Shown here: positions 1-32,000 of the stretch, piece by piece
Numbering within the stretch: position 1 is the first letter of the stretch
Layout: each line of letters opens with the position of its first letter
Assembly: GCA_017466405.1 (NCBI GenBank)
Contig: JAFTUF010000023.1
Coordinates: 8,962 to 40,961, forward strand
DNA: 32,000 bases
From: Bacteroidales bacterium
GTDB lineage: Bacteria > Bacteroidota > Bacteroidia > Bacteroidales > F082
Direction: 5' to 3'
The notes under the pieces: generated by a model
Told to the model about the DNA's origin: nothing
Database searches by the model: none
What the model saw: the letters and a program-made list of their open reading frames with translations, nothing else
Made by a program: the position numbers and the translations under genes

Positions 1-166
1 AGAATCAGAAAATTAAAAGTTTCAATTTTGGCTCCTAATTTTTCAACAAAAATGAGCACAAAAAAGTTAATAAAAAAATAAGATTTATATTGATTATTAA
101 TTTTCTTTGATTTAAATTACGAGCAAAACAAAGGCTCCTATTTAACCAAATGTAAGTGTCAGATTA

Positions 167-781
167 TTAAACCGTTCGCAGATAATTAACATCAACTCCG
201 TACAGTCTTTTTAATTTTTCTACCACTCTATCAGCATCGTTTTTTCGTACCGAAATTTCGAGATAACAGTTGAGTTCAAACTTAGGATTCTGTTGTTCAA
301 TACCTTCGTCTTTCAACACTCGCATCACCTCGTTCATAAGAGGATAATCGAACACAACGGAATAAACTTCATCGATGGTCTTTTCTATAATTGTTGAATT
401 ATCGAGAGCCTCTCTCGCTGCCGTCTTATATGCGTTGATAAGCCCAGGCACGCCTAATTTTATTCCACCGAAATAACGAACAACTACAACACATACATTA
501 GTGACATCTTTGGAAAGAATCTGATTCAATATCGGCTTGCCGGCAGTTCCTGAAGGCTCGCCATCATCGGAAGAACGATAACAAGATTTGTCGGGATTGA
601 TGATAAAGGCATAACAATGATGACGCGCGTCGAAATACTGCTTCTTAAACTCCGCTACACGCGCTTTCACCTCATCCTCGCTATATACAGGAAACGCCTT
701 GGCGATGAACTTACTGCCCTTCTCCTTATATAAACCGTCGCCTTCCCCGACCAATATCTTATATGTATCTTCGAACATCAT
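167..781 (-). CDS. yigZ: IMPACT/YigZ family protein (UPF0029)
   Basis: 204-aa ORF. The motif SSDDGEPSGTAGKPIL and the two-domain layout match the YigZ/IMPACT family as I recall it. Confidence 0.85.
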   Translation of the reverse strand: MMFEDTYKILVGEGDGLYKEKGSKFIAKAFPVYSEDEVKARVAEFKKQYFDARHHCYAFIINPDKSCYRSSDDGEPSGTAGKPILNQILSKDVTNVCVVVVRYFGGIKLGVPGLINAYKTAAREALDNSTIIEKTIDEVYSVVFDYPLMNEVMRVLKDEGIEQQNPKFELNCYLEISVRKNDADRVVEKLKRLYGVDVNYLRTV

Positions 782-790
782 TTTTCAAGT

Positions 791-818
791 CAACGGACAA
801 CAGACAACGGACATCAGT
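791..818. repeat. Heptamer word array CAACGGA/CAACAGA/CAACGGA/CATCAGT
   Basis: Read directly. Four 7-nt units lie 10 nt upstream of the yigZ start on the minus strand. It is an inverted copy of the array at 2919-2947. Confidence 0.8.
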
Positions 819-890
819 CTTTTTCCACACCTTAGACTTTTGACCTTAGTCTTTTGCCGAATGTTACTGCAAAGATAAAATATTTTTCAA

Positions 891-898
891 TATTTTTG
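891..898 (+). promoter_or_regulatory. Bacteroidota -7 box TAttTTTG upstream of prmC
   Basis: Exact match to TAnnTTTG. It lies only 4 nt before the ATG at 903, so the mRNA would be near-leaderless. A second near-match, TAttTTTC, is at 881-888. Confidence 0.35.
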
Positions 899-902
899 CA
901 AC

Positions 903-1784
903 ATGAAAGTAGCATCGAATTTAGTAAGAGACATTAAGAAATATTACCGCGAACAGCTTTGTTCCATTTACGATTATGATGAGGCAAACTCATTGGTTTT
1001 AATATTATTAGAACATTATTTCAAGATTGACAAAATCAAAATGGCTTTGGATCCCGACCTACGACTCAGCGAATCGGAGATGCTGACTTTTCATTTTGCC
1101 GTAAAAGATTTGTTAAAAAACAAGCCTATACAATATATAATAGGAGAAACAGAATTCTGCGACTTGAAGTTTAAAGTCAACGAGAACGTCTTGATTCCGC
1201 GACCGGAAACGGCAGAAATGATTTTTAAAATCGTCAACAGTCAACAGTCAACAGTCAACAGTCATTGTTCAATAATTGATATTGGAACCGGTTCGGGTTG
1301 TATTGCGATTAGTCTGGCGAAAGCATTTCCTAATAGTAAAATTTATGCCTTGGATATTTCAGAAGAAGCCTTGAAAGTCGCGAAAGAAAATGCTATTAAT
1401 AATAATGTAAATATCAACTTCATTCAGGATGACATTCTTAATTTGAAGAATAAAATTGAAACGAAATTTGACATCATCGTGAGCAATCCACCTTACGTGA
1501 GAGAGTTGGAAAAAGCAGAGATGCACAACAACGTTTTAGAATGGGAACCTCATAAAGCTTTATTTGTCAGCGACAATGACCCTCTGATTTTTTACAGAAG
1601 CATTTTAGAATTTGCCAAAACACATCTCAAAGAAAACGGAGAAATATGGTTTGAGATAAACGAATATCTCAGCAAAGAGATGACTGCTTTATGCCACGAA
1701 TTAGGATTTTCAGATGTTAATATTTATAAAGACTTCAGAGGGAAAGAGAGAGTTGTTAGAGTTGCTGAGTTACTAAGTTACTAA
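903..1784 (+). CDS. prmC: Peptide chain release factor N5-glutamine methyltransferase (HemK/PrmC)
   Basis: 293-aa ORF with SAM-binding loop IDIGTGSGCIAI, catalytic NPPY (VSNPPYV) and a HemK-type N-terminal helical domain. Confidence 0.9.
   Translation: MKVASNLVRDIKKYYREQLCSIYDYDEANSLVLILLEHYFKIDKIKMALDPDLRLSESEMLTFHFAVKDLLKNKPIQYIIGETEFCDLKFKVNENVLIPRPETAEMIFKIVNSQQSTVNSHCSIIDIGTGSGCIAISLAKAFPNSKIYALDISEEALKVAKENAINNNVNINFIQDDILNLKNKIETKFDIIVSNPPYVRELEKAEMHNNVLEWEPHKALFVSDNDPLIFYRSILEFAKTHLKENGEIWFEINEYLSKEMTALCHELGFSDVNIYKDFRGKERVVRVAELLSY
1233..1264 (+). repeat. GTCAACA heptamer x4.5 inside the prmC coding sequence
   Basis: gtcaaca gtcaaca gtcaaca gtcaaca gtca read directly. It encodes VNSQQSTVNSH just before the GxGxG loop. 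Confidence 0.9.
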
Positions 1785-1824
1785 GTTGCTGAGATGCTAT
1801 GTTACTAAGTTGCCAAGTTGCTTT
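1752..1824 (+). repeat. Octamer word array (GTYRCYRA family), about 9 units
   Basis: gttgctga gttactaa gttactaa gttgctga gatgctat gttactaa gttgccaa gttgcttt. The first units encode the prmC C-terminus VAELLSY and supply its TAA stop. Confidence 0.85.
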
Positions 1825-1851
1825 TGTTTTTAAGATTTAGACAATTTTGTT

Positions 1852-1886
1852 TCAACTTTCAATTTTCAACTTTCAATTTTCAATCG
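1852..1886. repeat. Heptamer array TCAACTT/TCAATTT x5
   Basis: tcaactt tcaattt tcaactt tcaattt tcaatcg. It overlaps the stop codon and last two codons of the minus-strand ORF 1880..2869. Confidence 0.8.
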
Positions 1887-2869
1887 AATATCACTCTAGG
1901 ATTCATTGCGTTAGGACGCTTCCACTCGACACCTCTTTTGGCGAGGGCAGCTCTTTTCGTACTCCAGTAAATGTGACAGAATCCCATGCCACGTAGCTCG
2001 TCCTTAAGTTGTTCATCCACTTCTTTCTCAACATCATAAATAACATCTTCCCATTCTTCAGAAGCCTGTATCGGATCTACTTTAAGAGTTCCTCCTAACG
2101 AATTCCAACAATTCAAACCATAGTCACCCATTTTACCTCTTACAATCCAACTAAGCTTTTCTATATAGCCATCAACCGTACGGAAATAATATTTATCCAT
2201 ATCCCTTCTCAACTCATCATTATAATCGGATTCACACTTATAATGCAGACACAACCTGTAATATTCACAATACGACTGATAAAGACGAGGCGTTTCTAGG
2301 ACACTTATAAAATCACATTTCAAAATAATTTCAATAAACCAAGCCCTTAAAGCAGGATTTATTTCATCATCTCTTTCAGGTGACAAATCCTTGAGAATAT
2401 GCAGAAAACGCTGAGCCAGCGGAATATTTTTCCAGATATTTCCTTCATCCCTATTAGTTTTCATCTTATCATACAAATCAATAATTTCTTGACATTCCGA
2501 ATCCCAATTAATATCATCGGAGTCATCTACGCTGAAATAAAACACAAAACGCTCCGACTCGCTTATATACTGATTAGGAATATGATATGACGGCGTTCCC
2601 AACACCTGCCATTCTCTGTTGAGCCTATAAGTCACATCCTTGAAAGTGAAGACCATTTCTTTTTCATCAATAGAAATCACCTTGAGTTCATTATGGTCGA
2701 AGAAATTAAACACGCTGCCATTTTCAATATTTTCAACGAGAGCATATTCACCATCGGTTCTTCTATTTCCGACACTCATATCCCTCGACTCATAAATACG
2801 AGCTATTCTAAATCGTTGGTTCATACAAGTTCTATTTACACCTGCAAAATTATTAAAATAAATTCTCAT
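1880..2869 (-). CDS. Hypothetical protein (no family recognised)
   Basis: 329-aa uninterrupted ORF with no credible competing frame. It is rich in Cys, Tyr and Trp and ends GFCHIYWSTKRAALAKRGVEWKRPNAMNPRVIFD. There is no signal peptide and no motif I can assign. Confidence 0.6.
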   Translation of the reverse strand: MRIYFNNFAGVNRTCMNQRFRIARIYESRDMSVGNRRTDGEYALVENIENGSVFNFFDHNELKVISIDEKEMVFTFKDVTYRLNREWQVLGTPSYHIPNQYISESERFVFYFSVDDSDDINWDSECQEIIDLYDKMKTNRDEGNIWKNIPLAQRFLHILKDLSPERDDEINPALRAWFIEIILKCDFISVLETPRLYQSYCEYYRLCLHYKCESDYNDELRRDMDKYYFRTVDGYIEKLSWIVRGKMGDYGLNCWNSLGGTLKVDPIQASEEWEDVIYDVEKEVDEQLKDELRGMGFCHIYWSTKRAALAKRGVEWKRPNAMNPRVIFD

Positions 2870-2918
2870 ATCAGATTATAATTTCAAAAATTATTGTCAT
2901 TAAATGTTATTAAAAAAA

Positions 2919-2947
2919 TCCGTTGTCTGTTGTCCGTTGTCCGTTGA
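2919..2947 (+). repeat. Heptamer word array CCGTTGT/CTGTTGT/CCGTTGT/CCGTTGA
   Basis: Read directly. It shares a 21-nt identical core (tccgttgtctgttgtccgttg) with the reverse complement of 791-818 and carries one extra 7-nt unit. Confidence 0.85.
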
Positions 2948-2954
2948 CTTTTTG

Positions 2955-2962
2955 TATCTTTG
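2955..2962 (+). promoter_or_regulatory. Bacteroidota -7 box TAtcTTTG for the RNase P RNA gene
   Basis: Exact TAnnTTTG match a few nt before the predicted 5' end of rnpB. Confidence 0.55.
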
Positions 2963-2963
2963 C

Positions 2964-3330
2964 AGCTCGAAAAAGCGATTGTCGCGGGCAGGAGCAATCC
3001 TGCGTGAGGAAAGTCGGGACAGCACAGAGCACCATACTTCTTAACAGGAAGGTATCTAAAAAGATAACAGCAAGTGCCACAGAAAATTACCGCTCTCCGG
3101 AGTAAGGGTGAAAACGTGAGGTAAGAGCTCACGCGAATCTATGGTGACACAGGTTCGGGGTAAACCTTATGGGCTGCAAGACCAAATATACCGACGCCGG
3201 TCGTTCGCGACCAAAAAGGCTGCTCGTCTGAGTCGGGAGGGTAGGTTGCTTGAGTCTTCCGGCAACGTAAGACCTAGAGAAATGACAATCACCTTGGAAA
3301 CAAGGAACAGAATCCCGCTTATGCTTTTAG
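2964..3330 (+). ncRNA. rnpB: RNase P RNA, bacterial type A
   Basis: Universally conserved blocks are present: GAGGAAAGTCGGGAC (3006-3020), AGGGTGAAAACGTGAGGTAAGAGCTCACG (3105-3133) and ACAGAATCCCGCTTA (3307-3321). AAAAGC near the 5' end can pair with GCTTTT near the 3' end as P1. The ends are approximate to about 5 nt. Confidence 0.9.
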
Positions 3331-3337
3331 AAAAAAA

Positions 3338-3362
3338 AGAGTCCTTGCGGGCTCTTTTTTTT
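3338..3362 (+). terminator. Intrinsic terminator after rnpB
   Basis: Stem agagtcc/gggctct (7 bp, one G-U), loop ttgc, then a run of 8 or more T. Confidence 0.7.
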
Positions 3363-3363
3363 A

Positions 3364-3399
3364 GTTACTGAGTTGCTGAGTTGCTAAGATGCTAAGTGA
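3364..3399 (+). repeat. Octamer word array (GTYRCYRA family), about 4.5 units
   Basis: gttactga gttgctga gttgctaa gatgctaa gtgag. Same unit family as 1752-1824. Confidence 0.8.
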
Positions 3400-3442
3400 G
3401 ATTTTGATTTAAAAACACGTCCTTTTTTACATAATTTTTTCG

Positions 3443-3450
3443 TACATTTG
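3443..3450 (+). promoter_or_regulatory. Bacteroidota -7 box TAcaTTTG for the TPR gene
   Basis: Exact TAnnTTTG match. It overlaps the TTG start at 3448 given in the ORF track, which argues for the ATG at 3490 as the true start. Confidence 0.5.
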
Positions 3451-3489
3451 GCGTTTATTATTTGTTATTTAATTTTTATAAAAAAATAT

Positions 3490-6400
3490 ATGAAATCTAT
3501 CGTCAAAAATTTCATCTTCCTATTGTTATTATTAACAGCAAGTATTTCTGTCACAGCACAGAAGGAAGTAAATCAATACGAACCTAATGCCACCTTCGAA
3601 AGAGGCTTGATGCTTTTTGAAAACAAACATTACGCTTCGGCATTGGAATGTTTCGAAAGTTATATCGAGCTTACTAAAGACGACAACAGTCAGGAACTCG
3701 TGATGGCAAAATATTATGAAGCCGTCTCTTCACTTTATCTCGACAATGGCAAAGGCGAGAATAAGATAACCACCTTCGTGAAGGAAAATCCGACAAACCT
3801 TCTTGCTGAACACGCCAATTTCCTCTACGCCAACGCTTTGTTCAAAGACAAGAAATACCGCAACGCCTTAAAAATTTATCAAAGCGTAAATGAAAAAAGT
3901 CTCAAGGAAGAAGAAAAAGACGAATGCAATTTCAAGAAAGCTTACTGCCATTACCAGACTAACGATATTGAAAAAGCCTCTCCCCTCTTCAAAGAACTTT
4001 CCGAAAAAGAAAACGCCTACCGCAACGACGCTACATATTATTACGCTCACATTCTTTACATCAACGACAATCAAGATGAAGCATTAAACTATTTTAACAT
4101 ATTAAAAAATAACGAGAAATACAAAGACATCGCCAACACATACATACTTCAGATCAACTTCGACAAAGGCAACTACGCCAACGTCACTTCCGATGGCGAC
4201 GACTTATTAGATAAATCCAAGAAAAAACGTAAGTCGGACATTGCCTTGATGTTAGCCGAATCGTGGCATCAGCAAGGCGACTACGCTAAGAGTTTGGAAT
4301 ATTATAACATAGCTTTAGAAAACTCCAACCGCAAGCTTCCGAGAGAAGTCGAGTTTAGAATCGGTTTCTGCAAGATGAAAACCAACGACTACCAAGGAGC
4401 GATAGAGCATTTTACAAAAGTTACCGACAACAAGGACGAGTTGGCACAATACGCATCTTATTATTTAGCCCAATGTTACACAAACACCGAGCAAGACAAG
4501 TTCGCAAGAAACACATTCTACAAAGCTTATAAGATGAACTTCAACGACACACTGAGCGAAAACGCCTTGTTCAACTATGCAGCTCTCAGCTTCATCCCAG
4601 GCATCGACCCATTCAACGAGACAGTCAGCACTCTCAACGATTATATCAAGAACAATCCTAACTCAAGCAACATCAGTGATCTTCAAGACATTGTCGTTCA
4701 CCTTCTTCTCAACGCCAACAACTATAACGAAGCGTTAGAGACCATAGAACAATATTCTTACATAAGCCCTGAATTGGAAGAAATAAAATCGCAACTGACA
4801 TACCATGTAGGAATTCAGTTATATAACGAAGGCGACTACGACAAAGCCATCGTCTATTTAAAGAAAACCACCGATACAAAAAACTCCGATCCTAAGGTCT
4901 TGGCAGAAGCTCTCTACTGGATGGCTGACGCTTATTATCAGAAGAACGACGTCACCAATGCTTTTGCAGCTTACCAAAGATTCATAAAATCGCCATCAGC
5001 AAGCAGCACTGAGGTATATCCTTTGGCTTATTATAACATGGCGTACATCTACATGAACAAAGCCGACTTCAACAATGCCTCTGTCAAGTTCAAAGAATAT
5101 CTCAACTTCGACAAAAGCTCCAACAAAACACTTCAAAACGACGCCTGGATGCGAATCGGCGACTGCTATTTCATTCTGCGTCAATATAACAACGCCATCA
5201 CAGCATACAGCAACGCCGCCAAGATAGACAGCAAAAACATCGATTATGCCTATTACCAACAAGGCATGGGTTACGGAGCTTTAGGCAAGACAAACGAAAA
5301 GATTAACTGTCTGAATATCATAACAAGCAATCATAAGAAATCGTCTTTCTACGACAAGGCTCTGTATGAAATAGGTCTCGCTCATCTCTCCACTAACGAC
5401 AACCGCTCTGCCATCGCAAGTTTCGACAGAATAGTAAAAGAAAAACCGAGATCGTCGTATGCACGTCAGGCTCTTATGAAGATTGGAATGATATATTATA
5501 ATAATGACGAAAACGACAAAGCTTTGGAGCGACTTAAAACCGTTGTTTCCCAATATCCTAACACCGAAGAGTCAAGAGAAGCTCTTAACATCATAAGCAA
5601 CATCTACCGCGACCAAAACGACATACAGTCGTACTTCAACTATATCGAAGAAAACAATCTCGCCACGATAAGTGTCGATAAGCAAGACTCTCTGTCGTTC
5701 GTCACGATTAACGACTTTTATTCAAAGAGAGACTACCGCGAGACACTCAAAGGAGCGAAACAATATCTGAAGAAATATCCTGAAGGAGCATATCTCCTCA
5801 AAGTTCATTATTACGCAATGAAGTCGATGGAAAACATGAACGACACCGACAGCATAAGACCGCACATAGAATATATCATAAGTCAGCCAGATAACGACTA
5901 TACAGACAACGCCTTGCTTCTCGTCGCGAGAATGGACTACGACGCCTCTGAATATTCAGCAGCGGCTAATTATTACGAGCGCCTCATCGGAATAACAGAA
6001 AACCAACAGATTCTGACAGAAGCTACAGAAGGCTGCATGAAGAGCTATTACTTCAATCAAGAATATGATAAGTCAATAGAAAAGGCAAATCTGCTCATCG
6101 CGATGTCCGACATCAGCACACAACAGAAAAATCAGGCTAACTACATACTCGGAAAATCCTATTTCGACAAAGGAAATTACGAAGAAGCCTTAAAACATTT
6201 TAACATTTGTACAAGCATCGACAACACCGAAATCGGAGCCGAATGCGGATATTTATCGGCAGTATGTCTCTACAAACAAAACAGATACGACGAAGCCGAA
6301 GAGAAAGTTTTCGATGTTTCTGACAACTACAACACATACATTTACTGGACTGCCAAGTCGTTCATAATCCTCAGCGACGTTTATGTTGCTAAAGATAATG

Positions 6401-6528
6401 CTTTCCAGGCAAAAGAAACATTGAAGAGCGTTATCGACAACTATCCTCAAGACGAGACAAACCATAATGAAATCGTCAGAGAAGCACAGTCGAAGTTAGA
6501 AGTAATCAATGCAGAAACAAACGAATAA
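3490..6528 (+). CDS. Secreted tetratricopeptide-repeat (TPR) protein
   Basis: 1012 aa counted from the ATG at 3490. It has a signal peptide (MKSIVKNFIFLLLLLTASISVTAQ) and many 34-aa TPR-like units with the Y/A/Y/G/Y/A/F pattern throughout. There is no lipoprotein Cys. Confidence 0.8.
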   Translation: MKSIVKNFIFLLLLLTASISVTAQKEVNQYEPNATFERGLMLFENKHYASALECFESYIELTKDDNSQELVMAKYYEAVSSLYLDNGKGENKITTFVKENPTNLLAEHANFLYANALFKDKKYRNALKIYQSVNEKSLKEEEKDECNFKKAYCHYQTNDIEKASPLFKELSEKENAYRNDATYYYAHILYINDNQDEALNYFNILKNNEKYKDIANTYILQINFDKGNYANVTSDGDDLLDKSKKKRKSDIALMLAESWHQQGDYAKSLEYYNIALENSNRKLPREVEFRIGFCKMKTNDYQGAIEHFTKVTDNKDELAQYASYYLAQCYTNTEQDKFARNTFYKAYKMNFNDTLSENALFNYAALSFIPGIDPFNETVSTLNDYIKNNPNSSNISDLQDIVVHLLLNANNYNEALETIEQYSYISPELEEIKSQLTYHVGIQLYNEGDYDKAIVYLKKTTDTKNSDPKVLAEALYWMADAYYQKNDVTNAFAAYQRFIKSPSASSTEVYPLAYYNMAYIYMNKADFNNASVKFKEYLNFDKSSNKTLQNDAWMRIGDCYFILRQYNNAITAYSNAAKIDSKNIDYAYYQQGMGYGALGKTNEKINCLNIITSNHKKSSFYDKALYEIGLAHLSTNDNRSAIASFDRIVKEKPRSSYARQALMKIGMIYYNNDENDKALERLKTVVSQYPNTEESREALNIISNIYRDQNDIQSYFNYIEENNLATISVDKQDSLSFVTINDFYSKRDYRETLKGAKQYLKKYPEGAYLLKVHYYAMKSMENMNDTDSIRPHIEYIISQPDNDYTDNALLLVARMDYDASEYSAAANYYERLIGITENQQILTEATEGCMKSYYFNQEYDKSIEKANLLIAMSDISTQQKNQANYILGKSYFDKGNYEEALKHFNICTSIDNTEIGAECGYLSAVCLYKQNRYDEAEEKVFDVSDNYNTYIYWTAKSFIILSDVYVAKDNAFQAKETLKSVIDNYPQDETNHNEIVREAQSKLEVINAETNE

Positions 6529-6541
6529 GGAGGGATTCACA

Positions 6542-8185
6542 ATGAAAAAAATAAATATCGTCACGACAATATTTCTCGTCATCTTAGGCATAACATTAAA
6601 CGCTCAATCGCATAACGAAGAAGTCACCATCGAAGGCTCTTACACTCCGCATATCAAGAAGTCGGCGCGTATCGGCATAAAACCTGAGATGCCAAAACGA
6701 GAGTTCAACATACCGAATCATGAAGTAAACACAGAAGATTTCTTCTACAGCTATAAAGTCGATTTGGAACCTATAAGTCCGTTGCAATACACACAAAAAG
6801 AATTCTACGACATCACCAACAACTTCATCAAGTTCGGATTAGGAACACGTCTCTCACCAGACCTCCTCTTCCGTCATTATTCAGAATTGTCGAGAAAGAC
6901 AAGCCTCGGCATAGGTCTCACCCACAACTCCACCTGGACCAATATGAAAGACTACGACAACTCGAAGTACATGAACAACGCCTTCAACTTGTCGATGAAC
7001 AATAAATTCTCCAGTTTCCAGCTGCGTACATTTATCGATTACCACTACGACATGTACAATCTGAAATACAAACCCGAAATCAACACCGACGACGCTCCCG
7101 ACACCAAAAGATTCATCAACTCATTAGGTGTAAAATTACTGTCCAACAACAACCAGACAAGCTACAGGTCACTCTACGACGAGTTCCTTTTAGATTATAA
7201 CTACACCGGAATACGAGGCGGAGTGATGGAAAACCTCATAAAGTTTAATGCCTATTTAGAACATTCCAACTCATGGTTCAGAAACAGCGACGGGATACAG
7301 ACGCTGTCCGTCGATGTCAAGGCAGAACTTAACAACATCTCGCAGACATTATTCATCATCTCTGCCAACCCTCGTCTCGACTTCGACGGCGAATACTACA
7401 ACCTTCACCTCGGTTTTCGCGTCGATGCCAAGACGAACTCCACAAGTATGGGAGGCATATACCCTGACATCAAAGGAAGCCTTTACCTCTTCGAAAGAAA
7501 ACTCGAGCTCTACGCAGGATTAGGAGGAAAGACAAAGATAAACACCTTAAAAGAGATATTGTCGGAAAACCCTTTCATCATCTCCGACCTGACAAATATG
7601 GGCGAGTTTGATTATGAAAAAACGAAAATCGACTTCAAAGGTGGATTGAAATTCAAAGTGTATGACAATTTCAGTTTACATACTGGAGTACGTTACAGAA
7701 TGATAGACAATTACGTATTATTTATAGAGACACCTTCATATAATAAATTACGTACCTTTGACGTAATCTTGGAAGACTGCAAAATATTAAACTTCGTAGC
7801 AGACATACATTTGAGAATCAGTGATGATATTAAGGTTGCAGCCGATTTCTCATATAACCTTTACGACCTTTACAAGGAAGTAGCAAAGGCATGGTATAAG
7901 CCAGCTTTCGAATTCAAGCTGAAAGGATTTTACAATTATAACGAACATTGGAATTTCAATATAGCAACATACGTAGAAGGAAAGCGATACGCTTTGTCAT
8001 ACGATGATGCGGTTAAAGAATTAAAGCCAATCTGCGACATTCAATTAGGCTGCGACTATAACTTCAGAGACAACCTCTCGTTCTACGCTGAAATAAAGAA
8101 TTTGATTCATAACAAATACCAATTATATTACGACTATCCGAGCTACGGATTCCAGGCGTTCTTAGGATTCAAATATAGATTTTGA
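6542..8185 (+). CDS. Putative outer-membrane beta-barrel (porin-like) protein
   Basis: 547 aa counted from the ATG at 6542. It has a signal peptide (MKKINIVTTIFLVILGITLNAQ), alternating aromatic/polar beta-strand patterns and a C-terminal ...GFKYRF with terminal Phe, typical of OM barrels. The family is not assigned. Confidence 0.7.
   Translation: MKKINIVTTIFLVILGITLNAQSHNEEVTIEGSYTPHIKKSARIGIKPEMPKREFNIPNHEVNTEDFFYSYKVDLEPISPLQYTQKEFYDITNNFIKFGLGTRLSPDLLFRHYSELSRKTSLGIGLTHNSTWTNMKDYDNSKYMNNAFNLSMNNKFSSFQLRTFIDYHYDMYNLKYKPEINTDDAPDTKRFINSLGVKLLSNNNQTSYRSLYDEFLLDYNYTGIRGGVMENLIKFNAYLEHSNSWFRNSDGIQTLSVDVKAELNNISQTLFIISANPRLDFDGEYYNLHLGFRVDAKTNSTSMGGIYPDIKGSLYLFERKLELYAGLGGKTKINTLKEILSENPFIISDLTNMGEFDYEKTKIDFKGGLKFKVYDNFSLHTGVRYRMIDNYVLFIETPSYNKLRTFDVILEDCKILNFVADIHLRISDDIKVAADFSYNLYDLYKEVAKAWYKPAFEFKLKGFYNYNEHWNFNIATYVEGKRYALSYDDAVKELKPICDIQLGCDYNFRDNLSFYAEIKNLIHNKYQLYYDYPSYGFQAFLGFKYRF
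8154..8185 (+). repeat. Left copy of a perfect 32-bp direct repeat AGGCGTTCTTAGGATTCAAATATAGATTTTGA
   Basis: Identical to 9487-9518. It covers the last 10 codons and the stop of the beta-barrel ORF. Confidence 0.95.
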
Positions 8186-8202
8186 GGAAAGGCGAAAGAT
8201 AG

Positions 8203-8236
8203 AAGGCGAAGAATGTAAAAAACTTTCGCCTTTTGT
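8203..8236 (+). terminator. Intrinsic terminator-like hairpin after the beta-barrel gene
   Basis: Stem aaggcgaa/ttcgcctt (8 bp), 14-nt loop, followed by ttgtttta. Confidence 0.5.
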
Positions 8237-8257
8237 TTTATATACATGGATTTTTAT

Positions 8258-8265
8258 TATCTTTG
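8258..8265 (+). promoter_or_regulatory. Bacteroidota -7 box TAtcTTTG for the ATPase gene
   Basis: Exact TAnnTTTG match 36 nt upstream of the ATG at 8302. Confidence 0.5.
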
Positions 8266-8301
8266 TAAAATTTAAAATACAACTTTAAATTTGTCCACAA
8301 T

Positions 8302-9498
8302 ATGAATAATCAGTTGATAAATAGAGAATTATTAGACTCCATTAATAATGCATTCAGATATTTTTCAGTATTAACACTTACAGGACCGCGTCAATCCGGG
8401 AAAACAACACTATGTAGAAAATTATTTGCTGATTTGCCATATTATAATTTCGAAGACATAGCGACCCTATCGGCATTTCAACATGATCCAAAATCATTCT
8501 TAACAAAGCATGACGAAGGGATGATTATTGATGAATCACAAAGATTTCCAGACATCTTTTCATATTTGCAGGTTATTGTTGACGAGCAAAATTTTACAGG
8601 AGAAAGAAAAAGAAAATATATAGTGACAGGAAGTTCTAATTTTTCATTGATGCAGAAAGCAACTCAATCAATGGCAGGAAGAACTGCTGTGATGACCTTA
8701 CTGCCATTATCTACACAAGAGATTGACACAATGTATCCAGACGCGAAGACTGACACTCGTATTCTACGTGGAGGTTATCCTGCAATATGGAAAACAGATG
8801 ATGAAGGACGTAATTTCCTGCTCAGCAACTACTACACAACATACGTCGAACGTGATTTACGTAGTATGATAAATATTAAGGACTTGACCCAATTCAATAC
8901 ATTCATCAGACTTTGTGCAGGACGTATTGGTTCTGAATGTAACGCCTCAGCATTGTCGGTGGAAGTCGGAGTCAGCGTTCCTACAATTCAATCATGGTTA
9001 AGCATTCTCGAAGCATCATATATCATTTACAGATTGCATCCTTATCATGCCAATATCGGCAAACGTCTTACCAAGACTCCAAAACTATATTTCCACGACA
9101 CTGGTTTAGCTGCATGGTTAATTGGAATTCGTTCTGAAGAGCAACTGTCGGTACATCCATTACGAGGAAATTTATTTGAGAACATGGTTATCAATGATTT
9201 TCAAAAATATTATTTCAACAGAGCAGAACGCGCAGATTTATTTTTCTACAGAGACAAAGGACAACACGAAGCTGACCTACTCCAAATGAATGCTGATGGA
9301 AGAATACATGCTTACGAAATAAAGTCATCAATGACATATAGAAACGATTTCTTCGATGGTTTACATTACATACAAAACCTTTTAAAAGATAATTTTATAT
9401 CAGGCTCACTACTATATGACGGGGTACAAGAATCCATTCAGCAATACGATTCATATTGCAATTACAGAAACTTTCCGAAATTATTGAGGCGTTCTTAG
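8302..9498 (+). CDS. AAA+ ATPase with C-terminal DUF4143-type (PD-(D/E)xK-like) domain
   Basis: 398 aa with Walker A LTGPRQSGKTT, Walker B MIIDESQ, and a C-terminal HEADLL...HAYEIK (D...ExK). This layout is typical of the AAA_14/DUF4143 proteins common in Bacteroidota. Confidence 0.85.
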   Translation: MNNQLINRELLDSINNAFRYFSVLTLTGPRQSGKTTLCRKLFADLPYYNFEDIATLSAFQHDPKSFLTKHDEGMIIDESQRFPDIFSYLQVIVDEQNFTGERKRKYIVTGSSNFSLMQKATQSMAGRTAVMTLLPLSTQEIDTMYPDAKTDTRILRGGYPAIWKTDDEGRNFLLSNYYTTYVERDLRSMINIKDLTQFNTFIRLCAGRIGSECNASALSVEVGVSVPTIQSWLSILEASYIIYRLHPYHANIGKRLTKTPKLYFHDTGLAAWLIGIRSEEQLSVHPLRGNLFENMVINDFQKYYFNRAERADLFFYRDKGQHEADLLQMNADGRIHAYEIKSSMTYRNDFFDGLHYIQNLLKDNFISGSLLYDGVQESIQQYDSYCNYRNFPKLLRRS

Positions 9499-9518
9499 GA
9501 TTCAAATATAGATTTTGA
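9487..9518 (+). repeat. Right copy of the perfect 32-bp direct repeat
   Basis: Identical to 8154-8185. It supplies the last 3 codons (RRS) and the TAG stop of the ATPase ORF, in a different frame from the barrel gene. Confidence 0.95.
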
Positions 9519-9775
9519 CTCGGACACGGACTGTTGACTAAAGATGAGACGCAGCAACAACATATTGTTTATTTTTATTGGTGTTGTTGATACGTCTCTA
9601 CGTAGGTCACTTCAGTCACTCTAAACCCTTCGCTCCTTCTATGTAATATTAAGAAACAAAAAAAACGAAAAATTATAAAATATCTTATCGACAAATTTTG
9701 TCTAAGACGATGATTTTAAAAATCTTAAGTCTTTTTATCTGAATTTTTACGATTTGATAGTATTTCCTTTTATTC

Positions 9776-9783
9776 TACTTTTG
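9776..9783 (+). promoter_or_regulatory. Orphan Bacteroidota -7 box TActTTTG
   Basis: Exact TAnnTTTG match in the non-coding gap, 30 nt upstream of an 18-codon sORF. Confidence 0.4.
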
Positions 9784-9869
9784 TGTCATTATCGTTAAAT
9801 CATATTAAAGTTATGGAGAATAAGAAAAACAACATACAAATATTAGGCAAGAACAGATTCATTAAATAA

Positions 9870-9916
9870 AAGTCTCTGCAAGATATGATTACAGCATTAT
9901 CTACAGAGACTTTTTT
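9870..9916 (+). terminator. Intrinsic terminator-like hairpin after the sORF
   Basis: Stem aagtctctg/cagagactt (9 bp), 25-nt loop, then TTTTTT. Confidence 0.5.
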
Positions 9917-10011
9917 ATAATTTGATCCAATATAAATCTTCAATCATGGGAATAATGGGTTCTGCCCATAATTAAAGAGAAAAATGTTAATAAATAGAAC
10001 CCTTAATCCAT

Positions 10012-11709
10012 ATGGCAAAGCGATTTTTCGTAATATTGGCATTAGCTCTTTTTATAGGAACGAATGCCTTCTCTCAAGAATGGGAAAATATTTTAGAATA
10101 TAACAATGATGATTTTGAATGTTTTAAATTCTATGAATCTAAAGAATTATCAGATGGTAATGTTGGTGTTTCATCTGAGTATTATTACAGAAGCGGTTAT
10201 GGCGATTTTTATTCGGCGCATCCAAGTGTAGCGAAGTTTTCACCTAATGGTGTCGAATTGTGTAGGAATATTTTTTACAAGGAAGGTTACGCTGCTACAT
10301 CGAGAGCTCCTTACCTTTTTGAAAATGAAAATAATGAATTGTTCGCACTAACAACTTTTTCACCAGACCACGATTATACATATTTTAACTATTTTAAAAA
10401 TTTTGACAACCCTCCTACTGATGCAATAGTTGGATTATATAAATTGGATGAAAACTTGCAGGTTGAATATAGTTATGAACATAGTTATCCTATAGATACT
10501 TTTGAATTTAGAGGTGACTTGTTCTGGGAAAATTTTCCTAATGAAGCAAGTGGTAACATATTTATATTCTCAGCTTTCAAAGAAGAAGGCGATATAGTTG
10601 GAGCATACGTTAAGAGTGTTAGCTCAAGTCCTGATAATTCCCGCGGTAATGATTCCTTATTCTTTTTCAGAATGAATTTTGAAGGTGAATTTTTACAAAA
10701 GAAAGGATATGATGTAGGTAATGGTGGTGGAACGTGGCAAACAATTAGACGCAGGCATCATTTGATAAGAACAGAAAATCATTATTTATTGTATGATGGA
10801 ATAAACGGTGAAAGTGATGGTTATTATACGCAAGGCGTTGTAAGATACTACGATCTGAATTTTGATTATATAACGATGAAATTTATTGATTGTAAGGATT
10901 GCGGTGGAAATATATTTGAGGAATTGTCTGACATAACAGTAAAACGTAGTCGTCATAATACAACGTATTTGGTTTCATCTAAAAGAAATGATGATATTAG
11001 TCAAGATTGCAGATTATATGAAATAGATGATGATATAAATATTGCCTCTGATTATGTCACAATTAAAAGATATGTGGACAGAGGAACATCTGAATGGGAT
11101 TATTGTCCAGCTACATGCAGTGTTGATATTGCTGACGACAATTCTGTTTATTTTGCCTGTAATCTAAATAGAGGTTGGATGTGGGACCGTGATTCATACG
11201 TCATGATTGAACGTTTTGATGTTGACCTAAACAGCATATCAGTATTGTTTTATGATATTGCAGGAGGTGACGGAATAGCAACAAATGTAAGTAACATCAA
11301 TCTCACAAAAGACCAAGGTATAATACTTTGTGGTAATGCAACAGACATGCATTCAGATACCGAATTTAAATATATCACCAAATTCCCTGCATCGGCATTT
11401 GTCAACATCGAAGAAGCTCACTCTCACGGCTTGAAACTCGCTGTCGCTTATCCTAATCCGGGCGGAGATGTTATGAATATAAGAACAGGCTTGCGTAATG
11501 CAACTTTGCAGGTTTATGATATGCAAGGAAGAAAAGTCCATCAACAAATAATAACAGATGAAGTAACTTCAATAGACGCCTCGAAATGGGAGAATGGAAC
11601 GTATATTTGGGAGCTTAGAGCGGGAAACGGGAGCGGGAACGGGAGCGAGAACGGGAACGAGAACGGGAACGAGAACGGGATTTTGGAGAGCGGGAAATGG
11701 GTGAAGTAG
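10012..11709 (+). CDS. Secreted protein with T9SS C-terminal sorting domain
   Basis: 565 aa with a signal peptide (MAKRFFVILALALFIGTNAFSQ). The C-terminus AVAYPNPGGDVMNIRT...LQVYDMQGRKV...GTYIWEL...GKWVK fits the Por/T9SS CTD pattern. The N-terminal region is unassigned. Confidence 0.8.
   Translation: MAKRFFVILALALFIGTNAFSQEWENILEYNNDDFECFKFYESKELSDGNVGVSSEYYYRSGYGDFYSAHPSVAKFSPNGVELCRNIFYKEGYAATSRAPYLFENENNELFALTTFSPDHDYTYFNYFKNFDNPPTDAIVGLYKLDENLQVEYSYEHSYPIDTFEFRGDLFWENFPNEASGNIFIFSAFKEEGDIVGAYVKSVSSSPDNSRGNDSLFFFRMNFEGEFLQKKGYDVGNGGGTWQTIRRRHHLIRTENHYLLYDGINGESDGYYTQGVVRYYDLNFDYITMKFIDCKDCGGNIFEELSDITVKRSRHNTTYLVSSKRNDDISQDCRLYEIDDDINIASDYVTIKRYVDRGTSEWDYCPATCSVDIADDNSVYFACNLNRGWMWDRDSYVMIERFDVDLNSISVLFYDIAGGDGIATNVSNINLTKDQGIILCGNATDMHSDTEFKYITKFPASAFVNIEEAHSHGLKLAVAYPNPGGDVMNIRTGLRNATLQVYDMQGRKVHQQIITDEVTSIDASKWENGTYIWELRAGNGSGNGSENGNENGNENGILESGKWVK
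11617..11682 (+). repeat. Hexamer array GGGAAC/GGGAGC/GAGAAC, about 10.5 units, inside the CTD coding region
   Basis: Read directly. It encodes RAGNGSGNGSENGNENGNENG between the GTYIWEL strand and the final GKWVK. Confidence 0.9.
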
Positions 11710-11710
11710 A

Positions 11711-11745
11711 ATATGAGAAATTGAGTATCTGAGAACCTGAGAAAA
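11711..11745 (+). repeat. Octamer word array (AnYTGAGA family)
   Basis: atatgaga aattgagt atctgaga acctgaga aaact. It begins 2 nt after the stop codon and belongs to the same family as 21572-21603. Confidence 0.75.
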
Positions 11746-11760
11746 CTACGGGAGATTATC

Positions 11761-11834
11761 TTAGCAACTCAGAGACTTGGTGACTCGGTGACTCGGTGAC
11801 TTGGCGACTCGGTGACTTGGCGACTCGGTGACTT
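11761..11834 (+). repeat. Octamer word array TYRGYRAC x9 (reverse complement of the GTYRCYRA family)
   Basis: ttagcaac tcagagac ttggtgac tcggtgac tcggtgac ttggcgac tcggtgac ttggcgac tcggtgac. Confidence 0.9.
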
Positions 11835-11855
11835 AAAAAAATCATATAATTTTTT

Positions 11856-11888
11856 ATCGTGCGTTGTGTAAAAATGCACGATTTTTTT
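11856..11888 (+). terminator. Intrinsic terminator
   Basis: Stem atcgtgc/gcacgat (7 bp), 13-nt loop, then TTTTTTT. Confidence 0.65.
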
Positions 11889-11890
11889 AT

Positions 11891-11898
11891 TATCTTTG
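11891..11898 (+). promoter_or_regulatory. Bacteroidota -7 box TAtcTTTG for gyrB
   Basis: Exact TAnnTTTG match 56 nt upstream of the gyrB ATG. Confidence 0.55.
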
Positions 11899-11915
11899 TG
11901 GCGATATATATTTAA

Positions 11916-13922
<2,007 letters not shown>

Positions 13923-13940
13923 CAAATAAAAACAACGGTT

Positions 13941-14555
13941 ATGGATAACAATGATAACAAATTAGACATCTTAACTAAGAAGATCTACGAAGAAGGCATC
14001 GAGAAAGCTCAAAACGATGCCAAAGAGATTCTCGAGAAAGCCCAAAACGACGCCAACAGCATCATCGCTGAAGCTGAAGCTAAGGCAAAGGCTATCGTAG
14101 AGAAAGCTAACAACGACGCTAACAATCTGAAACAAAAGACTGAAGCCGAGCTAAGCATGAGCGTGAAGCAAGCTATCGCTGCCTTGAAACAACAAATCAC
14201 CAATCTCATCTCAAACAAGATTGCCGCTGATATGACAAAGACAGCCTTCAAAGAAGACGACTTCATCCACGAGCTTATGGCTAAGGTAATTGAAAAATGG
14301 AACTCCGAAGGTAACACAGACCTTAACATCATTCTTAACGAGAAAGAAAAAGTTACATTTGAGAAATACCTTCTCGCAAAACATAAAGACCTCTTCGACA
14401 AGAACCTCACTTTGGTCACCAACAACAATCAGAAAGAAGGTTTCGTCATCCAGCCTAAAGATGGCAGCTACAAAATAACATTCTCAGAAAAAATGTTCGA
14501 AGAGTTCTTCAACTCTTACCTCAAAGAATATTCAAAGAAGTTATTGTTCTCATGA
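13941..14555 (+). CDS. ntpE: V-type ATPase subunit E
   Basis: 204 aa. It has an N-terminal Ala/Lys/Glu-rich coiled coil (AQNDAKEILEKAQNDANSIIAEAEAKAKAIVEKA) and a globular C-terminus. It is the first gene of the V-ATPase cluster. Confidence 0.8.
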   Translation: MDNNDNKLDILTKKIYEEGIEKAQNDAKEILEKAQNDANSIIAEAEAKAKAIVEKANNDANNLKQKTEAELSMSVKQAIAALKQQITNLISNKIAADMTKTAFKEDDFIHELMAKVIEKWNSEGNTDLNIILNEKEKVTFEKYLLAKHKDLFDKNLTLVTNNNQKEGFVIQPKDGSYKITFSEKMFEEFFNSYLKEYSKKLLFS

Positions 14556-14558
14556 TAT

Positions 14559-14594
14559 AAGATATATCCGTCATAGCGGGTATATCTTTTTTTT
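14559..14594 (+). terminator. Strong intrinsic terminator-like hairpin between ntpE and the next gene
   Basis: 11-bp stem aagatatatcc/gggtatatctt (one G-U), 8-nt loop, then T8. It starts 4 nt after the ntpE stop. Confidence 0.55.
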
Positions 14595-14626
14595 AATGAA
14601 TATTTGTTTCATTATACCTTTTAACA

Positions 14627-15460
14627 ATGAACATCGCAGGAGGAAATTATTATTGCCTAATAGCAGGACTGCCAGAAATCAGTCCCGACGACAAGAAGTT
14701 GAGTCTCTCGGTACAGGAGTTACGCACCTATCTGAACGACTACCTGACCAACGAAGAGATAGAATGTATCAACCTCTTTTTCTATCCTAACGACAACATA
14801 CAGATTCTACGTCTGCTGCAGAAACAAGAAGCCGACACCAGTCTTCAGACAGTGTTCACCGCATCTCAGTTAGAGAGCGAGATTGAAGACCCGATGTTCG
14901 TACCTTCTTATATCAAGGATTATCTTCTCGACTTGCAGAAAGAAGACAGAGAGACAAGCAACCGTCTTCCGGAAGTAGAACTCAGCGAGAGATATTGGAA
15001 GTTCATGCTTTCGCAGAAAGAGAAATTCGTCAAGAGATATGCGGAGTTCTCTCTGAACATCAAGAATCTGATAACAGCACTCAACTGCCGCAAATATCAT
15101 CTCGATATTGAAAAAGAAGTCATCTGCGACACAGCCTTCACACAACAGCTGAAGAGCTCACGCGCAAAAGACTTTGAATTGTCGGACGACTATCCATACG
15201 TCGATAAGATTCTCAATCTCTTCGACAAAGGCAATGCTGCTGAACGCGAATACAAAATCGACATGCTCTATTGGGAATTTCTCGACGAGATGACAGAGAA
15301 CAAGTATTTCACGTTCGACAACGTTTTAGCATTTACACTCAAACTGATGATTTTAGAACGCTGGAGCAAGATGACGACAGAACAAGGAAAGAAGATTTTC
15401 CGCGAGTTGTTAGACCGTTTCAAGACAGAATTTCAGTTTGCCAAAGAATTTGATATATAA
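14627..15460 (+). CDS. DUF2764-like protein (V-ATPase-associated, presumed subunit C/d analogue)
   Basis: 277-aa helical ORF located between subunits E and A, where Bacteroidota V-ATPase clusters carry a DUF2764 gene. Assigned by position and composition only. Confidence 0.65.
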   Translation: MNIAGGNYYCLIAGLPEISPDDKKLSLSVQELRTYLNDYLTNEEIECINLFFYPNDNIQILRLLQKQEADTSLQTVFTASQLESEIEDPMFVPSYIKDYLLDLQKEDRETSNRLPEVELSERYWKFMLSQKEKFVKRYAEFSLNIKNLITALNCRKYHLDIEKEVICDTAFTQQLKSSRAKDFELSDDYPYVDKILNLFDKGNAAEREYKIDMLYWEFLDEMTENKYFTFDNVLAFTLKLMILERWSKMTTEQGKKIFRELLDRFKTEFQFAKEFDI

Positions 15461-15477
15461 TAATAAAAACATATAAC

Positions 15478-17238
15478 ATGAATAAGACAACAGGAAAAGT
15501 AGTAAGTATCATCTCCAACTTAGTCTTGGTTCGCATCGAAGGTAACGTCTTCCAGAACGAGATCTGTTACATCTTCTTAGGCGAAGAAAAACTGATGGCT
15601 GAGGTTATCAAGATTATTGGCGACATAGCATACGTCCAAGTTTTCGAGAGCACCCGTGGCTTGAAGCCAGGATCTAAAGTAGAGTTTGAAGGACACATGT
15701 TGGAAGTAGAACTCGGACCGGGTTTATTATCCAAGAACTTCGACGGACTTCAGAACGACTTAGACAAGATGGAAGGTGTCTTCTTGAAGAGAGGTCTCTA
15801 TACACCTCCACTCGAAGACGACAAGAAATGGGCTTTCACTCCATTGGCAAAAGTCGGCGACACTGTAGTAGCAGGCGACTGGCTCGGCAATGTGAAAGAA
15901 AACTGGCTCGACCATAAGATTATGGTTCCTTTCAAATTTGAAGGAGAATATACAGTGATGTCGGTGGCAGCCGCTGGCGAATACACCATCAAAGACGTCG
16001 TTGCAACATTGAAAGACAAAGAAGGCGAGATTCATAACGTAACGATGGTTCAGAAATGGCCAGTGAAACTCGCTGTTAAAGCATATAAGAACAAACCACG
16101 TCCATATCGTTTGCTGGAGACCGGTGTCCGTGTCATCGACACCATGAACCCTATCCTCGAAGGCGGTACCGGTTTCATCCCTGGACCTTTCGGAACAGGT
16201 AAGACCGTTCTTCAACACGCCTTGGCAAAGAACGCAGAAGCCGACATCATCATCATGGCAGCCTGCGGTGAACGTGCTAACGAGGTCGTTGAGATCTTCG
16301 CTGAGTTCCCTCACCTCGAAGACCCTCGCACCGGAAGATCATTATACGAAAGAACAACAATCATCGCTAACACATCTAACATGCCTGTTGCAGCTCGTGA
16401 AGCATCAGTTTATACAGCTATGACAATCGGCGAATATTATCGCGCTATGGGAATGAAGGTTTTGTTGTTAGCCGACTCCACATCACGTTGGGCACAAGCA
16501 TTGCGTGAGATGTCGAACCGTCTCGAAGAGTTGCCAGGACAAGACGCCTTCCCTATGGACTTGTCAGCTATCATCGCTGGTTTCTACGCCCGCGCTGGTA
16601 TAGTTTATCTCAACAACGGCGCAACAGGTTCCGTGACATTCATCGGTACCGTTTCTCCTGCCGGTGGTAACTTGAAAGAGCCTGTGACAGAATCAACAAA
16701 GAAAGCTGCACGCTGTTTCTACGCTTTGTCACAAAACCGTGCCGACTCCAAACGCTACCCTGCTATCGACACCTTAGACTCATATTCAAAATATCTCGAA
16801 TATCCAGAATTCTTAGAATATGCAAAAGAGAAGTTGGACGAGAACTGGGTTGAGTTAGTCAATGAAGCACGTAACGTATTAGTAAGAGGTAAAGAGACAG
16901 AAGAACAAATCAACATCCTCGGCGACGACAGTGTGCCAATCGACTATCACATCAATTTATGGAAATCAGAGTTTATCGACTTCATCATACTTCAACAAGA
17001 CGCTTTCGATAAAGTTGACTCGACAACCTCATTGGAACGTCAAGAGTATATGCTGAAGAAAGTCATCAACGTAACACGTTCAGAATTTAAATTTGACGGT
17101 TTTGAAGAAGTCGCTATATATTTCAAGAGACTTATCAACATTTTCAAACAGATGAACTATGCTGTCTTCAAGTCGGAAGAATTCAATAAGTCCGAAGAAG
17201 AAGCCAATGCAATTCTTGAAGAAAGATTAGTCAAATAA
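15478..17238 (+). CDS. ntpA: V-type ATPase catalytic subunit A
   Basis: 586 aa with Walker A GPFGTGKTV, Walker B-like LLLADSTSRWAQALRE, and the non-homologous insert typical of A subunits. Confidence 0.95.
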   Translation: MNKTTGKVVSIISNLVLVRIEGNVFQNEICYIFLGEEKLMAEVIKIIGDIAYVQVFESTRGLKPGSKVEFEGHMLEVELGPGLLSKNFDGLQNDLDKMEGVFLKRGLYTPPLEDDKKWAFTPLAKVGDTVVAGDWLGNVKENWLDHKIMVPFKFEGEYTVMSVAAAGEYTIKDVVATLKDKEGEIHNVTMVQKWPVKLAVKAYKNKPRPYRLLETGVRVIDTMNPILEGGTGFIPGPFGTGKTVLQHALAKNAEADIIIMAACGERANEVVEIFAEFPHLEDPRTGRSLYERTTIIANTSNMPVAAREASVYTAMTIGEYYRAMGMKVLLLADSTSRWAQALREMSNRLEELPGQDAFPMDLSAIIAGFYARAGIVYLNNGATGSVTFIGTVSPAGGNLKEPVTESTKKAARCFYALSQNRADSKRYPAIDTLDSYSKYLEYPEFLEYAKEKLDENWVELVNEARNVLVRGKETEEQINILGDDSVPIDYHINLWKSEFIDFIILQQDAFDKVDSTTSLERQEYMLKKVINVTRSEFKFDGFEEVAIYFKRLINIFKQMNYAVFKSEEFNKSEEEANAILEERLVK

Positions 17239-17261
17239 TTAAAAACAAAAACACATTTATC

Positions 17262-18584
17262 ATGAGTGCATTACAAAAAGTTTATACAAAGATAAGTCAA
17301 GTCACAAAAGCCACATGTAGTTTGAAAGCTACAGGTGTTGGTTTCGACGAGCTCGCATATATACACGGACGTTTGGCACAGGTCGTAAAGATTTGGGGTG
17401 ATGAGATCACTCTTCAGGTCTTCTCCGGAACTGAAGGTATCCCTACCAATGCTGAAGTCGTTTTCCTCGGCAAGGCACCTACCCTTAAAGTCAGCGACGA
17501 GTTATGCGGACGTTTCTTCAACGCTTTCGGTCAGCCTATCGACGGCGGTCCAGAGGTTGATGGCGAAGAACGTGAAATCGGCGGTCCATCAGTGAACCCA
17601 GTACAACGTAAGCAACCATCAGAACTCATCGCCACAGGTATCGCAGGTATCGACTTGAACAACACCTTGGTGTCAGGACAGAAGATCCCATTCTTTGCCG
17701 ACCCTGACCAACCATATAACCAAGTTATGGCTAATGTGGCGTTGAAAGCTCAAGCCGACCGTATCATCCTCGGCGGCATGGGTCTCACCAATGACGACTA
17801 TTTATATTTCAAGAACTTATTCGAAAACGCAGGTATCTTAGACCACATCGTTTCATTCGTCAACACCACCGAGGCTCCTCCTGTAGAACGTCTCTTGGTT
17901 CCTGACATGGCTCTTACAGCAGCAGAATATTTCGCTGTCGATAAGAACGAGAACGTTTTGGTTCTCTTGACCGACATGACATTATACGCCGACGCCCTCA
18001 GTATCGTGTCGAACCGTATGGACCAAATCCCTTCTAAAGACTCAATGCCAGGTTCACTCTATTCCGACTTGGCTAAGATTTATGAGAAAGCCGTACAGTT
18101 CCCAAGCGGAGGTTCTATCACCATCATCGCTGTTACAACCTTGTCGGGCGGCGACATCACACACGCTATCCCTGACAACACAGGTTATATCACAGAAGGT
18201 CAGCTCTTCTTACGTAAGGATAGCGATATCGGCAAGGTCATCGTTGACCCATTCAGAAGCTTGTCACGTTTGAAACAATTGGTTATCGGAAAGAAGACAC
18301 GCGCCGACCACCCACAGGTGATGAACGCTTGTATCCGTCTCTATGCCGACGCTGCCAACGCCAAAACGAAACTCGAAAACGGTTTCGACTTGACAGACTA
18401 CGACAACCGCGTCCTCGACTTCGCTAAAGAATATTCCAATGACTTGCTCGCCATCGACGTCGATCTTAAGATTGAACAGATGCTCGACACAGCATGGAAC
18501 TTATTTGGTAAACACTTCCACAAATCAGAGGTGTCTATCAAGAAAGAATTCATGGATAAATATTGGACAGGTAAAGAAGATTGA
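17262..18584 (+). CDS. ntpB: V-type ATPase subunit B
   Basis: 440 aa with the conserved blocks LVLLTDMT and SGGSITIIAVTTLSGGDITHAIPDNTGYITEGQLFL. There is no P-loop, as expected for B. Confidence 0.95.
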   Translation: MSALQKVYTKISQVTKATCSLKATGVGFDELAYIHGRLAQVVKIWGDEITLQVFSGTEGIPTNAEVVFLGKAPTLKVSDELCGRFFNAFGQPIDGGPEVDGEEREIGGPSVNPVQRKQPSELIATGIAGIDLNNTLVSGQKIPFFADPDQPYNQVMANVALKAQADRIILGGMGLTNDDYLYFKNLFENAGILDHIVSFVNTTEAPPVERLLVPDMALTAAEYFAVDKNENVLVLLTDMTLYADALSIVSNRMDQIPSKDSMPGSLYSDLAKIYEKAVQFPSGGSITIIAVTTLSGGDITHAIPDNTGYITEGQLFLRKDSDIGKVIVDPFRSLSRLKQLVIGKKTRADHPQVMNACIRLYADAANAKTKLENGFDLTDYDNRVLDFAKEYSNDLLAIDVDLKIEQMLDTAWNLFGKHFHKSEVSIKKEFMDKYWTGKED

Positions 18585-18608
18585 TTGCCAATTTAAAATC
18601 ATAATGTT

Positions 18609-19208
18609 ATGGCAATAAAATTTCAATATAACAAAACATCGATGCAACAGCTGGAGAAGCAGTTGAAGATACGCGTGCGCACGCTACCTACCATCAAGAG
18701 TAAGGAGTCGGCGCTGCGTCTCGAGGTGAAACGCTCCAAAGAGAAAGTCGAGGAGTTCGATGAAAAACTCGAGAACATCTTGCAACAGTCTGGCGACATC
18801 TTACGTCTCTGGGGTGAGTTCAAACCCGACCTCATCAAAGTGAAAGACGTGAAATGCGGCATTAAGAAAATCGCCGGTGTCAATACTCCAGTCTATGAAG
18901 GTGCATCGTATGAGATAAAAGAATTCAGCGTTTTCAATATGCCATCGTGGATCTTAGACGGAATAGAATATATGAAGTCGTTGATCGACATCACATTGGA
19001 ACGCGAGTTCTGGGTACGTAAGATGGAGCTGCTCAGCAAGGCAAGAAAGAAAACCACTCAGAAGGTTAACCTCTACGAAAAGGTACAGATACCTGGCTTC
19101 GAAGACGCGATAAGAAAAATCAAACGCGCCCTTGAAGACGAAGACAACCTTTCTAAGGCAGCTCAGAAAATTGTTAAAATGCGTCAAGAAAAGGAGGTAG
19201 CATCATGA
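18609..19208 (+). CDS. ntpD: V-type ATPase subunit D
   Basis: 199-aa coiled-coil protein in the canonical position after B. Its stop overlaps the next start (ATGA). Confidence 0.8.
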   Translation: MAIKFQYNKTSMQQLEKQLKIRVRTLPTIKSKESALRLEVKRSKEKVEEFDEKLENILQQSGDILRLWGEFKPDLIKVKDVKCGIKKIAGVNTPVYEGASYEIKEFSVFNMPSWILDGIEYMKSLIDITLEREFWVRKMELLSKARKKTTQKVNLYEKVQIPGFEDAIRKIKRALEDEDNLSKAAQKIVKMRQEKEVAS

Positions 19209-21022
19209 TTACACCCATGACAAAACTTACGATGCTTATTTATCATCGTGACTATAAAAAATTCTTGACTGACCTCCGCGAACACGGCGTCGTTCACGTC
19301 CACGCTAAGAAACAGACTCTGCAAGACGAGAACATGAAAGCCAAGATGGCGGAAGTGAAGCATATCAATAATACGATTAAGCAATTGCTTGCTCTAAGTC
19401 AACGCTCAACAGTCAATGGTCAACAGACTTTGACGACAGAACTTCGCAATGAGGAGTTGATAACATTCATCGACAAGAAGTTCTCTGAGATTGACAGCAT
19501 CCAACAAGAAATTGCATCCTTGCAAAAAGACGATAACGTTTATGCTCAATGGGGCGACTTCCCAGAAGAGAGACTGAATCAGATTAAAGCCAACAACTGG
19601 GACGTAAGATTCTTCACCGTGCCAAGCAGAAAATATGACGAGGCATGGGAACAAGAGTTCAACGCCTACATGGTTAACGAACTGACAGGATTCAAATATT
19701 TCACAACGATTACACCTAAAGGCAAGGAAGTCAACATCGACGCAGAGACATTCCACTTCCCTTCAATGTCGAAGTCGGAGATAGAATCTAAAATAGATGG
19801 TCTCAAGAAAGAATTAGCCGAGATTAATAGTTACTTGGTCAGCGTTGCAGAAGATGCCATCGCTCATCTTCAAGAATATAAGAAGTCAGTCAACGAAGAC
19901 GCCGACTTCTATAAAGTAAGCGAAGCTGCCAACACATTGATCGACGACAAACTCATGTCGTTGGAAGGCTGGGTTCCTACTGAAATCAAAGACAACACCA
20001 TCGAATGGCTCAGCAAAGAAGACATCTACTTCGAAGCTACAGAGCCAGTGAAAGGCGTCGATAACCCTCCTATCAAACTTAAGAACAGACGTTTCGCAAG
20101 ATTATTCGAGATGATTGGAAATATGTATTCAACTCCTACTTACTGGGAGTTAGACATGACACCATTCTTCGCTCCATTCTTCGTCTTGTTCTTCGGATTC
20201 TGTATGGGCGACTGCGGCTACGGCGGGTTATTAGCATTAGTAGCTTTAGGTCTTATCATCAGCAAAAAATTCAAAGACATGCAGAACGTCTTATGGCTCG
20301 TCTTCTTCTTAGGACTCGGCACTGTCGGCATGGGTATCATCAGCGGAACATTCTTCGGAGTGCCGTTGTTGGATGTCGATATTCCATTCGTCAACAAGTT
20401 GAAAGCCGTGATGTTCAAGTCGGAAGGTTTATATTCAGCATTCTACGTTTCATTAATAATAGGTGTGTTCCAGATATTATTTGGTATGTGCCTTAAGATT
20501 ATCAACATCATCAAGATGGAAGGTTTCGCAGCCTCCTTATCGACTATAGGATGGGTCATCTTATTATTAGGTGGCATCATCACTTTCCTCGTCGATGGAA
20601 TCGGAACTCCATTCTACGCTTGTATGATAGTAGGTGCTGTATTGATATTCTTGCTTAACGGTCCGCTCAACAAGATTTACTCGCCATTCCTTAACATAGG
20701 CGCAGGCTTATGGGACACTTACAATATGGCGACAGGTCTCTTAGGCGACGTTCTCTCTTACATCAGATTGTTCGCTTTAGGTTTGTCAGGTTCTATCTTA
20801 GGTTTAGTCTTCAACGACTTAGCCGTTCAGATGAGTCCAGATATTCCTGTTGTAGGGACATTGGTAACAGTGATAATATTGGTATTCGGTCACACCATGA
20901 ACATCGGATTGTCAGCCTTGAGTGCTTTCGTTCACCCAATGCGTTTGACATTCGTCGAGTTCTACAAGAACTCAGGTTTCGTTGGTGGAGCTAAAGAATA
21001 TGAACCATTTAGGAAGAATTGA
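19205..21022 (+). CDS. ntpI: V-type ATPase subunit I (a-subunit, stator/proton-sodium channel)
   Basis: 605 aa. It has a soluble N-terminal half and a polytopic C-terminal half, with the conserved Arg motif LSYIRLFALGLSG. Confidence 0.9.
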   Translation: MITPMTKLTMLIYHRDYKKFLTDLREHGVVHVHAKKQTLQDENMKAKMAEVKHINNTIKQLLALSQRSTVNGQQTLTTELRNEELITFIDKKFSEIDSIQQEIASLQKDDNVYAQWGDFPEERLNQIKANNWDVRFFTVPSRKYDEAWEQEFNAYMVNELTGFKYFTTITPKGKEVNIDAETFHFPSMSKSEIESKIDGLKKELAEINSYLVSVAEDAIAHLQEYKKSVNEDADFYKVSEAANTLIDDKLMSLEGWVPTEIKDNTIEWLSKEDIYFEATEPVKGVDNPPIKLKNRRFARLFEMIGNMYSTPTYWELDMTPFFAPFFVLFFGFCMGDCGYGGLLALVALGLIISKKFKDMQNVLWLVFFLGLGTVGMGIISGTFFGVPLLDVDIPFVNKLKAVMFKSEGLYSAFYVSLIIGVFQILFGMCLKIINIIKMEGFAASLSTIGWVILLLGGIITFLVDGIGTPFYACMIVGAVLIFLLNGPLNKIYSPFLNIGAGLWDTYNMATGLLGDVLSYIRLFALGLSGSILGLVFNDLAVQMSPDIPVVGTLVTVIILVFGHTMNIGLSALSAFVHPMRLTFVEFYKNSGFVGGAKEYEPFRKN

Positions 21023-21045
21023 AAATTAAAAATTAAAAATTAACA
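21022..21045 (+). repeat. Heptamer array AAAATTA x3
   Basis: aaaatta aaaatta aaaatta acaatg. The first base is the last base of the ntpI TGA stop. Confidence 0.7.
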
Positions 21046-21107
21046 ATGTACGGGCGTATCGCATACGCCCTCAAAAAAAGATAATTAACAAAATAAATAA
21101 CAAATAA

Positions 21108-21566
<459 letters not shown>

Positions 21567-21571
21567 TTTAA

Positions 21572-21603
21572 AACTGAAAATCTGAGAAACTCAGAAACTT
21601 AGA
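21572..21603 (+). repeat. Octamer word array (AnYTGAGA family)
   Basis: aactgaaa atctgaga aactcaga aacttaga. It starts 6 nt after the ntpK stop. Confidence 0.75.
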
Positions 21604-21632
21604 ATTTTTCTGGTTATCAGATTTACATACTT

Positions 21633-21660
21633 AAAAAAAGGACGTTAGCGTCCTTTTTTT
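21633..21660 (+). terminator. Intrinsic terminator of the V-ATPase cluster
   Basis: A7-ggacg-ttag-cgtcc-T7. The A and T runs extend the stem. Confidence 0.75.
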
Positions 21661-21719
21661 ATTAACTTTTAGCGATTGTAATCGAAAAAAGTTAGTATCT
21701 TCGCACAAAATTTAACGTT

Positions 21720-22388
21720 ATGAACAAGGTCTCGGAAAACCCTTTAAAAAACCGATCTAATGGCGACATGCCATTTATGGTCGTGACTGCCCTCTTCGTC
21801 ACGCTTTACCTAGTGTCGAACATCATGGCAGTGAAAGTAATCAGCTTTTTAGACATCATCTATTTCGACGCAGGTACCATCACCTTCCCGTTCGCCTATA
21901 TGCTCGGCGACATCCTCACGGAGATTTGGGGCTACAAAAACGCCAAGAAAGTCATCTGGATGACATTCCTTTGCAACATCATCATGGTGGTGTTCACTCA
22001 GTTAGGAGTCTTTCTCCCATCGCCTTCTTATCTTGAAGGAACGGCGATAGCTTACGACAGCGTCTTCACCTACGTGCCGCGCATCGTATTGGCATCGCTG
22101 ACAGGTTTCCTCCTCGGAGAGCTGTCGAACGCCTGGCTCATGGATAAGATAAAAGCCAAGCTGCACGACAAACCTCTCTGGACAAGAACGATAGGAAGTT
22201 CCATCGCGGCTCATCTCTTAGACACCGTGCCTTTCGTACTTATCGCATTCGCCGGCACAATGACATGGCGCGACATCTTGATGATGATAGCGACACAGTA
22301 TTTCATGAAACTCGGCATCGAAGTATTTTTTGGAACACCTCTCGCCTACGCCGGAGTCAATTATCTTAAAAAAAGAATTAAAGGTTAA
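21720..22388 (+). CDS. yhhQ: Queuosine-precursor transporter, YhhQ/DUF165 (VUT) family
   Basis: 222-aa polytopic membrane protein. The block FPFAYMLGDILTEIWGYKNAKKVIW resembles the conserved YhhQ family core. Confidence 0.75.
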   Translation: MNKVSENPLKNRSNGDMPFMVVTALFVTLYLVSNIMAVKVISFLDIIYFDAGTITFPFAYMLGDILTEIWGYKNAKKVIWMTFLCNIIMVVFTQLGVFLPSPSYLEGTAIAYDSVFTYVPRIVLASLTGFLLGELSNAWLMDKIKAKLHDKPLWTRTIGSSIAAHLLDTVPFVLIAFAGTMTWRDILMMIATQYFMKLGIEVFFGTPLAYAGVNYLKKRIKG

Positions 22389-22398
22389 AAGCAACAAG

Positions 22399-22434
22399 CA
22401 ACGGGCAATAGCAGAATATTGTCCGTTGTTTGTT
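22399..22434 (+). terminator. Hairpin terminator; copy 1 of a 33-bp repeat
   Basis: caacgggcaata-gcagaa-tattgtccgttg (12-bp stem, one G-U) followed by ttt. The 33 nt at 22399-22431 are identical to 24198-24230. Confidence 0.6.
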
Positions 22435-22618
22435 TATTAAAAGGACACATTCAATGTGTCCGTACATTGTAAAAGCATTATCATGAAATCCATACCACTA
22501 ATAATCAATTACTTATCCCAATATTTTTTTTTATAAATCGCTTGGATTTTTAATAAATAATTTACATCTTTGTAAGCACATAGCAAACAATAATTATTCA
22601 TTGAAAATTCACATCATT

Positions 22619-24172
22619 ATGAAAAGAATTGCATTAATATTTTTAATGACATTTGTCGGGATGACATTTGTCAAAGCTCAGGAACAGATGGGAGTCAAAA
22701 ACGTCAAAGGCAACTTCATTGAGGAAAATAAAGTCAAGCTTTCGTGGACAAACGAAGATGTAGGTCCATATTGGGGTAATCCAGAATGCGATCTTATCAC
22801 ACACGAGAATGCCGGATACAATAACGGATGGAGCATCAGTTCATTACACAGTGGATTAGGTTCATTAGGTTTCGCTGCCGACCATGAGAATGGATATAAA
22901 GTCATGGAAAAGTTTACTTGTTACGAAGCATTCTACCTCAGGTTCTATCTTTATGAAGGAGCGACTCCATTCTCGACCATCAACGAGGCATATATAACAA
23001 TTTACGACGGAGACCCTCTCAACGGCGGCAATGTAATTGCAGGCGGCGATGATAAAAATCGCTTTTTAAGAGGCGGCAATGCAAATATATATCGTGTTGC
23101 TGAAAACGACTTCTCCGATGTCAGCCGTCCTATCTTCTACGTTGATGTTGATATTAATGAATTGGCAGACAACCACGAGGAAAAGACATTTTGGTTTGTA
23201 GCCTCATTTGCAGGAACGTTAAATTCAGATATCGCTCAGGTTCACGTGGTTCCTCAAACGATATTAGGAGAGACGACTACTGGAGAAGCAAGAATATATT
23301 CCCCAATTACAGATTGGCAGCCAATGTTAGACGTAAACACACAAACTCAACAAGGCATCGCTATTGAAACATTAGGTTATGAAGATGCTGGAGGAGTTGT
23401 GATGTATGTCGATAGCTGCAGAGTATATCGTAACGGAGAACTTATAAGTCAGTTTGCTCCTGACGACTACAGCAGTGTCACCTTTGTAGATGAGGACGCA
23501 CCTCATGGTACAAATATCTACGGTATCCAGAATGTATTTTGCTCATGGGATGAAGGCACTTCAATGGTTTATAATTGCGATGTCCGTCCATCATATAGTC
23601 CTAAAAACGCTTATTATATAAAAGTAATAAATGAAGAAGAACCAGATGCTGAAAATCCAGAAGATACAGAAGCATGGGGAATCACATACAATCTACATTG
23701 GGATATGGAAGATGAGATAGAAGGAGAGAATATAAAGACTTTTTATAACATTTATCGTAAAGAAGCTTCCGAGGACAACTTCACCCTAACTATGAGTATT
23801 CCAAAAGATAATAATAATTTTGAATTTTCAGATACAAGACCTATCGGTTCATACGAATATAAAATATGTACCTACAATGTTTATGAAACAGGTTCCTCAG
23901 AAAGCCAGAAAGTTATGTTTGAAGACAGAGGGTTTTTAGATATTAAGGAAGCCGATATTAATTTAAGTGTCTATCCAAATCCTACAGATAGAATAATAAA
24001 CATCGAGATGCAAGATTTCTCACACGCAGAGATTACAGATCTGACAGGACGCATCGTCGGACGTTATTCAAACAACATCATCGACATGAAGACTCTGACA
24101 GAAGGAGTTTACTTCGTAAAAATCTTTGACACTCACAACAATTATACAATAGAGAAAGTAGTTAGGAAATAA
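22619..24172 (+). CDS. Secreted protein with T9SS C-terminal sorting domain
   Basis: 517 aa counted from the ATG at 22619, with a signal peptide (MKRIALIFLMTFVGMTFVKAQ). The C-terminus LSVYPNPTDRIINIEM...ITDLTGRIV...GVYFVKIF...IEKVVRK fits the T9SS CTD pattern. FN3-like segments are present. Confidence 0.8.
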   Translation: MKRIALIFLMTFVGMTFVKAQEQMGVKNVKGNFIEENKVKLSWTNEDVGPYWGNPECDLITHENAGYNNGWSISSLHSGLGSLGFAADHENGYKVMEKFTCYEAFYLRFYLYEGATPFSTINEAYITIYDGDPLNGGNVIAGGDDKNRFLRGGNANIYRVAENDFSDVSRPIFYVDVDINELADNHEEKTFWFVASFAGTLNSDIAQVHVVPQTILGETTTGEARIYSPITDWQPMLDVNTQTQQGIAIETLGYEDAGGVVMYVDSCRVYRNGELISQFAPDDYSSVTFVDEDAPHGTNIYGIQNVFCSWDEGTSMVYNCDVRPSYSPKNAYYIKVINEEEPDAENPEDTEAWGITYNLHWDMEDEIEGENIKTFYNIYRKEASEDNFTLTMSIPKDNNNFEFSDTRPIGSYEYKICTYNVYETGSSESQKVMFEDRGFLDIKEADINLSVYPNPTDRIINIEMQDFSHAEITDLTGRIVGRYSNNIIDMKTLTEGVYFVKIFDTHNNYTIEKVVRK

Positions 24173-24197
24173 GAATGCGATTCATATAATAAACCGA

Positions 24198-24233
24198 CAA
24201 CGGGCAATAGCAGAATATTGTCCGTTGTTTCTT
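24198..24233 (+). terminator. Hairpin terminator; copy 2 of the 33-bp repeat
   Basis: Same hairpin as at 22399-22431, followed by ctttt. Confidence 0.6.
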
Positions 24234-24301
24234 TTATAAACTTTAAATTGTTATATTTGTTAGTATCGAATAAATATATTTGACATTATCAAATAAATAT
24301 T

Positions 24302-24309
24302 TATTTTTG
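24302..24309 (+). promoter_or_regulatory. Bacteroidota -7 box TAttTTTG for the second ATPase gene
   Basis: Exact TAnnTTTG match 14 nt upstream of the ATG at 24324. Confidence 0.5.
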
Positions 24310-24323
24310 CAAAAAAATATAAT

Positions 24324-25529
24324 ATGATTACCAAAGAGATATTAGAAAATGTAATTGACAACCAGCAGAAAGACTTTGAAAGGATTAATGCAGGATTACA
24401 AAGGGACGTATTTGCCAGCATACCGCAGATAGATTCTTTCGCCACAGTTGTAACTGGATTGAGACGATGTGGGAAAAGTACTCTGCTGCTACAAAAGCTT
24501 CGTGAAGAGAAAAGAAAGGTAGTATTTATAAATTTTGACGATATCAGATTCAGTTCATTTGATGCAACCGACTTTAACAGACTCCATCTCATCTTGAAAG
24601 AAAGAAATATTGAGGTAGTATTTTTAGATGAAATTCAGATAATGGACAAATGGGAAGTATTCGTGCATCAATTGTTAAGAGAATCATTTACAGTTTATGT
24701 TACAGGTTCTAACGCCTCACTTTTAAGTATAGAGATGTCTTCACATCTTACTGGACGTAACATAGGTTTTGAATTATTTCCTTTTTCCTATAATGAGTTT
24801 TTGAAGTATGAAGGATTGAATCCATCCGTAGAAACTGCCAAACAATATATGGAATTTGGAGGAATGCCTGAATATGTTAAAAACAAGCAGAAAATCATAC
24901 TTTCTCAATTAGTTGATGACATCTTACTGAAAGACATAGCTGTAAGATATTCTATTAGAGACATCTCATCATTAAGGATGTTGGCTTCATATTTAATTTC
25001 AAATGTTGGTAATTATATATCTTCAAACAAATTGGCTGGCATGTTCAACATTAAATCAGTGTCTGCCATCAACGAATATCTCTCATATATTGAAAACGCT
25101 TATCTGTTTTTCTTTGTTCCGTTTTTCAATTATTCATTGAGAGTACAGCAGCGACATCCTCGCAAGATTTATGCAATTGATACAGGAATAATTTCCGCAT
25201 TATCAAGATCAATGAAAGATGACTATGGTCATATTTTGGAAAATCTTGTCTTCTTACATTTGAGAAGAAAATACAAACAGATTTATTACTATCAAAACAA
25301 AGGCGAATGTGATTTCGTAGCTATTGATGACAGTAATAAATATTTGATTCAAGTTTGCAGCGAGTTAACCGACTTCAATACCGAACGAGAACTTAACGGC
25401 ATTTTCAATGCACTTGACGATTTATCAGTCGTAAATGGAAAAATTGTGACATTTTCGCAAAAAGACATTTTCACTTACAACAACAAAGTCGTCAATGTAA
25501 TTCCATTACACGAATATCTCTTGGAATAG
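24324..25529 (+). CDS. AAA+ ATPase with C-terminal DUF4143-type domain (second paralogue)
   Basis: 401 aa with Walker A VTGLRRCGKST and Walker B VFLDEIQ. The C-terminal GECDFV...YLIQVC aligns with the D...ExK region of the first paralogue. Confidence 0.85.
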   Translation: MITKEILENVIDNQQKDFERINAGLQRDVFASIPQIDSFATVVTGLRRCGKSTLLLQKLREEKRKVVFINFDDIRFSSFDATDFNRLHLILKERNIEVVFLDEIQIMDKWEVFVHQLLRESFTVYVTGSNASLLSIEMSSHLTGRNIGFELFPFSYNEFLKYEGLNPSVETAKQYMEFGGMPEYVKNKQKIILSQLVDDILLKDIAVRYSIRDISSLRMLASYLISNVGNYISSNKLAGMFNIKSVSAINEYLSYIENAYLFFFVPFFNYSLRVQQRHPRKIYAIDTGIISALSRSMKDDYGHILENLVFLHLRRKYKQIYYYQNKGECDFVAIDDSNKYLIQVCSELTDFNTERELNGIFNALDDLSVVNGKIVTFSQKDIFTYNNKVVNVIPLHEYLLE

Positions 25530-25543
25530 TTACCTTAGAATTG

Positions 25544-26950
25544 TCAATTGTTAATTGTAAACACTTCTCCTGGCTCCGGTATCACAATATCTTTAAATCC
25601 GGCTTTTGCCAAGACCTTGCTATATGGAACCTGTGCCTCGTAGTCGCCATGAACGATAAACAGTTTCCTGACTTTCTCAGGATTCTGGCAGCGAAGATAT
25701 TCTTCCATCTCCTTATAGTCGGCATGACCGCTGAAAGCATCGATACTAAAAACTTCCGCATTGACCTGATGAGGCATTCCAAAGATAGAGATTTCCTTCT
25801 CGCCTCTTAAAATACGAGCTCCGAGTGTTGTCGGTGCGCAGTAGCCAATCGCCAAGATCGAGTTCTTAGGATCGTCAATATTATTAGCGATATGATGTTT
25901 CACCCTACCAGCTTCCATCATGCCTGACGCTGAGATGATGATACATGGTTCTTTCCTAGCATTCAAAGCTTTGGAATGATTCACGTTAGTTATATATTTC
26001 AGAGTTCCAAAACCAAATGGGTCATCGTCGTATTCCAAAACTTCTGCTACATTCTTATTGAACAAATCGAGATGCAGTTTAAAGATGTTTGTCGCATTCA
26101 CTGCCAAAGGACTATCGACATAGATAGGGATACGCGGCAGCTTCTCTTCGTTATAGAAATTATTCAAGATATAAACAATCTCCTGTGTACGTCCAATCGC
26201 GAATGAAGGAATGATGAGTTTTCCTTTCTTCTCCACACAAGTATGCTTAATAATTCTTAACAATTCATCTTCCGAAAGTTGTTTATTCTGATGCAGTCTG
26301 TCGCCGTAAGTACTTTCCACGATAAGATAATCACATTGAGGGAAAGCGTCAGGAGCACGAAGTAAGTAATTGTTACTACGACCAATATCTCCAGTATAAC
26401 CAATACGCGTCACCTTACCGAACTCATCGATTTCTATAGTCGCAGCGGCACTTCCTAGTAAGTGTCCTGTATTTGTGAACTTAACCTTTATATTATTATC
26501 TATATGGAACTGGCGGTTTAACGGCACGCTGATAAAAAGTTCCATACAATCGCGGGCATCTTTTTCCGTATAGATTGGATCGACAGGTTTCAATCCCTGA
26601 CGTGCTCTTTTCTTGTTAAACCAATGAGTATCGTTTTCCTGTATGAAGCCACTGTCGGGCAACATTATAGAACAAAGGTTGCGTGTCGCAGCAGTACATA
26701 TCACCGATCCGCGGAATCCTCTCTTATAAAAATAAGGTATCAATCCCGAGTGATCGACGTGAGCGTGTGTAAGAATGATATGGTCAATCTCCGCAGGGTC
26801 AACCATGGTGTTACGATTCAACGAATCCGTCTCGAGACCTTTACCTTGAAACATTCCACAGTCGAGGAGAATCTTCTTTCCATGACACGTAGTGATGAGG
26901 TGTTTGCTGCCTGTTACCTCTCTCGCAGCTCCGATAAACTTTATTTCCAT
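25544..26950 (-). CDS. MBL-fold beta-CASP hydrolase (RNA-metabolising metallo-beta-lactamase family)
   Basis: 468 aa counted from the ATG at 26950 (MEIKFIGAAREVTGS). It has the HxHxDH motif ILTHAHVDHSG, beta-CASP-like blocks and a C-terminal VHGD. The GTG start at 26974 in the ORF track lies inside the upstream terminator stem. Confidence 0.85.
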   Translation of the reverse strand: MEIKFIGAAREVTGSKHLITTCHGKKILLDCGMFQGKGLETDSLNRNTMVDPAEIDHIILTHAHVDHSGLIPYFYKRGFRGSVICTAATRNLCSIMLPDSGFIQENDTHWFNKKRARQGLKPVDPIYTEKDARDCMELFISVPLNRQFHIDNNIKVKFTNTGHLLGSAAATIEIDEFGKVTRIGYTGDIGRSNNYLLRAPDAFPQCDYLIVESTYGDRLHQNKQLSEDELLRIIKHTCVEKKGKLIIPSFAIGRTQEIVYILNNFYNEEKLPRIPIYVDSPLAVNATNIFKLHLDLFNKNVAEVLEYDDDPFGFGTLKYITNVNHSKALNARKEPCIIISASGMMEAGRVKHHIANNIDDPKNSILAIGYCAPTTLGARILRGEKEISIFGMPHQVNAEVFSIDAFSGHADYKEMEEYLRCQNPEKVRKLFIVHGDYEAQVPYSKVLAKAGFKDIVIPEPGEVFTINN

Positions 26951-26963
26951 ATCATTCAGATTT

Positions 26964-26990
26964 AAAAAGGGCACCTAAAATTAGATGCCC
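26964..26990 (-). terminator. Intrinsic terminator after the C25 peptidase gene
   Basis: On the minus strand: gggcatc-taatttta-ggtgccc (7 bp, one G-U), then TTTTT. Confidence 0.55.
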
Positions 26991-26996
26991 AGTATA

Positions 26997-29900
26997 TTAT
27001 TTAACTATATTTATTTGTCTTGTAACCATTCCTGTTTCTGTCTCTACATTCAACAGATACATTCCTGAATCTAAACCGCTGACATCCAACACAAACTCAT
27101 CAGCATCTACAGATTGTCTCATCACTGTCTGTCCCATCATATTTACTATCGTCAAGGAAGTGATTTGACGTGCCTTGATATTAAGTTTGTCGTTTGCTGG
27201 ATTAGGATACACGTTCAAGATTTCAGCAGCGTTTTCATCTAAGGTTGTGACATCTACCACCACAAAATCCTCATCTGAGTTCTCTGCGAGACCGAAATCC
27301 GATTCGCAGTCAGAGTCTGCGTAGTAAGCCGACACCTTATAATAATATGTACCTTCCGAATTATTCATATCCGAATATTGATAATGTGTCATACTTGGAA
27401 CATTGACGAGGTTTCCTATCAGTTTATAATCCACATTATCAACGCTTCTATAGATTCTATATTCTGTGAGGTTAAGGTAAGTGTCTTGTTTATCCCACGA
27501 CACCACAGCGCCGAACTCGCCATCGTACCAATAATACTCAGCCTTCAAGTTCTTAGGAGCCACGCAGCCGAAAATATCGACGCAGACTTCGTCAGAATCA
27601 TACGACTGAAGAGCATTGTAAATAGAACGAACTGCATAGCAATAATTTCCGTCTGGAACATTTTCATCAACGAATGTTGTTTCTGGTGCGTATGATGAAA
27701 TCACAGCGCCGTTGCGTAACACCTGATAATAATCGGCTTCTTCCACGCTCTCCCATTCTAAGGTGACATTGTTATCATCTACCTCCGCTGTGAGATTCTC
27801 AGGATGTACGAGTACCTTCAACTCAACAGATGCAGTAACTGACTGTGTTCCACATGTTGCAGTAACGGTGAATGTTGTTGTCACCTCAGGTTTGGCTTCT
27901 GTGATAGCAGCGTCTGGACTGACAACAAACTCTACAGGTTCCCATCTGTATGTCACTTCTGCACCACCGACGCCGGTAGCCGTTGCAATCAAAGTTGCGC
28001 TTCCTCCTTCTGCAATAAATCCCGGATTTGAGAAGGCTGTCACATTCATATCATAAATCGTTGCCACCACCTCATCGCTCTTATGTGATTCTATGCCATT
28101 ATAATAAGTTCTCAACGCATAATGATAAACTCCTGCGTCTAAGTCATCATCGACGAATGATGTTGCATAAAGGTTTGTAGCGATAAGAGCATTGTTGCGA
28201 TATATCTTGTAATAAGCACCGTCGTATGCTTCGTCCCAAGAAAGATTTACGTTATTGCCATCGACAGTAGCTACGATATTGGTAGGAGGAGCGATAACAG
28301 TCACTGTGACTGAAGCTGTCGCTGTTGTCTCACCATCGTTGATAGTACAGGTATATGTCGTTGTCTCTTCAGGTGTTGCAATAGGATTTTTGATATTAGC
28401 GTCATTCAACGACTCAGCCGGTGTCCATGAATAGGTGTAGTCGTATGTTCCGCCATAAACATTGACATCCAAGTTGACAGGAGTTCCTTTGGCGATGACA
28501 GTAGGACTTGCCACTGCTGTTGCGAAGAGTTCTTCGTTGGCATCATCGACAATATTGATTGTTGTTTGATATGTCTTTCTGTTAAAACCGAACACTGTCA
28601 ATGTTGCTTGTCCGTAGTCGCCTGGAGCTTCGTAACTGATGATAGCGCTTCCGTTGGTGATTACCGCAGTTCCCATCATCTCACCGTCCATCGACAAGGT
28701 AGCAGTAGCGCCTTCTGCATTGGCAGCTGTAAGAACGAAGTTCGTTGACATCTTAGACATCTCTGAGTTATGTGTCACGCTCATATTTTGAGGGATGGCA
28801 TTACGCAATGTTAATGTTGGGTCGCCAAAGAGAATCCATGTGTTGTATGTTCCATAATAGGCTGAGTTGTTCTGTCCTAAATCCAAGAGTTTCATATTAC
28901 CGTTGAGAGAAACGCCGCCCATAGTACGTTTAATGTTTTCCGGATAAGACTCCACGATAATGTCAACCATCTCATCTTGTCCAAACATAGGAGGTGTCCA
29001 TGGCTGTGATATATAAGAGAACATTCCGCCTATAGCTCCTGTCGGATTGCCAGTGTTGTCGTTTGTTGCTCTCATCCATGTCTCTGCAAAACAAGGTTGA
29101 CTATAATATGTATATTCTCCATTGTTACAAGCCACTGAGATGATATAAGGAAGTTTATTATCGTTAGTTAAAGCATTGACATTATTGTTATTGTAATTAT
29201 AAACAGCCCATCCTGTTGGAAGTCCGTGGTTGCAATAGTTGATGATACTTACGCCGGCGTTGATATGTTCGCTGATAAGAGCTGCCGATGAGCTGACGCC
29301 CGACACGCTGCTGTAATCGCGATGCACCGTTGAATAATTGTAATCCAATAAATCTTCTCTGATTTTATCTATATGCTGATAGTCGTCTTCGCCGTTATGT
29401 CCTGAAGCTCCTTCTCTATGAGAGACGCCTTGACCTTTGGTAATCCATGTTGCGTTGGTTGGCATGTCTTTCTCATAATAAATGACTCTATCTACTTGTG
29501 TCGTAACGTTAGCTTCTGTCTCTGCCGAGAAACGTCCTACTATTAATTCATTGTAATAGTCATTGCCTTCGAGCTGACCGAACCACCAGTCAGAATAACC
29601 AGAGTAACCTCCTGCCGACATATTTTTTCCTGGCATTTGAGCATAGTCACCGACTAACAAGATGTGCGTGAGATTTGGATTGTTATTGTATTGTGTTGTG
29701 ATATATGCTTTGATAGCGTCTGCTGACGAGCCAGCCACACTTGTACCAACGATAGTTGTTTTTCTTCCGATAGTTTTTTTCCATTCAACGAAAGGCTCCA
29801 TCGCTGTCATGAATGCATCGTGACAGATGATGAGCAAATCGCCGGTTTCTTCAACGATAGTATATTTTGCATTTGATTCTTTATAGTTTATGAAACGACT

Positions 29901-30563
29901 TGAATACATCTTATTGAACTCAGCATCCATTGTGATGGTGTTGGAGCGTCTCGACTTAACATTCATAGCATCGCCTTCGGTAGCAAACACTTCCACTCTC
30001 ATCTTATAATAGACTCTCAAAGTCTTGGTGACAGGGTTATATGCGAAAGGTGTTACTATGATATTCTGCGCGCGGAAGTCGCGTAAGATATAAGGAGAGT
30101 CGAGTCTTACGTTTGAAGAAGGGAAAAACTCATTCTGTTGATAAACTTCTCCGTATGTATAAGGGACGTCGTCGGGGTTGACGGAACGAGGAAAGTCGCC
30201 TCTTGAAGGTGCTATCTCTACGTCTTGATAATCGATGTATTCGAGTTTCGTAATGCGAACATCCATCTTAGAGAAATCGTTTATGATGATAGGTATCGAC
30301 AATGAAGGGACATCAGGCTGACCCACTTCCATCAGAGGAGCCATATCTTTATTAGAAACGACGACTGAAGCATCGCGTGAGGTCTTGACTTCATTAGTAA
30401 AAAAACCGTTCAATGAGACATCGACGACAATAGATTCGTCTGTCGATTTGATTAAGTTTGTCGAATAACTTTCGTTAGAATTAGTTTCGATTGAGTGCCA
30501 TTTCTGTGCGTATGAAAACTGAAGCAGAAACAATGCGATAAGTGTTAAAAATAATCTCTTCAT
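26997..30563 (-). CDS. Gingipain-like cysteine peptidase (family C25) with Ig/FN3 modules and T9SS CTD
   Basis: 1188 aa counted from the ATG at 30563, with a signal peptide (MKRLFLTLIALFLLQFSYAQ). The catalytic-type motifs INYCNHG (His) and ISVACNNGEY (Cys) resemble those of gingipains. It has two tandem modules of about 160 aa and a third FN3-like module. The C-terminal LNVYPNPANDKLNI...GMYLLNVET...RQINIVK fits the T9SS CTD pattern. Confidence 0.85.
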   Translation of the reverse strand: MKRLFLTLIALFLLQFSYAQKWHSIETNSNESYSTNLIKSTDESIVVDVSLNGFFTNEVKTSRDASVVVSNKDMAPLMEVGQPDVPSLSIPIIINDFSKMDVRITKLEYIDYQDVEIAPSRGDFPRSVNPDDVPYTYGEVYQQNEFFPSSNVRLDSPYILRDFRAQNIIVTPFAYNPVTKTLRVYYKMRVEVFATEGDAMNVKSRRSNTITMDAEFNKMYSSRFINYKESNAKYTIVEETGDLLIICHDAFMTAMEPFVEWKKTIGRKTTIVGTSVAGSSADAIKAYITTQYNNNPNLTHILLVGDYAQMPGKNMSAGGYSGYSDWWFGQLEGNDYYNELIVGRFSAETEANVTTQVDRVIYYEKDMPTNATWITKGQGVSHREGASGHNGEDDYQHIDKIREDLLDYNYSTVHRDYSSVSGVSSSAALISEHINAGVSIINYCNHGLPTGWAVYNYNNNNVNALTNDNKLPYIISVACNNGEYTYYSQPCFAETWMRATNDNTGNPTGAIGGMFSYISQPWTPPMFGQDEMVDIIVESYPENIKRTMGGVSLNGNMKLLDLGQNNSAYYGTYNTWILFGDPTLTLRNAIPQNMSVTHNSEMSKMSTNFVLTAANAEGATATLSMDGEMMGTAVITNGSAIISYEAPGDYGQATLTVFGFNRKTYQTTINIVDDANEELFATAVASPTVIAKGTPVNLDVNVYGGTYDYTYSWTPAESLNDANIKNPIATPEETTTYTCTINDGETTATASVTVTVIAPPTNIVATVDGNNVNLSWDEAYDGAYYKIYRNNALIATNLYATSFVDDDLDAGVYHYALRTYYNGIESHKSDEVVATIYDMNVTAFSNPGFIAEGGSATLIATATGVGGAEVTYRWEPVEFVVSPDAAITEAKPEVTTTFTVTATCGTQSVTASVELKVLVHPENLTAEVDDNNVTLEWESVEEADYYQVLRNGAVISSYAPETTFVDENVPDGNYCYAVRSIYNALQSYDSDEVCVDIFGCVAPKNLKAEYYWYDGEFGAVVSWDKQDTYLNLTEYRIYRSVDNVDYKLIGNLVNVPSMTHYQYSDMNNSEGTYYYKVSAYYADSDCESDFGLAENSDEDFVVVDVTTLDENAAEILNVYPNPANDKLNIKARQITSLTIVNMMGQTVMRQSVDADEFVLDVSGLDSGMYLLNVETETGMVTRQINIVK

Positions 30564-30581
30564 TCTTAAAGTATTTTTTTG

Positions 30582-30589
30582 CAAATATA
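30582..30589 (-). promoter_or_regulatory. Bacteroidota -7 box TAtaTTTG (minus strand) for the C25 peptidase gene
   Basis: The reverse complement of caaatata is an exact TAnnTTTG match 18 nt upstream of the ATG at 30563. It lies inside the longer ORF-track extension, which supports the shorter start. Confidence 0.5.
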
Positions 30590-30619
30590 AAAAAAAGAGC
30601 GACATTTCAGATGCCGCTC
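30589..30619 (-). terminator. Intrinsic terminator after the OM beta-barrel gene
   Basis: On the minus strand: gagcggca-tctgaaa-tgtcgctc (8 bp, one G-U), then T8. Confidence 0.7.
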
Positions 30620-30638
30620 ATGACTATTCTTGCTAAAT

Positions 30639-32000
30639 TTATTTCTTGACTTTTCCTAATGTAAACACCAAGCCAAGGCGCACGTTTGCCGAGTCGTATG
30701 ATGTAGCCAGTTCCATCGTTGATGCATCCATTTTAGTCAATATCATGATATTGTCAGTCACTGCATAAATGTTAAGAGGTCCGAAGTTAATGCTAACGCC
30801 TGCGCCTATAGAGTTACCTACATATTTAGATGCTGTATAGCTTGCAGTGAAGTTAAGGAATCTGAAGAACGAGCCGCTATAAGCTAATGTCAATGCTGGA
30901 CGGAATTTATCTTTGACATAATACATCTGTCCGATAGCTGTGAATCTAGCTATTGGCATCAGTTCGTAATATCCTTGTAACATGATTCTTGTCTTAAGTG
31001 TTGTCTTATAATCCTCTCCATGATAGAGTGAGTCGTCATCCCAGATGTCTTCGATGAGACCTTCATAAAGGCTTGGCAGGTCAAGGTTCATGTTCAAGAC
31101 GTCGTTGATGTCATCTATCAAAGCATCGTTCACCACGACATTATCTTTATGGTTGTGTTTCTCTTTTGCCTCTGTCCATTTGATATATCCGAGGTCGTAA
31201 ACTCCGACCGACACTCCTGCATGTTTATTGAAGGTATATGTAGCGCCGAAATCGATACCGAAGCCATAGTTCTCTTCAAAATTCAAAAGGTCATCCAAGC
31301 CTATAGAGTCGAGGTTGAGATAATCATTAAACTCACTCATTCTATTAAGATCGACATCAAATACTGTAGCAGCTTTGATATTAATGTTGACATCTGCTGT
31401 CATCTCGTAAGTGTCTGGATCTGTGTAGATATATGTTCCATCATCATTTACCAACAAATTAGCAACACCGCAAAGAAGTTTAGGTCTGATACCTACCGAC
31501 AACTTATCTGTGACATCATATCTCAATCCGACGCCGAGTTCTGAAAAGATATTAACATCGGCACCTATGCTGAAATCAGCAGGATTGTCTTGTCCGAGAT
31601 AATGGCCGTTACCATTTATAAAGAATCCCAAGAAATCTCTCGAATAATGGAACTCGCCATTATAACGAAGACGCCAGTCAAGATCAACGAATAGTTTTCC
31701 GAACTTCATACCTACACGTGCCAAGTCGATAGAGAAATTGGTATTTATGAAGTTATCATGTTCATCCAAGCTATTGATAAACTTATTGGCATCCAAAGAG
31801 ACCGGCACTCCATTTTCAAAATTATACAAGTTGTTATATTTAACACTTGAGTTATAAATCGAGAAATGCAAGTTTGATATTCCCAGGCCAAAGACCACCT
31901 TCGATTCAATCGGAATTGATGGATTGTAATAGTTGTTGTATGAAAGATGTGGCAATAAGGTCATAGAGATACCATCATTCTGAGCTTTTGCTGTCATACT
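30639..32000 (-). CDS. Putative outer-membrane beta-barrel protein, N-terminus cut by the window edge
   Basis: The ORF is open to the window end. The first residues, ...MTAKAQ, look like the end of a signal peptide. Alternating beta-strand patterns with Gly and aromatic residues run throughout, and the C-terminus is ...VRLGLVFTLGKVKK. The family is not assigned; a PorP/SprF-like role is only a guess. Confidence 0.6.
   Translation of the reverse strand, partial: SMTAKAQNDGISMTLLPHLSYNNYYNPSIPIESKVVFGLGISNLHFSIYNSSVKYNNLYNFENGVPVSLDANKFINSLDEHDNFINTNFSIDLARVGMKFGKLFVDLDWRLRYNGEFHYSRDFLGFFINGNGHYLGQDNPADFSIGADVNIFSELGVGLRYDVTDKLSVGIRPKLLCGVANLLVNDDGTYIYTDPDTYEMTADVNINIKAATVFDVDLNRMSEFNDYLNLDSIGLDDLLNFEENYGFGIDFGATYTFNKHAGVSVGVYDLGYIKWTEAKEKHNHKDNVVVNDALIDDINDVLNMNLDLPSLYEGLIEDIWDDDSLYHGEDYKTTLKTRIMLQGYYELMPIARFTAIGQMYYVKDKFRPALTLAYSGSFFRFLNFTASYTASKYVGNSIGAGVSINFGPLNIYAVTDNIMILTKMDASTMELATSYDSANVRLGLVFTLGKVKK

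Follow-up and report, generated by a model that had tools for sequence, protein, structure and literature searches.

Introduction

How does a gene accompanied by neither integrase nor transposase come to lie between two perfect copies of the end of its neighbour? The question is posed by a 32-kb stretch of Bacteroidales DNA (the window, meaning here the whole of the stretch analysed), in which AGGCGTTCTTAGGATTCAAATATAGATTTTGA is present exactly twice, at 8154-8185 and 9487-9518, with a single AAA_14/DUF4143 gene between the copies. The gene product is assigned to PDC-S01, a candidate single-gene defence system that is reported to rank first among single defence loci in rumen genomes and close to the top across all prokaryotes; the family has also been reported as horizontally transferred. 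Searchable papers treat PDC-S01 as a gene family only, with no mention of a cassette, landing site, flanking repeats or empty sites, and contain no account of how its genes move; here one member is described as a defined cassette with all of these.

Organization of the locus

The features used below are as follows.

6542-8185, forward strand: target gene, for a 547-aa outer-membrane beta-barrel-like protein (ORF list; the start at 6542 is that of public assemblies)
8154-8185, forward strand: left 32-mer copy, the end of the host gene itself (..QAFLGFKYRF, TGA; sequence match)
8186-8198, forward strand: two residual 'xxGAAAG' units, GGAAAG GCGAAAG (comparison of the junctions of L016, L018, L057, L030 and L004)
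8196-8239, forward strand: terminator-like hairpin with a U-rich 3' arm (folding)
8251-8266, forward strand: Bacteroidota-type promoter, with its -7 box TATCTTTG at 8258-8265
8268-8292, forward strand: palindrome AAATTTAAAAT-aca-ACTTTAAATTT between promoter and start codon (sequence)
8302-9498, forward strand: gene for a 398-aa AAA+ ATPase with a PD-(D/E)XK nuclease domain (Pfam, PADLOC, AF2)
9487-9518, forward strand: right 32-mer copy, part of the mobile unit (sequence match, junction comparison)
9519-9601, forward strand: D1, the barrel gene's native downstream flank, which contains a long hairpin and ends in ...ACGTCTCTAC (L017 empty site, folding)
9602-11834, forward strand: second variable segment, a gene for a T9SS-sorted protein (10012-11709) with its flanks (locus comparison)

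The repeat is exactly 32 bp long because the bases flanking the two copies differ. Its perfection, claimed in the initial annotation, is real: no further copy occurs in the window at up to three mismatches, and shuffles gave 0 matches in 100. Across 69 fetched loci its core is confined to barrel-gene ends and cassette ends. Chance and assembly artefact were rejected on the shuffles, on the presence of the same structure in independent ENA, NCBI and Logan assemblies, and on an empty site in a k=141 contig from a distinct strain. A dif/Xer-type site was rejected by inspection, the 32-mer being without palindromic arms.

The left copy closes the 547/558-aa ORF (...QAFLGFKYRF*); of its earlier description as the last 10 codons and the stop, the gene end stands, but the first of these codons lies partly outside the repeat. 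The right copy supplies the 398-aa ORF with its final AGG CGT TCT TAG, three codons and the stop read in a different frame, as had been noticed at the outset. Domain searches found no integrase or transposase in the insert, as first stated, and none elsewhere in the 32-kb window.

The conserved 3' end of the barrel gene is the landing site of the cassette. The 547-aa protein has no match in Pfam or NCBIfam, and its homologues are named TonB-dependent receptor by some sources; its orthologues are 62-98% identical and always adjoin a TPR gene. On the other side lies gyrB, and between these conserved flanking genes alternative cargo is found among strains: nothing in L016 and L057; D1 only in L017; the ATPase and the T9SS gene in the window; the ATPase and PIF1 in L018, L021 and L045. 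Neither L017 nor L016 has the segment 9602-11834, whose last part is an octamer array (11774-11834). Repeats also flank another accessory gene of the window, the T9SS gene at 22601-24172.

The cassette gene and its leader

The 398-aa protein consists of an N-terminal AAA_14 domain (PF13173, E = 1.1e-24) followed by DUF4143 (PF13635, E = 2.6e-48), the latter placed in the literature within the PD-(D/E)XK superfamily; PADLOC assigns it to PDC-S01 with E = 5e-101. It shares with that family the HMM match, both Pfam domains, the Walker A and B motifs and the nuclease motif. Residues G28..K34, T36 and D77/E78 (Walker A/B), E323 and D325 are invariant and E339 and K341 nearly so; Walker A/B and the E-x-D...E-x-K nuclease motif are intact. 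In the AF2 model (pLDDT 88.5) the C-terminal alpha/beta domain matches Card1, and the fold neighbours are Card1, PAB2304, Cdc6/Orc1, STAND and RuvB, not recombinases. To judge from its sequence, this fusion of ATPase and nuclease is a candidate anti-phage gene, and its predicted role is in defence. The window contains one more DUF4143 gene, at 24324-25529; it is just 22% identical, and no repeat flanks it.

The two units at 8186-8198 are homologous to the heptamer arrays found naturally after the stop codon of the barrel gene in other species. The terminator-like hairpin reported after the left repeat is borne out by folding, with its extent now 8196-8239 (16-bp stem, -17.4 kcal/mol, z = -4.1); a simple terminator scan missed it because the loop is 12 nt. 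It is conserved in the cassettes of L018, L021 and L030, and is probably the barrel-gene terminator of an earlier host that now forms the 5' part of the cassette. The -7 box noted earlier at 8258-8265 is present there; the promoter 16-mer (family D12) recurs ahead of gyrB at 11884-11899, and blastn homology with cassettes at other loci begins at about 8251.

The palindrome at 8268-8292 contains the motif AACTTTAAATTTGTCC, which is kept across all members of the subfamily; distant homologues carry their own, differing palindromes at the equivalent position. As an RNA hairpin it is weak (-3 kcal/mol, z = -0.6), and a putative operator for autoregulation is suggested. A recombination site was rejected in favour of an operator on the weak RNA fold, the lack of a matching 3'-end motif and the different palindromes of the distant homologues.

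Empty sites and transfer between species

The empty site predicted in silico by joining 8185 to 9519 exists: the conspecific contig L017 makes precisely this junction and is 97.4% identical in nucleotides over 4311 bp, with even divergence; the related species L016 and L057 are empty at the site too. The description of a discrete single-gene insert is supported. In L017 the tract from 9519 onward directly follows the stop codon, so that its earlier interpretation as the original barrel flank was right.

Between hosts with just 72-90% identity in the flanking genes, the cassettes are 97-100% identical. Compared with the window, L030 is 75-85% identical in the barrel gene, 97.5-98% in the cassette and 96.4% in D1; L004 is 86% identical in the last 72 nt of the barrel gene, 99.4-100% in the cassette, 98.8% in D1 and 98.9% after D1; L018 is 74-84% identical in the flanks and 96.6% in the 3' part of the cassette. 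D1 of the conspecific L017 is 89% identical to that of the window, below both L030 and L004. These comparisons show that the cassette is horizontally mobile among several gut/rumen Bacteroidales species. The unit moved in several transfers reaches past 9518, to at least 9601, and D1 was co-transferred into L030 and L004.

The start of the cassette always lies 1-8 nt past the barrel-gene orthologue's stop codon. The same site is used in at least four host backgrounds and by an 86%-identical L022-type cassette, and each lineage examined has one site (19, 24 and 23 contigs read for three proteins). In L005, from ERR15157068, the same gene stands behind a different upstream sequence, which could be a second insertion site.

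An internal ATPase deletion with the junction ccattaa|attggttctg is identical in L030 and in L018/L019, which are different hosts; therefore a defective copy has moved, and movement is therefore independent of the ATPase in cis.

No plasmid or phage vector was found: cassette DNA has no match among PLSDB plasmids, phage records and IMG/VR yield only distant protein matches (<=47% identity), and neither the 32-mer nor the leader motif matches viral contigs.

Origin of the two repeat copies

Recipients retain, on the left, the version of the 32-mer native to the host, with up to 4 of 32 positions divergent; on the right they carry the donor ('canonical') version. Left and right differ at 4/32 positions in L030, 2/32 in L018 and 1/32 in L004; the left variant of L030 is proved native by its empty relative L057. 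Because the copies differ and the right one is donor-type, the repeat is no newly made duplication of the target site, and the initial proposal of insertion with target duplication fails in these three hosts. Its alternative, an element that regenerates the gene end, fares no better: the host end is kept, and the copy brought by the element is unused downstream save for the final codons and stop of the ATPase.

All three mapped inter-species breakpoints fall within 8186-8198, past an unconverted host gene end. The junctions read TGAGAAAA|GGCG in L030 and TGAC|GAAAGGCG in L004; host sequence was therefore kept to within a few nucleotides of heterology, a bias more extreme than crossovers spread evenly over the 32-mer would give. 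At the other end all cassettes of this lineage share one and the same junction, TTATTG|AGGCG, a sign that the right repeat arose only once. The variants A5 and C29 occur in the left copies of some strains and the right copies of others, indicating exchange between the two. An excised circle, if formed, would be joined as ...CCGAAATTATTG + 32-mer + GGAAAGGCG...; Logan contigs of 1361-1364 bp were rejected as evidence of circles, a break from repeat to repeat being the behaviour of a k=31 graph at any 32-bp repeat.

Repeats around related genes

The scan for other repeat-flanked DUF4143 genes, suggested at the outset, showed that relatives of the ATPase are also bracketed at other loci: direct repeats made up of target sequence from the locus itself enclose about 6 of 10 independent subfamily loci. 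Counting only exact repeats of 20 bp or more, 10/17 DUF4143 genes are flanked versus 2/85 other ORFs, one of these two being an AAA ATPase of the ATPase_2 family. Repeat lengths by locus are 23, 32, 51, 73, about 98 and about 175 bp; L035, one of 11 short contigs from a metagenome motif scan, has repeats of about 38 bp. An alignment of the paralogues for conserved cassette ends had also been suggested, and here the motif AACTTTAAATTTGTCC holds up but shared termini do not: cassettes at different loci have none, their 5' and 3' boundaries differing everywhere, and homology between loci spans from the promoter to inside or just past the ORF. Extension to the whole DUF4143 family is not supported, since 13 distant homologues, from records of viruses and plasmids, are without flanking repeats. 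Recurrence of repeats at independent loci of this subfamily and at an ATPase_2 gene, and at almost no other genes of the same contigs, is not obviously accounted for by generic repair.

Discussion

The explanation to which we give about an even chance is that the gene is a passive cassette without an integrase, placed at the gene end by short-homology or break-primed recombination after one illegitimate join. The cassette would consist of the PDC-S01-type gene, its own promoter, the putative palindromic operator and a captured terminator. Its right repeat would have arisen once, when an illegitimate join linked the last codons of the ATPase to position -32 of the barrel end, and this donor copy of the 32-mer would then have been carried as part of the cassette. 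Cassette DNA would arrive passively and be integrated by host recombination or repair, with no enzyme of its own. A 3' end of the recipient, 1-8 nt past the barrel stop codon, where the short tandem 'GAAAG' array begins, would pair with donor DNA by way of this array or of the conserved gene end; extension on the donor template would then proceed through the cassette and the donor 32-mer and for a varying distance into the donor DNA beyond, with resolution at a downstream point. The positions of the breakpoints suggest that this copying may be primed by a break or fork. Ordinary RecA recombination is unlikely in L030, because homology within the 32-mer runs for just 13 + 9 nt. Once the cassette was installed, gene conversion would act between the two copies, and their recombination could excise the cassette precisely.

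Several known systems resemble parts of this picture. In Neisseria MMEs and core defence hotspots, cargo between conserved genes is swapped by long flanking homology among close relatives. The barrel gene and gyrB likewise enclose variable cargo without mobility genes; unlike MMEs, the cassette is not limited to close relatives with long flanking homology, its left breakpoints lie outside the flanking gene, and the cargo bears a copy of that gene's end. A transposon is not indicated: the only ORF is the ATPase, no transposase domain occurs in the window, and no fixed-length target-site duplication derives from the recipient, the right copy being donor-type. As to integrons, the ORF is fused directly to the 32-mer at its 3' end, which forms no imperfect inverted repeat of the attC kind, and no integrase was found in the cassette or the window.

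tRNA-gene islands, NBU-type elements and CIMEs are integrative elements directed to gene 3' ends, with which they have a block of identical sequence in common. The cassette resembles them in that its direct repeat equals the 3' end of the target gene, as att sites do, and in its site fidelity across species; an integrase-less derivative of a gene-end integrative element would look similar. A non-autonomous (CIME- or IMEX-like) element, moved as a circle by a tyrosine or serine recombinase encoded elsewhere with the barrel end as att identity segment, is the first alternative to weigh, though we consider it unlikely. Direct repeats around the unit, the strict fidelity and the mobility of a defective copy all agree with it, and a crossover fixed at the right-hand edge of an identity block would leave the left copy host-type and the right copy donor-type, as observed. 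Two other insertions, moreover, end exactly at a TAnnTTTG(C)-like motif, and Bacteroidales have many IntDOT-family integrases whose sites resemble that motif. Against this, the loci share no core and their repeats range from 23 to about 175 bp; donor D1 and post-D1 DNA in L030 and L004 lies outside any circle bounded by the 32-mer; variants shuffle between copies as in homologous exchange rather than at a fixed crossover; and no recombinase lies within the 32 kb. The cassette further departs from tRNA-gene islands, NBU-type elements and CIMEs in that the host gene end is left in place rather than exchanged for the copy in the cassette, repeat content as well as length varies by locus, and donor flanks are co-transferred.

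The ATPase-nuclease could itself be the mobility enzyme, which seems about as improbable. PDC-S01 would then be selfish, homing to or inserting at gene ends, terminators and promoters, making long duplications of variable length and mobilizing defective copies in trans. The excess of repeats at DUF4143 genes over other ORFs argues for such a role, as do the intact PD-(D/E)XK motif and Walker ATPase, the extreme abundance and horizontal transfer of the family, the single site per lineage, like that of homing genes, and the one-sided co-conversion of the right flank. The non-identical repeat copies in recipients mean, on the other hand, that no duplication was made at those insertions; conserved termini are lacking; flanking repeats are missing from the distant members found on plasmids and viral contigs; and other accessory genes are repeat-flanked too, such as the T9SS gene at 22601-24172. 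Free-standing homing endonuclease genes destroy their recognition site on insertion, so that the carrier allele is immune, and flanking repeats are no feature of them. The cassette is like them a single intergenic gene containing a nuclease, with one site per lineage and co-conversion of flanks, but it leaves its target undisrupted, has flanking repeats and has spread as a truncated copy: the right junction (32-mer, then 9519 onward) reproduces the L017 empty-site sequence, which a homing nuclease should destroy and which the filled allele retains.

A broader form of this idea is likewise doubtful, namely that PDC-S01 (perhaps also ATPase_2) genes in gut/rumen Bacteroidales are a hitherto unrecognized class of selfish integrase-less cassettes which settle by stop codons, terminators or promoters. 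They would make target duplications of 23 to about 175 bp, by their own nuclease or by template switching in the short tandem arrays interspersed in these genomes, and the duplicate would afterwards be the handle by which homology guides their spread.

One ancient insertion with vertical descent and losses by repeat recombination, which would explain the cassette in all contigs of the L018-like species and the exact empty site of L017, is the least credible reading and already contradicted by the sequence comparisons, with their sharp identity step at the stop codon (cassette 97-100%, flanking genes 72-86%), the D1 of L017 that differs by about 11% versus 2.6% for adjacent genes, and the identical deletion in unrelated hosts.

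Significance

The locus provides, for one PDC-S01 gene, a matched set of filled, empty and internally deleted alleles, with exact breakpoints in several species and the crossing of species boundaries without a recombinase of its own. The conserved end of a core gene is used repeatedly as an address by a PDC-S01 cassette, and the route by which a major family of defence candidates spreads becomes directly testable here. It also raises a specific question, why duplications of local sequence so often bracket this ATPase subfamily.

Organization of the cassette

The 32-mer AGGCGTTCTTAGGATTCAAATATAGATTTTGA occurs exactly twice in the window, which holds no additional copies at up to three mismatches; no match was obtained in 100 shuffles. 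The bases adjoining the two copies differ, so that the repeat is exactly 32 bp long. The repeat, hairpin, -7 box and out-of-frame ORF end listed here are present as the initial annotation had described them, and its remark that the insert lacks an integrase or transposase holds for the whole 32 kb window.

Features of the barrel gene and the AAA_14/DUF4143 cassette
6542-8185 (+), 547-aa ORF of the outer-membrane beta-barrel-like protein (barrel gene)
8154-8185, left copy of the 32-mer, the end of that ORF (...QAFLGFKYRF*)
8196-8239, terminator-like hairpin (predicted fold, -17.4 kcal/mol, z = -4.1)
8258-8265, -7 box TATCTTTG
8268-8292, palindrome AAATTTAAAAT-aca-ACTTTAAATTT, just 5' of the ATPase start codon
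8302-9498, ATPase ORF with AAA_14 and DUF4143 domains
9487-9518, right copy, read in another frame as the final three codons and stop of the ATPase ORF (AGG CGT TCT TAG)
9519-9601, D1, native downstream flank of the barrel gene

The ATPase ORF matches the PADLOC models for PDC-S01 (E = 5e-101), a candidate single-gene defence system that is reported to lack experimental validation. PDC-S01 is reported to outnumber every other individual defence locus in rumen genomes and to rank fourth in prokaryotes overall; COG1373 ranks among the COGs most often common to different genera in gut microbiota. When the protein is aligned with 21 homologues, Walker A (G28...K34-T36), Walker B (D77-E78) and E323-x-D325 are invariant and E339-x-K341 nearly so, the last two motifs forming the PD-(D/E)XK signature of a superfamily whose listing includes DUF4143. 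The solved structures closest to the AlphaFold model (pLDDT 88.5) are Card1 nuclease, the archaeal Walker ATPase PAB2304, Cdc6/Orc1, Apaf-1-type STAND ATPases and RuvB; none of these nearest structures is recombinase-like. All subfamily members, including those of only about 62% protein identity, keep the palindrome core AACTTTAAATTTGTCC, and distant homologues carry other palindromes at the equivalent position. The palindrome folds poorly as an RNA hairpin and is a putative operator for autoregulation.

Empty sites

The predicted empty site, with 8185 joined to 9519, was found in the conspecific contig L017, reading ...ATAGATTTTGA|CTTGGACACGGACTGTTGACT... L017 matches the window at 98% in the barrel protein and at 97.4% in DNA (4311 bp, differences evenly distributed); because the contig comes from a distinct strain assembled at k=141, the site is not a collapse of the 32-bp repeat. 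Empty sites are also present in two related species, L016 (flanks 88% identical in nucleotides, gyrB directly after the barrel gene) and L057. In L017 the gyrB upstream region comes directly next, and the T9SS-sorted protein gene (10012-11709) is absent as well. This gene and its flanks (9602-11834) are likewise missing from L016; both ends of the segment adjoin octamer-array-like sequence, and a coding 12-nt tandem repeat lies at 11618-11680.

Transfer between species

Identity to the window steps up at the barrel stop codon in L030, L004 and the L018-like species.

Identity to the window by segment
L030: barrel gene 72-75% (last 72 nt 85%); cassette 97.5-98%; D1 96.4%
L004: barrel gene, last 72 nt 86%; cassette 99.4-100%; D1 98.8%; post-D1 98.9%
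L018/L019/L021/L045 species: flanks 74-84%; cassette 89-97%

The L004 cassette encodes an ATPase identical to that of the window, and its last 110 nt of barrel gene are 97% identical to the L018-like species. A further species has an L022-type cassette (ATPase 86% identical) at this gene end, where the flanking repeat is perfect and 51 bp long (40 nt coding, 11 nt past the stop). The exact ATPase protein of the window was found on 19 contigs, and all of these with readable upstream sequence show the barrel site, L005 excepted. These comparisons indicate that the cassette moves between species and lands at one point. In L005 (Logan ERR15157068), unrelated sequence (1-73) starts immediately 5' of the promoter, the identical ATPase gene, right 32-mer and D1 being retained; a rearrangement or another insertion site may account for it.

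Origin of the two copies

The left copy in L030 is AGATGTTCGTAGGATTCAAATACAGATTTTGA, four differences from the canonical donor 32-mer, and exactly matches the empty relative L057; it is therefore the host-native form. The left copy carries variant bases A5 and C29 in L018 and A5 in L004; the right copy is canonical in all three, although in L018 it is interrupted. Thus the recipient itself supplies the left copy, as the end of its gene, and the cassette brings in the right one. The initial annotation had proposed target duplication at insertion or regeneration of the gene end by the element; the non-identical, host-type left and donor-type right copies rule out the former at these three insertions, and persistence of the host's own end as left copy rules out the latter.

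The junction TTATTG|AGGCG between ORF and right copy is invariant in all cassettes of the window lineage, in which the last few codons and 3' UTR of the L022-type ORF are lost; the fusion of ATPase ORF and 32-mer probably arose once, via an illegitimate join. In the L018-like species, A5 and C29 occur in the left copy of some strains and the right copy of others, which points to gene conversion or exchange between copies. The interruption in L018 (8460-8653; also in L019) is a 194-bp MITE-like insertion with terminal inverted repeats GGGGACTTCTATAAATT / AATTTATAGAAATCCCC and a 5-bp target duplication, TATAG.

Breakpoints

Host, donor and recombinant sequences at the left breakpoint
L030: host TGAGAAAATGG..., donor TGAGGAAAGGCG..., recombinant TGAGAAAAGGCG...
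L004: host TGACGAAAGTTC..., donor TGAGGAAAGGCG..., recombinant TGACGAAAGGCG...

In L030 and L004, recipient sequence persists to within a few nt of the start of heterology and, judging from C29, probably does so in L018. About 30 nt of near-identity lie left of the breakpoints, yet recipient sequence is kept; under uniform crossovers over ~30 nt, the joint probability of such breakpoints is of the order of 0.003 (a rough estimate). Donor DNA past the 32-mer was co-transferred (D1 in L030; D1 and post-D1 in L004), and D1 of the window is nearer to that of L030 and L004 than to that of conspecific L017 (89% identical). Heptamer and octamer arrays are hypervariable, and some apparent right-hand breakpoints could coincide with them trivially. 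A fixed recipient left end with a variable donor right tract is what would result from copying primed from the recipient 3' end at the boundary of stop codon and array. Movement by a site-specific recombinase acting in trans is improbable, the breakpoint asymmetry not being expected from a circle bounded by the 32-mer.

L018/L019 and L030, which are different hosts, have in common an internal deletion that takes out the ATPase domain and links window 8345 to 8926 (ccattaa|attggttctg); movement thus does not need the ATPase in cis. That the ATPase-nuclease family itself catalyses mobility is improbable. Purely vertical inheritance with losses is contradicted by the identity steps.

In L052 (2190-2249), a contig of the L018-like species, unrelated GC-rich DNA follows the first cassette-hairpin arm (..TTAGAAGGCGAAAGG); this junction is either chimeric or one more breakpoint located at the hairpin.

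Repeats around related ATPases

Direct repeats of local sequence also bracket ATPase relatives at other loci.

Flanking repeats at other loci
L023/L029, upstream of a putative valS gene (named from N-terminal sequence only): 73 bp, 70/73 identical; diverged in L024
P0155 homologue (L058-L067), between a DUF2461 gene and variable polysaccharide loci: ~98 bp, 84/98 identical
L027, Prevotella contig: 23 bp
L035: ~38 bp terminator hairpin
L021: ~175 bp, 32-mer plus heptamer array

No flanking local-sequence repeat was found at L025, L034, L044 and L068, nor at 13 distant homologues on viral or plasmid records. Across 20 loci, exact flanking repeats of at least 20 bp accompany 10/17 DUF4143 genes (about 6/10 as independent loci) vs 2/85 other ORFs in a crude control. 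Repeats of different loci have no common core, cassette ends being locus-specific.

The two exceptions in the control are another AAA ATPase gene and a T9SS-sorted protein gene. An AAA ATPase of 400 aa (PF01637 ATPase_2 plus AAA_14; L023 9085-10287, within 8966-10360) directly follows the putative valS gene, between two copies of its terminator hairpin with identical arms (24 and 19 nt) and diverged loops. The second T9SS-sorted protein gene of the window (22601-24172) lies within a 56-nt direct repeat (22386-22441 / 24185-24240; 84% identical) whose 33-nt identical core is a terminator hairpin and whose first copy begins at the Vut_1 transporter stop codon upstream; this layout is that of the ATPase cassette, with non-ATPase cargo.

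A second DUF4143/AAA_14 ATPase of the window (24324-25529), just 22% identical to the first, has a 23-nt tandem repeat 5' (24252-24300) and no flanking direct repeat. Next to the P0155 ATPase (73% identical), the DUF2461 gene is constant upstream, and the glycosyltransferase/polysaccharide genes downstream come in five or more different sets; the ATPase thus lies at the border of a variable capsule-type locus. In an arabinose operon on the Emticicia plasmid NC_018749.1 (L079), the gene for L-ribulose-5-phosphate 4-epimerase and araA are separated by a 46%-identical DUF4143 ATPase (52229-53395), which is oriented against them and has no flanking repeat.

Numerous distinct homologues of 60-87% identity have a longest gene-carrying Logan contig of just 1.31-1.46 kb, barely exceeding the gene; such lengths suggest that the assembly graph branches on either side of many cassettes, owing to multiple contexts, presence/absence polymorphism or repeats of 31 bp or more. 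Logan contigs of 1361-1364 bp were rejected as circles; they are k=31 graph breaks, and contigs cannot reveal circles.

Tandem arrays

Tandem arrays of 7-8-nt units lie directly 3' of stop codons or terminators in the window (1751-1822, 2919-2946, 3362-3397, 11774-11834) and outside it (L016 2370-2420; L024 2856-2909). A module of A-run, four heptamers and promoter recurs 5' of genes, e.g., that of RNase P RNA (bacterial class A, 2971-3332, 237.8 bits), the sole Rfam match in the window; a minus-strand ORF overlapping it (2884-3132) is spurious. Related species keep an array at the orthologous position with another unit (TCCGTTG in the window vs ACTTTAG in L016); the two sides of the L024 cassette differ likewise (TCTGTTG vs CTTTAGC). 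We know of no description of arrays with conserved position and differing unit.

Interpretation

The recurring duplications of local sequence around this ATPase subfamily are satisfactorily explained by none of the models considered. The best-supported account of the window cassette, in which our confidence is about even, views it as a passive defence-candidate unit, without an integrase, in a variable hotspot bounded by the barrel gene and gyrB. The cassette would have carried its copy of the barrel gene end since a single ancestral illegitimate join and would have spread through host recombination or repair, with guidance from the short GAAAG-type array after the stop codon and from the conserved end of the gene.
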